Assembly (NCBI GenBank): GCA_963667465.2
Contig: CAXXDN010000001.1
Location: forward strand, 448,001-512,000
Length of the DNA stretch: 64,000 nucleotides
Origin: Dehalococcoidia bacterium
Lineage (GTDB): Bacteria; Chloroflexota; Dehalococcoidia; UBA2979
Direction: 5' to 3'
How positions within the stretch are numbered: the stretch's first letter is position 1; each line of letters starts with the position of its first letter. Below are positions 1 to 64,000 of the stretch, piece by piece. The translations under genes and the position numbers were made by a program. Below the pieces are notes generated by a model. It was given only the letters and a program-made list of their open reading frames with translations, searched no databases and was not told where the DNA came from.

Positions 1-1
1 G

Positions 2-76
2 GAGCTCATCGACTACGACGCGTTCTGCGGCTCTCCACCGCTCGAGGCCCCCTCGGCCAACGGCGGCGGGCACTAG
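2..76 (+). CDS. 3' end of MoeB/MoeZ-like (ThiF family) sulfur-carrier adenylyltransferase, partial
   Basis: Frame reads ELIDYDAFCG...*, typical of the MoeB C-terminal region; lies directly upstream of a MoaD/CysO gene. Confidence 0.65.
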   Translation, partial: ELIDYDAFCGSPPLEAPSANGGGH

Positions 77-118
77 AGCGCGCGGCGCGTCCGGCGACGA
101 CAGGGGAGGGAGCTGGCC

Positions 119-394
119 TTGGAGGTGCGCGTCAACGTGACCTCGGTCATCCAGAAGACCGTCGGCGGGCAGCGCGAGCTGACCGCCGAGGGCGGCACCG
201 TCGCGGAGCTGATCGACGACATCGATCGGCGCTATCCGGGATTCCGCGACCAGCTCGTCGACGAGGGCGGGCAGTTGCACCGCTTCGTCAACGTCTACCT
301 CAACGACGAGGATGTGCGCTTCCTGGAGGGCGCCGCGACGGCGCTGAGCGAGGGCGACGAGGTGTCGATCCTGCCCGCGCTGGCCGGCGGCTAG
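119..394 (+). CDS. Ubiquitin-like sulfur carrier protein (CysO/MoaD/ThiS family)
   Basis: 91 aa, RFVNVYLNDEDVRFL motif, C-terminal AGG; GGAGGG RBS. Confidence 0.92.
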   Translation: MEVRVNVTSVIQKTVGGQRELTAEGGTVAELIDDIDRRYPGFRDQLVDEGGQLHRFVNVYLNDEDVRFLEGAATALSEGDEVSILPALAGG

Positions 395-409
395 CGGCGG
401 GCTGTCGCC

Positions 410-1378
410 GTGAGTGAGGCGGCAGCGCGGCAGAGCGGGCGGACGCCTGCCGCAAGCGTGCTCGACCGCATCGGCGCTACGCCGCTGGTCGACATCTCCG
501 TGATGTCGCCCAACCCCGACGTCCGCATCTACGCCAAGCTCGAAGGCGAGAACCCGACCGGCTCCGTCAAGGACCGGATTGCCTGGTGGATGGTCTCCGC
601 CGCCGAGCGCGACGGCCGCCTCGAGCCGGGCGAGACGATCCTCGAGCCGACCTCCGGCAACACAGGGATCTCGCTCGCGATGATCGGCCGCCTGCGCGGC
701 TACCCCGTGAAGGTCGTCATGCCGGACGCCGTCACGCGCGAGCGGGTCGAGCTGCTGGAGAGCTTCGGCGCGGAGATCCTCTACTCGCCGGGCGACCTCG
801 GCACCAACGGCTCGGTGCGCGAGGCGGAGCGCATCCACGCCGAGCACCCCGAGTGGTTCATGCCCTTCCAGTACGAGAACGAGGACAACCCGCGCGCCCA
901 CTACGACAGCACCGCCCCGGAGATCATCGAGGACCTCCCGGACACCGACGTGTTCGTCGCGGGGCTCGGCACGGGCGGGACGCTGACCGGCGTCGGGCGG
1001 CGGCTCAAGGAGCACAATCCGGCCGTACGCATCGTCGCCGCGGCGCCGCACCCGGGCGATCTCGTGCAGGGGCTGCGCAGTCTCGAGGAGGGCTACATCC
1101 CGCCCGTCCTCGACGAGTCCGTGCTCGACGGCCGGATCGTCGTCGACTCGGCGACCTCGTTCCGGCTGACGCGCGAGCTGACGGAGCGCACGGGCATCTT
1201 CGCCGGCGTCTCCAGCGGTGCGGCGGTGCGCGCCGCGCAGCGCGCGGCGGAGCGGATGCGCAGCGGCAACGTGGTCTGCCTGCTCGCCGACAGCGGCTGG
1301 AAATACCTGTCCTCGGGCCTCTGGACGCAGGACTACGACGACATCGAGGAGGACGTAAACACGACGCTCTGGTGGTGA
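410..1378 (+). CDS. cysM: PLP-dependent cysteine synthase, CysO-dependent CysM type
   Basis: AKLEGENPTGSVKDR, EPTSGNTG, GLGTGGT motifs; WKYLSSG C-terminal region as in actinobacterial CysM. Confidence 0.88.
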   Translation: MSEAAARQSGRTPAASVLDRIGATPLVDISVMSPNPDVRIYAKLEGENPTGSVKDRIAWWMVSAAERDGRLEPGETILEPTSGNTGISLAMIGRLRGYPVKVVMPDAVTRERVELLESFGAEILYSPGDLGTNGSVREAERIHAEHPEWFMPFQYENEDNPRAHYDSTAPEIIEDLPDTDVFVAGLGTGGTLTGVGRRLKEHNPAVRIVAAAPHPGDLVQGLRSLEEGYIPPVLDESVLDGRIVVDSATSFRLTRELTERTGIFAGVSSGAAVRAAQRAAERMRSGNVVCLLADSGWKYLSSGLWTQDYDDIEEDVNTTLWW

Positions 1379-1437
1379 ATCGGGGCGACGACGAGCGGCG
1401 GGCTGGGCCGAACGCTCCGCCGGAAAGGGGGAACAGG

Positions 1438-2262
1438 ATGGCTGACAAGCTTGTAACGGCGGACTGGGTCGCCGAACACGGCGGCGATTCGAACGTGCGC
1501 CTCGTCGAAGTGGACGTCGACACCGGCGCCTACGACGAGGGCCACATCGCGGGCGCCGTCGGCTGGAACTGGGCGACGCAGCTGCAGGACCAGGTGCGCC
1601 GCGACGTGATCGCGAAGGACGACCTCGAGGAGCTGCTCGGCTCGTCCGGGATCAGCAACGACACGCACGTGGTGCTCTACGGCGACAACAACAACTGGTT
1701 CGCGGCCTACGCGCTGTGGCTGCTCGAGCTCTACGGCCACGAGCAGGTCTCACTGATGGACGGCGGCCGCGTGAAGTGGATCGCCGACGGGCGCGAGACC
1801 ACGACGGACGAGCCCTCGGTAGGCCGCGCCAGCTACTCGGCGGCGGAGCAGGATCCGAACCTGCGCGCCCAGCGCGACGAGGTGCTCGCGGCGGTCGCGG
1901 CGCAGGCGCCGCAGCTGGTGGACGTGCGCAGCCCCGCCGAGTTCGCCGGCGAGATCATCGCGCCGCCCGGTCTACCGGAGACGGCGCAGCGCGGCGGGCA
2001 CATCCCGGGCGCGATCAACGTGCCCTGGGCGCGCGCCGTCAACGAGGACGGCACCTTCCGCAGCGCCGACGCTCTCCGCGAGATCTACGGCGGCGCGGGC
2101 GTCAGCGCGGGCGATCCGGCGATCGCCTACTGCCGCATCGGCGAGCGCTCCTCGCATACCTGGTTCGTGCTCAAGTACCTGCTCGGCCACGAGGACGTGA
2201 AGAACTACGATGGCTCCTGGACCGAGTACGGCTCGCTCATCGGCGTGCCGATCGAGACCTAG
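1438..2262 (+). CDS. Thiosulfate sulfurtransferase (two-domain rhodanese, CysA/SseA type)
   Basis: GHIAGA, YCRIGERSS active-site loop, NYDGSWTEY; start set at ATG 1438. Confidence 0.93.
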   Translation: MADKLVTADWVAEHGGDSNVRLVEVDVDTGAYDEGHIAGAVGWNWATQLQDQVRRDVIAKDDLEELLGSSGISNDTHVVLYGDNNNWFAAYALWLLELYGHEQVSLMDGGRVKWIADGRETTTDEPSVGRASYSAAEQDPNLRAQRDEVLAAVAAQAPQLVDVRSPAEFAGEIIAPPGLPETAQRGGHIPGAINVPWARAVNEDGTFRSADALREIYGGAGVSAGDPAIAYCRIGERSSHTWFVLKYLLGHEDVKNYDGSWTEYGSLIGVPIET

Positions 2263-2287
2263 CCCGGGACCGGTGGCGGCGGGCGCG

Positions 2288-2671
2288 ATGACCGAGCGGG
2301 ACCACGGGGCGCGGGGGTCGCAGCGCGCGATTGTCGAGCGGGCGGTCGCTCGCGGCGAGTACGGGCTGCTGACGCTGCGCTTCCGCGCCTCGGTGCTCGA
2401 CCGCTATCGCGAGCGGGCGGACGCGAAGCTGATCCGCACGCGCACGGTCGGCCGCATCGCAATCGTGCGCGGCTGGTCGATCGACGCGGGCATTGCGCCG
2501 AATGAAGAGGAGATCGAGGTGTTCGCAGCGGACTTCGCCGAGCGTCTGCCGGAGGCGGAGCGCGCGCACTGGCTCGACCACCTCGCGGTGCAGCCGTCGA
2601 GCGACAACTTCGCGTTGATGCGCCTCAGCGGGAACGCCTGCATCGACGACGGCGAGCCGGAGGCCTGGTAG
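2288..2671 (+). CDS. Hypothetical protein (127 aa) in sulfur-relay operon
   Basis: Fills the gap between the rhodanese and Mec genes with GC3-rich codons; C-terminal ACIDDG. Confidence 0.75.
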   Translation: MTERDHGARGSQRAIVERAVARGEYGLLTLRFRASVLDRYRERADAKLIRTRTVGRIAIVRGWSIDAGIAPNEEEIEVFAADFAERLPEAERAHWLDHLAVQPSSDNFALMRLSGNACIDDGEPEAW

Positions 2672-2673
2672 CG

Positions 2674-3105
2674 ATGCCGCAAATCCCTCGAGCCATCGCC
2701 GACGCGATCATCGCTCACGCTCGCGAGGATCTGCCGAACGAGGCGTGCGGCCTCGTGCACGCGAAGGACGGCGAGCCGGTCTCCGTGCACCGCGTGACCA
2801 ACGTGGCCGCCAGCCCCTACCGTTTCGAGATGCACGGCATGGAGCAGATGCGGCTGGAGCAGCAGCGCGACGAGCGAGGCGAGACGCTGTTCGCGATCTA
2901 CCACTCGCACGTCGCCTCGCTGGCCTACCCCTCGCAGACCGACGTGCGGATGGCGTTCTTCCCGCCCGGCGAGACGGACCGCGAGCCGGCCTACCCGGGG
3001 ACCATCTACCTGCTCGTCTCGCTCGCCGAGGAGCCTCCTCCGCTGCACACCTACTACATCCACAAAGGCGGCGTGATCGAGGAGATCCCCGCCAGGATCA
3101 CCTGA
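2674..3105 (+). CDS. JAMM/MPN+ (M67) peptidase, Mec-like CysO-cysteine peptidase
   Basis: PNEACG and IYHSH...YPSQTD JAMM motif; context with cysO/cysM. Confidence 0.9.
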   Translation: MPQIPRAIADAIIAHAREDLPNEACGLVHAKDGEPVSVHRVTNVAASPYRFEMHGMEQMRLEQQRDERGETLFAIYHSHVASLAYPSQTDVRMAFFPPGETDREPAYPGTIYLLVSLAEEPPPLHTYYIHKGGVIEEIPARIT

Positions 3106-3124
3106 TCGCGACGGGGTGCCCTCG

Positions 3125-3997
3125 ATGCCGTCCGAGCCGCCTGCCCAGCCGCCCCCGCCGATCACGATCGGCGGCCGCTGCTTCGAGTGGGGCCGCCGCA
3201 GCTACGTGATGGGCATCGTCAACGTCACACCTGACTCCTTCTCCGGCGACGGCGTCCTCGATCCCGCCGCGGCCGCCGACCAGGCCGCGCGCATGGTCGA
3301 GGACGGCGCGGACCTGATCGACGTCGGCGCGGAGTCCACGCGACCCGACCACGAACCCCTCGACGCGACCGGCGAGTGGACGCGCCTCGCGCCCGTGCTG
3401 CGGGCCGTACGCGCTGCCGTCGACGCGCCGATCAGCGTCGACACGGCGAAGGCGTACGTCGCCGAGCGCGCCTTCGACGCGGGCGCCGACGCCCTCAACG
3501 ACGTGCACGGCCTGCACGCCGAGTCCGCGCTCGCGCGGCTGCTGGCGGCGCGCGGGCTACCCGCCGTGCTGATGCACAACCAGCGCGGCCGCTCCTCCTC
3601 GGGCGACGTGATCGCCGACGTGCGCGCGGGCCTCGAGGAATCGCTCGCCATCGCCGAGTCGGCTGGCGTGCGGCGCGAGTTGCTGATCCTCGACCCCGGC
3701 TTCGGGTTTGGTATCGGCCCGCAGCAGAGCCTGGAGCTCGTGCGGCGGCTCGGCGAGCTGCGCTGCTTCGGACGGCCGCTGCTGCTCGGTAGCTCGCGCA
3801 AGTCGGCGATCGGCTGGGCGCTCGGGCGCGAGCAGGAGCCGCCGTCCGCGCGTGTGGCAGGGAGCGCCGCCACGGTCGCGCTCGCCATCGCCGCCGGGGC
3901 CGACGTCGTGCGCGTCCACGACGTGCGCGAGCTGGCCGATGTTGCGCTCGTGACCGATGCGGTCCTGCACGGGCGACGCCGCGAGGAGTCCGCATGA
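3125..3997 (+). CDS. folP: Dihydropteroate synthase
   Basis: [41 protein letters not shown]. Confidence 0.95.
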
Positions 3998-4527
3998 CCG
4001 CCGGGGGCGCCGAGCTGCGCGTCTACCTCGGCATCGGCGGCAACCTCGGCGACCGCGTCGCCGCGCTGCGCACGGGCCTCGAGCGGCTCGCCGGGGCGGG
4101 CGTGACCATCGAGGCGGTCTCGTCGCTGTGGGAGACCGAGCCGTGGGGAGGACCGGCCTGCGCGGAGCCCGCGCCGGCCTACGCCAACGCCGCCGCCTGT
4201 GTGCGCAGCACGCTCGAACCCCTCGAGCTGCTGCGGCTCTGCAAGCGCATCGAGGTGGCGGCGGGGCGCGATCTGGACGCGCCGCGCAACAGCCCGCGCC
4301 CGCTCGACCTCGACCTGCTGCTCGCCGACGATCTGCGCTTCGAAAGCGAGGAGCTGCGGATCCCGCATCCGCGGATGCACCAGCGCGGCTTCGTGCTCGT
4401 CCCGCTCGCGGAGATCGCGCCGGACGTCATGCACCCCGTGCTCGGCCGCTCGATCGCAGAACTGCGCAATGCCGTGGGCCTCGATGGCGTCGAGCCGCTC
4501 GTGCCCCCGGGCTGGGAGTCGAGCTAG
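3994..4527 (+). CDS. folK: 2-amino-4-hydroxy-6-hydroxymethyldihydropteridine diphosphokinase
   Basis: [33 protein letters not shown]; ATGA overlap with folP. Confidence 0.95.
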
Positions 4528-5264
4528 CGCTCCAGCAGCCGCTTGCGCAGCCGCCCGATCAGCGCCTCGTCGCCGCCGCCGAGGGCGAGCAGCGCCTCGG
4601 TCGAACCGAATCGCTCGTCGATGCCGCGTAGCAGCGAGGCCATCGTCTCGGGCGCCGCGTCGAGCATGGCTCGCGTGAGTTTGGCGCCGTACTGCTCGCC
4701 TCTCGCCGCGAGCTGCTCGTCGCTGAGGTCGCGCCACGCCGTCAGGTACTCGCGGGTGAGGGCATAGTCCTCGACGATCGTCTCGTCCGGGACGCCGAGC
4801 GTGCGCAGCAGCAGCGCCGACGTGACGCCCGTGCGGTCCTTGCCACCCTCGCAATTGAAGGCGACGGCCTCGCCAGCCGCGGCCTCCGTGATCGCGGTGA
4901 AGACCTCGCGAACCGTCGGCAGGGACTCCTCGATGCTCTGGAGGTAGTCGAGGTGCTCGCGGGATGGAGCTACGAGGTTCCCGCGGTAGGGCACATGGCG
5001 GTGCTCGACGCCGTGCTCGTGGAGCGCGGAGATTCCGGTGCGCTCGAGTTCGGCGGCGGACCGCAGGTCGAGCACGAGCGCGAGGTCGAGGTCGAGCAGG
5101 CGCCGCACGTCCTGCGGTGTCGCCTCGCTGAGCGTGCTCGAGCGGTACACGGTGCGCCAGCGCACGCGTGCGCCCTCGGACGTCTCGTAGCCGCCGAGGT
5201 CGCGGAAGTTCCGCACGCGCTCGAGTGGGAGGCGACGCTCGCGGGGCGTGGGCGGCTGGGTCAC
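4524..5264 (-). CDS. Tyrosine/lipid phosphatase family protein (IphP/MptpB-like)
   Basis: [22 protein letters not shown]-loop, DYALT; start set at GTG 5264. Confidence 0.88.
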
Positions 5265-5479
5265 GAGGTGGGTCCGGCCTCGTCGTCCCACTCGGCGTAG
5301 GCCATGGTGTAGCCGACCCAGAAGGCGAGGGCGGAGAGCACGGCGACACCGGCGCCGACGGGCAGCGCCAGCGCGGCGTAGGAGCGCCTCGAGGCCGCAC
5401 CGAGGAAGACGAACAGTTGCAGGATCGCGCCCGCCATGAGCAACAGGCCGAGCCGTCGCGAGCGCCCGGCGTCGTTCAT
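5261..5479 (-). CDS. Small two-TM membrane protein
   Basis: 72 aa with two hydrophobic segments; 4-bp overlaps with both neighbours. Confidence 0.7.
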   Translation of the reverse strand: MNDAGRSRRLGLLLMAGAILQLFVFLGAASRRSYAALALPVGAGVAVLSALAFWVGYTMAYAEWDDEAGPTS

Positions 5480-5694
5480 GCGTCACCGCCCCCGGCTGCC
5501 TCGGCCAGCTCAGGCGGCAGCAGGTTGGGGATGCCGTCCTCGATCCGGTAGCGGTGGTCGCAGGCTGCGCAGCGCAGCTCGCCGCGCACGATCTCCTCGC
5601 GGCCCTGCGCGTCCGTTCCGGCCTGCTCGACGGTCAGGGTCAACTCACCCTTGCAGACGGGGCAGACGAGGATCTCCAGCAGCTCGTGGCGCAT
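5476..5694 (-). CDS. Trm112 family protein
   Basis: LLEILVCPVCKG...C..C...YRIEDGIPNLL. Confidence 0.9.
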   Translation of the reverse strand: MRHELLEILVCPVCKGELTLTVEQAGTDAQGREEIVRGELRCAACDHRYRIEDGIPNLLPPELAEAAGGGDA

Positions 5695-5827
5695 CGAGCC
5701 TCCCTGCGCGCCCTCGGCGCGGCGGCGCCCAATGATAGGCGTTGCGAACCGGGGGCGCTCGCTGGTGGCCGCCGTGCGGCCTGACTACACTCGAACATCC
5801 GAGGGCGAGACGGACGGGGCTGGCGCG

Positions 5828-6511
5828 ATGGCAGAGCGGATCCCGCTACAGCGCGCCGTCGCCGTGATCGGCGACGAGAGTGTCGCGATCCGGCGCTCGC
5901 GCGCCCAGCTCGTCGCGCCGCTGATCCAGCTCGCGCTGGCCGGCGGGGCCGTCGCGCTGATCGTCGCCTTCCTCGATGCCCTGCCGATCGCGCTGCTCAT
6001 GGTGCTGCTTGTCGTCGCGCTGCTGATGGGGCCGATTGCCACGCTCGGGCTGGTCTACAACGTGATCGGCCGCTCCGTGCTGCTGGAGCAGCGGAAGCAG
6101 TCCGTACGCTGGCAGCAGGGCCTCCTCGGACTCGGCATCGGCACCGACGAGCTCGTGCCGTTCTGGCGCATCGACCACATCGCCGTCGAGGGCGACTACG
6201 ACGCCGAGCTGGCCGGAGGCCAGCGGCAGGACCTCGTGACCTGGGAGGTCGAGCTGGTGAAGGACAACGGCAAGCGGCTCACGATCGGTACGGTCGTGGC
6301 CGCTCGCCCGCTCGCGGACGAGGGCCTGGCGCGCGCCAATCGCCTCGCCGAGGCGATCGCGGAGCAGAGCGACTCGGAGGCGCGCCTCGCCGCGCTGCCG
6401 GACGAGCCGGACGACTCGCCCGAGGAGGCCGCCGCGCCGGGAGCCTCGAAGCCGCGCCGCCGCCGGCGCATGGTGCGCGCGGGATCAAGCCCGCCGGAGG
6501 CCGGACCGTGA
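5828..6511 (+). CDS. Hypothetical membrane protein
   Basis: Two N-terminal hydrophobic helices followed by a soluble domain; overlaps next gene. Confidence 0.7.
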   Translation: MAERIPLQRAVAVIGDESVAIRRSRAQLVAPLIQLALAGGAVALIVAFLDALPIALLMVLLVVALLMGPIATLGLVYNVIGRSVLLEQRKQSVRWQQGLLGLGIGTDELVPFWRIDHIAVEGDYDAELAGGQRQDLVTWEVELVKDNGKRLTIGTVVAARPLADEGLARANRLAEAIAEQSDSEARLAALPDEPDDSPEEAAAPGASKPRRRRRMVRAGSSPPEAGP

Positions 6512-6960
6512 CGGCCAGGGAAGGGCTGCCGGGCCGCGAGCCACTGGAGCGGCAGCTCCTGCGCGAGGCGAGCACGATTGCCGTCGTCGCGCGCTCGCCG
6601 CGCACCACCCGCCCCTGGCACGACGTCGCCGGCTACCTGATCGAGGCGGGGTATCGCGTCTACCTCGTGAACCCGCTGCTCGACGAGGCGCATGGGCGGC
6701 GCTGCTACGACCGCGTGAGCGAGCTGCCGGAGCGCGTCGACATCGTCGATGTGTTCCGGCGCATCCCGCAGGTCCCGGACGTCGTTGACGACGCGATCGA
6801 GGCGGGCGCCGGCGCGATCTGGCTGCAATTCGAGATCGTGCACGAGGAGGCGGCGGCTCGCGCGCGGGCTGCGGGGTTGCCGGTGGTGATGGATCGCTGC
6901 ACGAAGGTCGATCACCTGCGGATGCATGCGGACGCAGCAGGGGGTGGTGCGCTACACTGA
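6508..6960 (+). CDS. CoA-binding protein (YccU/CoA_binding_2)
   Basis: VNP, VDIVDVFRR, IWLQ, VVMDRC motifs. Confidence 0.9.
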   Translation: MTAREGLPGREPLERQLLREASTIAVVARSPRTTRPWHDVAGYLIEAGYRVYLVNPLLDEAHGRRCYDRVSELPERVDIVDVFRRIPQVPDVVDDAIEAGAGAIWLQFEIVHEEAAARARAAGLPVVMDRCTKVDHLRMHADAAGGGALH

Positions 6961-6997
6961 CGATCTTCCCCGCCAGGTATCGCGGAGAGGGGCGCGC

Positions 6998-8445
6998 TTG
7001 ATTCCGAGCCTGCGCGAATCCTGCGGCGTGATGGGCATCTTCGCCCCCGGCGAGGACGTGGCTCGTCTCACCTTCTTCGGCCTCCACTCCCTGCAGCACC
7101 GCGGGCAGGAGTCGGCCGGCATCGCCACCGCCAACGGCGACCCGGGGGTGCAACGCTTCGCCGAGATGGGCCTGGTCACCCAGATCTTCCACGAGGACGT
7201 GCTGTCCGGCCTCCAGGGCACCCACGCGATCGGCCACACGCGCTACTCGACCACCGGATCGAGCACCCACGTCAACATGCAGCCGCTCATCGTCTCCGGC
7301 CCGCAGGGCGAGCTCGCGCTCGCCCACAACGGCAACGTCGTCAACGCGGATCTGCTGCGCAGCGACCTCCTCGATGCCGGGATCGAGTTCCAGAGCGCGA
7401 CGGACTCGGAGGTGCTGGCGCAGCTGCTTGTCACGGCCCCCGGCGGCACCTGGGAGCAGCGCTTCAACTACGTGATGCGACGCGCCTCCGGGGCCTACTC
7501 GCTGACGCTGCTGACGCCGGACGCACTGTTCGGCGTGCGCGACCCGCTCGGCATTCGCCCGCTCTGCCTCGGGCGCCTCGGCGATGGCTGGGTGCTCGCC
7601 TCGGAGACCTGCGCGCTCGACACGCTGGGCGCGGAGTTCGAGCGCGAGATCGAGCCCGGCGAGGTCGTGCGCATCGACGAGGCCGGCGTGCAGTCATGGA
7701 TCTTCGAGGGCGAGCGCCCCGAGGGCCCCTCGCTCTGCCTCCTGGAGCACATCTACTTCGCTCGCCCCGACTCGATGCTGCAGGGCGAGCGGCTCTACGC
7801 GGTGCGGATGCGGATGGGCGCGCAGCTCGCGCGCGAGCACCCCGCGCCCGGCGACGTCGTGATCGGCATCCCGGACTCGGCGACCGCCGCGGCGGTCGGC
7901 TACGCGCAGGAATCCGCACCCCCTACGTCGAGGGCCTCGTCAAGAATCGCTACGTCGGGCGCACGTTCATCCAGCCCGACCAGCGGCTGCGCGATCGCGG
8001 AGTGGAGCTGAAGTTCAATCCGCTGCCGGAGCTGCTCGCCGGCCGGCGCGTCGTCGTCGTCGACGACACGATCGTGCGCGGCACGACCACGCCGCGTGTT
8101 GTGGCGATGCTGCGCAAGGCCGGGGCCAGGGAGGTGCACATGCGCATCACCTCGCCGCCGATCACCCACCCCTGCTTCTACGGCGTCGACATGGCGACAC
8201 GGGGCGAGCTGATCGCCTCGCAGATCGAGGTCGAGGAGATCCGCGAGCACATCGGCGCGGACTCGCTCGGCTACCTCTCGCTCGAAGGCACTGTCGGTGC
8301 GACCGGCCAGCCGCGGGGTGCGCTCTGCGCCGCGTGCTTCAGCGGCGAGTACCCGAGCGAGGTGCCGCTGCAGCTCGACAAGTTCGCTCTCGAAAGCGGC
8401 GGCTCGACCGATCGGCACGCGGTGCCGCTGCGCGCCGTCCACTGA
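6998..8445 (+). pseudogene. purF: Amidophosphoribosyltransferase split by a 1-nt frameshift near 7916 (sequencing error or real lesion)
   Basis: ESCG propeptide/Ntn Cys, [16 protein letters not shown] and AHNGN in one frame; [19 protein letters not shown] and [12 protein letters not shown] continue in another frame. Confidence 0.88.
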
Positions 8446-8512
8446 GCTCCATTGAGGATGGAAGACGGCGCATGATCCGGCCCGGCCCAACGCCTCCCCC
8501 GGAGTCCGCGCG

Positions 8513-9583
8513 ATGAGCCCTTCGACCGAACGCTCGCCCACCCCGCTGCGCTACGCCGACGCCGGCGTCGACGTGCAGGCGGCCGAGGCCAGCCTCGGAG
8601 GCCTGCGCCGGATCGCCGGGCGCGCAAGCCGCCCCGAGGTGCTCGGCGGCGTCGGCGCCTTCGCCGGACTGTTCCGCCTCGGCGACGGCTACCGCGACCC
8701 GGTGCTTGTCGCCAGCGCCGACGGCGTCGGCACGAAGCTGCTGATTGCCGGAGCGCTCGGACGCTACGAAGGCGTCGGGCAGGACCTCGTCAACCACTGC
8801 GTCAACGACATCCTGACCGCGGGCGCGGAGCCGCTGTTCTTCCTCGACTACCTCGCGACTGCCGGTCTGTCGCAGGAGCGGAGGCTCGAACTCGTCGCCG
8901 GCATCGGCACGGCTTGCGAGGAGAACGGCGTGGCGCTGCTGGGCGGCGAGACCGCCGACATGCCGGACCTCTACTCGCCCGGCGACTACGACCTCGCCGG
9001 CTTCATCGTCGGCGTCGCCGAGCGCGAGGCGATCATCGACGGCTCCGCGATCGAGGAGGGTGACGTGCTGATCGCGCTGCCCTCGACGGGGCTGCAGACG
9101 AACGGCTACTCGCTCGTGCGCGAGATCTTCGGCGTCGCCAAGGGCGGCGGCGGGGAACGCGACCGCGAGCTGCTGGACGAGTACGTCGGAGCGCTCGGCG
9201 GCACGCTCGGCGACGCGCTGCTGGCTGTGCACGGCTCCTTCCTCGAGGTCGTGCGGCCGCTGCTGCCGCGCCTGCACGGCATCGCGCACATCACCGGCGG
9301 CGGACTGCCGGGCAACGTGCCGCGGATGCTGCCCGCGGGCCTGCGCGCGCACATCGACGCCGCGAGCTGGACGCCACCACCGCTCTTCGCGCACATCCAG
9401 CGCGCGGGCGGCATCGAGGACGGCGAGATGTTCCGCACGTTCAACATGGGTATTGGCATTGTGCTCGTCGCGTCGCCCCCGGACGCGGCGGCCGTGCTGG
9501 AGGCGGCGCCGGGCAGCTGGCGCTGCGGCGGCGTCGAGCGCCGCGCCGAGGGCGCGCCGGCCGTCGCCGGGCTACCTGAGTAG
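8513..9583 (+). CDS. purM: Phosphoribosylformylglycinamidine cyclo-ligase
   Basis: YADAGVD, DGVGTK, PLFFLDY, GGETA, HITGGG, RTFNMGIG. Confidence 0.97.
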   Translation: MSPSTERSPTPLRYADAGVDVQAAEASLGGLRRIAGRASRPEVLGGVGAFAGLFRLGDGYRDPVLVASADGVGTKLLIAGALGRYEGVGQDLVNHCVNDILTAGAEPLFFLDYLATAGLSQERRLELVAGIGTACEENGVALLGGETADMPDLYSPGDYDLAGFIVGVAEREAIIDGSAIEEGDVLIALPSTGLQTNGYSLVREIFGVAKGGGGERDRELLDEYVGALGGTLGDALLAVHGSFLEVVRPLLPRLHGIAHITGGGLPGNVPRMLPAGLRAHIDAASWTPPPLFAHIQRAGGIEDGEMFRTFNMGIGIVLVASPPDAAAVLEAAPGSWRCGGVERRAEGAPAVAGLPE

Positions 9584-9594
9584 GGGGAGACACG

Positions 9595-11154
9595 ATGCGC
9601 GCGATCCTGAGCGCCTACGACAAGACCGGCATCGCCGAACTGGCGAAAGGCTTGCACGACCTCGGCTGGGAACTGTTCTCGACCGGCCGCACGCAGGCCG
9701 CGATCGCCGAGGCGGGTGTACCCGTCGAAAGCATCGCCACGATGACGGGCAGTCCCGAGCTGCTCGAGGGGCGTGTGAAGACGCTGCACCCGAAGGTGCA
9801 CGGTGGCCTGCTCGCGCGCCGCGACCGCGAGGACGACGCAGCCGAGCTGGCGAAGCACGGCATCGAGCCTGTCGATCTCGTCGCGGTGAACCTCTATCCG
9901 TTCATCGAGACCGTCAGCGGCACGGACGTGAGCCTCGCCGAGGCGCTCGAGGAGATCGACATCGGCGGCCCGACCATGATCCGCGCCGCCGCCAAGAACC
10001 ACCCATGGGTCATTCCGGTCGTCGATCCTTCCGACTACTCGATGATCCTCGAGGCGTTGCGCGCGGGTGGGCTCGACGCCGGAGCGCGGCGCGCGCTGGC
10101 GGCCAGGGCGTTCGCGCACGTCGCCCACTACGACGCCGCGATCGCCGAGTACCTGCGAGGCGAGGACGACCTGCTGCCGGAGCAGTTGACGGCGGGCCTG
10201 ACGCGCGTCGACGAGCTGCGCTACGGCGAGAACCCGCACCAGCGCGGCGCCTTCTACACCCTCGACTCCGTGCGCGCGCCCGTCGAGGGCATCGGCGGCT
10301 TCGAGCAGCACCACGGCAAGGGGCTTTCGTACGTCAACCTGCTCGACGCGGACGCCGCCTACAACCTGGTGGCGGAGTGTCCGCAGCCCGCGGTGGCGAT
10401 CATCAAGCACACCAACCCCTGCTGCTTCGCCGCCGGCGACGAGCCGATCGCCGCGCTCTATGAGCGCGCTCTGCAGGCGGGCGACGCGATCTCCGCCTAC
10501 GGCGGTATCGTCGCCAGCAACCGCCCGATCGACCTCTCCTACGCGACGGCGCTGCGCGACGTGCTCAGCCCGATCACCGGCGGGCGCATGTTCTTCGAGA
10601 TCGTGATCGCGCCCGGCCACGAGCCGGACGGCCTCGCGCACCTGCAAAAGAAGTCCCGTGACCTGCGCATTCTCACCGTCCCTGCGGGCGACCCGCGCCG
10701 CCCTCGCCTCGAGTTCCGCTCGCTGCGCGGGGGGATGCTGGTCCAGCAATCCGATCTCTCGGAGGAGCTGGACTTCGAGGTCGTTAGCGAGCGGCAGCCG
10801 AGCGAGGCCGAGCTGGCCGACCTGCGGCTCGCCTGGCTTGTCGGCAAGCACGTGAAGTCCAACGCGATCACGCTCGTCAAGGACGGTGTGCTCGTCGGCA
10901 TGGGCGCGGGCCAGCCGAACCGCGTCGAGAGCGCGCGCCTGGCCGTACGCGGTGCGGGCGAGCACACCGCCGGTGCGGCGCTCGCCTCGGACGCGTTCTT
11001 CCCGTTCCCCGACTCGCTCGAGGTCGCCGGCGAGGCCGGCGTCACGACGGCGGCGCACCCGGGCGGCTCGATCCGCGACGAGGACTCGATCGCCGCGGCG
11101 AACGCGCTGGGCATGACCCTCGTCACCACCGGAGCCCGCCACTTCCGCCACTAG
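9595..11154 (+). CDS. purH: Bifunctional AICAR transformylase/IMP cyclohydrolase
   Basis: GRVKTLHP, IDIGGPTMIRAAAKN, LRYGENPHQ, KHTNPC, SDAFFPF, RHFRH. Confidence 0.97.
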   Translation: MRAILSAYDKTGIAELAKGLHDLGWELFSTGRTQAAIAEAGVPVESIATMTGSPELLEGRVKTLHPKVHGGLLARRDREDDAAELAKHGIEPVDLVAVNLYPFIETVSGTDVSLAEALEEIDIGGPTMIRAAAKNHPWVIPVVDPSDYSMILEALRAGGLDAGARRALAARAFAHVAHYDAAIAEYLRGEDDLLPEQLTAGLTRVDELRYGENPHQRGAFYTLDSVRAPVEGIGGFEQHHGKGLSYVNLLDADAAYNLVAECPQPAVAIIKHTNPCCFAAGDEPIAALYERALQAGDAISAYGGIVASNRPIDLSYATALRDVLSPITGGRMFFEIVIAPGHEPDGLAHLQKKSRDLRILTVPAGDPRRPRLEFRSLRGGMLVQQSDLSEELDFEVVSERQPSEAELADLRLAWLVGKHVKSNAITLVKDGVLVGMGAGQPNRVESARLAVRGAGEHTAGAALASDAFFPFPDSLEVAGEAGVTTAAHPGGSIRDEDSIAAANALGMTLVTTGARHFRH

Positions 11155-11176
11155 TTCCGGCCGAGCTGCCTCGACA

Positions 11177-11332
11177 GGCCCCCTCCCTCCTCGGAAGTTT
11201 CGAGGGCGCAGCGACGTCGGGGGGCACTCCGGCCCCCTCTCCCCTCGGAAGTTTCGAGGGCGCAGCGACGTCGGGGGGCAATCCGGCCCCCTCTCCCCTC
11301 GGAAGTTTCGAGTGCGCAGCGACGTCGGGGGG
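11177..11332 (+). repeat. Tandem 54-bp repeat, about 3 copies, interrupted by IS110
   Basis: Unit GGCCCCCTCTCCCCTCGGAAGTTTCGAGGGCGCAGCGACGTCGGGGGGCAATCC starting at 11177, 11231 and 11285; pattern resumes as GGGCAATCCGGCCCCCTC after 12837. Confidence 0.92.
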
Positions 11333-11390
11333 TGTCCCCATCTTCTTCGTCAAGGGTCGCGGGCCGGTGACGGTGGGCAAGGGGAGGCCA

Positions 11391-12605
11391 TCAGGCGGCC
11401 ACGGGCTCGTGTTGCGGGCCCGCGGCCTGGTACGCACGGCGCGAGCGAAGCATGGCGAGGATCACGTCGCAGCGCCGGCGCGCGAGGCAGATGACGGCCG
11501 CGTTGTGCGCCTTCCCCTCGGCCCGCTTGCGGTCGTAGAACGCCCTCGAGGCAGGGTCGCGCAGCGAGGCGAAGGCAGCGAGGAACATCGCGTTCTTGAG
11601 CCGGTGGTTGCCACGCCGGCTGCGGCCCTCGCCGCGGAGGCTGGAGCCGGACTGACGGGTCACGGGCGCGAGTCCGGCGTAGCTGGCGAGTCTCGATCCG
11701 TTTGCAAAGCGGGACCCGTCGCCGATCTCAGCGAGGATCCTCGACCCGGTCCGCGGACCGATGCCCGGAAGCGTGCCGAGGATGCGCCCGAAAGGGTGCG
11801 CGTTGAAGAGCTCCGCGATCTCGGTCTCGAGCCGCTCGCGGCGCTCAAACATGCGGTCGAGTTCGACGACTACCTCGGCGATCACGCGCCCCATCACGGT
11901 CTCGACGGGCACGACGACGGTCTGCGCGTCGAGCGCTTCGGCTACAGCTGCGGCAAGGGCCCTGGCGAGGCGCGGGGAGCGCTTCCGGATGATGCGGGCG
12001 ATGCGGCCGCGGCCGGCCTGGGCCAGCGCTTCGGGCACGGGGTGGGGGGCGAGAAGGTCGCGGACACCCGGATGGTGCAGCCTGGGGCCGAGAACGCGCT
12101 CCAGGGCCGGGGAAACACCCGTCAGTGCGTCACGAAGCCGGTTCGAGAGCCGTGTGGCGTCGGCCGCAAGGTCGGCGTCGTAGCCGTTGAGGACGCGCAA
12201 CTGCGCGAGCAGCTCGTCGTCGCGGGCGTCGAGCCAGTGCACCTGGTGGCGCCGGGTGCGGCCGGTGTCGGCGAGCACGAAGGCGTCGCGGCGGTCGGTC
12301 TTGGCCTCGCCCGGGTAGAGGTCGGCGGCGCGGCGCATCACCAGTCCGGGCACGTAGGCAACGGGAACGCCCCGGCGAGCGGCGACCGCGAGCACGAGGC
12401 TCGCGAGCGAGCCGGGCTGATCCACGACCAGTGCCGGGCTGCCGGTCGACGTCGCGCGGTCGAGCAGGGCCTCGATCTCCGCCTCGTCGTTGGCGACGGC
12501 TCTGGAGAAGAGCGGCGAGCCCGCGGCGTCGAGCACGTCGGCAAAGTGCTCCGCCTTCCCGATGTCGAGGCCGATCCACACGTCGATGTCGTCGGGCGTA
12601 CCCAC
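11391..12605 (-). CDS. IS110 family transposase (bridge recombinase)
   Basis: WIGLDIGK...VVDQPG...EAKTDRRDA DEDD domain; LPGIG, LASYAGLAP, RQSG catalytic Ser region; AAGGGAG RBS before GTG 12605. Confidence 0.96.
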   Translation of the reverse strand: MGTPDDIDVWIGLDIGKAEHFADVLDAAGSPLFSRAVANDEAEIEALLDRATSTGSPALVVDQPGSLASLVLAVAARRGVPVAYVPGLVMRRAADLYPGEAKTDRRDAFVLADTGRTRRHQVHWLDARDDELLAQLRVLNGYDADLAADATRLSNRLRDALTGVSPALERVLGPRLHHPGVRDLLAPHPVPEALAQAGRGRIARIIRKRSPRLARALAAAVAEALDAQTVVVPVETVMGRVIAEVVVELDRMFERRERLETEIAELFNAHPFGRILGTLPGIGPRTGSRILAEIGDGSRFANGSRLASYAGLAPVTRQSGSSLRGEGRSRRGNHRLKNAMFLAAFASLRDPASRAFYDRKRAEGKAHNAAVICLARRRCDVILAMLRSRRAYQAAGPQHEPVAA

Positions 12606-12654
12606 TGTGGCTCCCTTCGGTTGCTCGCCCACTCGTCCGGAAGGCCGCAGGTAC

Positions 12655-12830
12655 GCTCGCCGTCATCCACCTTACGAATCAGCGATCCGCCGCATGTCCC
12701 CATCAGAGGTTCACGCACCGAACAGCGCCGGTGGCAACACCCCCCAGGCCGTCGAGCGACAGGGGGCACTGAGCCATGCCGGCGCTGCCGGACTTCCCGG
12801 TCTCAGACGCTACTGAGGCCGTACGGAGAA
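12655..12830 (-). ncRNA. Putative IS110 bridge RNA (target-binding loop ~12723-12787, donor-binding loop ~12660-12716)
   Basis: Stem CAGCGCCGG/CCGGCGCTG encloses segments matching the target junctions; the second loop has exact matches to both element ends; RNA ends approximate. Confidence 0.8.
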
Positions 12831-12844
12831 AGTAAGGGGGCAAT

Positions 12845-12890
12845 CCGGCCCCCTCCGCCCTCGCGGGGGAGGGCGGGGGTGAGGGGGCGC
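12845..12890. repeat. REP-like GC-rich palindrome (divergent fourth repeat unit)
   Basis: CCGGCCCCCTCCGCCCTCGCGGGGGAGGGCGGGGGTGAGGGGG, an imperfect hairpin resembling the widespread CCCCTCTCCC..GGGAGAGGG..GGGTGAGGG repeats. Confidence 0.55.
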
Positions 12891-12962
12891 CGCGCGGCAG
12901 CGCGGCCAGCGAGGAGCACCGGTTGCCCCGAACGCGTCATAACCCGCTACGATTGGCGCACG

Positions 12963-13715
12963 ATGGCGAACGTCGACCTTGTGCTGCCGGTCTACAACGA
13001 GGAGCTGATCCTCGCGCAGAGCGTCGCGCGCGTTCTCGAATGGACAAACGCGCACCCGGAGCACGAGTGGCGGATCGTCGTCGCCGACAACGCCTCGACG
13101 GACCGAACCTTCCAGATCGCACGCGAGCTGGAGGAGGAGCGCGGCGACGGAGGCGGCGGAGGCTTCGTCGCACTGCACATCCCGGTCAAGGGGCGCGGCA
13201 TCGCGCTGCGTGTCAGCTGGCTGACCTCGCCGGCCGACGTGCTGGCCTACATGGATGTCGATCTCTCGACGGACCTGAAGCACCTGCCGGAGCTGATCGA
13301 CCCGATCGCCGCGGGCGAGGTGGACATCAGCTACGGGACGCGGCTGCACGACGACTCGGAGACGGAGCGCTCGCTGCGCCGCGAGTTCACCTCGAGGACC
13401 TACGTGCAGATCCTGCGGCGGCTGGGGCGGCTCAACGTCACCGATGCGCAGTGCGGGTTCAAGGCGATCGGCCGCGAGCCCGCGCGGGCGCTGCTGCCGC
13501 TGGTGCGCGACACGGGCTGGTTCTTCGACTCCGAGCTGCTGCTGCTGGCGCAGGAGAACGGCTATCGCCTGCGCGAGGTGCCCGTGCGCTGGATCGAGGA
13601 TCGCGACAGCCGCGTCAAGATCCTGCACACGGCGATCGAGGACCTCAAGGGACTGTGGCGGCTGCGCATCGGCGGGGTGCCGCGGGTGCCGCAGCGCGGC
13701 GGCGGCGGCGGCTGA
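12963..13715 (+). CDS. Glycosyltransferase family 2 (dolichyl-phosphate glucosyltransferase-like)
   Basis: VLPVYNEE, VADNASTD, KGRG, YMDVDLST, DAQCGFKA, WFFDSELL. Confidence 0.93.
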   Translation: MANVDLVLPVYNEELILAQSVARVLEWTNAHPEHEWRIVVADNASTDRTFQIARELEEERGDGGGGGFVALHIPVKGRGIALRVSWLTSPADVLAYMDVDLSTDLKHLPELIDPIAAGEVDISYGTRLHDDSETERSLRREFTSRTYVQILRRLGRLNVTDAQCGFKAIGREPARALLPLVRDTGWFFDSELLLLAQENGYRLREVPVRWIEDRDSRVKILHTAIEDLKGLWRLRIGGVPRVPQRGGGGG

Positions 13716-13780
13716 GTGCGGAACCGGGGCCGCCGCGTCCGGATCCGGCGCATTCCGGGCCCTCGCGGACGCTCGAATCC

Positions 13781-13810
13781 TTGACCGTAGGAAAGGGGCG
13801 TCGCTAGGAT
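13781..13810 (+). promoter_or_regulatory. Sigma70-type promoter for the cytochrome operon
   Basis: TTGACC-N18-TAGGAT. Confidence 0.55.
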
Positions 13811-13885
13811 CGCGGCGCCTGGGAGTGGGGCTGCTGGCCTCGCTGAGGCGGCTGCTTGCCTCGGGCAGCGAAAGAGGGGCGCTCC

Positions 13886-13993
13886 ATGATCTTCGGTGAA
13901 GTCGGAGAGGCGCTTGAACTCACCATCATCTTCGTTCTGATGATGGGAGCCTTCGCAACGCTCGTGCTGCTCGGCAAGTGGTGGGAAGCCTAG
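13886..13993 (+). CDS. 35-aa single-TM micro-protein, possible small subunit of the Rieske/cyt b complex
   Basis: MIFGEVGEALELTIIFVLMMGAFATLVLLGKWWEA; AGAGGGG RBS; not in the ORF track. Confidence 0.65.
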   Translation: MIFGEVGEALELTIIFVLMMGAFATLVLLGKWWEA

Positions 13994-14041
13994 AGACGGC
14001 TACAACCATCGGCTCGCGCGTGAGCTGATCGGGGGGAGCGG

Positions 14042-14797
14042 ATGGCGACGACTGAGCGCCCGCAGGGCCGACCGCTTGCTGATCGGCTGTACGACTTCAC
14101 CGTCAACAACCGCGTCTGGCGTTCGATCATCCGCACCGGCTACCCGAACACGCCGCGTAACCAGATGCTCGCCGTCGCCACGAACGTCTTCCTGCACCTG
14201 CACCCGACGCGCATCCACCGCACCCACGTCAAGATCACGCACACCTACTGCCTCGGCGGGCTCTCCTTCTTCCTCTTCCTCGGGCTGACGATCACCGGCG
14301 TGCTGCTGATGTTCTATTACGTGCCCTCGGTCGAGCGGGCCTACCAGGACATGCAGGCGCTGCAGACGGACGTGCGCTTCGGGATGCTGATGCGCAACAC
14401 GCACCGCTGGATGGCGCATGGCATGGTGATCACCGTGCTGATGCACATGATGAGGGTCTTCTACACCGGCGCGTACAAGCCGCCTCGCGAGTTCAACTGG
14501 ATCGTCGGCGTCGTGCTGCTCGTGCTCACGCTGCTGCTCTCCTTCACCGGCTACCTGCTGCCGTGGGATGAGCTGGCCTTCTGGGCGATTACCGTCGGCA
14601 CGAACATGATCGGCTCCGACCCGATCCTCGGCGAGGTCAACCAGTTCGTCATGATCGGCGGCTTCGAGGTCGGCCAGAACGCCCTCATCCGCTTCTACAC
14701 CCTCCATGTGGTAGGACTGCCGCTGCTGGCGGCGATCTTCATGGCCGTGCACTTCTGGCGAATCCGCCGTGACGGCGGGCTCGCCCGGCCGCTCTAG
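14042..14797 (+). CDS. Cytochrome b6-like subunit (N-terminal half of split cytochrome b)
   Basis: YCLGG heme-ci Cys, HRW..H heme ligands, FTGYLLPWD, second His pair spaced by 14 residues. Confidence 0.95.
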
Positions 14798-14836
14798 GCG
14801 CCGGGCGCAGACGCGCGGAGAGGCGAAGGAACGCCG

Positions 14837-15772
14837 ATGGTCGCCGACGCTCCTGCTCGCGGTCCCTCGAGGTCGCGTGGCGCCGTACCCAGCTCACGCC
14901 CGCGCCGCCAGCGCGAGGAAGAGCTGCTGGTCTGGCCCGACCTCGTCTTCGTCGAGTTCATCTCGGCGCTGGTCTTCACGCTCACGTTCGTCGCGCTCGC
15001 GATCCTCATCAACGCGCCGCTGCAGGACCGCGCAAACCCGGCCAACACGCCGAACCCCTCGAAGGCGCCGTGGTACTTCCTGAACCTGCAGGAGCTGCTG
15101 TTGCACATGCATCCGGCGCTGGCCGGAGTGATCGTGCCCACGATCTTCCTGATCATCCTCGGCGCCTTGCCCTTCTTCGACACCTCGAACGAGGGCCAGG
15201 GGCAGTGGCTGAGCACGCCGCGCGCCTGGCCGAACGTGATCGTCGGCTTCATCGTCGGCACGGTCGGCACCTGGGCGCTGATCATCTACAACTCGAGCAA
15301 GCACATCGTCGTCTACGAGCGCTTCACCTTCGATGCCGACAGCTTCGACAACTTCCCGCCGCTGATCGTCGACGAGCGGCTGCGCGAGTGGCCGGAGGCC
15401 CTGGGCTGGCTGACGAGCGTTCGCGCACTGCAGACGGAGATCGCCTGGCCGAGCGAGCTGGAGACGATCCCCCTCGGCGAGACGTTCGTCCGCACGGACT
15501 TGCTCGGATTGCCGCGCGGCAGCATCCAGTGGAACTTCCCGGCCTGGATCGTCGAGCAGGCGATCCCGATCAACCTGATGGTGGGGCTGCCGCTGTTGCT
15601 CTGTTTCGTCGCCTGGCGGCTCGGGCTGGCGAAGACGCGGCGCGACTTCATGATCCTGATGTTCTCCGGCTGGCTGGGCTCCTACCTGGCGCTCACGATG
15701 GCCGGGACGTACTTCCGCGGCGAGGGCCTCGAACTGCTCTGGCCGTGGGAAGTCCGGCCGGCCGAGTCCTAG
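14837..15772 (+). CDS. Cytochrome b subunit IV-like (C-terminal half) with long extension
   Basis: WPDLV, ANPANTPNPSKAPWYF (PEWY equivalent), LPFFD. Confidence 0.88.
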   Translation: MVADAPARGPSRSRGAVPSSRPRRQREEELLVWPDLVFVEFISALVFTLTFVALAILINAPLQDRANPANTPNPSKAPWYFLNLQELLLHMHPALAGVIVPTIFLIILGALPFFDTSNEGQGQWLSTPRAWPNVIVGFIVGTVGTWALIIYNSSKHIVVYERFTFDADSFDNFPPLIVDERLREWPEALGWLTSVRALQTEIAWPSELETIPLGETFVRTDLLGLPRGSIQWNFPAWIVEQAIPINLMVGLPLLLCFVAWRLGLAKTRRDFMILMFSGWLGSYLALTMAGTYFRGEGLELLWPWEVRPAES

Positions 15773-15794
15773 GCGGCGGACGAGGAGTGCTGCA

Positions 15795-16478
15795 GTGACG
15801 AACGAGGCGGAAAGCGGAGGCGCCGCGGTGCAGGACGCTCCCGACCCCGGGCAGGTAACGGATGCCTGGCGCGAGGCGATCGCCGCGCGCCGCACCCGCG
15901 CGCCCGAGGACGCGCCGGTCCCCGGCGCCCAGGCGCGCAGGCCGACCGGCCCCATCGCCTCGCGGCGCAACTTCATCCGCGCCTCCTTCTGGGGCGGCCT
16001 CGGACTGGCGTTGCTCGGCGTCGTCGGCTCGCTGCTGGACTTCATGTACCCGCGCGGGATCAAGGGCTTCGGTGGCCCGGTGCCCGCGGGCAACATCTCC
16101 GAGTTCCCCCAGGGCGGGGACCCGGTCCACTTCATCACCGGGCAGTTCTGGCTGGTAAACCTCGACCCGAGCGAGACGCGCCCGGGCGGCAGCGGAGGCG
16201 GCGAGGGACTGCTGGCGCTCTGGCACAAGTGCCCGCATCTCGGCTGCACGGTGCCGTGGCGCTCCGGCTTCACCTACGACAACGACCAGGGCTGGTACCG
16301 CTGCCCCTGCCACGGCTCCACCTACACCAAGTCCGGCATCCGTGTCTTCGGCCCGGCCCCGCGCTCGATGACCACGATGAAGGTGGACGTCGACGCAGCG
16401 GGCAACATCACCGTGCAGACCGGCGATCGCACGGACGGCGGTCCGGACAACCCGCAGCGCGCGGGCGCGAACTCCTGA
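15795..16478 (+). CDS. Rieske 2Fe-2S protein of quinol:cytochrome c oxidoreductase
   Basis: Tat-like SRRNFI plus TM anchor; CPHLGC and CPCHGSTY boxes; GPAPRS. Confidence 0.95.
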   Translation: MTNEAESGGAAVQDAPDPGQVTDAWREAIAARRTRAPEDAPVPGAQARRPTGPIASRRNFIRASFWGGLGLALLGVVGSLLDFMYPRGIKGFGGPVPAGNISEFPQGGDPVHFITGQFWLVNLDPSETRPGGSGGGEGLLALWHKCPHLGCTVPWRSGFTYDNDQGWYRCPCHGSTYTKSGIRVFGPAPRSMTTMKVDVDAAGNITVQTGDRTDGGPDNPQRAGANS

Positions 16479-16530
16479 TGCAGCGGGTGACGCAGCAGGC
16501 CGGCGGACCCTCTCGGGAAACTGAGGCGAG

Positions 16531-17583
16531 ATGAACACCAGCAAACAGGTCAACGTGATGATCGGGCTGCTGTTCGTGACCTTCGTCGTCACCGTCGGCT
16601 ACCTCTTCAACGAGGCCAACCGCCAGGAGGTCGAGTCCGCCGAGATCAACGAGCGCAACGCCCACCGCGGCGCGCGCCTCTTCGTGCAGAACTGCCGCAA
16701 CTGCCACGGCCTCGACGGATCGGGCAAGGACGCCGAGGGCAAGGGCACCATCGGCGTCGCGGTGAACGCCCCGCACTTCCTCATCCTCGGCGAGGACAAC
16801 GTCTACGGCGCCGCCGCCACCTCCGAGAGCGAGGCGGAGAACATCCGCAACTACCTGCGAGAAACCATCACCTGCGGTCGCGTGGGCACCTACATGCCGA
16901 AGTGGGACATCGATTTCGGCGGCTCGCTCTCGGCGACGCAGGTCGAGCAGCTCGTCACGCTGATCACCGGCGACCCCAGCGGCGAGCACGACTACTGGGA
17001 TCTCGTCCTCGAGGAGGGCGAGCACTCCGACGAGGAGCAGTTCGGCGCGGTCCTCGAGAAGGAACTCGGCCGCCACCCGACCGCCGCCGAGATCCACGCG
17101 CGGAGCGAGCAGGAGACGATCACCCGCGACGCGGCCACGATCACGATCACCACGGACAACTGTGGCCAGTTCTCCAACGACACGAAGCTCACGCGCCGCA
17201 CCCGTACCGACCCACGCACGGTCGTGGGCGCGGTCACGCCTGCCGGTGACGGCGGCGCGGCCACGGCCACGCCGGCCCCGACCGGCCCGACGGCGCCTCA
17301 GGGCGAGCAGCTCGTGAACGCCCTCGGTTGCGTCGCCTGCCACACGCTCGATGGCACCGAGCTGGTCGGCCCGACCTGGCTGGGCCTGTTCGGCCGCACG
17401 GAGCAGCTGGAAGGCGGCGGCAGCGTCGTGGTCGACGAGGCCTACCTCCGCGAGTCGATCGTGATGTCGCAGGCGAAGATCGTCCTCGGGTTCGCGGATG
17501 TTGCCGCAATGCCCGATTTCAGTAGCCTCACCGACCTCCAGCTTGAATCGATCATCCTTTACCTGAAGACGCTCGTTCCGTAG
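16531..17583 (+). CDS. Membrane-anchored diheme cytochrome c
   Basis: N-terminal TM; CRNCH and CVACH; distal MP ligands; YLRESI motif of the C-terminal c domain. Confidence 0.92.
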   Translation: MNTSKQVNVMIGLLFVTFVVTVGYLFNEANRQEVESAEINERNAHRGARLFVQNCRNCHGLDGSGKDAEGKGTIGVAVNAPHFLILGEDNVYGAAATSESEAENIRNYLRETITCGRVGTYMPKWDIDFGGSLSATQVEQLVTLITGDPSGEHDYWDLVLEEGEHSDEEQFGAVLEKELGRHPTAAEIHARSEQETITRDAATITITTDNCGQFSNDTKLTRRTRTDPRTVVGAVTPAGDGGAATATPAPTGPTAPQGEQLVNALGCVACHTLDGTELVGPTWLGLFGRTEQLEGGGSVVVDEAYLRESIVMSQAKIVLGFADVAAMPDFSSLTDLQLESIILYLKTLVP

Positions 17584-17670
17584 GAGCGGCGCGGCGCCGC
17601 ACGAGGACAGCGACGGGCGAACCGGGCGAGAGAGACAGACTGGCGGGACGACCCGCCGAAGGGAGAAGAG

Positions 17671-17790
17671 ATGGCAGAAGTCGAAACGGGGAAGCGCTAC
17701 CGCTGCCCGGATTGCGGCGCGGAGTTCATCGTCACGCGCGGCGGCGAGGGCACCCTTCGCTGCGGCGACAACGAGCTCGAGCAGATCTAG
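17671..17790 (+). CDS. 39-aa desulforedoxin-like zinc-ribbon micro-protein
   Basis: MAEVETGKRYRCPDCGAEFIVTRGGEGTLRCGDNELEQI; AAGGGAG RBS; not in the ORF track. Confidence 0.8.
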   Translation: MAEVETGKRYRCPDCGAEFIVTRGGEGTLRCGDNELEQI

Positions 17791-17799
17791 GAGCGCCCG

Positions 17800-17943
17800 A
17801 TGGCAGTCGCACTTGGTAAGCGCTACAAGGACGAGAACTCCGAGATCGAGGTGCTCTGCATCAAGCCCGGCGAATGCAACCTCAACGTCGACGGGCGCGG
17901 CATGGAGGAACTGCAGCCGAAGGTGCTGCCCTCCGCCGACTAG
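17800..17943 (+). CDS. 47-aa GKRY...LPSAD micro-protein (paralogue of upstream ORF)
   Basis: MAVALGKRYKDENSEIEVLCIKPGECNLNVDGRGMEELQPKVLPSAD; AGGAG RBS; not in the ORF track. Confidence 0.8.
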   Translation: MAVALGKRYKDENSEIEVLCIKPGECNLNVDGRGMEELQPKVLPSAD

Positions 17944-18018
17944 CAGCGGCCGGTCCCGCATCCATCGCCAAAGCCGGGAGCAGCGCTCCCGGCTGCTGCG
18001 CGTCCCGCACCCGCCGTC

Positions 18019-19524
18019 GTGACCGCCTCGCCTGAACCCGTGCTGATCGAGGCGCGCCTGCTCACGATGGCGCGCCCCGCCGAACGCCCCGCGCCCGGCG
18101 CCGTCGCCTGCGCCGGCGGCCGCATCGTCGCCGTCGGCACGCCCGAGGACTGCGCGCGCCGCCTGCCCGCGGCGCACCGCCGCATCGAGGCGCGCGAGGC
18201 GACGCTGCTGCCGGGCTTTGTCGACGCGCACGTCCATATCCTCGCCGCCGCTGCTTCCGAGGCCGGGCCGGACGTGACGCCTCGATCCGCCGCGAGCATC
18301 CCGGAGCTGCTCGAAGCGCTGCGTGAGGCGGCGTCGCGGACAGCGCCCGGCCGCTGGGTGCGCGCCGCCGGCTACGAGGAGCTGATGCTCGCCGAGGGCC
18401 GCCCACCGACGCGAGCCGAGCTCGACCACGCCGTGCCCGCCCACCCCGTCCGCCTGATCCAGCGCAGCGGTCACGCCGAGGTGCTGAACTCGCGCGCACT
18501 CGCCCTCGTCGGCATCAACGAGTCCACGCCGGAGCCGCCGGGCGCTGTCTTCGGGCGCTCGCTCGAGCACGGCCGGCTCGACGGGCTGCTGCTCGGCATG
18601 GCGGACGTGATCGAGGCCGCGATGCCGCCACCGGATCCCGGCGCCGTCGATCAGCATGTCCGCCGCTGGGCGCACGCGCGCGCCGCCGAGGGCGTCACGA
18701 CCCTCGTCGACGCCGGCGTGCGCAACGGACCGGCGGAGTGGGCGACGCTCGAGCGCCTGCTTCGAGCAGGCGCGATCCCGCAGCGTCTCGTCTCGATGGA
18801 GTCGGTGGCTGCCCTCGGCACGTTGCCCGCCGAGGGCGCGGGTGGTCGCCTGCGGCGCGGCGAGACGAAGCTGCAGCCCGCCACCTTCGAGGGCGAGGCG
18901 CCGGCTGCCGGGCCCCTCGAGGCTGGCGTGCGGGCGGCGATCGAGGCGGGGCGGCGTGTCGCCATGCACGCGCCAACGCAGCCGGCGGTTGCGGCGTCGC
19001 TGGCCGCGTTCCGCGCGAGCGGTGCGCCGTCCGGGCAGCGCATCGAGCACGCTCCGCTGCTGACCGCGCAACTGATCGAGGAGATCGTTGCGCTTGGCGC
19101 GGTGGTCGTGGCGCAACCGGGCCTGCTCAACGAGGTCGGCGGGCGCTACCGGCAGCTGCTCGACGCGGAGCAGCGGGCGCGGCTGCATCCCTGGCGCGCG
19201 CTGCTTGCTGCGGGCGGCGCGCTCGCCTTCAGCAGCGACGCCCCGATCTCGCGGGCGAGCGTCCTCGAGGCTGTCGCGGCGGCCTCGCTGGATCGGCCGG
19301 CCGACCTCGCGCCGGAGCAGGCGATCGCGCCGCTCGAGGCGCTGCGGGCGTGGACGGCAGGCGCGGCCAACGCCGCCCGCCTCGAGGACCGCGGCCGCCT
19401 CCGTGAGGGCGCTGTCGCCGACCTCGTGCTCCTCGACGGGCCGCTCGATCGGGACCCCGCGAGCGCCCGCGTGCGGCTCACCGTGATCGGCGGCGAAGTA
19501 GCGTTCGAGGGGGGCGGTTCGTAG
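18019..19524 (+). CDS. Amidohydrolase (YtcJ/Amidohydro_3 family)
   Basis: PGFVDAHVH, SGH..LNS.AL, RIEHA, AFSSDAP, GRL..G.VADLV. Confidence 0.9.
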   Translation: MTASPEPVLIEARLLTMARPAERPAPGAVACAGGRIVAVGTPEDCARRLPAAHRRIEAREATLLPGFVDAHVHILAAAASEAGPDVTPRSAASIPELLEALREAASRTAPGRWVRAAGYEELMLAEGRPPTRAELDHAVPAHPVRLIQRSGHAEVLNSRALALVGINESTPEPPGAVFGRSLEHGRLDGLLLGMADVIEAAMPPPDPGAVDQHVRRWAHARAAEGVTTLVDAGVRNGPAEWATLERLLRAGAIPQRLVSMESVAALGTLPAEGAGGRLRRGETKLQPATFEGEAPAAGPLEAGVRAAIEAGRRVAMHAPTQPAVAASLAAFRASGAPSGQRIEHAPLLTAQLIEEIVALGAVVVAQPGLLNEVGGRYRQLLDAEQRARLHPWRALLAAGGALAFSSDAPISRASVLEAVAAASLDRPADLAPEQAIAPLEALRAWTAGAANAARLEDRGRLREGAVADLVLLDGPLDRDPASARVRLTVIGGEVAFEGGGS

Positions 19525-19589
19525 GGGGAGTCAATCGTGGCTCACGTCGGGGGTATTCGAGGTACGCTATGGGCGGTGCAGGAAGGGCA

Positions 19590-19826
19590 ATGCAGGTGGG
19601 CTGGGAAGAGCGGATCGAGTTGAACCCCGCCATCCTCGCGGGGAAGCCGGTCGTAAAGGGGACGCGTCTTGCAGTCGAGTTCATCGTCGAGTTGCTCGCC
19701 GACGAGTGGACGGAAGAGGCGATTCTCCGCGAGTACCCTGGCCTGAGCCACAAGGACATCCAGGCCTGCCTGCGCTACGCAAGCGAGCGTTTGCAGGCAG
19801 AGAAGATCTACCCCCTCAACGTATAA
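19590..19826 (+). CDS. DUF433 antitoxin
   Basis: PAILAGKPVVKGTRL...ILREYPGL..DIQACLRYA. Confidence 0.92.
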   Translation: MQVGWEERIELNPAILAGKPVVKGTRLAVEFIVELLADEWTEEAILREYPGLSHKDIQACLRYASERLQAEKIYPLNV

Positions 19827-19832
19827 CCGGGC

Positions 19833-20192
19833 ATGCGGTTCCTCGCGGACGAGAACATTCCCGAGCGCATGGTCGAGGCGTTGCGCCGCCTGGACCATGA
19901 CGTGACCTGGGTTCACCTGGAGGCTCCCGGGAGTGTGGACGAACGAGTACTCGAGCGCGCAGCGTCGGAGAACCGAGTGCTGGTCACAGCCGACAAGGAC
20001 TTCGGGGAGCTTGCCTTCCGCCAGCGGTTTCCAGCTACCAGCGGAGTCATCCTCCTTCGAGTTCGCGGTTCCGCCGAGGCCCGTACGGCGGCACTCGTGG
20101 CAGCGGTCGAAGCCCGCGAGGATTGGACCGGCCAGTTCGCGGTTGTCGCGAACGATCGCGTCCGCGTGACGCCCCTGCCCCCCGCTGAATAG
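19833..20192 (+). CDS. DUF5615 PIN-like toxin (VapC45-like)
   Basis: MRFLADENI, D.RVL..A..ENRVLVTADKDFG. Confidence 0.92.
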   Translation: MRFLADENIPERMVEALRRLDHDVTWVHLEAPGSVDERVLERAASENRVLVTADKDFGELAFRQRFPATSGVILLRVRGSAEARTAALVAAVEAREDWTGQFAVVANDRVRVTPLPPAE

Positions 20193-20261
20193 GGAGCCCC
20201 GTTCGCAGTGCGCTCCCGGCTCACCTGTGCCGACAAGGGCGGGCGAGCGCGGGGCGGACGT

Positions 20262-20291
20262 TTGACGGGCCGCGGGGGCGACCCCTACGAT
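20262..20291 (+). promoter_or_regulatory. Sigma70-type promoter for rpsU
   Basis: TTGACG-N18-TACGAT. Confidence 0.55.
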
Positions 20292-20353
20292 CCCTCGACG
20301 GCTACGAACACGCGACCCGGATGGGGCGCGGCGGGGACGGGATTGCATACCGG

Positions 20354-20557
20354 GTGACTGAAGTCTTTGTCGGCGAGTCGGAATCCTTCGAGGGCGCTCT
20401 GAAGCGCTTCAACAAGCGCGTCCAGGCGGACGGGATCCTGTCCGAGGCGCGGCGCGCCGAGTACTACGAGAAGCCCTCGGTCCGGCGCAAGAAGAAGGAA
20501 GCTGCCCGCCTGCGCAAGCTGCGCAAGGCGATGCGAGCCCAGGTCCGGCGCCGCTGA
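20354..20557 (+). CDS. rpsU: 30S ribosomal protein bS21
   Basis: ESFEGALKRFNK...YYEKPSVRRKKK. Confidence 0.95.
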   Translation: MTEVFVGESESFEGALKRFNKRVQADGILSEARRAEYYEKPSVRRKKKEAARLRKLRKAMRAQVRRR

Positions 20558-20634
20558 ACCGAGCCCCGGCGTCGGCCGGGGTCCGCTGCTGTTGACTGCT
20601 GCACCCCCGCGACCGGTACGGCCGGGAAGGCGCC

Positions 20635-21087
20635 ATGCCCGCACTGCTCGACACCATTCGTTCCGAGATGACCGCCGCGATGCGCGCCGGGGATACCCAG
20701 CGCCGCGACACGCTGCGGCTGCTGATTGCTGCCCTCGACAACGCCCGCATTGCCGCCGGCCGCGATCTCAACGACGAGGATGCGCTCGCGGCCCTGCAGC
20801 GCGAGGCGAAGCAGCGCCGCGAATCGATCGAGGAGTACCGCAAGGGCGGCCGCGACGACCTCGTGGAGGCGGAGCAGGCCGAGTTGACGATCATCGAGGC
20901 GTACCTGCCGGACCAGCTCGGCGAGGACGAACTCCGCGCGATCGCCCGCGAGCTGATCGAGGAGCGTGGCGCCAGCGGCCCGGGCGACCTCGGAGCGGTG
21001 ATGGGTCCGTTGATGCAGCGCGTGCGTGGACGCGCCGACGGCCGCCAGGCGAACGCGATCGTGCGGGAGCTGCTCTCCGGAGCTTGA
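20635..21087 (+). CDS. GatB/YqeY domain protein
   Basis: EAKQRRESIEEY..GGR.DL, YLPDQL, GRADG; conserved position after rpsU. Confidence 0.93.
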   Translation: MPALLDTIRSEMTAAMRAGDTQRRDTLRLLIAALDNARIAAGRDLNDEDALAALQREAKQRRESIEEYRKGGRDDLVEAEQAELTIIEAYLPDQLGEDELRAIARELIEERGASGPGDLGAVMGPLMQRVRGRADGRQANAIVRELLSGA

Positions 21088-21136
21088 TGATCGGGGGCGG
21101 GATGGTCGCCCGCAGCAGGCAGCGAGGGATGCCGCC

Positions 21137-23407
21137 GTGCTGAGCCGTCCTGCCGAGGCCCGAGGCTGGTTCGCGCGGCCGGCCGCCATCCTGCTCGGCC
21201 TCGTCATCGCTGCGGTCCTCTTCTCAGTGCTCTTCCCGTGGTTCCCGGGCGGCGCGGGCATGCGCGCGGGCGACGCCTCCCCCTGGACGCTCTCCGCCCC
21301 GCGAGACCTCTCCTACGAGTCCCTGGTCCTGACCGGCGCGGCGCGCGAGGAGGCCGCCGAAGCGGTCGCCGACGTGCGCCGCCGCGACGACTCGATCGCC
21401 GAGATCCAGATCGCCGAACTGACCCGCCAGGTCGATCTGATCGAGGAGGCGCGCGCCGCCGTGCTCTCCGCCTCCGCCCGCGAGTCGAGGATCCGAGCGG
21501 CCACCGGCGGCGAGCTGTCGGACCAGGCGGTCACGCTGCTCGGCGAGATTCCGGACACGGACTTCCGCACGCTGGGCGACGAGGCGCGCGACATCCTCGG
21601 GCGCGTGCTGTCGGGCAGCATCGCCGCCGTGGGCGTCGCGTCCGCTCGCCAGCAAGTGGCCGAACTGCTCCCGGTCGGGCTCGACGACGATCAGCGCCTT
21701 GCGCTGACGGACCTCATCGGCCCGCTCATCGTCCCGACGCTTGTCGTCGACGAGACGCGGACCGAGGAACGGCGCCAGGAGGCGCGCGACGCGGTGCCGC
21801 CGGTCCGCGTCACGCGCGAGCGCGGCCAGGTGCTGGTCGTGCAGGAGCAGCGGTTGAACCCGGCCGACATCGAGCTGCTCGCCGCCGCCGGGCTGAATCC
21901 TCGAGGCGTGCGCACCACGCATGTGATCGCCGCGGGCATCGTCTCGCTGCTCTCCGGCGCGGCCTGCGGGGTCTATCTCTTCGTTGCGCGCCCGCGCGCG
22001 CTCGCCGGCGTGCGCCGCCTGACGCTGTTCACGCTGCTGTTGGTGGCGCCGGCCGCCGCGATCAAGTTCACGTTGCCGCTCGTGCTGCCCGATGTGGACC
22101 GGCACTTCCTCGCCTACGCGCTGCCGCTGGCGGCGTCGCCGATTGCGGCCGTGGTGCTGCTCGATCTCGGAGCTGCCGTCCTGCTGACCGTCCTCCTCTC
22201 CTCGATCTCCGTGTTCGTCTCGATCTATCTGCCCTTCGGCGACGCTGCGGGAACCGGGCAACTGGAGACGGCCAGGGCGTTCCTCGCCGTCTGCGCCGCC
22301 TCGCTGGCCGGACTGTTCGTGGCCGCGCGGGCGAACAACCTGGGGCGCTACCTGACGGCCGGATTCGCCGCGGCGCTTGCCGCCGGCGCCGCGCTCGGGA
22401 CGGTCTGGCTGATCGATCCCGACCGGCGCGCCGAGGATCTCGCCTGGATCGCAGGCGCTGCCGGCGTCAGCGGCATTGCCTCGGCGCTGATCGGCGTCGG
22501 CTTCTTCGTCTTGCTGAGCCGCCCCTTCGGCATCATCACGCGCGTCGAGCTGATGGAGCTGGCGCAGCTCAGCCACCCGCTGCTGCGCCGCCTGCAGGAC
22601 GAGGCGCCCGGCACCTTCCAGCACTCGGTGATGGTCTCGAACATGGCCGAACGCGCCGCCGACCGGATCGGCGCCGACTCGCTGCTCGTGCGTGTCGGCG
22701 CCTACTACCACGACGTCGGCAAGCTGGTGGCGCCGGGCTTCTTCGTCGAGAACTCGTCCGCGGAGGTGGATCCGCACGCCTCGCTCGACCCGCTGCAGAG
22801 CACGCGCGTGATCCAGCAGCACGTCATCGCCGGCGCCGAGATCGCGCGCCGCGAGGGCGTCCCGATGGCGATCACGCAATTCATCCCGCAGCACCACGGC
22901 ACGCGCCTCGTCGAGTTCTTCTACCGCCGCGCCGCCGCAGAGGATCCGGAGATCGACCCGGACCTGTTCCGCTACCCGGGTCCGAAGCCGCAGAGCCGCG
23001 AGACCGCCATCGTCATGCTCGCCGACTCCAGCGAGGCCACCGTCCGCGCCAGCAACGACCGCACCGCGGAACGGATCCGCGAGATCGTCGAGAACGTCAT
23101 GCGCGAACGGCTCGAGGAGCAGCAGTTCGACGAGTGCGACATTTCGCTGCGCGACCTGCGCGTCGTCGTCGACTCGTTCGTCGCGACGCTGACCGCCGTC
23201 TACCACCCCCGCGTCGAGTACCCGGAGCCGACCGCAAGGGAGCTGCAGGAGCGGGGCGTGGCCGCGTCCGAGCGGCTCCCGGCCGGCGAACCGCTCCCCG
23301 ACCGCTTGCCGCAGGGCGAGCGCGGGGATGCGCGCGAGAGCGGCGAGGAAGCCGCCGCGCGCCCGATCTGGGCAGCCGCGCCCTGGCGCCGCCGGCGCGA
23401 CGGGTAG
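21137..23407 (+). CDS. 7TM-HD phosphohydrolase (PgpH/YqfF-like cyclic-di-AMP phosphodiesterase)
   Basis: Extracellular domain plus multiple TMs; APGTFQHS, YYHDVGK, QHHGT, FRYPGPKPQ, MLADS; start approximate. Confidence 0.9.
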   Translation: MLSRPAEARGWFARPAAILLGLVIAAVLFSVLFPWFPGGAGMRAGDASPWTLSAPRDLSYESLVLTGAAREEAAEAVADVRRRDDSIAEIQIAELTRQVDLIEEARAAVLSASARESRIRAATGGELSDQAVTLLGEIPDTDFRTLGDEARDILGRVLSGSIAAVGVASARQQVAELLPVGLDDDQRLALTDLIGPLIVPTLVVDETRTEERRQEARDAVPPVRVTRERGQVLVVQEQRLNPADIELLAAAGLNPRGVRTTHVIAAGIVSLLSGAACGVYLFVARPRALAGVRRLTLFTLLLVAPAAAIKFTLPLVLPDVDRHFLAYALPLAASPIAAVVLLDLGAAVLLTVLLSSISVFVSIYLPFGDAAGTGQLETARAFLAVCAASLAGLFVAARANNLGRYLTAGFAAALAAGAALGTVWLIDPDRRAEDLAWIAGAAGVSGIASALIGVGFFVLLSRPFGIITRVELMELAQLSHPLLRRLQDEAPGTFQHSVMVSNMAERAADRIGADSLLVRVGAYYHDVGKLVAPGFFVENSSAEVDPHASLDPLQSTRVIQQHVIAGAEIARREGVPMAITQFIPQHHGTRLVEFFYRRAAAEDPEIDPDLFRYPGPKPQSRETAIVMLADSSEATVRASNDRTAERIREIVENVMRERLEEQQFDECDISLRDLRVVVDSFVATLTAVYHPRVEYPEPTARELQERGVAASERLPAGEPLPDRLPQGERGDARESGEEAAARPIWAAAPWRRRRDG

Positions 23408-23573
23408 CGCCCTCGCCGCACGCGATGCAGTGCATCAGAAGTGCGCGTTACCGAGGGCGTTCGCCGCGCAGCGCGCTCCTGTTGCCTCGGACTTCGGCAA
23501 CAGGTCCAATGATGCGATCCAGGCGATACCACCACGCCGGAGCGCCGCCTATACTCGGACCACCCCCGGGAGG

Positions 23574-24281
23574 ATGGAAACGTCGGTGCGGGCTGCAGTC
23601 GTGGTCTTCCCCGGCAGCTGGAGCGACGGCGACTGTCTGTTCGCCCTCGGGCGGGTCGGCGTCGACGCCTACCGCGTCTGGCATCGCGAGACGGACCTCG
23701 GCGACGCGGATCTGGTCGTCCTGCCCGGCGGCTTCTCCTACGGCGACTACCTGCGCTGCGGCGCGATTGCGCGCTTCTCGCCCGTGATGCAGGCGGTGCG
23801 CGCACACGCCGCCGCGGGCGGCCTGGTGATCGGCATCTGCAACGGATTCCAGATCCTCTGCGAGGCGGGCATGTTGCCCGGCGTGCTGATGCGCAACGCC
23901 TCGCTGCAGTTCCGCTGCCAGCCCGTGCACCTCGCCGCCGCCGAGCACGCCTCGCCGTTCACCGCCGGGATCGAGGCCGGCCGCGTGCTGCAGGTGCCGA
24001 TCTCGCATGGCGAGGGCAACTACTTCGCCGACGCCGCCACCCTCGAGGCGCTCGAGTCGCAGTGCCGCGTCGCCTTCCGCTACTGCACGGCGGACGGCCT
24101 CGTGACCCCCGAGGCGAACCCCAACGGCTCGGTGGCGAACATCGCCGGTGTGCTCAACGCGGAGGGCAACGTGCTCGGCATGATGCCGCACCCCGAGCGC
24201 GCCGCGGCGCCGCTGCTCGGCGGCGAGGACGGCAACCTGATCTGGCAGTCCGTGCTCGCGCGTGTGGGTGCGCCGGCGTGA
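23574..24281 (+). CDS. purQ: FGAM synthase glutaminase subunit
   Basis: VVFPGS, LPGGFSYGDYLR, GICNGFQIL, GMMPHPER. Confidence 0.97.
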   Translation: METSVRAAVVVFPGSWSDGDCLFALGRVGVDAYRVWHRETDLGDADLVVLPGGFSYGDYLRCGAIARFSPVMQAVRAHAAAGGLVIGICNGFQILCEAGMLPGVLMRNASLQFRCQPVHLAAAEHASPFTAGIEAGRVLQVPISHGEGNYFADAATLEALESQCRVAFRYCTADGLVTPEANPNGSVANIAGVLNAEGNVLGMMPHPERAAAPLLGGEDGNLIWQSVLARVGAPA

Positions 24282-24296
24282 CGGAGGAGGTGCGCG

Positions 24297-24941
24297 ATGG
24301 CCGCTGATTTCACGAGTCCGGCCTACCCGGCGCGGCTCCGGATCGACTATCCGGAGGAGGGGTTGAACCGCGTCACGACGCTCTTCCGCCTGATCATGGC
24401 CATCCCGATTGTCGTGGTGCTTGGGGTGCTGACCGGCGGCGGGTCGAGTACTGAAGAAGTCGACGCAATTCTGCCGACCGTCGTCTCGGCGGGCGGCATC
24501 ATCTTGCTGCCCGTGCTGCTCATGGTCCTGTTCCGGGGCAAGTACCCGCGCTGGTGGTTCGACTGGAACGTCGAGTTGACCCGCTTCTCCAGTCGCGTTG
24601 GCTGCTACTTCCTCCTGCTGCGCGACGAGTACCCCTCGACGGACGAGGAGCAGGCGGTACACATCGAGATCGATTACCCGGACGCGGAGCGCGACCTCAA
24701 CCGCTGGTTGCCGCTGGTGAAGTGGCTGCTGGCGATCCCGCACTACGTCGTACTGGCGGTCCTCAGCATCGTCGTGGTGGTGATCACGGTGCTCGCCTGG
24801 TTCGCGATCCTGTTCACGGGGCGCTACCCGCGCGGGATGTTCAACTTCGTCGTGGGCTGGAGCCGCTGGGCGCTGCGCGTCAGCGCCTACGCCTTCCTGC
24901 TCACCACCGACCGCTACCCGCCGTTCAGCTTCGAGGAGTAA
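24297..24941 (+). CDS. DUF4389 membrane protein
   Basis: LNRWLPLVKWLLAIPH...ILFTGRYPRGMFNF...TDRYPPFS. Confidence 0.88.
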   Translation: MAADFTSPAYPARLRIDYPEEGLNRVTTLFRLIMAIPIVVVLGVLTGGGSSTEEVDAILPTVVSAGGIILLPVLLMVLFRGKYPRWWFDWNVELTRFSSRVGCYFLLLRDEYPSTDEEQAVHIEIDYPDAERDLNRWLPLVKWLLAIPHYVVLAVLSIVVVVITVLAWFAILFTGRYPRGMFNFVVGWSRWALRVSAYAFLLTTDRYPPFSFEE

Positions 24942-24981
24942 CGCCGAGGAGTAACGCCGAGGAGTAACGCCGAGGAGTAAC
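24932..24981 (+). repeat. 13-bp tandem repeat, about 3.8 copies
   Basis: CGAGGAGTAACGC x3 plus CGAGGAGTAAC, spanning the stop codon of the first DUF4389 gene. Confidence 0.95.
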
Positions 24982-25023
24982 ACCGCGCGTCTCGCGGGGC
25001 GCGGTGGGATTGAGAGGAGCACG

Positions 25024-25587
25024 ATGGACGACTACCCGGTGGCGTTCGATGTCGCCTACCCGGAGGCGCCGAACCGCTGGCTCATCCTGATCCGCTGGCT
25101 GCTGGCGATCCCGCACTACGTGGTGCTGTACTTCCTCGGGCTGCTCGCCGGGGTCGTGTTGATCATTTCGTTCTTCACGATCCTCTTCGCGAGGACCTAC
25201 CCGGACAGCCTGTACAACTTCATGGTGGGCGTGAACCGCTGGAACGCGAATGTCGGCGCTTACATCCTCTTCCATGACCGCTACCCGCCGTTCAGCATGG
25301 GCGAGAATGACTACGAGGGCGTCACGTTCACGGTCGAGAAGCCGGACTTCAACCGCTGGCTCGTGTTGATCAAGTGGCTGCTTGTGATCCCGCACCTGCT
25401 CGTGCTGTACTTCCTCGGCCTGATCGCCATGGTCGCCCTCATTCCGCTCGTCCTCGCGGTGCTCTTCACCGGACGCTACCCGCGAGGGCTGTTCGACTTC
25501 CTCGTCGGCGTCGGGCGCTGGAACGCGCGGGTGAGCGCCTACGCAGCGTTCCTCGTCGACCGCTACCCGCCGTTCTCGCTGCGCTAG
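25024..25587 (+). CDS. DUF4389 membrane protein (paralogue, two internal repeats)
   Basis: NRWLILIRWLLAIPH...DRYPPFS motif present twice. Confidence 0.88.
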   Translation: MDDYPVAFDVAYPEAPNRWLILIRWLLAIPHYVVLYFLGLLAGVVLIISFFTILFARTYPDSLYNFMVGVNRWNANVGAYILFHDRYPPFSMGENDYEGVTFTVEKPDFNRWLVLIKWLLVIPHLLVLYFLGLIAMVALIPLVLAVLFTGRYPRGLFDFLVGVGRWNARVSAYAAFLVDRYPPFSLR

Positions 25588-25603
25588 CGACGGGGGGCTG
25601 GAC

Positions 25604-27838
25604 GTGGCGGTCGACGACACGACACTCGAACGGATCGCGCTCTCGCGCGCCGAGTACGAGCGCCTCGTCGTCATGCTCGATCGCGAGCCGAACGGCCTCG
25701 AACTGGGCATGACCGCCGCGCTCTGGTCCGAGCATTGCGGCTACAAGCACACGCGCCCGCTGTTCCGCCACTTCCCGACCACCGGACCGAGCGTGCTCAC
25801 CGAGGCCGGCGCCGAGAACGCCGGCGCGATCGACCTCGGCGACGGCTGGTGCGCTGTCTTCAAGATGGAGTCCCACAACCACCCGTCCGCGATCGAGCCC
25901 TACGAGGGCGCGGCGACAGGCGTCGGCGGCATCCTGCGCGACATCTTCGCGATGGGCATGCGGCCCGTCGCGCTGCTCGACTCGCTGCGCTTCGGCCCGC
26001 TCGACGAGGCGCGCAACCGCCACCTCTTCGGCGATGTCGTCGCCGGCATCGGCGGCTACGGCAACTGCGTCGGCGTGCCGACCGTCGGCGGCGAGGTGCA
26101 GTTCGACCCCGCCTACGGCGGCAACCCGCTCGTTAACGCGATGTGCCTGGGCGTGGGGCGCGTGGAGCACCTGCTTTCCGCCTCGGCGCGTGGCGTCGGC
26201 AACCCGCTCGTGCTCGTCGGCGCGGACACCGGCCGCGACGGCATCCACGGCGCCACCTTCGCCTCGGTGGAGCTCGACGACGCCTCCGAGGAGCGCCGCC
26301 CCGCCGTGCAGGTTGGCAATCCGTTCATGGAGAAGCTGCTGCTCGAGGCCTGCGTCGAGCTGGCCGAGCAGCACGGCGACTGGGTCGAGGGCCTGCAGGA
26401 TCTCGGCGCGGCCGGACTGACCTCGAGCAGCGTCGAGGCCGCCGCGCGAGCGGGCACGGGCATCGATATCGACGTGGCGCGCGTGCCGCGCCGCGAGGCG
26501 GGCATGACGCCGGACGAGGTGATGCTGTCCGAGTCGCAGGAGCGGATGCTCGTCATCCCGAAGCGCGAGCACCTCGACGACGTACTCGCGCTGTTCCGTC
26601 GCTGGGAGCTGCACGCCGACGTGATCGGCGAGGTCACCGACGACGGCTACACCACGATCCGCGACGGCGAGACGGTCGCCGCGCGCATTCCGGTGGGCGT
26701 GCTCACAGACCCGCCTCAGTACGAGCTCGACTGCGAGCGGCCGGCCGACCTCGATCTTCGCCAGGCCGTGGACCTCGCGGCGCTGCCCGACTGCGATGAC
26801 CCGGCGGCTGAGCTGATCGCGCTGCTCGGATCGCCGAATATCGCGAGCCGCCGCTGGATCTACCGCCAGTACGACCACGAGGTGCTGACCGGCACCGTCG
26901 TCCCGCCCGGCGGCGACGCGGCGCTGATCTGGCTCAAGGGCACGGAGCGAGCGCTCGCCGTCGCCACCGACTGTAACGGCCGCCTCGTCGAGCTCGAGCC
27001 GCGCGTCGGGGCCGCCTGCGCGGTCGCCGAGGCGGCGCGCAACGTCGTCGCGGTCGGCGCGACGCCGGTGGCGGTCACGGACTGCCTCAACTTCGGCAAC
27101 CCCGAGCGCCCGCCGATCGCCTACCAGATCGAGCAGTCGATCCTCGGGCTGGCGGACGCCTGCCGCGCCTTCGGGACGCCTGTGGTCTCCGGCAACGCCT
27201 CGCTCTACAACGAGACGCCCGCGGGCGCGGTGCTGCCGACGCCGACGGTCGGCATGCTCGGCGTGCTCGACGACGTGGCGCGCCGCCTCACGCCCGCGCT
27301 CGCCGAGGGCGAGGATGTGCTGCTGATCGGCGCGCCGCTCGCCCAGCCGGCCGAGGCCCTCGCGGGCTCCGAGTACCTCGCCGCGCGCCACGAGCTGGTC
27401 GCGGGCAAGCCAACGATCGAGCTCGATCTCGAAGCCCGGGTCCAGCGGCTCGTGCTCGACGCTAACGAGCGCGGGCTGCTCAGCGCGGCGCACGACTGCG
27501 CCGACGGCGGCCTCGCCGTGACGCTTGCCGAGTCCTGTCTGGCCGGAGGCGTCGGGCTCGACGCGAGCGCCGCAGACCTCGGCGAACGCCTCGGCGCCGC
27601 GCTGTTCGGCGAGGCGCAGTCGCGCTTCGTCGTCGCCACGCCGGACGCCAGGTCCCGCGCCGCCCTCGAGGCACTCGCCGCCGAGGCGGGCGTCGAGGCG
27701 GTCGCGCTCGGCGTTGCCACGGGCGGGGGCGAGGCCGCGCGCCTGCGGCTGGGCCCGCTCGACGCCTCGCTGGCTGCGTTGCGCGAGGCGTACGAGGGCG
27801 GGTTGCCGCGGGCGCTGGGTGCGGGTGCTGCGCCGTAG
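25604..27838 (+). CDS. purL: FGAM synthase subunit PurL (small form)
   Basis: WSEHCGYK, KMESHNHPS, GAATGVGG, DLGAAGL, SESQERM, DCLNFGNPE. Confidence 0.97.
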   Translation: MAVDDTTLERIALSRAEYERLVVMLDREPNGLELGMTAALWSEHCGYKHTRPLFRHFPTTGPSVLTEAGAENAGAIDLGDGWCAVFKMESHNHPSAIEPYEGAATGVGGILRDIFAMGMRPVALLDSLRFGPLDEARNRHLFGDVVAGIGGYGNCVGVPTVGGEVQFDPAYGGNPLVNAMCLGVGRVEHLLSASARGVGNPLVLVGADTGRDGIHGATFASVELDDASEERRPAVQVGNPFMEKLLLEACVELAEQHGDWVEGLQDLGAAGLTSSSVEAAARAGTGIDIDVARVPRREAGMTPDEVMLSESQERMLVIPKREHLDDVLALFRRWELHADVIGEVTDDGYTTIRDGETVAARIPVGVLTDPPQYELDCERPADLDLRQAVDLAALPDCDDPAAELIALLGSPNIASRRWIYRQYDHEVLTGTVVPPGGDAALIWLKGTERALAVATDCNGRLVELEPRVGAACAVAEAARNVVAVGATPVAVTDCLNFGNPERPPIAYQIEQSILGLADACRAFGTPVVSGNASLYNETPAGAVLPTPTVGMLGVLDDVARRLTPALAEGEDVLLIGAPLAQPAEALAGSEYLAARHELVAGKPTIELDLEARVQRLVLDANERGLLSAAHDCADGGLAVTLAESCLAGGVGLDASAADLGERLGAALFGEAQSRFVVATPDARSRAALEALAAEAGVEAVALGVATGGGEAARLRLGPLDASLAALREAYEGGLPRALGAGAAP

Positions 27839-27847
27839 CACATCCGT

Positions 27848-27876
27848 TTGACAGGATAGTGCGCATGTTCTAACCT
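27848..27876 (+). promoter_or_regulatory. Sigma70-type promoter for the rplI-dnaB operon
   Basis: TTGACA-N17-TAACCT. Confidence 0.7.
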
Positions 27877-28097
27877 CGTACGGCTACGCCGGTGACGTTG
27901 GAGGTGTGCGGAAGGCGGCGATTGCGCTTGATTCGGGGTCGTGGATAGCCTGTTGGGCGACTGATGGGCTTTTCTACAACTCCATCGCCCACTGTGGCGG
28001 TGTGTGTAGAGCCTCGTTGACAACGTATGAGCCGCCCGGGCGCGCCCCCGGCATAGTCATTGGCGACCCGGCTCCGGCACGGCGAGAGGGTTTCGGC

Positions 28098-28757
28098 GTG
28101 AAGGTCGTGTTTCTGGAGACCGTTGAGGGTTCGGGCACCCGTGGCGAGGTGAGAACTGTCGCCAATGGATATGCCCGCAACTACCTGTTGCCTCGCGGCC
28201 TGGCCGCTGCGGCAACGCCCGCTCTGCTCCGGCGAGCCGAAACGCTCGCCGCTCAGGAGGAAGAGCGGCAACGGCTCCTGGACGGGCAGGCCCATGAGCT
28301 CGTCGGCAAGCTCGAGGGCCAACGCCTGATCATGCCTGTGCGCGTTGGAGAGCAGGGACGTCTGTACGGTTCTGTCACAAATGCTGACATCGCCGAGAAG
28401 GCTGGGGAGATTCTCGGCGAAGAACTGGACAGACGTCGTGTGCTGCTGCCCGAGGCGATTCGCCAGGTCGGGGTCTACACCGTACCGCTGCGGCTGTCGC
28501 GCAACGTGACTGCCGATGCGGAGGTCGTCGTAGTGGACGTCGAGGCGCCGCAAGGCGTCGAAGACGCCGCTGAGGCGCTCGTCGCAGAAGCGGCTGCTGC
28601 CGAGGCAGGCGTGGAGGCCGGGGTGGATACCCCCGAACCGACGAACACCGAAGACGTGCCGGAGCCGGGCTACAGCGATCCCTCGGAAGAGGCCTCCGGC
28701 GAAGACGCACCACCTTCCCAGGATGGTGCGGACTCCGGAGACGCCACAGAGACCTAG
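28098..28757 (+). CDS. rplI: 50S ribosomal protein bL9 with acidic C-terminal tail
   Basis: VANGYARNYLLPRGLA, GRLYGSVT. Confidence 0.95.
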   Translation: MKVVFLETVEGSGTRGEVRTVANGYARNYLLPRGLAAAATPALLRRAETLAAQEEERQRLLDGQAHELVGKLEGQRLIMPVRVGEQGRLYGSVTNADIAEKAGEILGEELDRRRVLLPEAIRQVGVYTVPLRLSRNVTADAEVVVVDVEAPQGVEDAAEALVAEAAAAEAGVEAGVDTPEPTNTEDVPEPGYSDPSEEASGEDAPPSQDGADSGDATET

Positions 28758-28760
28758 CCC

Positions 28761-30188
28761 GTGGTCACGGGCCAGCCGGCTCAGCTCCGGCCTGAGCGCC
28801 GTCCCAGCGCGGGCGGGCTCCCGCCTCATGACGTCTCCGCCGAGCAGGCTGTCATCGCCGCCTTGCTCCTCGATCCCGACGCTTACCCGCGCGTGCTGCC
28901 GCTGCTGCGGCCCGAGGACTTCTTCCGCGAGCAGCACGGCTGGTGTTACGAGGCGTGCGCCGCCCTGGCCGATCGCGCCGAGCCGATCACGTTGCCCACC
29001 CTGGCCCACGAGCTCGAGCGCGCCGGCCGTCTCGACACGATCGGCGGCGAGCCCTACCTTGCCGAACTCGTCGGCCGGCACTTCAGCGCCGCCGGCGTCG
29101 AGGCGCACGCGCGCATCGTCGCCCGCGACGCGCTCTACCGGCGCATGATCCAGGTGGCCGGCCAGATCGCCCAGACCGCCTATGAGGGCGGCCCCGACGC
29201 CGGCCGCGTGATCGCCGCCGCCGAGGGCCTGCTGCTCAGCATCCGCTCCACCGAGGCCTCCGGCGAATTCGAGCGACTGCGCGATCTGCTCGACCAGTTC
29301 CTCGAGGATCCCGGCGAGGACGTCGAGGGCCAGCTGGTCGACGAGGTACGCGCCGGGTTCATGGACTTCGACCAGCTGACAGGCGGCTTCAAGCGCGGCG
29401 ATCTGATCATCGTGGCCGCGCGCACGGGCGTGGGGAAATCCGCGTTGCTCCTCAACTTCGCCCGTAACGCCGCCGTCGGCCAGAACGCCACGGCCGCGAT
29501 CTTCGCCCTCGAGATGTCCGCCGAGCAGCTCGCGATGCGCCTGCTCTCTGCCGAGGCGGACGTGGACGCGACGCGGCTGCGGCTCGGGATGCACAGCGAG
29601 GTCGAGGAGTCGCGCATCATGCACGCCATCGGCACGCTCGGCGAGGCCGCGATCTTCATCGACGACTCGGCGGTGCTCAGCGTGCCGGAGATCCGCGCCA
29701 AGTCCCGGCGGCTGCAGGCCGAGCACGGCCTGGACCTCGTGATCGTCGACTACCTGCAGCTGCTGCACTCGGCGACGGGGGGCGGCAGCGAGAATCGCGC
29801 CTCCGAGCTCGGCAAGATCACGCGTTCGCTCAAGGAGATGGCGCGCGAGCTCGAGGTGCCTGTCGTCGCCGCGGCGCAGCTCTCGCGCGCCGTCGAGACC
29901 CGTACGCCGCACATCCCGATGCTTTCCGACCTGCGCGAGTCCGGCTCGATCGAGCAGGACGCCGACATCGTGACGTTCATCTATCGCGAGGACGTCTACC
30001 GCACGCCCGAGGAGTGGCAGGACGCACATCCCGACCAGCCGGGCGGACAACACCCGAGCGGCATCGCCCAGCTGATCGTCGCGAAACACCGCAACGGCCC
30101 GACCGGCACCGTCTCCGTGCGCTTCCTCGACCGCACCGCCTCGTTCCAGGACCTGATCCTGCGCGAGCCGCCGCCGGAGTTCGAATGA
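28761..30188 (+). CDS. dnaB: Replicative DNA helicase
   Basis: PPHD..AEQ, AARTGVGKS, IVDYLQL, AQLSR, SDLRESGSIEQDAD, KHRNGPTG. Confidence 0.97.
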   Translation: MVTGQPAQLRPERRPSAGGLPPHDVSAEQAVIAALLLDPDAYPRVLPLLRPEDFFREQHGWCYEACAALADRAEPITLPTLAHELERAGRLDTIGGEPYLAELVGRHFSAAGVEAHARIVARDALYRRMIQVAGQIAQTAYEGGPDAGRVIAAAEGLLLSIRSTEASGEFERLRDLLDQFLEDPGEDVEGQLVDEVRAGFMDFDQLTGGFKRGDLIIVAARTGVGKSALLLNFARNAAVGQNATAAIFALEMSAEQLAMRLLSAEADVDATRLRLGMHSEVEESRIMHAIGTLGEAAIFIDDSAVLSVPEIRAKSRRLQAEHGLDLVIVDYLQLLHSATGGGSENRASELGKITRSLKEMARELEVPVVAAAQLSRAVETRTPHIPMLSDLRESGSIEQDADIVTFIYREDVYRTPEEWQDAHPDQPGGQHPSGIAQLIVAKHRNGPTGTVSVRFLDRTASFQDLILREPPPEFE

Positions 30189-30955
30189 CACCCCCGGCGC
30201 TGCGGATCGAGGGGCTCGAGGGCGGAGTCGAAGGCGCGGCGCCCTTCCCGGGCTTCGTCGCCCGCGGGGCGGCGACGACGCTGCCCGCGCAGTTCTTCAC
30301 GGAGCTGCTGCCGCTGATCGACGACGCTGCCGAGCTGCGCGTCACGCTCTACGCGCTCTACGCGATCGCCCGGCGCAAGGGCACGCTTCGCGCCGTCCGC
30401 GTCTCCCAGCTCGCCTCGGAGGAGCCGCTGCGCCGTGCGTTGGAGGGCTGCGGCGGCGCCGCCGCGCTGGCGCCGGCGATCGAGCGCGCGGTCGCGCGCG
30501 GGAGCCTGCTCACGCTCGAGCTCGAGGACGGCGACACGCTCTGCTTCATGAACAGTGTGGGAGGACGCCGGAATCGCGAGCGCTTGCGCTCGGGCGCGCT
30601 CAGGCCGCCGCCGGGCGTGCGCATCGCGGCTCCTCGGGAGCAGCGCGGCGGTATCGAGGCGGACGCGCCGGCACGGGTCTACGAGCAGGAGATCGGCGCG
30701 CTCACGCCGGCGATCACGGACGTCCTCGACGCGGCCGCGGAGCGCTGGCCCGCGGACTGGATCGCGCAGGCGCTGCGGCTGGCCGCGCGACACAACGTGC
30801 GGCACTGGGCCTACGCCGAGTCGATCCTGCGCCGCTGGGAATCGGAAGGGATCGGACAGGAAGGAGGGCCGGCCGATGCGGAACCTGGCGCAGATCATGC
30901 GCGAGCGGAGCGCCGCGACCACGGACCGTACGAACGCGTCATCCGTCGCAGCTGA
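30185..30955 (+). CDS. DnaD domain protein
   Basis: YEQEIGALTP...WI..AL..A...NVRHWAY.ESIL.RW C-terminal DnaD motif. Confidence 0.85.
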   Translation: MTPPALRIEGLEGGVEGAAPFPGFVARGAATTLPAQFFTELLPLIDDAAELRVTLYALYAIARRKGTLRAVRVSQLASEEPLRRALEGCGGAAALAPAIERAVARGSLLTLELEDGDTLCFMNSVGGRRNRERLRSGALRPPPGVRIAAPREQRGGIEADAPARVYEQEIGALTPAITDVLDAAAERWPADWIAQALRLAARHNVRHWAYAESILRRWESEGIGQEGGPADAEPGADHARAERRDHGPYERVIRRS

Positions 30956-32237
30956 CCCTGCTTCCGCGATCGGGGAGCGCAAGCCGGCGTGCCCGCTTTG
31001 CCGGGGCGCTCGCTTCGTGCGCGTCACTGCCGATCTGGCGAGCCCGGAATTCGGGCGCGCCGTGCCCTGCGGCTGCGCCGCGCGCGAGGACGACGGCTCG
31101 CGCCGCGAGCGCCTGCTGCGTTACTCGCGCCTCGGGGCGCTCTCGCGTTTCAGCTTCGAGACGCTGCTGCCGCACGGCCGCTCGTCCGACCCGGCAGCGC
31201 AGCAGCGCTATGCGACCGCGGTCGAGGCGGCCCGCCGCTTCGCCGACGATCCGGAGGGCTGGCTTGTCTTCAGCGGCGTGCCCGGCTGCGGCAAGACGCA
31301 CCTCGCAGCGGCCATTGCCAACCGCGCGATCGAGCTCGGCCGACCCGCGCTCTTCCTCTCCGTCGCCGATTTCCTCGACCGCCTCCGCGCCTCCTACGAC
31401 GACGATGCGGAGGTCTCCTACGAGCGCCTCAGCGACCAGTTCCGCGAGGCGCCGCTGGCTGTGCTCGACGACCTCGACAGCTACTCGGAGACGCCGTGGG
31501 CGCGCGAGAAGTTCGCCCAGCTCGTCTCGCACCGCTTCCACGCCGCGCTGCCCACGGTCTTCACCTGCGTGCGCCAGCCCGAGCAGATCGACGAACGCCT
31601 TGGCGCACGGCTGAGCGACCCCGCGATCGCGCAGCACTTCACGCTCGAGGAGACCTCGTCGCCCCGCTACTTCGAGGTCGGCGGGATGTCGCGCGAGCGG
31701 CTCACCGAGCTCACGTTCGAGCGCTTCCGGCCCGGCGGGCACGGCCTCCGCGGGGAGCAGCGCCGCAACCTCGAGGGCGCGTTCCGGCTCGCGCGCGGCT
31801 GGGCGGAGCGCCCGGCCGGCTGGCTCGTGCTGCTCGGCGCGAACGGGAGCGGCAAGACGCACCTCGCGGCTGCCATCGCCGGCTACCGGCTGGAGCAGGG
31901 CGATCGCGTCGCCTTCGCCACCGCGCCCGACCTCCTCGACGAGCTGCGCGCGACGTTCGCGCCGGACTCTGCCGAGCGCTTCGATCCGCTGTTCCGCCGC
32001 CTGCGCGACGCGGGCCTGCTGGTCCTCGACGACCTGGGGGTGGAGAAGTCGGGCGGCTGGGCGCAGGAGAAGCTCTACCAGTTGCTCAACTACCGCCATC
32101 TCGGCCGCCGCCCGACGGTGATCACGAGCGACCTCGCGCTCACCGAGCTGGAGCCGCGCATCGCCTCGCGGCTGAGCGACCTGCAGGTCGCGACCGCCTA
32201 CGAACTGCGCGCCCCGGACTACCGCACAGGGGCGTAA
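30876..32237 (+). CDS. DnaC/DnaI/IstB-like helicase loader with two tandem AAA+ domains
   Basis: N-terminal CPLC..CGC zinc site; Walker A GVPGCGKT and GANGSGKT; two LDDL Walker B motifs. Confidence 0.9.
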   Translation: MRNLAQIMRERSAATTDRTNASSVAADPASAIGERKPACPLCRGARFVRVTADLASPEFGRAVPCGCAAREDDGSRRERLLRYSRLGALSRFSFETLLPHGRSSDPAAQQRYATAVEAARRFADDPEGWLVFSGVPGCGKTHLAAAIANRAIELGRPALFLSVADFLDRLRASYDDDAEVSYERLSDQFREAPLAVLDDLDSYSETPWAREKFAQLVSHRFHAALPTVFTCVRQPEQIDERLGARLSDPAIAQHFTLEETSSPRYFEVGGMSRERLTELTFERFRPGGHGLRGEQRRNLEGAFRLARGWAERPAGWLVLLGANGSGKTHLAAAIAGYRLEQGDRVAFATAPDLLDELRATFAPDSAERFDPLFRRLRDAGLLVLDDLGVEKSGGWAQEKLYQLLNYRHLGRRPTVITSDLALTELEPRIASRLSDLQVATAYELRAPDYRTGA

Positions 32238-32303
32238 CAGTGTGACGGGTATGTGTTAGATTCTCGCAGAGGTTGCGAGGGTCGGCGGCGTATACTCATG
32301 GCG

Positions 32304-32579
32304 ATGGCTTCGGACACATTGAGCATCTCCAGGGACCTGCGGGCGGCAGGCTTCAGCGAGGAGCAGGCGGACGCCCTCGCGACGCACATGGCAGGCGTGC
32401 CTGCGAACCCCGCGTCCAGGGAAGACGTCACGCTGGCGGTCTCGCAGCTCGAAAGCCGGATCGATCAGGTTGAGTCGCGCCTGCTTCTGAAGCTGGGCGC
32501 CGGCATGGCGGCGGGTTTTGGGTTGGTGCTGACCGCGATCAGCATCGGCGTCGGCGTGCTCCTGAACCAGCTCGGCTAA
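32304..32579 (+). CDS. DUF1640/CCDC90-like small coiled-coil membrane protein
   Basis: DTL...L.AAGFSEEQADA, short coiled coil, C-terminal TM. Confidence 0.7.
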   Translation: MASDTLSISRDLRAAGFSEEQADALATHMAGVPANPASREDVTLAVSQLESRIDQVESRLLLKLGAGMAAGFGLVLTAISIGVGVLLNQLG

Positions 32580-32597
32580 CGGCGCTCCCGAAGGTGT

Positions 32598-33317
32598 TCA
32601 CGCCCCCGCGGGGTGCTCCGCTCCCGTGGGGCGCGGGCTGACGCCCTCCTGCCAGACCGATCCATCGAGGCCGTGCTCGCGTTTCCAGACCGGGACCGTC
32701 TCCTTGATCCGGTCGACCGCGCGCAGGGCCGCCTCGAAGGCGTCCCCCCGGTGCGAGGCCGAGACCGCGACGAGCAGCGAGACCTCGCCGATCTCCAGCA
32801 TCCCGATGCGGTGGTGCGCCGCGATGCGGTGCACCTCCCGGTCCGCGAACTCCGCCAGCACCTCGCGGGAGGCCGCCTCGAGCTGACGCTCGGCCATCGA
32901 GGCGTAGGCCTCGTACTCCAGCCGCGCCACGGCCCGGCCCTCGTGGTAATTGCGCACCACGCCCTCGAACAGCACCACCGCGCCGCTGGCGTCGGTATGC
33001 ACCACCTCGCGCAGCGCGTCGCGGTCGAGCGGGTCGCCGGTCACGAGGAACGGCGCCGTTCCGCCCTCGCCGCCGGAGATTGGCTGGATCAGCGCAACCT
33101 CGTCGCGCTCGCCGATCTCGGTGGCGGCGTCGATGCAGTACTCCTCGTTGATCGCCAGCGCGAGCGTCGGCAGGTGCGGGCGCAGTGCGGGCCGCGACTG
33201 CTCAAGGCGGCGCTGCAGATCAGCGACCGTGACGGTGCGTTCCGCGAACTCCTCGTCGAGGAACTCGCTGCCCATCAGCTCGCGGAGCTGTGCGAAGAGC
33301 CGGATCCTGACGCGCAC
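32598..33317 (-). CDS. MoaD-MoaE fusion molybdopterin synthase (MoaX-like)
   Basis: VRIRLFAQLRE...VALIQPISGG followed by GAVVLFEGVVR, LEYEAY, HRIG, KETVPVWKRE. Confidence 0.93.
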   Translation of the reverse strand: MRVRIRLFAQLRELMGSEFLDEEFAERTVTVADLQRRLEQSRPALRPHLPTLALAINEEYCIDAATEIGERDEVALIQPISGGEGGTAPFLVTGDPLDRDALREVVHTDASGAVVLFEGVVRNYHEGRAVARLEYEAYASMAERQLEAASREVLAEFADREVHRIAAHHRIGMLEIGEVSLLVAVSASHRGDAFEAALRAVDRIKETVPVWKREHGLDGSVWQEGVSPRPTGAEHPAGA

Positions 33318-33408
33318 GGTCTCGCCTCGTCCGTTCGTCCTGCTGCCCAGCGAGTATAAGCTCGGCAGCGCCCGCCGGAGCCGCTCCGGCGCTAGTGAGG
33401 GCGGGACG

Positions 33409-34089
33409 ATGGTCGCGCGCGAGTTGTTGCACGAGCTGGCGGAGGCGCTGCTGCCGCAGCGTTGCATCGCCTGCGCTCGTTTCGGCGCCTCGCTGCACCA
33501 AGGCTGCCTCGAGACGCTGCCCGCCGCCACAGCGCCGCGCTGCACGCGCTGCTGGGCGCCCGGTCCCGGCTCGCCCTGCGCCGCCTGTGTCGCCGACCCG
33601 CCGCCTTTCGAGGGACTGCGCACGCCCTACCGCTTCGCGGGCGTGGCGCGCCGCGCGCTGCTGGAGGCGAAGTTCCGGGGAATCAGCGCGCACCTCGATC
33701 CGCTCGGCGAGGCCGCGGCGGGCGTTGTGCCGCGCCGGTGGAAGATCGACGCCGTGACGCCGATCCCGCTGCACGGCGGGCGCCGCCGCCGTCGCGGCTT
33801 CAATCAGTCCGAGCTGATCGCCCGCGGCGTTGCGAGGGCGCTCTGGCTGCCGTTGCGCGCCGACCTGCTGCGCCGCGCGCGGTCGACCGGCCCGCAGACC
33901 GCCCTGGGCAGGGATCGCCGCGCCTCCAACGTCGCCGGCGCCTTTGCGGCCGGTGAAACGCCGCCCGCCGGCGTGCTGCTCGTCGACGATGTCTCGACGA
34001 CCGGCGCGACGCTCGCGGCGGCGGCGCGCGCGCTGCTGGACGGCGGCGCCAGACGCGTCTACGCGCTCGCCGTCGCGCGCGAGGACTGA
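33409..34089 (+). CDS. ComF family phosphoribosyltransferase
   Basis: N-terminal Cys-rich double zinc ribbon, RGFNQSE, LVDDVSTTGAT. Confidence 0.92.
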   Translation: MVARELLHELAEALLPQRCIACARFGASLHQGCLETLPAATAPRCTRCWAPGPGSPCAACVADPPPFEGLRTPYRFAGVARRALLEAKFRGISAHLDPLGEAAAGVVPRRWKIDAVTPIPLHGGRRRRRGFNQSELIARGVARALWLPLRADLLRRARSTGPQTALGRDRRASNVAGAFAAGETPPAGVLLVDDVSTTGATLAAAARALLDGGARRVYALAVARED

Positions 34090-34189
34090 GCGGCGGCGTG
34101 GGCCTGGCTGTGCATTGCCGGGGCCGGCGCTGGCAGGCGAGCAAGCGACAGTCCTAGAATGCGCCCGCCTGTGCCACGGGAGGCGCGCT

Positions 34190-35161
34190 GTGATTATCAC
34201 GGTCACTCTCAACCCGGCCATCGACCAGACGATCGAGATCGATCGCCTGATCGAGGGCGACACCAACCGGGTCGCCGCGATCCGCTGGGACATCGGCGGC
34301 AAGGGCATCAACGTCGCGCGCATGCTCAAGGAACTCGGCTACGAGCCGCTCGCGAGCGGCTTCGCGCCGGGCGACCTCGGACGGATGATCGAGGACTCGC
34401 TGGTTGACGCGGGCATCGGCTGCGAGTTCATCTTCGTGGCAGGCGAGACGCGCACGAACATCACGATCCTCGACCGCGAGTCGCACCGCGACACCGTGCT
34501 CGCCGCCGCCGGGCCGAAGGTGACGCAGCACGCGATCTCCCTGCTGCGGACGCGGCTGAACCGCCGCCTGCGCCCGCACGGCGAAAGCTGGCTGGTGCTT
34601 GCCGGCTCGATTCCGCCTGGCTGCGACCCCGCGCTCTACGCCGACCTGCTCGGCATGGCCGCCGAGCGTGGCGCGTACAGCGCCGTCGACGCCGACGGCG
34701 AGGTGGTGGCCGCAATCCTCAGCGGTGGCGCTGCGCCCGACCTGCTGAAGCTCAACGAGCACGAGGCCGGGCGCCTGCTCGGCCGAACGATCGACGACGA
34801 GGCGGGCGCCATCGAGGCGGCGCGCACGCTGCGTTCGTGGGGCCTGGAGCAGGTCGTGATCACGCGCGGCGCTGGTGGAGCGGTGGCGATGACGCCCGAG
34901 GCTGGTTTCCGCGTTGGCGCGCTCGACGTCGAGGTGCGCTCCGCCGTCGGGGCGGGGGACGCCTTCCTCGCCGGGTTGATCTTCGGGCTCGTGCGTGGGC
35001 GTGGCTGGGCTGCCTCGTTGGCGACGGCGACCGCGTCCGGTGCGGCGGCCTGCCTGGCGCCCGGCACCGCGCTCGGACGGGCTGCGGATGCGCGTCGCCT
35101 GGAGGCGCAGGTGCTCGTCGAGACGCTGCGTGAGTCGTCCCCGCAGCCAGCGCCCGCCTGA
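34190..35161 (+). CDS. 1-phosphofructokinase family hexose kinase (PfkB)
   Basis: ITVTLNPAID, GGKGINVAR, ETRTN, SAVGAGDAF. Confidence 0.93.
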   Translation: MIITVTLNPAIDQTIEIDRLIEGDTNRVAAIRWDIGGKGINVARMLKELGYEPLASGFAPGDLGRMIEDSLVDAGIGCEFIFVAGETRTNITILDRESHRDTVLAAAGPKVTQHAISLLRTRLNRRLRPHGESWLVLAGSIPPGCDPALYADLLGMAAERGAYSAVDADGEVVAAILSGGAAPDLLKLNEHEAGRLLGRTIDDEAGAIEAARTLRSWGLEQVVITRGAGGAVAMTPEAGFRVGALDVEVRSAVGAGDAFLAGLIFGLVRGRGWAASLATATASGAAACLAPGTALGRAADARRLEAQVLVETLRESSPQPAPA

Positions 35162-35241
35162 CCTCCGGAGGCGCGGTCCCAGACCCGCACCTGCGGTAGG
35201 ATTTGATCTGGCAGCAGCGCCTACCCCACGAGGAGCGAGAG

Positions 35242-36510
35242 ATGAGCACGCTGACGGATCTGGCGGGCACGCTCGCCGACGTCGACCCCGCGATCGCCGC
35301 GGCGATCGGCCGCGAGGAGCAGCGGCAGCGCTCCACCCTCGAGCTGATCGCCTCGGAGAACTTCGCTTCGGCTGCCGTGATCGAGGCCGTGGGCACGGTG
35401 CTCACCAACAAGTACGCCGAGGGCTATCCCGGCCGCCGCTACTACGGCGGCTGCGAGTTTGTCGACGAGATCGAGAGCCTCGCCATCGAGCGGGCCGAGT
35501 CGCTCTTCGGGGCCGAGCACGCCAACGTCCAGCCCCACTCCGGCGCGCAGGCGAACATGGCCGTCTACCTCGGGCTGCTCAAGCCGGGCGATACGGTGAT
35601 GGGCCTGCGTCTCGACCAGGGCGGCCACCTCACGCACGGCTCGAACGTCAACTTCAGCGGCAAGCTCTTCCAGTTCGTCTCCTACGGCGTCGATCGCGAG
35701 ACGGAGTACATCGACTACGACGAGATGGCTGCGCTCGCCCGCGAGCACCGGCCGAAGATCATCGTCGTCGGCGCCACCGCCTACCCGCGTGAGATCGACT
35801 TCGCGCGCGCCCGCGCGATCGCCGACGAGGTGGACGCACTGCTGATGGCGGACATGGCGCACATCGCCGGCCTCGTTGCGTCGCGCGTGCACGTCTCGCC
35901 GATCGGGCAGGCGCAGCTGGTCACCAGTTCGACGCACAAGACGCTGCGCGGCCCGCGAGGGGGCATGGTCCTCTGCGACCAGGCGTACGCGCGGCGCATC
36001 GACCGCGGCGTCTTCCCTAACGCCCAGGGCGGTCCGCTGATGCACGTCGTTGCCGGGAAGGCGGTCGCCTTCGCCGAGGCGGCGACATCCGAGTTCCGCG
36101 CCTACTCGCAGCAGACGGTGGACAACGCGCGTGCCCTCGGCGAGACACTGGTCGACGCTGGTCTGCGCGTGGTCAGCGGAGGCACGGACAACCACCTGCT
36201 GCTGGTCGATGTGACGCCAAAGGGCCTGACCGGTCAGGCCGCGGAGGACGCGCTGGCGCGCGCGGGGATCGTCGTCAACAAGAACGCGATCCCCTACGAC
36301 GAGCTGCCGCCGGCCGTCGCCTCCGGCATCCGCATCGGCACGCCCGCGCTCACCTCGCGCGGGCTGGCCACGACGGAGTTGCGCCAGGTCGGCGAGCTGA
36401 TCGTGCGCATCCTCGATGCGCCCGAGGACGAGGCCGTTGCGGAGCAGGTGCGGTCCGAGGTACTCGCGCTTTGCGAGGCGTTTCCCGCGCCGGGCGTGCC
36501 GGCGGCCTAG
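35242..36510 (+). CDS. glyA: Serine hydroxymethyltransferase
   Basis: [43 protein letters not shown]. Confidence 0.98.
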
Positions 36511-36531
36511 CTTGCGCCGGCCACGCTTCGA

Positions 36532-36561
36532 TTGCCCGTTCGATCGGGGCGTTCATATACT
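36532..36561 (+). promoter_or_regulatory. Sigma70-type promoter for rpsF-ssb-rpsR
   Basis: TTGCCC-N18-TATACT. Confidence 0.5.
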
Positions 36562-36693
36562 GGCGCAACGGAGTACGGGCTGCCGCGATTCCCGCTGTGC
36601 CCGGTTGCCGCACCCGGCGGCGCCGGGCGCTGTGTTCATCGGGGCGGGCTTGGCTGCGGACGGCGGGTCCATCCACTCCGCAAGGGAGCACGC

Positions 36694-37275
36694 TTGAACG
36701 AGTACGAGTTGATGTACGTGATCAGCCCGCGCCTCATGGTGGAGGAAACCGACTCCGCCATCGAGCGGATCCAGGGACTGGTCGAAGCTGCCGGCGGCGA
36801 GATCCTGATGACGGACAACTGGGGCCGCCGACGCCTCGCGTACCCCATCAAGCACCACTTCGAGGGCACCTACGTGCTCACCCACATGACGCTGCCGCCC
36901 GATCGCGTCGCCGGGTTCGAGCGCGCGATGCACCTCAACGAGAGCGTTCTCAGGCATCTGGTGGTTCGCGGCATCGTCCCCGGCTACGACGGTCCGCCGG
37001 AAGAGGAGTTGGTCTACGCACGGCGCGGCACGTCGCGTCCGGCGCCATCGCGTTCGCCCGCTGACGATGAGCCGCCGGCAGCCGAGGCGGCTGAGACGCC
37101 GGCGGAAGCGGATGCCGCCGAGGCGCCTGCGGCGCCCGAGGCGGCCCCAGCATCCGAGCCCGCGGAGACCGTCGAGGCGCCCGAGGCAGCAGAAGCGTCC
37201 GACGCGCCAGAGCCCGCGGAGACTGCCGAGACACCCGAGGTGGCCGAAGCACCCGCGGCCGCTCCGGCGGAGTGA
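36694..37275 (+). CDS. rpsF: 30S ribosomal protein bS6 with long acidic Ala/Glu/Pro tail
   Basis: EYELMYVISP, WGRRRLAYPI, VLRHL; TTG start after AAGGGAG. Confidence 0.95.
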   Translation: MNEYELMYVISPRLMVEETDSAIERIQGLVEAAGGEILMTDNWGRRRLAYPIKHHFEGTYVLTHMTLPPDRVAGFERAMHLNESVLRHLVVRGIVPGYDGPPEEELVYARRGTSRPAPSRSPADDEPPAAEAAETPAEADAAEAPAAPEAAPASEPAETVEAPEAAEASDAPEPAETAETPEVAEAPAAAPAE

Positions 37276-37350
37276 CGCAACAGCGGCGGCCGGCCAGATG
37301 ACCGGGGGCGCAAGGAATCCGCTACTCTCCCCACGGACGGGGGTGCGATC

Positions 37351-37764
37351 ATGCTGAACAGGGTGATGGTCATCGGGAATCTTGGCGCCGATCCGGAGAT
37401 GCGCTACACCGCCAACGGCAGCGCCGTCACCAACTTCAACGTCGCCACCAACCGCGAGTACACCACCGGTGATGGCGAACGCCGCCAGGAAACCGAGTGG
37501 TTCCGCGTCGTTACCTGGAACCGCCTGGCCGAGATCTGCAGCCAGTACCTTTCGAAGGGCCGCCAGGTCTATGTCGAGGGGCGGCTGCAGACCCGTTCCT
37601 GGGAGGGGCAGGACGGGCAGACGCGGTACACCACCGAGCTGATCGCACAGGAAGTGAAGTTCCTCGGCGGTCAGCGCGACGCCTCGTACGAGCGCGCGGG
37701 CGCGCCCAGCCTTGGTGCGCCAGACTTCGCGGGGGACGTTGAGCCCGACGACCTGCCGTTCTAG
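37351..37764 (+). CDS. ssb: Single-stranded DNA-binding protein
   Basis: NRVMVIGNLG.DPE, KG..VYVEGRLQTRSW, C-terminal DDLPF. Confidence 0.98.
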   Translation: MLNRVMVIGNLGADPEMRYTANGSAVTNFNVATNREYTTGDGERRQETEWFRVVTWNRLAEICSQYLSKGRQVYVEGRLQTRSWEGQDGQTRYTTELIAQEVKFLGGQRDASYERAGAPSLGAPDFAGDVEPDDLPF

Positions 37765-37788
37765 CCGCCGATTGAACCGGAGGAACCG

Positions 37789-38178
37789 ATGACTACCGAT
37801 TCGCCCCGCAGCGCCCCGGCAGGCCGCCCACCCGCGGGCCGCGATCGCGACCGTGACCGTGACCGTGACTCCGACTTCGGACGCGGCCGCGGAGGCGGCG
37901 GCCGCGGCGGCGGAGGCGGCGGCGGACGTGGCAGGCGGCGGCCTTGCGAGTTCTGCCCGCCGGGCACGCGAGTGGTGGACTACAAGAACACGCCGATGCT
38001 GCGCCGCTACCTGACCGAGCGCGGCAAGATGGAGGCGCGCCGCCGCGGCGGCTGCACGGCCAAGTGCCAGCGGCTCCTGGCGCAGGCCATCAAGCGCGCT
38101 CGCCACATGGCCCTGCTCCCGTACACCGCCGAACATGTCCGGCTGAGCAACGTCCCCGCCGGGCGGCCGCGCCGCTAG
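37789..38178 (+). CDS. rpsR: 30S ribosomal protein bS18 with low-complexity N-terminal extension
   Basis: CEFC, VDYKN, YLTERGK, AIKRARHMALLPY. Confidence 0.95.
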   Translation: MTTDSPRSAPAGRPPAGRDRDRDRDRDSDFGRGRGGGGRGGGGGGGRGRRRPCEFCPPGTRVVDYKNTPMLRRYLTERGKMEARRRGGCTAKCQRLLAQAIKRARHMALLPYTAEHVRLSNVPAGRPRR

Positions 38179-38223
38179 GCGCCAGCGGATCGCGACGGCG
38201 CTCCGGGAGGAGGGCCCGCACAC

Positions 38224-39342
38224 GTGCCCCGCCCCCGAGGCCAGGCCGATCGCAACTCCGGATCGACGCGTATCAGCGCGCGCCGTGAGCGCGATGAACG
38301 CGCGCGCCGCCGGGAGCGCGTCACGATCGTCGCGGTCACCGTCGTACTCGGCGTCGCCGTGCTGGTCGTGCTCGCTGGCCTCTACATCACGCAATACCGC
38401 CCACCCCGCGCCCACGTCCTGAGCGTCGGCGAGACGGACTACCCGGCCGCCGAGGTCGCGCGCCGCACCATCTACGAGGTCCGCTTCGGCGATCTGCCGG
38501 GCGGGATCGGCGAGGCCGTGCCGGAGACCCTGAGCGTCCTCGAGGAGCAGACGATCCTGCTGGATCGCGCCCCCGCCTTCGTCGGCGCGGCGACAGACGA
38601 GGACGTCGAGCAGTGGCTGCGTGTGCACCTCGGCTTCGCGCCGCCCGATGAGCCTGCCCCGGACGTGGCTGCGGATGACGGTGACTCGAGCGGCGCGGCG
38701 GACAGCGGCGCGGCGGACGAGGGGCTCCTCGCAGAGGATCCGGAGGAAGAAGCCGCCCGCTTCGCGAACGCACTCGCCGACTGGCTGCGCCACGTCGATC
38801 TGCCGAAGGATGAGTACGACCTCGTGGTCGCGGTCGGCATCCTCGGTGATCGCCTGCGCGACCAGTTCCGGGCGGAGATCGGCGAGACGGCGGACCAGGT
38901 GCGCGCCTCACGCATCCGCCTCGCCGATCGCGGCGGAGCCGAGGATGTGCGCACGCTGCTGCTGGAGGGTGCGGACTTCGCCGAGCTTGCTGCGGAGCGC
39001 AGCGCCGAGCCCGAGTCTGCCGCGCAGGGTGGCGACCTCGGCTGGCTCCCGTTCGGCTCGCTCAGTGACAGAGCACGGGCGGTGGTCGAGGGCCTCGAGC
39101 CGGGGTCGGTCAGCGAGGTCGTCGACACGGGGCTGTTCTTCGATGTCTATCTTGTTGCCGAGCGCGAGGTTGCCCGGCCCCTCGAGCCCGCGCAGATCGA
39201 GGCGCTGATCGAGCGCCGCTGGGACGAGTGGCTGCTGGCGCAACGGGCTATGGTGTCCGTGGAGCGCGATTTGTCCGATGGCGAAGAGCGCTGGATTCTC
39301 GATCGCGTGGTCAGCAGCCTGTCGAGCGGAGGCGGCTCGTGA
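38224..39342 (+). CDS. Membrane-anchored parvulin-type peptidylprolyl isomerase
   Basis: N-terminal TM; GADFAELAAERS...GGDLGW rotamase motif. Confidence 0.82.
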   Translation: MPRPRGQADRNSGSTRISARRERDERARRRERVTIVAVTVVLGVAVLVVLAGLYITQYRPPRAHVLSVGETDYPAAEVARRTIYEVRFGDLPGGIGEAVPETLSVLEEQTILLDRAPAFVGAATDEDVEQWLRVHLGFAPPDEPAPDVAADDGDSSGAADSGAADEGLLAEDPEEEAARFANALADWLRHVDLPKDEYDLVVAVGILGDRLRDQFRAEIGETADQVRASRIRLADRGGAEDVRTLLLEGADFAELAAERSAEPESAAQGGDLGWLPFGSLSDRARAVVEGLEPGSVSEVVDTGLFFDVYLVAEREVARPLEPAQIEALIERRWDEWLLAQRAMVSVERDLSDGEERWILDRVVSSLSSGGGS

Positions 39343-40646
39343 GCGATGGGCAAGGGCACGAGGGCGGTCCGATCGGCGTCGCGCTCTTCGGCGCGGGCAA
39401 CGTCGGCGGCGGCGTGATCGAGGCGCTCGATCGCGGCGGGGAACGCTACGCCACCGTGGTCGGGCGTCCGCTCGAACTTCGCGGCGCGCTCGTGCGCGAC
39501 GCCTCGACGCCGCGCCACGGCCTGGCGGCCGAATGCCTGACGACGGACGCGGACGCGCTGCTGGCGGACCCCGCCGTGCGCATCGTCGTCGAGCTCATGG
39601 GCGGCGAGGAGCCGGCTGCGGACTACATCGCCCGCGCCCTGCGCTCCGGCCGGCACGTGGTGACGGCCAACAAGGAGGTGATCGCCAAGCAGGGGCGCGA
39701 TCTCCTCGCGATCGCCGCGGACCACGGCGTACGCCTGCTCTATGAAGCCTCAGTCGGGGGCGGGATCCCGATCATCAACCCGCTCTCTCGCGACCTCCTC
39801 GGCAACCAGATCGCCGGCGTGACCGCGATCATCAACGGCACCACCAACTACATGCTCAGCGGCATGGCCAGCGAGGGCGCCGACTACGCGGAGATCCTCG
39901 CCGACGCGCAGCGCCTGGGCTACGCGGAGCCGGACCCCACCGCCGATGTCGAGGGCATCGACGCCGCCTACAAGCTCGCAATCCTCTGCGGGCTGGCGTT
40001 CCACGTTGCTGTCAGCCCGGACGACATCGTGCGCCAGGGCATCACGACGCTGACCGCCAACGACCTGCGCCACGCGGACGCACTCGGCTACGCGATCAAG
40101 CTGCTCGCGAACGGGCGCCTCGTCGACGGCGAGCTGGTCGCCTCGGTGCAGCCGACGCTGATCGCGCGCAGCGAGCCACTGGCCAGGATCGACGGGGTGC
40201 TGAACGCGGTACAGGTCGAGGGCGACCTCGTCGGTCGCGTCGTGCTCGAGGGGCCGGGCGCCGGGCCCGGTCCCACGGCGAGCGCCGTGCTGGCGGACGT
40301 GCTCGACGTCGCCCGCGACATCGTCGCGGGACGGCCGCCGGTGGAGACGCCGCCGCTGCGCAGCGTGCGCGTGCGACCAACCGGCGAGCACCGCGCCCGG
40401 CGCTACCTGCGGATGACCGTGGCGGACCGCCCCGGCGTCCTCGGGGAGATCGGGCACGCGCTGGGCGCGCACGGCGTCAGCATCGCCTCGGTGATCCAGG
40501 TGGAGGCGGACGAGGACGCGCGGACCGCGGAAATCGTGCTCACCACGCACATCGCCGCGGGCGCGGAACTGGAAGCCGCCCTCGCTGCGATCAGCGCCTC
40601 GGACGTGGTCGAGGAGATCTGCAACGTGATCGCGATGGCGGGGTAG
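39339..40646 (+). CDS. hom: Homoserine dehydrogenase with ACT domain
   Basis: GAGNVGGG, VVTANK, YEASVGGGIP, GYAEPDPTADVEG, C-terminal DRPGVL. Confidence 0.95.
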   Translation: MSDGQGHEGGPIGVALFGAGNVGGGVIEALDRGGERYATVVGRPLELRGALVRDASTPRHGLAAECLTTDADALLADPAVRIVVELMGGEEPAADYIARALRSGRHVVTANKEVIAKQGRDLLAIAADHGVRLLYEASVGGGIPIINPLSRDLLGNQIAGVTAIINGTTNYMLSGMASEGADYAEILADAQRLGYAEPDPTADVEGIDAAYKLAILCGLAFHVAVSPDDIVRQGITTLTANDLRHADALGYAIKLLANGRLVDGELVASVQPTLIARSEPLARIDGVLNAVQVEGDLVGRVVLEGPGAGPGPTASAVLADVLDVARDIVAGRPPVETPPLRSVRVRPTGEHRARRYLRMTVADRPGVLGEIGHALGAHGVSIASVIQVEADEDARTAEIVLTTHIAAGAELEAALAAISASDVVEEICNVIAMAG

Positions 40647-40650
40647 CGAC

Positions 40651-41514
40651 ATGACGGCCGAATCGCCGCTCCGCGAACGGGCGATGGATCGCCAACTCCA
40701 GCGCCTCGGCGAGCAGCTTAGTGAGGTGCGCGCGGGCCTCGAGCAGCAGCGCCGGGAGATGGACGACCTGCGCACCGCGCTGAGCCTCTACAGCCGCGCC
40801 TCTGAGGACCAGGGCGTCGACGAGCTCGTCCTCGACCAGGTGCAGACCCGCATCGATCACCTCGACGGGCGGATCGCCAGCGAGAGCGAGCGCAGCCGGC
40901 GCGTCGGCGACGAGCTATCCGAACTCGAACGTGTCCGGGAGAGCGTGGACGTGCGCCTCGAAAGCGCCGAGGGCCGGATTGCCGCCCTCGCCGAGGCGCT
41001 CGGCAGCGAGCGCGAGGAGCGGACGCGGACCGACGCCGCAATTCCGGAATTGGCCGAATCGGTCGACGGGGTCGGCGCGCGGCTCAACGCGCTGCAGGCC
41101 GCACTGCGGCGCACGGAGAACGGCCTTGCCCGCCTGGACAGCAGCCTGGGACGCGAGGAAGAACTGCGCCAGATGGTCGAACAGCACCAGGCGATCCGGG
41201 TTCGCCTCGAGGATCGGCTGCGCGATGTCGAGGAGCGCTTGCAGGAGACGCTGGAACTCCTCGGGTCCGCCACGGAGGAGCGGCTTGCGCTGCGCCACCA
41301 GATCATGGGGTTCGACGAGCGCATGCGGCTGCTGGGTGAGGCGCTGGAGTTCCAGCGCGACGCCGTCATCGATCACTTCCGGCGCGTGATCGAGGTCGAG
41401 GAACAGCAAGGCAAGCGGCAGATCGACGAGATCGAGCAGGGCCTTCGCCGCGGCCGCGCCCTGCTTGTGCGGCTGCGCGAGAGTGGCCCGCGTCCCGCGG
41501 AGGAGCAGTCCTGA
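40651..41514 (+). CDS. Hypothetical coiled-coil protein
   Basis: 287 aa heptad-rich E/R/L sequence; coupled to hom and thrC. Confidence 0.75.
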   Translation: MTAESPLRERAMDRQLQRLGEQLSEVRAGLEQQRREMDDLRTALSLYSRASEDQGVDELVLDQVQTRIDHLDGRIASESERSRRVGDELSELERVRESVDVRLESAEGRIAALAEALGSEREERTRTDAAIPELAESVDGVGARLNALQAALRRTENGLARLDSSLGREEELRQMVEQHQAIRVRLEDRLRDVEERLQETLELLGSATEERLALRHQIMGFDERMRLLGEALEFQRDAVIDHFRRVIEVEEQQGKRQIDEIEQGLRRGRALLVRLRESGPRPAEEQS

Positions 41515-42611
41515 CAGCGCCCGAATCCACGTCCGACCCGGCCGGCTCGGGGCCTCGGGAGACGCGCTTCATCCTCGAGCGCTATGCCGACCTGCTGCCC
41601 GTTGGGCCGGACACGCCGCGTGTCACGCTCGGCGAGGGTGGCACACCGCTGCTCCGCTCGCGTGTGCTCGAGGGCGAACTCGGCCTCGAGGCGCTCTACT
41701 TCAAGCTCGAGGCCTCCAACCCAACCGGCTCGTTCAAGGACCGCGGGATGGTGCTCGCGGCGGCGAAGGCCGTCGAGGCGGGCGCCGAAGCGATGATCTG
41801 CGCCTCCACCGGCAACACCTCCGCCTCGATGGCGGCCTACGCCGCCCGCTACGGCCTGCGCGCCCACGTCGTGGTGCCCTCCGGGCGCGTCGCCGCCGGC
41901 AAGCTCGCGCAGGCGATCGCCTACGGGGCGGACATCGTGGCCCTCGATGGCTCGTTCGACGACGCGTTGCGCGTGGTGCGCGAACTGGCCGCGCAGTACC
42001 CGGTCGCGCTGATGAACTCGGTCAACCCGTACCGCATCCAGGGCCAGAAGACCGCGGCGTTCGAGATCGCCGACGATCTCGGCGACGCCCCGGACCTGCT
42101 CTGCATCCCGGTCGGCAACGCGGGCAACATCACGGCCTACTGGGCGGGCTTCGTCGAGTACCGCCGGCAGGAGCGCAGCGTCCGGCTGCCCCGGATGTGG
42201 GGCTTCCAGGCCGAGGGCGCCGCGCCGCTCGTGCGCGGCGAGCCGGTGCCCGAGCCAGAGACCGTCGCCACCGCAATCCGCATCGGCAATCCCGCATCGT
42301 GGAAGAGCGCAATCGCCGCGCGCGACGACTCCGGCGGCGTGATCGGCGCCGTCTCCGACGACGCGATCCTCGAGGCCTATCGCCGTCTCGCGCGCGACGA
42401 GGGCGTGTTCTGCGAGCCTGCCTCGGCCGCCAGCGTGGCGGGCCTCCTCGCGCGGGCGCGCGCGGGCGAGGATCTGGCGGGGTTGACCGGCGTCTGCGTC
42501 ATCACTGGCTCCGGCCTCAAGGATCCGGACACGGCGATGGCTGTCGAGACGGTGCGCTACTCCTCCCCCGCCGAGGCGGACGCCGTGGCGAGGGCGCTCG
42601 GCTGGTCCTGA
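41511..42611 (+). CDS. thrC: Threonine synthase (probable CTG start)
   Basis: ERYADLLP..VTLGEGGTPL, NPTGSFKDRG, ASTGNTSAS, PVGNAGN; conserved N-terminus extends upstream of the first canonical start. Confidence 0.92.
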   Translation: MTAPESTSDPAGSGPRETRFILERYADLLPVGPDTPRVTLGEGGTPLLRSRVLEGELGLEALYFKLEASNPTGSFKDRGMVLAAAKAVEAGAEAMICASTGNTSASMAAYAARYGLRAHVVVPSGRVAAGKLAQAIAYGADIVALDGSFDDALRVVRELAAQYPVALMNSVNPYRIQGQKTAAFEIADDLGDAPDLLCIPVGNAGNITAYWAGFVEYRRQERSVRLPRMWGFQAEGAAPLVRGEPVPEPETVATAIRIGNPASWKSAIAARDDSGGVIGAVSDDAILEAYRRLARDEGVFCEPASAASVAGLLARARAGEDLAGLTGVCVITGSGLKDPDTAMAVETVRYSSPAEADAVARALGWS

Positions 42612-42672
42612 GCCCCACGCCGGACCGCGTGCTACGATCGAGCGCGCTGACCACGCCTCGGAAGGATCGCTC

Positions 42673-43272
42673 GTGAGCACGGCGCAATACGACGTGGACG
42701 TGAGGCCCGGCTTCGACGACGAGCGCGCCGAGGCCGCGATCCGCGCGCTGATCGAGGCGCTCGGCGAGAACCTGCATCGCGAGGGCCTGGCCGACTCTCC
42801 GCGGCGCATCGCCGCGATGTACCGCGAGCTGTTCGACGGCCTCAACCACGACCCTGTCGAGGTCCTCTCCGTCGGCTTCGAGGAGGGTCACGACGAGCTC
42901 GTGATCCTGCGCGAGATCCCCTTCTACTCGATGTGCGAGCACCACTTCATGCCGTTCCACGGCCAGGCCCACATCGGCTACATGCCGGACGGGCGCATCG
43001 TCGGCCTCTCCAAGATCGCCCGCGCCGTCGAGATCTTCGCGCGCCGTCCGCAGGTGCAGGAGCGCCTGACGACGCAGATCGCCGATTGCATCGAGCAGGT
43101 GCTGCACGCGCAGGGCGCCGGCGTGGTAATCGAGGCCGAACACCTCTGCATGACGGCCCGAGGCGTGCGCAAGCCCGGCGCGACGATGGTCACCTCGGCG
43201 ATGCGCGGCTGCTTCCGCACGGATGCCAACACGCGCCACGAGTTCCTCGGCCTGATCCGGCCGTCGGCCTGA
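42673..43272 (+). CDS. folE: GTP cyclohydrolase I
   Basis: SMCEHHFMPF, GLSK, RRPQVQERLT, HLCM..RG. Confidence 0.97.
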   Translation: MSTAQYDVDVRPGFDDERAEAAIRALIEALGENLHREGLADSPRRIAAMYRELFDGLNHDPVEVLSVGFEEGHDELVILREIPFYSMCEHHFMPFHGQAHIGYMPDGRIVGLSKIARAVEIFARRPQVQERLTTQIADCIEQVLHAQGAGVVIEAEHLCMTARGVRKPGATMVTSAMRGCFRTDANTRHEFLGLIRPSA

Positions 43273-43360
43273 GATCGATGGAGTTCCGCGAAGTGGAGCG
43301 CTGGTCTCTGGCGCGCTACGGCGCGGCTTCGTAGGCTTCCCCGGAAGGATGCCTGCCTCG

Positions 43361-44617
43361 ATGCTCCCTCCACAGCGGCTCGCCGTGCTCTCGTTCCACA
43401 CCTCGCCGCTCGCGCCGCTCGGCGGCCGCGAGAGCGGTGGGATGAACGTCTACGTCCGCGAGGTCTCCCCGCAGCTCGCGCGCGGTGGCCCTGCCGTCGA
43501 CGTCTTCACCCGCCGCACCGACCCGCTCCAGCCCGACGTGCTCACGATGGCTCCGGGGGTGCGCCTGGTGCACATCGACGCCGGACCGCCCTCGCGGCTG
43601 GAGAAAGAGGATCTGCAACCGCTCGCTGCCGCGTTCGCGCGCGGCGTCGCCGACTTCGCGCGGGCCGAGGACGGCAGGTACGACCTCGTGCACTCGCACT
43701 ACTGGCTGGCCGTCGAGGCCGGCGCGCTCCTCGCGCGCGAGTGGGGCCTGCCCCACGTCGCGATGTTCCACACACTCGCGGAGGTCAAGCTGCTCGCACG
43801 CTCGTCCGAGCGCGAACCGGAGGCGCGACGCGAGGCCGAGCGTCGCCTGGTGCACGAGGTCGATCGCATCGTCGCGGCGACCGAACACGAGCGCCGACTG
43901 CTTGATCAGGTCTACGGCGTGCCGCGCGATCGGGTCGAGGTGATCCCGCTGGGCGTGGACCGCGATCGCTTCCGCCCCCGGGCGCAAGTCGACGCCCGCC
44001 GCTCGCTCGGCATCGACCCACAGGCGCGGGTGCTGCTCGCCGCGGGGCGCATCGAGCCGCTTAAGGGCCTCGACATCCTGATCGAGTCGCTGGCGCAGCT
44101 GCCCGGGCATGATCGGCTGCAGCTGCTGATCGTGGGCGGCGATGAGCGCGCCGAGCCGGAGATCGCACGTCTCCGGGCCGTCGCCCGCAATGCGGGCGTC
44201 GACGCCCTCGTACGCTTCGTCGGCCCCGTGCCGCACGATCAGATCGACGCCTACTACAACGCCGCCGACGTGGTCGTCGTGCCCTCGTTCTACGAGTCGT
44301 TCGGGCTGGTCGCCGCCGAGGCGATGGCGTCCGGCGTGCCCGTGGTCGCCTCGCGCGTGGGCGGGCTCACCTCGACGGTGGCGGACGGCCGCAGTGGCTA
44401 TCTGATCCCCTGGCGCTGCCCCGGTCCCTTCGCCGAGAAGATCGACCTGCTGCTTGAGAACCAGCCGCTGCGCGAGGCGCTCGGCGCTGCCGCGGCGCGC
44501 TCGATGGAGCGTTACGAGTGGTCCGCCGTCGCGGGCGGACTGCTCGACCTCTACGTGTCCCTGCTGCGCGAGCGTGCTGCCGGGCCGGCTGCCGAGCCGG
44601 CGCTCGCTCACGCCTGA
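43361..44617 (+). CDS. GT4 glycosyltransferase, MshA-like
   Basis: SFHTSPL..G..ESGGMNVYV, HSHYW, FHTL, YESFGLVA.EA; start may be 43349. Confidence 0.88.
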   Translation: MLPPQRLAVLSFHTSPLAPLGGRESGGMNVYVREVSPQLARGGPAVDVFTRRTDPLQPDVLTMAPGVRLVHIDAGPPSRLEKEDLQPLAAAFARGVADFARAEDGRYDLVHSHYWLAVEAGALLAREWGLPHVAMFHTLAEVKLLARSSEREPEARREAERRLVHEVDRIVAATEHERRLLDQVYGVPRDRVEVIPLGVDRDRFRPRAQVDARRSLGIDPQARVLLAAGRIEPLKGLDILIESLAQLPGHDRLQLLIVGGDERAEPEIARLRAVARNAGVDALVRFVGPVPHDQIDAYYNAADVVVVPSFYESFGLVAAEAMASGVPVVASRVGGLTSTVADGRSGYLIPWRCPGPFAEKIDLLLENQPLREALGAAAARSMERYEWSAVAGGLLDLYVSLLRERAAGPAAEPALAHA

Positions 44618-44625
44618 GCGGCGAC

Positions 44626-45387
44626 GTGACCGAGGACGCCCCGGCCACGGACCTGGAGACGCTCATCGCGGACCTCGAACCGCGGCGCGCCCTCGTCATG
44701 GTCGCCCATCCGGACGACGCCGACTTCGGCTGCGCCGGCACGATGGCGCTGCTCTGCAAGGCCGGCTGGGCAGTCGACCTGTTGGTGGCGACGAACGGGA
44801 ACAAGGGCACCAAGGACCCGCGCAACACGGCCCAGCAACTGGCCGCCGTCCGCGAGGAGGAGCAGCGTCAGGCTGCCGCCATCCTCGGCGTGAACGAGCC
44901 GATCTTTCTCGGATTCCCGGACGGCGGCGTCGAGAACGACGGCGAGCTGCGCGGCCTGCTGGTGCGGGAGCTGCGGAGGCTGCGGCCCTCGCTCGCGATC
45001 ACCTGGGACGGCTTCCGGCCCGGCTTCAACCACCGCGACCACCGCGAGATCGGACGCGCGGCCTACGACGCGATCTATCCGGCGTCCGACGACCACCTCT
45101 TCTACCCCGAGCACCGCGAGGAAGGCCTCGAGCCGCATCGCCCGGACATGCTGCTGCTGGCGGGGGCGCCCGACCCGGACGTGGTGATCGATATCGAGCC
45201 GGTGCTCGATCTGAAGGTCGCGGCCGTCACCGCGCACGTTTCGCAGGTCGGTGGACGCTCGCCGGAGGAGCTGCTGCGCTGGTGGCGGGAGCGCGCCGGG
45301 CCGGCCTCCGGCCCTCGCTACCGCGAGTCGTTCCGGAGCGTTACCTGGGAGCGGGCGCGGCGCAGCCGCGACGCGCGCCGGAACTGA
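44626..45387 (+). CDS. PIG-L family deacetylase (MshB/BshB-like)
   Basis: VAHPDD, TNG.KG, REEE, NHRDH, AHVSQ. Confidence 0.9.
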   Translation: MTEDAPATDLETLIADLEPRRALVMVAHPDDADFGCAGTMALLCKAGWAVDLLVATNGNKGTKDPRNTAQQLAAVREEEQRQAAAILGVNEPIFLGFPDGGVENDGELRGLLVRELRRLRPSLAITWDGFRPGFNHRDHREIGRAAYDAIYPASDDHLFYPEHREEGLEPHRPDMLLLAGAPDPDVVIDIEPVLDLKVAAVTAHVSQVGGRSPEELLRWWRERAGPASGPRYRESFRSVTWERARRSRDARRN

Positions 45388-45409
45388 TCCGGGGCGCAGT
45401 CCCGAGGCG

Positions 45410-45438
45410 TTGACACTGGACCGGCCCGGACGTAGCCT
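45410..45438 (+). promoter_or_regulatory. Sigma70-type promoter of the str operon
   Basis: TTGACA-N17-TAGCCT. Confidence 0.7.
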
Positions 45439-45668
45439 TTTTTCGTTGCGCTTCGCACCGCTGGCGCATGGTTCAACGGTCGGTTGGCCGGGGCGGGTGA
45501 GTACCGGCGACAGGAATCGCACAACGGGTGCGATGTCGCGATCTGGCTCACACTGCAGCCATCTGGCCGTTCATTCTGCCCTCCGTCGTATGGCGGATCG
45601 CAGGCCCGGAACAGCCGGGAGCCCAGAAGAGACTGGCGCGGGGAGCGCGCCGGGAGGACAGGAACGAC

Positions 45669-46082
45669 ATGCCGACCATCAACCAGTTGGTCCGCAAGGG
45701 TCGCAAGCCCGTCACGAAGAAGACGAAGGCGCCGGCGCTGCGCTTCCGCTATAACTCGCTCACCAACCGCACCACGCGCGGCAAGAAGGGTTCGCCGCAG
45801 AAGCGTGGCGTCTGCACCCAGGTGCGCACCGTCACGCCCAAGAAGCCGAACTCCGCGCTGCGCAAGGTCTGCCGCGTCCGTCTCACCAACGGCATCGAGG
45901 TCACCGCCTACATTCCGGGCGAGGGCCACACGCTGCAGGAGCACTCCGTGGTGCTGATCCGCGGCGGGCGCGTCAAGGACCTGCCCGGCGTGCGCTACCA
46001 CGTCGTGCGGGGCGCCCTCGATGCGACCGGCGTCGAGGGTCGCCGCCGCAGCCGCAGCAAATACGGGACGCGCAGGGACTAA
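45669..46082 (+). CDS. rpsL: 30S ribosomal protein uS12
   Basis: [29 protein letters not shown]. Confidence 0.98.
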
Positions 46083-46088
46083 TCGACG

Positions 46089-46556
46089 ATGCGCCGCAGC
46101 CGAGCTCCACAACGACCCGTTGCCCCCGATCCGCGCTTCCAGTCGCGGCTCGTCACCGCGTTCACCAACAAGGTGCTGCGCAACGGCAAGAAGAGCACGG
46201 CCGAGCGCATCGTCTACGGAGCCTTCGACCGCATCGAGGAGCAGACCGGCCGGCCGGGAATCGACGTCTTCGAGCAGGCAGTCCGCAACATCACCCCGAT
46301 CATCGAGGTGAAGCCGCGCCGCGTAGGTGGCGCGACCTACCAGGTCCCGGTCGACATCCGCTCCGAGCGCCGTCAGGCGCTCGCGCTACGCTGGCTGCTG
46401 ACCGCGGCCCGCTCGCGTGGCGCACGCTCCATGGAGGAGCGCCTTGCCGCCGAGATGCTGGATGCCGCGAACAACACAGGCGCCGCCGTGCGCCGCAAGG
46501 AAGAGACGCATCGGATGGCCGAGGCCAACCGCGCGTTTGTGCACTACCGATGGTAG
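46089..46556 (+). CDS. rpsG: 30S ribosomal protein uS7
   Basis: [21 protein letters not shown]. Confidence 0.98.
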
Positions 46557-46659
46557 GCGGCCGGATCACACGGCCAACACCCGCCCCCGGAACACCGGGG
46601 GCGGAACCATTCGTGGGGAGGACGCCGCGCCTCCTCCCGAGCTGGGGGACCAACTGAAC

Positions 46660-48756
46660 ATGTCACGCGAAACCCCGCTCGAGCGCGTTCGCAACATCGG
46701 CGTGATCGCGCACATCGACGCCGGCAAGACCACCGTCACGGAGCGCATCCTCTACTACACCGGGCGCACGCATCGCCTCGGTGAGACGCACGACGGCACC
46801 GCCGTGATGGACTTCATGGCGCAGGAGCGCGAGCGCGGCATCACCATCACCTCGGCGGCGACGACCGCCGAGTGGCGCGACCACCAGGTCAACATCATCG
46901 ACACACCCGGCCACGTCGACTTCACGGTCGAGGTCGAGCGCTCGCTGCGCGTGCTCGATGGCGGCGTCGTGGTCTTCGACGGCGTCGCCGGCGTGGAGCC
47001 GCAGTCGGAGACGGTCTGGCGTCAGGCCAACCGCTACGACGTGCCCCGCATCTGCTTCGTCAACAAGATGGACCGCACCGGCGCCGACTTCGATCGCACC
47101 GTCGAGATGATCGTCGACCGCCTCGGGGCGGTGCCCGTGCCGCTGCAGTTGCCGATGGGCGCGGAGGACGACTTCTCCGGCGTGGTCGACCTCGTCGAGA
47201 TGCGAGCGATCACCTTCGGTGGCGAGCGCGGCGAGGAGGTCTCGGTCGGCGAGGTCCCGGGCGCCTTCCAGGACGCGGCCCGCGAGGCCCGCGAGCTGAT
47301 GATCGAGCGCGTTGCCGAGAACGACGACCAGACGCTGGTCTCCTTCCTCGAAGGACACGAGATCGACGTGCCGGAGCTGCAGAAGGCGATCCGCCGCGCG
47401 ACGATCAGCAACGCGATCACGCCGGTGCTGGCCGGGGCCGCGCTGCGCAACCGTGGCGTGCAGCCGCTGCTGGACGCTGTCATCACGTACCTGCCTTCGC
47501 CGATCGACGTGCCGCCGGTGACCGCGCACGCGGTCGGCGACCCCGACACCACCGCCGAGCGGGCCGCCGACGACGGCGAGCCGCTGACGGCGCTCGCCTT
47601 CAAGGTCGTCGCCGACCCCTTCGTCGGCCGCCTCGTCTTCTTCCGCGTCTACTCGGGCGTGGTGCGCAGCGGCGAGCAGGTGAGCAACAGCACGCGCGGG
47701 CGTCGCGAGCGCTTCGGGCGGCTGCTGCGCATGCACGCCGACTCGCGCGAAGACATCCAGGAGGTCTATGCGGGCGAGATCGCCGCGGGTATCGGCCTCA
47801 AGGACACGTTCACCGGCGACACGCTCTGCGATCTGAAGCGGCCCGTCGCCCTTGAGGCGATCCGCTTCCCGACGCCCGTCATCTCGATTGCAATCGAGCC
47901 GCGCACGCGCAACGACCAGGATCGCCTCGGCGACGCCCTGCAGCGGCTTTCCGAGGAAGACCCGACCTTCCGCGTGCGCTACGACGATGAGACCGGCCAG
48001 ACGGTCATCTCCGGCATGGGTGAGCTGCACCTCGAGGTGCTCGTGGACCGCATGCGGCGCGAGTACCGTGTCGAGGCCAACGTCGGCCGTCCGCAGGTGG
48101 CCTACCGTGAGACGCTGACGCGCGCCCTGCGCGCCGAGGGGCGCTTCGTGCGCCAGACCGGCGGCCGCGGCCAGTACGGCCACTGCATCCTCGAGGTCGC
48201 CCCGCGCGATCCGGGCGCAGGCTTCAGCTTCGAGGACCGCACCGTCGGCGGCTCGATTCCGCGCGAGTACGTCCCGGCCGTCCGCCGCGGGGTCGAGCAG
48301 GCGCTCGCCAGCGGCGCGCGTGCCGGCTACCCGGTGGTCGATGTCGCGGTCGCCGTCGTCGACGGCTCGTACCACGACGTGGACTCCTCGGAGATCGCGT
48401 TCCAGACGGCCGGTTCGCTGGGCATGCGCCAGGCGCTCGATCGCGGTGGCTCGGTGCTGCTGGAGCCGGTGATGAAGATGGAAATCGTGACGCCGGAGGA
48501 CCACTTCGGCGACGTGCTCGGCGACATCGGTGGCCGGCGCGGGCAGGTGCTGGGCGCGGAGCCGCGAGGCAACGCGCACGTCATCCAGGCGCAGGCGCCG
48601 CTGGCCGAGACGTTCGGCTACGCCACGGACTTGCGCTCGCTGACGCAGGGTCGCGCGACGTACTCGATGGAGTTCGACCACTACGCGCCCGTGCCGGACG
48701 GGATCGTCGAGGAGATCACGGAGACGCGCGTCGCCCGCCGCGCAGCGGCGGGCTAG
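46660..48756 (+). CDS. fusA: Elongation factor G
   Basis: [31 protein letters not shown]. Confidence 0.98.
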
Positions 48757-48838
48757 GAACGCCCGCGAACGAGAGCGATCAGTCGCCGCCGGCCGGCAGG
48801 AAAGCCTGGGGGCGGCGGAGGGGAACGGGAGTCGAGGG

Positions 48839-50038
48839 ATGGCGCGAGGCAAGTTTGAGCGGACGAAGCCGCACGCGAACGTGGGCACGATTGGCCACGT
48901 CGACCACGGCAAGACGACGCTGACGGCGGCGATCACCAAGGTGCTCGCGCTCAAGGGCGAAGCTGAGTATCGCGAGTTCGACTCGATCGACAACGCGCCC
49001 GAGGAGAAGGCGCGCGGCATCACGATCGCGATCGCCCACGTCGAATACGAGACGGACGCGCGCCACTACGCGCACGTCGACTGTCCCGGGCACGCCGACT
49101 ACATCAAGAACATGATCACCGGCGCCGCCCAGATGGACGGCGCGATCCTCGTCGTCGCCGCCCCGGACGGCCCGATGCCGCAGACCCGCGAGCACCTGCT
49201 GCTGGCGCGCCAGGTCGAGGTTCCCGCCGTCGTCGTCTTCCTCAACAAGGTCGACATGATGGACGACGAGGAGCTGCTGGAGCTGGTCGAGCTGGAGATG
49301 CGCGAGCTGCTGGACGGCTACGAGTTCCCCGGCGACGAGGTGCCGATCATCCGTGGTTCGGCGCTGGCGGCGCTCGAGTCCGCCTCGACCGACCCGGACG
49401 CCGAGGAGTACAAGGCGATCTGGGAGCTGATGGAAGCGGTGGACAGTTACATCCCGCAGCCGGAGCGGCCCAAGGACCAGCCGTTCCTGATGCCGATCGA
49501 GGACGTCTTCGGGATCAAGGGTCGCGGCACGGTGGTGACGGGGCGCATCGAGCGCGGCGTCGTCAACGTGGGCGACCCGATCGAGATCGTGGGCATCAAG
49601 GAGACCGAGACCACGGTGGTGACCGGGGTCGAAATGTTCAAGAAGATTCTCGACACCGGCGAGGCGGGCGACAACGTCGGTTGTCTCTTGCGCGGCATCG
49701 AGCGCAGCGACATCGAGCGTGGTCAGGTGCTGGCCAAGCCGGGCAGCATCACGCCGCACCGCCGCTTCTCAGGCGAGGTCTACGTGCTCTCGAAGGAGGA
49801 GGGCGGCCGGCACACGCCGTTCTTCACCGGCTACCGGCCGCAGTTCTACGTGCGGACCACGGACGTGACGGGGGTGGTGACGCTGCCCGCGGGCACGGAG
49901 ATGGTGATGCCGGGCGACAACGTGACGGTCGACATCGAGCTGATCACGCCGATTGCGATCGAGGACGGCCTGCGCTTCGCCATTCGCGAGGGCGGCCGCA
50001 CCGTCGGCGCCGGCGTCGTCACCGGAATCAACGAGTAG
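48839..50038 (+). CDS. tuf: Elongation factor Tu
   Basis: [29 protein letters not shown]. Confidence 0.99.
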
Positions 50039-50074
50039 CAACCAGGAACGAGTCGCGAGGGCGCGGGGGACGCA

Positions 50075-50389
50075 GTGGTAAGTTCGCGACAACGGATCCG
50101 GATTCGGCTCAAGTCCTACGACCATCGCGTCCTGGACCGCTCCGCGAAGCAGATCGTGGAGACCGCCGAGCGCACCGGCGCCGCCGTCGCCGGCCCCGTG
50201 CCGCTGCCCACGCGCATTCGCAAGTACACGGTGATTCGCTCGCCGTTCATCGACAAGGACTCGCGGGATCAGTTCGAGATCCGTACGCACAAGCGGCTGA
50301 TCGACATCTTCGAACCGACCTCGCGCACGGTGGACACGCTGATGCGGCTGCAACTGCCGTCCGGCGTGGACATTGAAATCAAGCTGTAG
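50075..50389 (+). CDS. rpsJ: 30S ribosomal protein uS10
   Basis: [24 protein letters not shown]. Confidence 0.98.
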
Positions 50390-50408
50390 CGGACGCGAGG
50401 ACGAACCA

Positions 50409-51248
50409 GTGATCCGCGGAATGCTCGGCCGCAAGCTCGGAATGCTGCGCCTCTACGATGGCGGCGGGCAGGTGCGCGCCGTAACCGTGATCGAGCTCGG
50501 CCCGAACCGCGTCACCCAGCTGCGCACGCTGGAGCGCGACGGCTACACGGCCGTCCAGGTTGGCTACGAAGGCAACCGCAAGCGGCTCAACCGGCCGTGG
50601 CGCGGCCACCTGCGCGAGGCCGGCCTTGAGGGCGAGACGCTGTCGCTGCTGCGCGAGTTTCCCGCCGACGACTCGTCTGCCCACCAGGCGGGCGATGTCG
50701 TCACCTGCGACCAGTTCGAGCCGGGCCAGTACGTGGACGTCTCCGGCGTCTCGAAGGGCCGTGGCTTCGCCGGCGGCGTCAAGCGCTGGGGCTTCCATGG
50801 CGGTCCGAAGACGCACGGCCAGTCCGACCGCCATCGCGCGCCCGGCTCGATCGGCGCGGGCACCACGCCCGGCAAGGTCTGGAAGGGCCAGAAGATGGCC
50901 GGGCATATGGGCGCGCGCAACACCTCCGTCCTCAACCTGCTCGTCGTCCAATCCGACCCGATCCGCAACCTGCTCTTCGTCGAGGGCTCCGTGCCCGGTC
51001 CCAACAAGGGCCTCGTCAGCGTCACTCCCGGCCGCAAGCCGGCGCGCAGCGACTTCGAGCCGCCCGAGCTGCCCGAACCGCCCGCGCTGGAGGTCGCCGA
51101 GCCCGAGGAGCCGGAGGAGACCGTGGCGGAGCTCGACGAGGAAGCAGCCGCTGAGGCAGCTGCGGACGAGAACGTCGCGGACGAGAAGGTCGCGGACGAG
51201 GCCGGGGACGACGCGGCGACCGAGGCGAGCGAAGAGGAGCAGGAGTGA
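50409..51248 (+). CDS. rplC: 50S ribosomal protein uL3 with acidic tail
   Basis: [28 protein letters not shown]. Confidence 0.97.
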
Positions 51249-51925
51249 TGGAACTCCCGGTCCGTAACGCCGCCGGTGACGCCCTCGACCCGATCGAGGT
51301 GGACGCCGCCGTGTTCGGGATCGAGCCCAACGAGGCAGTCGTGCACCAGACGCTGGTCGCCCAGCTCGCCGCCCGGCGGGGCGGGCACCACAGCACGAAA
51401 TCACGCGGCGAGGTCCGCGGGTCCACCGCGAAGATTCGCCGCCAGAAGGGCCTGGGCATGGCGCGCATGGGCTCCAACCGCTCGCCGATCCGGCGCGGCG
51501 GCGGCGTCGCCTTCGGGCCGAAGCCACGCTCCTACACCCAGCGCCTCCCGAAGCGGATGCGCCGCCTGGCGCTGCGCTCCGTGCTCTCCGCGCGCGTGCG
51601 CGACGAGCGCCTGCACGTGGTCGACGACATCACATTCGAGGCGCCCTCGACGCGGGCGGCGCGCGAGCTGCTGCAGGCGCTCGGCATCGAGCGCTCGGTG
51701 CTGATCGTGACCGGTGATGCGGATCGCACCGCGTTCCTCTCGGCGCGCAACCTGGCGGGTGCGGACCTGGTTCCCGCCGACGTGCTGAACGTCGCCGACC
51801 TGCTGGCGCACCACTCGGTGCTGCTCACGGTGGACGCCGTGCGCCGTGCCGAGGCGCTGTGGGGTGGCGAGCGCGCCTCGGGCCGCCCGGCGACACCGCC
51901 CGAGCCCGTGACGGTGGAGGCCTGA
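51248..51925 (+). CDS. rplD: 50S ribosomal protein uL4
   Basis: TKSRGEV, RQKGLG.AR, GGGVAFGPKPR. Confidence 0.97.
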   Translation: MELPVRNAAGDALDPIEVDAAVFGIEPNEAVVHQTLVAQLAARRGGHHSTKSRGEVRGSTAKIRRQKGLGMARMGSNRSPIRRGGGVAFGPKPRSYTQRLPKRMRRLALRSVLSARVRDERLHVVDDITFEAPSTRAARELLQALGIERSVLIVTGDADRTAFLSARNLAGADLVPADVLNVADLLAHHSVLLTVDAVRRAEALWGGERASGRPATPPEPVTVEA

Positions 51926-51927
51926 CG

Positions 51928-52224
51928 ATGCCGAAGGCGATCCATCCCTACCAGGTGCTGAAGCGCCCGATCATCACCGAGAAGTCGACAATGCTCGGCG
52001 CGCAGGGCCAGTACGTGTTCGAGGTGGATACGCGCGCCAACAAGCCGCAGATCGGCGAGGCCGTCGAGCGCGCCTTCGACGTCAACGTGCAGAAGGTGCG
52101 GACGATGATGGTGCGCGGACGCACGCGCCGCGTGGGCACGCGGGTCGTGCACCGCCCGGCCTGGAAAAAGGCGATCGTGACCCTCGCTGCCGGCGAGCAG
52201 ATCGAGTACTTCGAGGGGGTCTAG
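51928..52224 (+). CDS. rplW: 50S ribosomal protein uL23
   Basis: PIITEKS, ANK.QI, WKKAIVTL. Confidence 0.96.
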   Translation: MPKAIHPYQVLKRPIITEKSTMLGAQGQYVFEVDTRANKPQIGEAVERAFDVNVQKVRTMMVRGRTRRVGTRVVHRPAWKKAIVTLAAGEQIEYFEGV

Positions 52225-52227
52225 GCG

Positions 52228-53067
52228 ATGCCACTACGCAACTTCAAGCCGACCTCTCCGGGCCGCCGCAATTCGATGGGCTACACCTTCGGCGAGATCA
52301 CGAAGAAGAAGCCGGAGAAGAAGCTGCTCGCGACCAAGAAGCAGAAGGCGGGCCGCAACGCGCAGGGCCGCGTCACCGTCCGCCACCGCGGCGGCGGCCA
52401 CAAGCGCCGCGTTCGCATCATCGACTTCAAGCGCGACAAGGCCGGCGTGCCCGGCCGTGTCGCGGCGATCGAGTACGACCCCGGTCGCAGCGCGCGAATC
52501 GCACTGATCTTCTACGCCGACGGCGACAAGCGGTACATCGTTGCCCCGGACGGGCTGGCGGTGGACGACACGATCGTCGCCGGCTCCGGGTCGCCGATCA
52601 GCCCCGGCAACACGCTCCCGCTGCATGAGATCCCGCCGGGCACGATGGTGCACAACGTGGAGCTGCAGCCCGGCCGGGGCGGCCAACTGGGCCGCTCGGC
52701 GGGGACCGGCATCCAGGTGATGGCGCGCGACAGCGGCTACGTGCTGCTGCGCCTGCCCTCGGGCGAGATGCGGCAGGTGCTGGAGCGCTGCCATGCGACA
52801 ATCGGGACCGTCGGCAACCCGGAGCACGCGCTGATCAAGCTCGGCAAGGCAGGGCGCAACCGCCACCGCGGCCGCCGCCCGCAGGTGCGTGGCTCGGTCA
52901 TGAATCCCGTTGATCACCCGCACGGTGGCGGCGAGGGCAAGTCGCCGATCGGGCTGCCCGGCCCGAAGACGCCGTGGGGCAAACCGGCGCTCGGCTACCG
53001 CACGCGCCGCAACAAGCGCACCGACCGCTTCATCGTGCGGCGGCGCACCCGAGGGCGGAGGCGCTAG
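52228..53067 (+). CDS. rplB: 50S ribosomal protein uL2
   Basis: [27 protein letters not shown]. Confidence 0.98.
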
Positions 53068-53069
53068 CG

Positions 53070-53354
53070 ATGTCACGATCGACGAAGAAGGGGCCGTACA
53101 TCCACCCCAAGCTCCTGAAGCAGGTGGAGGCCGCCCAGCGTTCGCAGAGCAAGCAGGTGATCCGCACCTGGTCGCGCGCCTCGACGATCATGCCGGAGAT
53201 GGTCGGCCTGACCATCGCCGTGCACGACGGCCGCCGCCACGTGCCGGTCTTCTGCACGGAGAACATGGTGGGCCACAAGCTCGGCGAGTTCGCCTTCACC
53301 CGCACGTTCCGCGGCCACCGCGGCCGCAGCGAGCAGACCTCGAGGGCGCGGTGA
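53070..53354 (+). CDS. rpsS: 30S ribosomal protein uS19
   Basis: [19 protein letters not shown]. Confidence 0.97.
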
Positions 53355-53695
53355 TGGAAGTCCGGGCGATCCACCGCGATGCGAAAGTGTCGCCGCGCAA
53401 GGTGCGGCTGGTGCTGGAGTTGATCCGCGGCAAGTCCGCGACCGAGGCGCTGACGCTGCTGGAGTTCCTCCCGCAACCGTCCGCGCGGGTGGTCTGGAAG
53501 ACGGTGAAGTCCGCGATGGCCAACGCCGAGAACAACTTCAACCTCAACCCGGACGCGCTGGTGATCAAGCGTGCGGACGCCGGCGACGCGCGCACGCTGC
53601 GCCGCTACAAGGCACGCTCGCGCGGGCGCGTCGCCCCGCGCCTCAAGCGCTACAGCCATATCGAGATCGTCGTAGACGGTGACGAGGTGTTCTGA
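53354..53695 (+). CDS. rplV: 50S ribosomal protein uL22
   Basis: SPRKVRLV, SAMANAENN, RSRGR. Confidence 0.96.
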   Translation: MEVRAIHRDAKVSPRKVRLVLELIRGKSATEALTLLEFLPQPSARVVWKTVKSAMANAENNFNLNPDALVIKRADAGDARTLRRYKARSRGRVAPRLKRYSHIEIVVDGDEVF

Positions 53696-54363
53696 TGGGT
53701 CGCAAGGTTCACCCCTACGGCTTCCGCGTCGGCGTGACCAAGCACTGGCAGGCGCGCTGGTTCAGCGAGCGCGACTACTCCGTGCTGGTCCACGAGGACC
53801 TGCGGATGCGCCGCATCGTGCTCGACAGCCTGCCCGACGCCGGCATCTCCGAGATCACGATCGACCGCAACGCGAACCAGCTGACGCTGACCGTGCAGAC
53901 CGCCAAGCCGGGCATCGTGATCGGCCGTGGTGGCGCCAACGTGGAGCAACTGCGGAACGCCCTGGAGCGGGCGACCGATCGCCGCGTGCGGCTGAACATC
54001 GAGGAGATCCGCGTCCCGGAGATGGACGCCTTCCTCGTCGCCCGCTCGGTGGCGGACCAGCTGGAGCGCCGCGTGGCGTTCCGGCGCGCGATGAAGCAGT
54101 CCCTGCAGCGCACCATGTCGAGGGGCGCGCTGGGCTGCAAGATCAAGATCGGCGGGCGCCTCGGCGGCGCCGAGATGTCCCGCTCCGAGTACGAGATGCA
54201 GGGCCGCGTGCCGCTGCACACGTTGCGCGCGGACATCGACTACGGCCTGGCCGAGGCGCGGACGACGTTCGGCGTGATCGGCGTGAAGTGCTGGATCTAC
54301 AAGGGCGAGATCACGCCGGAGCGCTCGCCCTTCGTCCTCGCCGGCAGCGACGAGGCGGAGTAG
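53695..54363 (+). CDS. rpsC: 30S ribosomal protein uS3
   Basis: [31 protein letters not shown]. Confidence 0.98.
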
Positions 54364-54367
54364 CGCG

Positions 54368-54781
54368 ATGTTGATGCCTCGCCGCGTCCGTTATCGCAAG
54401 CAGCATCGTGGCAAGCGCCGCGGCATGGCGCACACGGGCAACTTCGTGGCGTTCGGCGAGTGGGGCCTGCAGGCGCAGACTACGGGCTGGGTCGACGCCC
54501 GCCAGATCGAGGCGGCGCGACGTGCGATCACCGGGTCGCTGCGGCGCGGCGGCAAGGTCTGGATCCGCGTCTTCCCGGACAAGCCCGTCACCAAGAAGCC
54601 GGTCGAGACGCGCATGGGCAAGGGCAAGGGCGCGCCCGACCACTGGGTCGCCGTCGTCAAGCGCGGCCGCGTGATGTTCGAGGTCGCCGGCGTGCCCGAG
54701 GACGCGGTCCGCGAGGCCTTCCGGCGCGCCCACCACAAGCTGTCCGTCAAGACGAAGATGATCCCTCGCGAGGAAATGTGA
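54368..54781 (+). CDS. rplP: 50S ribosomal protein uL16
   Basis: QIEAAR, RVFPDKP, RMGKGKG. Confidence 0.98.
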
Positions 54782-55047
54782 TGAGCGCGCAGGAAACCAC
54801 CGATCTGCGGGCGCTGCCCTCGGACGAGCTCCAGCAGGAGCTCGACGAGAGCCTGCGCGCGCTCTTCAACCTGCGCTTCCAGGCCGCGACGCGACAGCTC
54901 GCCGACGTCTCGCAGGTGCGCCGGGCGAGGCGCCGCGTCGCACGCGTGCGGACGCTGCTGCGCGAGCGCGAGATCCTGGCCGCGATCGCCGGGAACGGCG
55001 AGGCGCCCGAGAGCGACGCCGATGCCGATGAAGGAGAGCGGGAGTAA
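54781..55047 (+). CDS. rpmC: 50S ribosomal protein uL29 with acidic tail
   Basis: LFNLRFQAAT.QL...RR.VARVRT; translated by hand, not in the ORF track. Confidence 0.93.
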   Translation: MSAQETTDLRALPSDELQQELDESLRALFNLRFQAATRQLADVSQVRRARRRVARVRTLLREREILAAIAGNGEAPESDADADEGERE

Positions 55048-55050
55048 GCC

Positions 55051-55815
55051 GTGGTTCAGGCCGAACAGGCAGTTGAGCGCAAGGTGAACCGCAAGAGGCG
55101 GAGCGGCGTCGTGGTTGCGCACGGCAACGACAAGACTGTGGTTGTCGCTGTCGGCTCCGCGGCTCGGCACCGCCTCTACGGCAAGGTGATCCGGCGCACC
55201 AAGCGCTACCCCGTGCACGACCCGGAGAACGTCGCCACCACGGGCGACCTCGTGGTGATCGAGGAGTGCCGGCCGATCAGCAAGACGAAGCGCTGGCGGC
55301 TGGTGGAGGTGATCACCGAGCGCGAGGTCGCCGAGGTCGCGCCAGAGTCGATCGACGAGGCGCTGGTCGACGAGATGCAGCGCACCGCCTCTCGCGCCGC
55401 CGCCGAGGCCGAGACCGAGGAGCCCGCGGCGGAAGCCGAGACCGAAGCGCCTGCGGCGGAGGCCGAGACCGAGGAGCCCGCGGCGGAAGCCGAGACCGAA
55501 GCGCCTGCGGCGGAAGCCGAGACCGAAGCGCCCGCGGCGGAAGCCGAGACCGAGGAGCCCGCGGCGGAAGCCGAGACCGAAGCGCCTGCGGCGGAAGCCG
55601 AGACCGAAGAGCCTGCGGCGGAAGCCGAGACCGAAGCGCCTGCGGCGGAAGCCGAGACCGAAGCGCCTGCGGCGGAAGCCGAGACCGAGGAGCCCGCGGC
55701 GGAAGCCGAGACCGAAGAGCCCGCGGCGGAAGCCGAGACTGCAGCGCCCACCGCGGAAGCGGAGGCGGAGGCTGAAGCAGACGAAGAGAAGACCGAGGAG
55801 TCCGCAGCGCAATGA
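55051..55815 (+). CDS. rpsQ: 30S ribosomal protein uS17 with tandem-repeat acidic tail
   Basis: [28 protein letters not shown]. Confidence 0.96.
55402..55752 (+). repeat. 27-bp in-frame tandem repeat, 12 copies plus 1 degenerate
   Basis: Encodes AEAETE(E/A)PA repeats. Confidence 0.95.
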
Positions 55816-56183
55816 TCCAGCAGGAAAGCAGGGTCAAGGTCGCCGACAACTCGGGCGCGCGCGAGCTGCTCTGCATCCGCGTGCTCGGCGGCAGCGGCCG
55901 GCGCTACGCGCGCGTCGGCGACGTGATCGTCGCCACCGTGAAGGAAGCGCAGCCGAACAGCCCGGTGCCCAAGGGCGAGGTGGTGATGGCCGTGATCGTG
56001 CGCACTGCCAAGCCGTTCCAGCGCCCCGACGGCTCCTCGATCCGCTTCGACGAGAACGCGGCCGTGGTGCTCGCAGACCGCGACGGCAACCCGCGCGGGA
56101 CGCGCATCTCCGGGCCGGTCGCCCGCGAGCTGCGCGACCGCCAGTTCATGCGCATCGTCTCGCTTGCCCCGGAGGTGCTGTGA
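55812..56183 (+). CDS. rplN: 50S ribosomal protein uL14
   Basis: VADNSGA, FDENA, GTRI.GPVAREL. Confidence 0.98.
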
Positions 56184-56500
56184 TGGCCTCCAGGATCCGC
56201 CGCCGCGACACGGTGCAGGTGCAAACCGGCAAGGACCGCGGCCGGCGCGGCGAGGTGCGCCAGGTGCTGCGCGGCGCGCAGCGCGTGATCGTCACCGGCG
56301 CGAACATGGTCAAGAAGCACCGCCGCTCGCGCAGCCCCACCGCCCCATCCGAGATTCTCGAGGTGGAGGCGCCCCTGCACATCTCCAACGTGGCGCTGGT
56401 CTGCGGCGGTTGCGACGAGCCGACGCGCGTCGGCTTCCGCGTGCTCGGCGACGGCCGCAAGGTCCGCTACTGCAAGTCCTGCGACGAGGCGATCGACTGA
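56183..56500 (+). CDS. rplX: 50S ribosomal protein uL24
   Basis: [16 protein letters not shown]; CxxC...CxxC variant. Confidence 0.96.
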
Positions 56501-57066
56501 TGAGTGAACAGAGCAACGGCTACACGCCCCGGCTGCTGACCCGCTACCAGCAGGAGGTGCATGACGCGCTGATGCGTGAGTTCAGCTACGGCAACCCGAT
56601 GCAGGCGCCGACGCTGGAGAAGATCAACGTCAACATCGGGCTTGGCGAAGCCCTCGACAACGCTCGCGCGATCGAGACGGCGAGCGCGGACCTGAAGGCG
56701 ATCACCGGCCAGCAGCCGGTGGTCACGAGGGCGAAGCGCGCGGTCTCCAACTTCCGGCTGCGCGCCGGCAACCCAATCGGGCTGAAGCTGACGCTGCGCG
56801 GCGTGCGGATGTGGGAGTTCTACGACCGCCTGGTGAACATCGCGCTGCCGCGCGTGCGCGACTTCCGGGGCGTCCCGGAGCACTCCTTCGATGGGCGCGG
56901 CAACTTCGCGCTCGGGATTCGCGAGCAGATGATCTTCCCGGAGATCAACTACGACAGTGTCGATCGCGTGCGCGGGCTGCAGGTCAACATCATCACCAGC
57001 GCGCGCAACGACGAAGAAGGCAAACGGCTGCTGGAACTACTCGGCATGCCGTTCAGGCGGACGTAG
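56500..57066 (+). CDS. rplE: 50S ribosomal protein uL5
   Basis: [26 protein letters not shown]. Confidence 0.97.
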
Positions 57067-57083
57067 GCAGCGAGGACGGGATC

Positions 57084-57287
57084 ATGGCGCGAAAATCGCT
57101 GATCGCAAAGGCTCAGCGCGAGCCGAAGTTCTCAGCACGGAAGGTCAACCGCTGCCCCGTGGTGTGGCGCTCGCGGCCGTGCGGCCGCGCCCGCGGCTAT
57201 ATGCGCCGCTTCGAGATGTGCCGCATCTGTTTCCGCACTCTCGCCAACCAGGGGAAACTCCCCGGCGTCCGGAAGTCATCGTGGTAG
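57084..57287 (+). CDS. rpsN: 30S ribosomal protein uS14, type Z
   Basis: NRC...[24 protein letters not shown]. Confidence 0.95.
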
Positions 57288-57327
57288 CCGGGACGCCGGA
57301 ACAGCAACAGGGAGGGAGCACGAGCGC

Positions 57328-57726
57328 ATGAGCATGTCCGATCCGCTCGCCGACATGTGCACCCGCATTCGCAACGGCGTCATGGCGAAGCACGAGAGCG
57401 TGCGCGTCCCCGCCTCCAAGGTGAAGCGGGCGATCGCCGAGGTGCTCCAGTCCGAGGGCTTCATCGCGGGCTACTCGGAGGAGCAGGACGGCAGCCGCAG
57501 CTACCTGCGGCTGCGCCTGAACTACGTGAGCGACCAGCAGGCCGCGATCGGCGGCATCCGCCGCGTTTCGCGGCCGGGGCTGCGCGTCTACGTGAACAAG
57601 CGCGAGATCCCGCGCGTCTACGGCGGACTCGGCGTGGCGATCATGAGCACCTCCAGCGGCGTGATGACCGGCCAGGAAGCCTGGCGTCGCAACGTCGGTG
57701 GCGAAGTGCTCTGCTACGTCTGGTAG
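57328..57726 (+). CDS. rpsH: 30S ribosomal protein uS8
   Basis: DP.ADM.TRIRN, SRPGLRVY, GGEVLCYVW. Confidence 0.98.
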   Translation: MSMSDPLADMCTRIRNGVMAKHESVRVPASKVKRAIAEVLQSEGFIAGYSEEQDGSRSYLRLRLNYVSDQQAAIGGIRRVSRPGLRVYVNKREIPRVYGGLGVAIMSTSSGVMTGQEAWRRNVGGEVLCYVW

Positions 57727-57750
57727 CGGCGAGAAACGAGGAGTAGCGAG

Positions 57751-58284
57751 ATGTCTCGCGTCGGCAAGGCGCCGGTCCCGATCCCCGATGGCGTCGAGGT
57801 GACCCTCGACGCCGGCCGCTGCCACGTGCGCGGCCCCCGGGGCGATCTGCAACAGCAGCTGCGCACGGAGCTGGACGTGCGGATCGAGGACGGCGTGCTG
57901 ACCGTGCACCGGCCCTCGGACACGCCCACGCACCGCGCGCTGCACGGGCTGACGCGCGCCCTGATCCACAACATGGTCGTCGGCGTCACCGAGGGCTTCC
58001 GCAAGACCCTCGAGATCCACGGCACCGGCTACCGCGCCGAGCTGCGCGGCGACTCGCTGGTGCTCAACGTCGGCTTCTCCCACCAGGTCCAGCTGGACCC
58101 GATCGAGGGCGCGACCTTCGAGGTGGAGACGCCGACCGTCGTGCACATCGACGGCATCGACAAGCAGATCGTCGGCCAACAGGCCGCCCTCGTGCGCCGC
58201 GTGCGGCCGCCCGAGCCCTACCAGGGCAAGGGCATCCGCTACCGCGGCGAGCAGGTGCGCCGCAAGGCCGGCAAGCGGACCTAG
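57751..58284 (+). CDS. rplF: 50S ribosomal protein uL6
   Basis: [29 protein letters not shown]. Confidence 0.98.
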
Positions 58285-58304
58285 GACGAGGCGGGGAAGC
58301 AGCG

Positions 58305-58673
58305 ATGGGCAGCGAGCAAGACACACGGCGAGCCGCGCGCCTGCGCCGCCACCGGCGCCTGCGCAAGCGCGTCCACGGCGTGCCGGAGCGGCCGCGACTC
58401 TGCGTCTACCGCTCCGCTCGCTACATCTACGCGCAACTGATCGACGACGAGACCGGGCGCACGCTGGTGCAGGCTTCCGACCTGGAGCCGTCGCTGCGCG
58501 AGGGCGGCGGCGAGACGAAGGTCACGCGCGCGCGCGCCGTCGGCGAACTGGTCGCGAAGCGCGCCCGCGAAGCCGGGCACGAGGCCGTGGTCTTCGACCG
58601 CGGCGGATTCGCCTACAAGGGACGGGTGCGCGCACTGGCCGAGGCCGCGCGCGAGGAAGGCCTGGTCTTCTGA
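58305..58673 (+). CDS. rplR: 50S ribosomal protein uL18
   Basis: [25 protein letters not shown]. Confidence 0.97.
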
Positions 58674-59245
58674 TGGTCCAGCAGCAGGGCGGACGCGGAG
58701 GGCGCGGCGGACGTGGTCAGCGCGGCGAGCGCGGCCGGCGTGACCGCCGCCGCGACGCCGATCCCGAGGGCCCCGACTACATCGAGAAGGTCGTGCACAT
58801 CAACCGCGTCGCGAAGGTCGTGAAGGGCGGGCGGCGCTTCTCCTTCACCGCCATCGTCGTCGTCGGCGACGGCGAGGGTCGCGTCGGCTTCGGCATGGGC
58901 CGCGCCAACGAAGTGCCCGAGGCGATCCGCAAGGGCGGGGTGATCGCGCGCCGCTCGATGACCTCGATCGCGCTCAGCCAGGGCACGATCGCCCACGAAA
59001 CGATTGCCCGCTTCAAGGCCTCGAAGGTCGTGATGCGGCCCGCCGCGCCCGGCACCGGCATCATCGCCGGCGGCGGCGTGCGCGCCGTCCTCGAGGCGGC
59101 CGGCGTGACCGATGTGCTGACGAAGTCGCTCGGCTCCAACAACCCCGTCAACCTCGTGCGCGCGACCGTCGACGGGCTGGTCGCGCTGCGGCACCCGGGC
59201 GCCGTCGTCTCGGCGCGGCGGGCGCTGGTGGAGGCGGGTTCGTGA
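58673..59245 (+). CDS. rpsE: 30S ribosomal protein uS5
   Basis: [28 protein letters not shown]. Confidence 0.98.
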
Positions 59246-59424
59246 GCAAGCTGCGCATCACCTGGACGAAGTCGGCGATCGGCTACGCGGAGCGCCAGAA
59301 GGCGACGATCCGCGCGCTCGGGCTGAAGCGCATCCGCCACAGCGTCGAGCATGACGACACGCCGGCGATCCGCGGCATGGCGCACAAGGTCCGGCACCTC
59401 GTGATGGTCGAGGAGGTCGAGTAG
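59242..59424 (+). CDS. rpmD: 50S ribosomal protein uL30
   Basis: [25 protein letters not shown]. Confidence 0.96.
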
Positions 59425-59925
59425 GTGGAACAGCACCAGCTGCAGCCGCCGAAGGGCGCGAAGCGATCGCGCATCCGGCGCGGGCGCGGCAACGCGTCCG
59501 GCAAGGGCACGTACTCCGGGCGCGGGCTGAAGGGCCAGAAGTCACGCTCCGGCGGCAAGGTCCGCCCCGGCTTCGAGGGCGGCCAGATCCCGCTGATCCG
59601 CCGCCTCGCCCGCAAGCCCGGCTTCCGCAACCCCTCGCGCGTCGAGTTCCAGGCCGTGAACCTGCGCGACATCGCCGCCCGCTTCGAGGCAGGCGCCGAG
59701 GTCGACGCCGAGGCGCTCGCCGCCGCGCGACTGATCGACGGCCCCGACGAGCCCTTCAAGGTGCTCGCGGATGGCGAACTCGGCCACGCGCTAACCGTGC
59801 GCGCACCGCGCCTCTCGGCCGCCGCCAAGGAGGCGATCAGCGCCGCCGGCGGCAGCTTCGAGGAGCTGGCCCCGGCCGTGAAGCGCATCCGCAACCGCAT
59901 CCACCGCCGCAGGGAGAGCAGCTAG
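59425..59925 (+). CDS. rplO: 50S ribosomal protein uL15
   Basis: RGRGNASGKG, KGQKSRSG, GFEGGQ. Confidence 0.97.
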   Translation: MEQHQLQPPKGAKRSRIRRGRGNASGKGTYSGRGLKGQKSRSGGKVRPGFEGGQIPLIRRLARKPGFRNPSRVEFQAVNLRDIAARFEAGAEVDAEALAAARLIDGPDEPFKVLADGELGHALTVRAPRLSAAAKEAISAAGGSFEELAPAVKRIRNRIHRRRESS

Positions 59926-61263
59926 GTGGCTCAGCAGGAAGCGCCGTCGGCCCGTCCGCGGCTGCTTCAGGCCGCCGTCGATGCCTTCCGGCAGCCCGAC
60001 GTCCGGCAGAAGATCCTCTTCACGCTCGCGATGCTGCTCGTCTTCCGCTTCGTTGCGCACGTTCCCGTGCCCGGCGTCAACTCCGACCGGCTGCAGGACG
60101 TGTTCGACAACAACGCGATCCTTGGCTTCCTCAACATCTTTTCGGGCGGCGCGCTGGAGAACCTCTCCGTAGCCGCGCTCGGCGTCTACCCCTACATCAC
60201 CGCCTCGATCGTGATGCAGCTCGCGGTGCCGCTGATGCCGCGCCTGCAGGCGCTCTCCCGCGAGGGCGAGTCCGGGCGCCAGAAGATCCAGGTCTACACG
60301 CACTGGCTGACGGTCCCGCTCGCCTTCTTCCAGGGCTACGCGCAGCTGCTGCTGATCCAGCAGTTCGGCGGCATCGAGGACATCGGCCTGACCGGCGGCA
60401 ACGCGCTCCCCACGGTCGCCACCATCGTCTCGATGGTGGCGGGCACGATGTTCCTCGTCTGGCTCGGCGAGCTGATCTCCGAGGAAGGCATCGGCAACGG
60501 GATCTCGCTGATCATCTTCGGCGGCATCGTGGCCGGGCTGCCGGGGATCATCGGCCGCAGCACGCTCTCGGGCACGGCCGCGCTGACGGGTGGCATCTTC
60601 CTGCTGGTCGTGATCACGATCGCCGTGATCGCGATGATCGTGCTGTTCCAGGAGGCGCAGCGCCGCATCCCCGTGCAGTACGCGCGCTCCACCATCCGCG
60701 GGGGGCGGATGTACCGTCAGCAGGGCCAGACGCACATCCCCTTACGCGTGAACAGCGCCGGGATGATCCCGCTGATCTTCGCCTTCTCGATCATGATCTT
60801 CCCGCCCGTGGCCGCGCAGTTCCTCGCGGAGACCTCGGACGTGGGCTGGATCACCAGCGTCGCGCGCTTCTTCGAGAACGCGCTGACGCCGGAGAACTTC
60901 CCGTACTGGGCCCTCGTCTTCGTGCTGGTGATGCTGTTTACGTTCTTCTACACGATGGTGCAGTTCCAGCAGCAGAACCTGGCCGAGAACCTGCAGCGCC
61001 AGGGTGGCTTCATCCCCGGCATCCGGCCGGGACGGCCGACGCAGGAGTACATCACGCGGGTCCTGGTGCGGATCACCTGGGGAGGCGCGATCTTCCTCGG
61101 CTTCATCTCCGTGCTGCCCTTCTTCGCCACCGATCTGACTGGCGTGCAGGCGTTGCAGATCAGCGCCGCCGGGCTGCTGATCGTCGTCGGCGTCGTGATC
61201 GATACGATGCGCCAGCTGGAGGCGCAGATGCTGATGCGCAACTACGAGGGGTTCATCGGATGA
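59926..61263 (+). CDS. secY: Preprotein translocase subunit SecY
   Basis: ALGVYPYITASI, GIGNGISL, AGMIPLIFA, FIPGIRPG. Confidence 0.98.
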   Translation: MAQQEAPSARPRLLQAAVDAFRQPDVRQKILFTLAMLLVFRFVAHVPVPGVNSDRLQDVFDNNAILGFLNIFSGGALENLSVAALGVYPYITASIVMQLAVPLMPRLQALSREGESGRQKIQVYTHWLTVPLAFFQGYAQLLLIQQFGGIEDIGLTGGNALPTVATIVSMVAGTMFLVWLGELISEEGIGNGISLIIFGGIVAGLPGIIGRSTLSGTAALTGGIFLLVVITIAVIAMIVLFQEAQRRIPVQYARSTIRGGRMYRQQGQTHIPLRVNSAGMIPLIFAFSIMIFPPVAAQFLAETSDVGWITSVARFFENALTPENFPYWALVFVLVMLFTFFYTMVQFQQQNLAENLQRQGGFIPGIRPGRPTQEYITRVLVRITWGGAIFLGFISVLPFFATDLTGVQALQISAAGLLIVVGVVIDTMRQLEAQMLMRNYEGFIG

Positions 61264-61303
61264 GGCACGCGAACCCGGGGGAGACGAGGCAGGTGGCGCT
61301 GCG

Positions 61304-61876
61304 ATGAAGATGGTGCTGCTGGGACTGATCGGCGCCGGCAAGGGCACGCAGGCGAAGCTGGTTGCGGAGCGCCGCGGCCTGCTCCACATCTCGACCGGCG
61401 ACATGCTGCGCGAGGCCGTCGCCCAGGGCACGGTGCTTGGCACGCAGGCCAACGACTACATGTCGCGCGGTGAGCTGGTCCCGGACGAGCTGGTGATCGG
61501 CATGCTGCTGGAGCGAATCAGCCAGCCCGACGCTTCAGGTGGCTTCATCCTCGATGGCTTCCCGCGCACCGTCGCGCAGGCGGAGGCGCTGCAGACCGCC
61601 CTCGAGGCGGAGTCGCAGGGCATCGACATCGTGCCGTTCATCCGCGTGCCGGAGGAGCTGCTGCTGGAGCGCATCGCGAAGCGCGCGGAGATCGAAGGAC
61701 GCGTCGACGACGCACCGGAGGTCGCACAGCGCCGCCTGCGTGAGCAGGCGGAGGGCCTCGAGGGCGTCGCCGCCTTCTACGGCGCGCACGGCGCGCTCTG
61801 CGACGTCGACGGCGTCGGGAGTGTGGACGAGGTGTTCGAGCGGCTGGATGCGGAGTTGGAGCGGGTATCCGCGTGA
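61304..61876 (+). CDS. adk: Adenylate kinase (short, LID-less type)
   Basis: GAGKGTQ, HISTGDMLR, LDGFPRT, GR.DD. Confidence 0.95.
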   Translation: MKMVLLGLIGAGKGTQAKLVAERRGLLHISTGDMLREAVAQGTVLGTQANDYMSRGELVPDELVIGMLLERISQPDASGGFILDGFPRTVAQAEALQTALEAESQGIDIVPFIRVPEELLLERIAKRAEIEGRVDDAPEVAQRRLREQAEGLEGVAAFYGAHGALCDVDGVGSVDEVFERLDAELERVSA

Positions 61877-61932
61877 TGGAGCGCCAGACCCGGCAGGTAC
61901 CGGGCCCGGCGGAGAGGGCGTAACATAGATCG

Positions 61933-62754
61933 ATGTCCGTCGTCATCAAGTCGCCGGACGAGATCGCGATCATGCGCGAAGCCGGAAGGCTGAACGCGGA
62001 GGTGCGCAGGCTCCTCCTCGACGCGATCGCTCCGGGCGTAACGGGCCGTGAGCTGGACGAGCTGGCGAAGGCGGAGATCGCGCGACGAGGCGCGGCGCCC
62101 ACCTTCGTCGGCTACGCGCCGGGCGGGCGGCCTCCCTACCCCGGCGCGATCTGCTACTCGGTGAACGCGCAGCTGGTGCACGGCCTGCCGGGCGACCAGC
62201 CGCTGCAGGAGGGCGATATCGTCAGCATCGATCTCGGAGTGACCTGGCGCGGTTACGTCTCCGATGCGGCCTTCACGGCCGCCGTCGGCGAGGCGTCGCC
62301 GAAGGTGCGCCGTTTGCTGGAACGCACCGAGGCCGCGTTGCATGCGGGTATCGAGCAGGCGCTGGCGGCCAACCGCATCGGCGACATCTCGAGCGCGATC
62401 GGCGCTGTCGGCCACGAGGAGGGCTACGGCATCATTCGCGAGTACGGAGGGCACGGCGTCGGCAGGCAGATGCACGAGGAGCCGCACATCCCGAACTACG
62501 GCCGGCCCGGCGTGGGCCACCAGCTGAAGCCGGGCATGGTGCTGGCCCTGGAGCCGATGTTCAGCCTCGGGGCTGAGGACACGGAGGAAGAAGCGGACCG
62601 CTGGACCGTGCGCATGCGCGATGGCAGCCTGTGCGCCCATTTCGAGGAGACGATCGCGGTCACCGAGGGTGCACCGGAGATCCTCACCAGCATGGGCAGC
62701 CTGGACCACGAGCGCGAGGGCGCAGCCGCGGCCACGACAGGGGACGCCGCCTGA
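61933..62754 (+). CDS. map: Methionine aminopeptidase type I
   Basis: SVN..VHG.P, GDIVSID, GHGVG..MHEEP, EPM, AHFE. Confidence 0.97.
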
Positions 62755-63020
62755 TGGCGAAGGGACGCCAGAAGCAGCGGACGCAACGCCAGGCGCAGCA
62801 GCGCAAGAAGAAGGAGGTCATTGAGGTCGAGGGCGTCGTGAAGGACGCGCTCCCCAACGCCCAGTTCGATGTCGAGCTGGCGAACGGGCACCACGTGTTG
62901 GCGCACGTCTCCGGGCGGATGAAGATGCACTACATCCGCATCCTGCTCGGGGACCGCGTGCTCGTGGAGTTGAGCCCCTACGACCTCACCCGGGGACGGA
63001 TCACGTACCGCTTCCGCTAG
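62754..63020 (+). CDS. infA: Translation initiation factor IF-1 with N-terminal extension
   Basis: [28 protein letters not shown]. Confidence 0.96.
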
Positions 63021-63048
63021 CGCGGAGCGGCGTCCCAAGGAGCGAACG

Positions 63049-63162
63049 ATGAAGGTACGAGCGTCGATCAAGAAGCGCTGTGACCGCTGCCAGATCATCC
63101 GCAGGCACGGTCGCCTGCGGGTCATCTGCGTGAACCCGCGGCACCGGCAACGGCAGGGCTAG
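63049..63162 (+). CDS. rpmJ: 50S ribosomal protein bL36
   Basis: [37 protein letters not shown]; translated by hand. Confidence 0.97.
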
Positions 63163-63172
63163 GAGGCCGCGA

Positions 63173-63553
63173 ATGGCGCGCGTCGCAGGCGTCGAGATTC
63201 CCAACGACAAACGGTTCGAGTTCTCGCTGCCCTACGTCTACGGCATCGGGCGCTCCCGCACCCGCCAGATCGCCGAGCAGATCGGCGTGCCGCTGGACAT
63301 GATGGTGCGCGATCTGACGGAGGAGCAGCTCGTCCGCCTGCGCGCCGTCGTCGAGGGCGAGTACACGGTGGAGGGCGACCTCCGCCGCGAGGTGCGCCAG
63401 AACATCCAGCGACTGATCGAGATCAACTGCTACCGCGGCTATCGTCATCGCCGCGGCCTGCCCGTGCGCGGGCAGCGCACCAAGACCAACGCACGCACGC
63501 GCCGCGGCTCCCGGCGGACCGTCGCCGGCAAGCGCCGCGTCGCGCGGAAGTAA
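63173..63553 (+). CDS. rpsM: 30S ribosomal protein uS13
   Basis: [28 protein letters not shown]. Confidence 0.98.
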
Positions 63554-63568
63554 GGGAGCGTCGCGAAT

Positions 63569-63952
63569 ATGGGTGGTCGACGCGGCCGGCGTCGCGAGCG
63601 CAAGTCCGTCCCTCGGGGGCGGGCCTACATTCGCTCGACGTTCAACAACACGCTGATCACGATGACCGATCCGAACGGGAACGTGATCGCCTGGGGCTCC
63701 GGCGGCACCGCCGGCTTCCGCGGCTCGCGCAAGAGCACGCCCTACGCGGCGCAACTCGCCGCCGAGGACGCCGCCGCCAAGGCGGTAGAGCACGGCATGC
63801 GCGAGGTGGACGTCTACGTTCGCGGGCCCGGAGCGGGCCGCGAGGCTGCCGTCCGCGCGCTGCAAGCCAGCGGCGTGCGCGTCTCTTCGATTCGCGACGT
63901 AACCCCGATCCCGCACAACGGCTGCCGCGCCCGGCGGCGGCCGCGGAACTAG
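63569..63952 (+). CDS. rpsK: 30S ribosomal protein uS11
   Basis: [26 protein letters not shown]. Confidence 0.98.
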
Positions 63953-63971
63953 CGGCGAGGAGAGCGAGCAG

Positions 63972-64000
63972 ATGGCCCGTTACACCGGACCTCGCGTGAA
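63972..64000 (+). CDS. rpsD: 30S ribosomal protein uS4, 5' fragment
   Basis: MARYTGPRV after GAGGAG, in the expected position after rpsK. Confidence 0.85.

Follow-up and report, generated by a model that had tools for sequence, protein, structure and literature searches.

A complete IS110-group insertion sequence in a Dehalococcoidia genome with the probable anatomy of a bridge-RNA-guided recombinase directed at C runs

In the window (the whole 64,000-nt stretch of Dehalococcoidia bacterium DNA that was analysed), an IS110 element interrupts a tandem repeat, and short words in its non-coding end match both its own ends and its flank. Are these words the guides of a bridge RNA, and is the element that carries them complete and mobile? 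We conclude, with a probability of roughly 0.88, that the minus-strand element at 11333-12837 is an IS110-group insertion sequence, complete and mobile until recently, which recombines under the guidance of a bridge RNA. Its parts are as follows.

11333-12835 plus one copy of the CC core (1505 bp), minus strand: IS110 element proper, from comparison of three copies
11333-11390, minus strand: right end (RE), 58 nt, identical in three copies
3′ limit at 11333, minus strand: left donor (LD), ...GATGGGGACA, within RE
11391-12605, minus strand: recombinase CDS, 404 aa, GTG start at 12605 and stop at 11391-11393, from the ORF list, Pfam and NCBIfam
Start at 12632, minus strand: longest version of this ORF, 413 aa, from the ORF list
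12611-12618, minus strand: RBS GAAGGGAG, basis for the choice of the GTG start
12606-12835, minus strand: left end (LE), 230 nt, from the ORF list and copy comparison
12832-12840, minus strand: left junction, with the first element bases TTAC at 12835-12832, core CC at 12837-12836 and the remaining left-target C run at 12840-12838
11177-11332, either strand: 54-bp tandem repeat, 2.9 copies (Tandem Repeats Finder), its third unit interrupted by the element
11327-11332, C's on the minus strand: last six G's of the repeat, forming a core copy and the right target

The anatomy and copy number of the element are established. The genome holds three copies (100, 100 and 99% identical) at three different sites with unrelated flanks, and the ORFs are intact in all of them. 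The preliminary description of this DNA had regarded differing ends among copies as evidence against its reading; the ends are identical in 3/3 copies. The span that it gave, 11327-12844, does contain the element, but its limits were too wide, as flanking G's had been taken in. In public run X1, a contig covering 11327-12840 had a depth of 22.4, compared with 8.9 and 7.1 for the flanks.

The assignment to IS110 was borne out by Pfam (DEDD_Tnp_IS110, 140 bits; Transposase_20, 84 bits) and by the NCBIfam equivalog NF033542, 'IS110 family RNA-guided transposase' (217 bits, cut-off 140). The GTG at 12605 is the probable start, given the RBS and a ..GGAG..CAGTG pattern conserved among relatives. 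When the N-terminal half was used as a single sequence, a PDB search returned chance matches only, and a family profile was therefore needed. This profile matched IS621 (8wt6; E 1.5e-23) and ISCro4 (E 3.9e-22), and aligned D14/D62/D104/D107/S319 with IS621 D11/E60/D102/D105/S241. The N-terminal alignment to IS621 was weak (11.2 bits), and in the IS621 single-sequence search the C-terminal domain alone aligned (E 4.3e-17); all five residues are invariant in 16/16 family members. The protein thus has a DEDD RuvC-like N-terminal domain and a C-terminal Tnp domain with the catalytic Ser, and its second acidic residue is Asp and not Glu.

Upstream of the recombinase gene, the LE would encode an RNA made of a 5′ stem-loop and two stem-loops with large internal loops:

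12799-12820, minus strand: 5′ stem-loop GGCCUCAG-UAGCGU-CUGAGACC, from the fold and a hairpin in relatives
12721-12791, minus strand: target-binding loop, its outer stem including CAGCGCCGG/CCGGCGCUG and UGGC/GCCA (helices 1-3)
12761-12770, minus strand: LTG AGUGCCCCC(U), in the target loop
12748-12760, minus strand: inner hairpin of the target loop
12737-12747, minus strand: RTG, core guide and handshake, CUGGGG-GG-UGU, in the target loop
12650-12719, minus strand: donor-binding loop, with outer stem GGUGCG (12714-12719)/GCGUACC (12650-12656) and second stem CCUC/GACGG (helices 4-6)
12694-12704, minus strand: LDG GAUGGGGACAU, in the donor loop
12668-12675, minus strand: RDG, core guide and two further nt, GUAA-GG-UG, in the donor loop

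The order on the minus strand, 5′ hairpin, target loop, donor loop and CDS, agrees with that first proposed, and all motifs on which the proposal was built lie where it had placed them. As evidence, these motifs differ in weight. The word shared by the donor loop and the element end, TGTCCCCATC, occurs twice in the window (11333-11342 and 12695-12704) against 0.04 expected, and two matches arose in 0/100 shuffles. Similarly, ACACCCCCC, read as the complement of a junction, occurs at 12737-12745 (plus strand) and 11327-11335 (minus strand), with 0.32 expected and at least two matches in 3/100 shuffles. CACCTTAC is present once, at 12668-12675, and its statistics alone are weak (0.16 expected; at least one in 14/100 shuffles); it gains meaning because it is the complement of the RE-core-LE joint. 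The position of AGGGGGCACT also stood, although its three matches with at most one mismatch are not above chance by themselves (3.36 expected), and the flank match claimed for it has to be shortened, since the 'A' at 12835 is the element's own first base.

We place the core dinucleotide at CC, which fits the comparison of empty with occupied sites: the empty site, ..AACTGGCCCCACCCCC.. in the L021 and L028 flanks, and the occupied one, ..AACTGGCCCC followed by TTAC... and then CCACCCCC.. (L044/L058), are consistent with the element having entered together with one CC. The same comparison of homologous sites in relatives suggests that there is no target-site duplication beyond the core. In agreement, CC adjoins both ends in 3/3 own copies and is matched by LTG, RTG and RDG. 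LDG has UG at the core position, i.e. U and then G opposite the bottom-strand G's, which leaves the CC unmatched. The CC core and the circle joint predicted in the preliminary description, ...GGGGACA-CC-TTAC..., thus fit the empty and occupied sites and 3/4 guides. Other ends were rejected: an element that starts CTTAC, or AC or CA as the core, would conflict both with ACA-CC-A.. at the right junction and with the four-C empty site.

The proposal of a homopolymer target held as well: each own copy splits a G/C run that we infer to have been 9-11 long (n = 3), and the inferred run is 9-10 in 26/39 related events. The long G/C homopolymers sought by this element are rare in its host, with only 7 unoccupied C/G runs of at least 9 in the 2,966,484-bp genome and 3 further runs occupied. 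Units 1 and 2 of the 54-bp repeat carry G6 and the occupied unit would need G9; a G6 target as in these two units was discarded, as it leaves three C's at the right junction unexplained. The Logan contigs of public runs held no clean empty site for the window's own copies. A join of 11298 to 12865 with AGA (X2, X3) was set aside as a differing repeat arrangement of another strain and not an empty site, and the X9 joints in public runs had short sides (20-24) and 90% likeness. None of the papers found by our literature search connects IS110 with homopolymer targets; such targets may be listed in the supplementary tables of bridge-RNA studies.

How the RNA would be made is suggested by two hexamers at opposite ends of the element:

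11348-11353, minus strand: -35-like TTGACG, within RE
12829-12834, minus strand: -10-like TACTTT, in LE, 18 nt from the RE TTGACG after end joining

The -35 is kept in the RE of 54/54 relatives (TTGACA in 44, TTGACG in 10), the spacer across the joint is 17 in 34/54 and 18 in 20/54, and the -10 hexamers of the 54 joints are TACCTT (48), TACTTT (3), TACCAT (2) and TACGGT (1). At this consensus-level match, the RE -35 and LE -10 would make a promoter only on the circle, with transcription probably starting near 12822. No circle-type joint was found in the Logan contigs of public runs, and we propose transcription, circle formation and chemistry for this element because of its analogy with IS621. 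Excision would create the joint given above and bring the RE -35 and LE -10 together, and the joint promoter would then drive an RNA of ∼170-180 nt from the left end. The first loop of this RNA would read the target, its 5′ side (..GUGCCCCC) corresponding to the left target and CC core and its 3′ side (CUGGGG-GG) complementing the core and right target, while the second would read the element's own joined ends, with GAUGGGGACA equal to the RE end and GUAA-GG complementing CC-TTAC. A tetramer of the DEDD/Ser recombinase would exchange strands at the CC core, after which the target-loop UGU could pair with the donor's terminal ACA. The circle would thereby enter a C run of ∼9-10 bases in one fixed orientation and without duplication.

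A minor departure from the known kind lies in the handshake bases. The target-loop UGU pairs with the donor ACA; the donor-loop UG pairs with the CA of its own donor, and with the target's CC only in part. For IS621, the account of handshaking in PMC11208158 has these guides pairing with non-cognate DNA after exchange and not with cognate DNA before it. By our count, insertion would here involve three handshake pairs before and three after strand exchange; the corresponding figures for IS621, as far as PMC13626964 sets them out, are one before and three after. Since both handshake dinucleotides are UG, base pairing would give no bias of insertion over excision.

An alternative is that the bridge-RNA anatomy is present but the element is now inactive here, e.g. 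through the Glu-to-Asp change, a self-pairing target loop or a handshake that pairs with its own donor. The protein does have D62 in place of IS621 E60. The target being a homopolymer, LTG could pair with RTG over 5-6 nt, and the MFE fold pairs the C5 of LTG with the G6 of RTG (CCCCC/GGGGGG), which shuts the target loop. Moreover, the UG after the RDG core guide pairs with the donor CA, and in the IS621 experiments related in PMC11208158 such pairing blocks strand exchange. We nevertheless consider inactivity improbable. Three copies that are 99-100% identical, with intact ORFs, occupy different sites. D62 is invariant in 16/16 family members, and RDG (GUAA-GG, complementary to CC-TTAC) and its UG are the same in 63/63 left ends, an invariance that is partly selection because the RDG region GTAAGGTGG served as the search anchor (4/80 loci lacked it). 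The self-pairing loop, D62 and UG are common to a clade with multiple copies in several genomes, including five identical-scoring copies each in G011 and G014, and are therefore traits of a mobile family rather than lesions.

A second possibility is that the left-end motifs are sub-terminal repeats to which the transposase binds in double-stranded form, with the protein picking the target and no RNA guides involved. A protein that reads identical words at the element's ends and within the LE would also account for the matches of TGTCCCCATC, CACCTTAC and ACACCCCCC, and no RNA was observed in the assembled contigs of public runs. Covariation argues strongly against this. Across 27 tested pairs in 63 left ends, 98.7% of cells were paired (shuffled, 92.8%) and double changes occurred in 13 pairs (shuffled, 6.4) and 86 cells; 0/500 shuffles matched the real stems on all five measures, and slid controls reached at most 58.4% pairing. 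The stem 12723-31/12779-87 recognised in the preliminary description belongs to a 10-pair helix with compensatory changes at 7/10 pairs in relatives. In the 5′ stem-loop segment, 63/63 left ends can form a hairpin of 6 bp or more, and CUCAG/CUGAG and CUGGG/CCCGG are compensatory versions of the stem. Such compensation in the stems that flank the motifs is not required of DNA sites. The fold of the single sequence was no better than shuffles (z = -1.48), and an Rfam scan of 10500-13500 with E up to 1 returned no matching family. RNAalifold also paired guides with each other (columns 107-109/132-134 and 176-182/209-218); these pairs were dropped from the tested structure and taken as a by-product of the guides' common core or ends.

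The loop words also vary together with the flanking target, which lies outside the element. The preliminary description had staked its reading on such covariation in homologues, and it was found in 48 unique insertion events with 5000 shuffles: left-target matches numbered 253/432 (shuffle mean 218.2, max 241) and right-target matches 213/336 (mean 200.8, max 212), values reached in 0/5000 shuffles for either side. Sister elements at 80-88% protein identity have kept the donor loop and ends, whereas their target loops differ in both halves and their sites differ to match. The LTG of these classes is AACUGGCCCU, AUUUGGCCCU, AAGUGGCCCU or AAAUGGCCCU, with upstream flanks ..AACTGGCCCC, ..ATTTGGCCCC, ..AAGTGGCCCC or ..AAATGGCCCC, and right targets ACCCC or ACTTG match RTG GGGU or CAAGU. 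The guides of a sister element would correspond to a predicted target ..AACTGGCC-CC-ACCCC.. In the retargeted classes the flank has one C more than LTG, and in the poly-C class the bases 5′ of the C run match LTG poorly, mostly at 4-6 of 9. With the RE placed independently via TTGAC, LDG matched RE at 320/370 positions (shuffle mean 277.1, max 302; reached in 0/5000). Together with the promoter-like joint directed into the LE and the requirement for RNA in vitro in IS621, as PMC11208160 relates it, these results make recognition of DNA sites alone very unlikely. Instead, covariation of stems, of guides with flanks and of guides with ends upholds the IS621-type bridge-RNA architecture first proposed. 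An IS1111-group or seekRNA-type element, with its guide RNA 3′ of the recombinase gene, shares the protein family and is scarcely credible here, with an RE of only 58 nt, an LE of 230 nt, both loops upstream of the CDS in the LE and, in the ends as read, no sign of long sub-terminal inverted repeats.

Among the closest known systems is IS621 of E. coli, as described by Durrant et al. 2024 (PMC11208160) and Hiraizumi et al. 2024 (PMC11208158). Both have a long LE and short RE, a -35 in the RE and -10 in the LE, and a 5′ hairpin followed by the target and then the donor loop. In both, LTG and LDG follow the top-strand sense (with the core, here, in LTG), RTG and RDG complement the core and right half, and the donor's terminal bases can pair with those 3′ of the RTG core guide; they share a 2-nt core on both sides without duplication and a Tnp domain that carries a catalytic Ser. 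In contrast, the IS621 protein is distant, its core is CT (in the same accounts) and its second acidic residue is E60, whereas the present element has a CC core, a homopolymer target, D62, an LDG without a core match and UG as both handshake dinucleotides. The nearest named element found was ISArsp5, on plasmid NC_008537 of Arthrobacter sp. FB24, whose protein is 51.5% identical in an alignment that covers 97% of the query. ISArsp5 has an LE beginning TTACC, an RTG region CCGGGGGGUGUUG of the same right-target-guide type and an RE with TTGACG and then a C run, but a different LDG and RE end (..ATAGAGGC) and a left flank ending ..CCCCG. The ISCro4/IS622 bridge recombinases (PDB 9t56), reportedly used for genome rearrangement (10.1101/2025.05.14.653916), are distant orthologues of the same family.

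A broader reading is doubtful: that the element stands for a bridge-recombinase clade, widespread in Actinomycetota and Chloroflexota, with a bare C9-10 and a CC core as its default address and a variant control logic, comprising a self-closing target loop (C5/G6), identical UG handshakes and Asp for the catalytic Glu. If so, slippage of a hypermutable tract would set target availability, insertion would split the tract into two shorter ones (of 5-7 C's to either side of the three own copies) and so confer self-immunity, and directionality would be controlled by something besides handshake pairing.

The preliminary description had suggested a potentially new programmable orthologue. Membership of the bridge-RNA group is upheld, but the novelty was overstated, since the kind is known, the protein is automatically named RNA-guided and ISArsp5 is similar; the NCBIfam name already given places the element within a known kind. 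As a member of the kind described in 2024, it is well supported but ordinary, and its CC core, homopolymer target, Asp for Glu and handshake positions are minor departures. What it adds to the family is a cleanly documented natural bridge-recombinase orthologue, and the natural retargeting among its sister elements supports programmability without an experiment at the bench. Those who build tools have in its CC core, Asp variant and symmetric handshake bases three testable points of difference to IS621 and ISCro4.

The minus-strand element is confirmed, at the level of sequence, as an intact IS110-group element with a predicted bridge RNA, belonging to an already known kind. It measures 1505 bp (window 11333-12837, minus strand), i.e. 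1503 bp plus one copy of the CC core, and its parts are:

Minus strand, right end (RE), 58 nt
Minus strand, ORF of 413 aa in its longest form
Minus strand, left end (LE), 230 nt

The recombinase more likely starts at the GTG at 12605 (404 aa), behind GAAGGGAG. Its domains are DEDD_Tnp_IS110 (140 bits) and Transposase_20 (84 bits), and it passed the NCBIfam equivalog "IS110 family RNA-guided transposase" (217 bits; cut-off 140). For the catalytic residues, a profile was built from 16 family members, which matched IS621, the E. coli bridge-RNA element used as reference, at E 1.5e-23 and ISCro4 at E 3.9e-22. D14, D62, D104, D107 and S319 aligned with IS621 D11, E60, D102, D105 and S241, the N-terminal stretch scoring only 11.2 bits. 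All five are invariant (16/16 members), and the Glu of IS621 is Asp throughout the element's clade. Rfam 15 gave no family match across window 10500-13500.

The preliminary description had read guides for the ends and target from short motifs, and every coordinate was correct in the window sequence. The 10-mer that stands at the RE end and again inside LE (2 found, 0.04 expected) lies far beyond chance, and the 9-mer ACACCCCCC (2 found, 0.32 expected) is in modest excess. The 8-mer CACCTTAC and, at ≤1 mismatch, AGGGGGCACT are present but on their own not significant, and one matched position of the proposed 9/10 flank match belongs to the element itself (its first base, 12835). The evidential weight rests on comparative data, not on motif counts.

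G000, the window's own genome (two contigs, 2,966,484 bp), holds three copies (identity 100, 100 and 99%) with identical ends and unrelated flanks. Their junctions on the transposase strand are (slashes mark element boundaries):

..GGATTGCCCCC/TTAC...GGGGACA/CCCCCCGACG..
..GCCACCCCCCC/TTAC...ACA/CCCCCCGCTT..
..GCGCAGCCCCC/TTAC...ACA/CCCCCCCGCAGG..

If the CC core is common to both sides, the sites before insertion would have held 9, 11 and 10 consecutive C's. Only seven unoccupied C/G runs of at least 9 occur in G000 (lengths 9, 9, 10, 11, 13, 13 and 15), and these are candidate further targets:

G000 C1:41879, 750278, 860996, 946404, unoccupied G/C runs, 9-15 nt
G000 C2:222705, 478027, 631483, unoccupied G/C runs, 9-15 nt

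The run at C1:750278 adjoins one copy of a second, different IS110-family element of ~1.51 kb (loci L005-L014, e.g. L005:651-2157). The 10 copies of this second element are 99.2-99.9% identical; it has DEDD_Tnp_IS110 and Transposase_20 domains, pairs a long LE with a very short RE, and lies within palindromic REP-like repeats at ..CACCCCCNCC/CTAATGGGG...GGGGTGT/CTCTCCCC.., apparently with a CT core. In the public sequencing run X1, a contig equal to 11327-12840 had a depth of 22.4 and its flanking contigs 8.9 and 7.1, as expected of a three-copy repeat. The public runs, stored as assembled contigs, showed no RNA, no transcription start and no circle joint.

A protein search (E ≤1e-40) gave matches in 8 of 41 genomes (G000 and 40 relatives, G000 itself counted). 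From a one-genome-per-species scan, 80 of 180 relatives were kept: Dehalococcoidia MAGs (81-96% identity) and, in large number, MAGs of Actinomycetota (54-73%). At 70/80 loci an LE start could be recognised together with the anchor in RDG, the right guide of the donor-binding (second) loop; the other ten were dropped (six without the TTAC start, four without anchor or LE). The left-end alignment, A1, comprises 62 distinct LEs and that of the window. In two related genomes, copies L056, L057, L100 and L126 (= L023, L030, L036, L041, L037) begin differently: where LE should have its initial ~35 nt, covering TTAC... and half of the 5′ hairpin, they carry a sequence common to the copies for >100 nt upstream. 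They may be a larger composite or fused element. Degraded relatives also occur (L022/L060; L025/L038 in genome G001; L026/L033 in G015; L031/L039): in one copy both the LE start and the 5′ half of the target loop are missing, and others have a recombinase split in two matches or two in-frame TGA codons.

The tested RNA structure comprised only the stems framing both loops (27 pairs, 6 helices). In A1, 98.7% of 1699 cells were paired, compared with 92.8% in shuffles, and 13 pairs (86 cells) had changes on both sides. No shuffle out of 500 equalled the observed structure across the five measures, and sliding partners by 1-3 columns reduced pairing to 35-58%. The segment 5′ of the first loop folded into a hairpin with 6 or more base pairs in 63/63 sequences, with visible compensation (CUCAG/CUGAG versus CUGGG/CCCGG). 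All 54 joints examined had a -35-like box in RE (TTGACA in 44, TTGACG in 10), separated by 17 nt (34 joints) or 18 nt (20) from a downstream LE hexamer at positions 2-7 (TACCTT, TACTTT, TACCAT or TACGGT). By consensus match, the RE-LE joint would form a promoter. This layout is that reported for IS621, with -35 in RE and -10 in LE (PMC11208158).

For the donor test, RE was located through the TTGAC box and not through LDG, the left donor guide. LDG matched RE at 320/370 positions in 37 distinct combinations (shuffles: mean 277.1, max 302; 0/5000 reached the observed value), even with four mis-extracted LDG rows kept, which lowered the observed score. LDG and RE variants change together (GAUGGGGACA, GAUAGGGACA, CACGGGGACA, GACAGGAACA, AAUAGAAACA, GACAGGGACA). 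RDG (GUAA-GG) complements CC-TTAC in all sequences and is invariant, and it was the selection anchor. The flanks of L021 and L028 hold an unoccupied ..AACTGGCCCCACCCCC..., and the homologous occupied site (L044/L058) is ..AACTGGCCCC/TTAC..../CCACCCCC... The two differ by the element and one CC; therefore the element spans TTAC...GGGGACA, the core is CC with no further duplication, and the circle joint is ...GGGGACA-CC-TTAC..., as originally proposed. Other boundary choices were rejected, since they conflict with the right junction.

For the target-binding (first) loop, guide words and flanks were extracted from 73 loci (the 70 and the three G000 copies), and 48 were used in which 14 nt of flank was available on each side and an RE end ≤2 mismatches from LDG was followed by CC, all separate insertion events. 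The left guide, LTG, matched the left flank at 253/432 positions (shuffled pairings: mean 218.2, max 241) and the right guide, RTG, matched the right flank at 213/336 (mean 200.8, max 212), values reached by 0/5000 shuffles in each case. The clearest, though qualitative, guide-target signal comes from sister-genome elements (80-83% protein identity) that kept the donor loop and ends and changed their target guides:

Sister-element LTGs: AACUGGCCCU, AUUUGGCCCU, AAGUGGCCCU or AAAUGGCCCU
Sister-element RTGs: CGGGUGG, CAAGUGG or CAGGUGG

Their sites are ..AACTGGCCCC/../CCACCCC.., ..ATTTGGCCCC/../CCACTTGG.. and so on, with left scores of 6-8/9. Against the guide reading, bases upstream of the C run in the poly-C class fit LTG poorly (mostly 4-6/9), and the right flanks of L055, L101 and L049 do not fit RTG. 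These three loci and L024 have matching left flanks and right flanks starting CC-TT.. or CC-TC.. that miss RTG, and may be half-matched or off-target events. Among the 39 poly-C events, the left run was 4 in 12 and 5 in 23, the right run 6 in 16 and 7 in 16, and the inferred original run 9-10 in 26 and 8-12 in 34. In ISArsp5, a named relative (51.5% identity), RTG is of this type too and the right flank carries a C run.

The window copy splits unit 3 of a tandem repeat with a 54-bp period (11177-11332; other side of the insertion, 12836-12900) downstream of a 519-aa ORF (9595-11154), and its right flank runs on into a CCCTC../GGGAGGG palindrome. Since repeat units 1 and 2 have only G6 and the occupied unit implies G9, the latter probably carried a longer run before insertion. 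No empty allele of this site was found in assembled contigs of public runs. Contigs in runs X2 and X3 join window 11298 to 12865 with AGA between, giving a CCCCCTCTCCCC-AGA-GGGGGAGGG hairpin from which this IS copy is absent; this was rejected as a clean empty site and reflects variation of the repeat region between strains.

Several features differ from IS621. The core is CC rather than CT. Unlike in IS621, LTG (C5) and RTG (G6) appear to complement each other, and in the MFE fold the target loop is closed. LDG, also unlike IS621, seems to end ACA-UG without a core match, and in RTG as in RDG the core guide would be followed by UG. For a donor ..CA and a target ..CC, top-strand exchange for insertion would have three pairs before and three after; for IS621, PMC13626964 gives one before and three after, a bias described there as promoting insertion and holding back excision. 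Retargeted classes have one C more in the flank than in LTG, an excess that would make sense only with U.G pairing between the conserved U and the second core position. All these are differences of detail and do not contradict membership of the kind.
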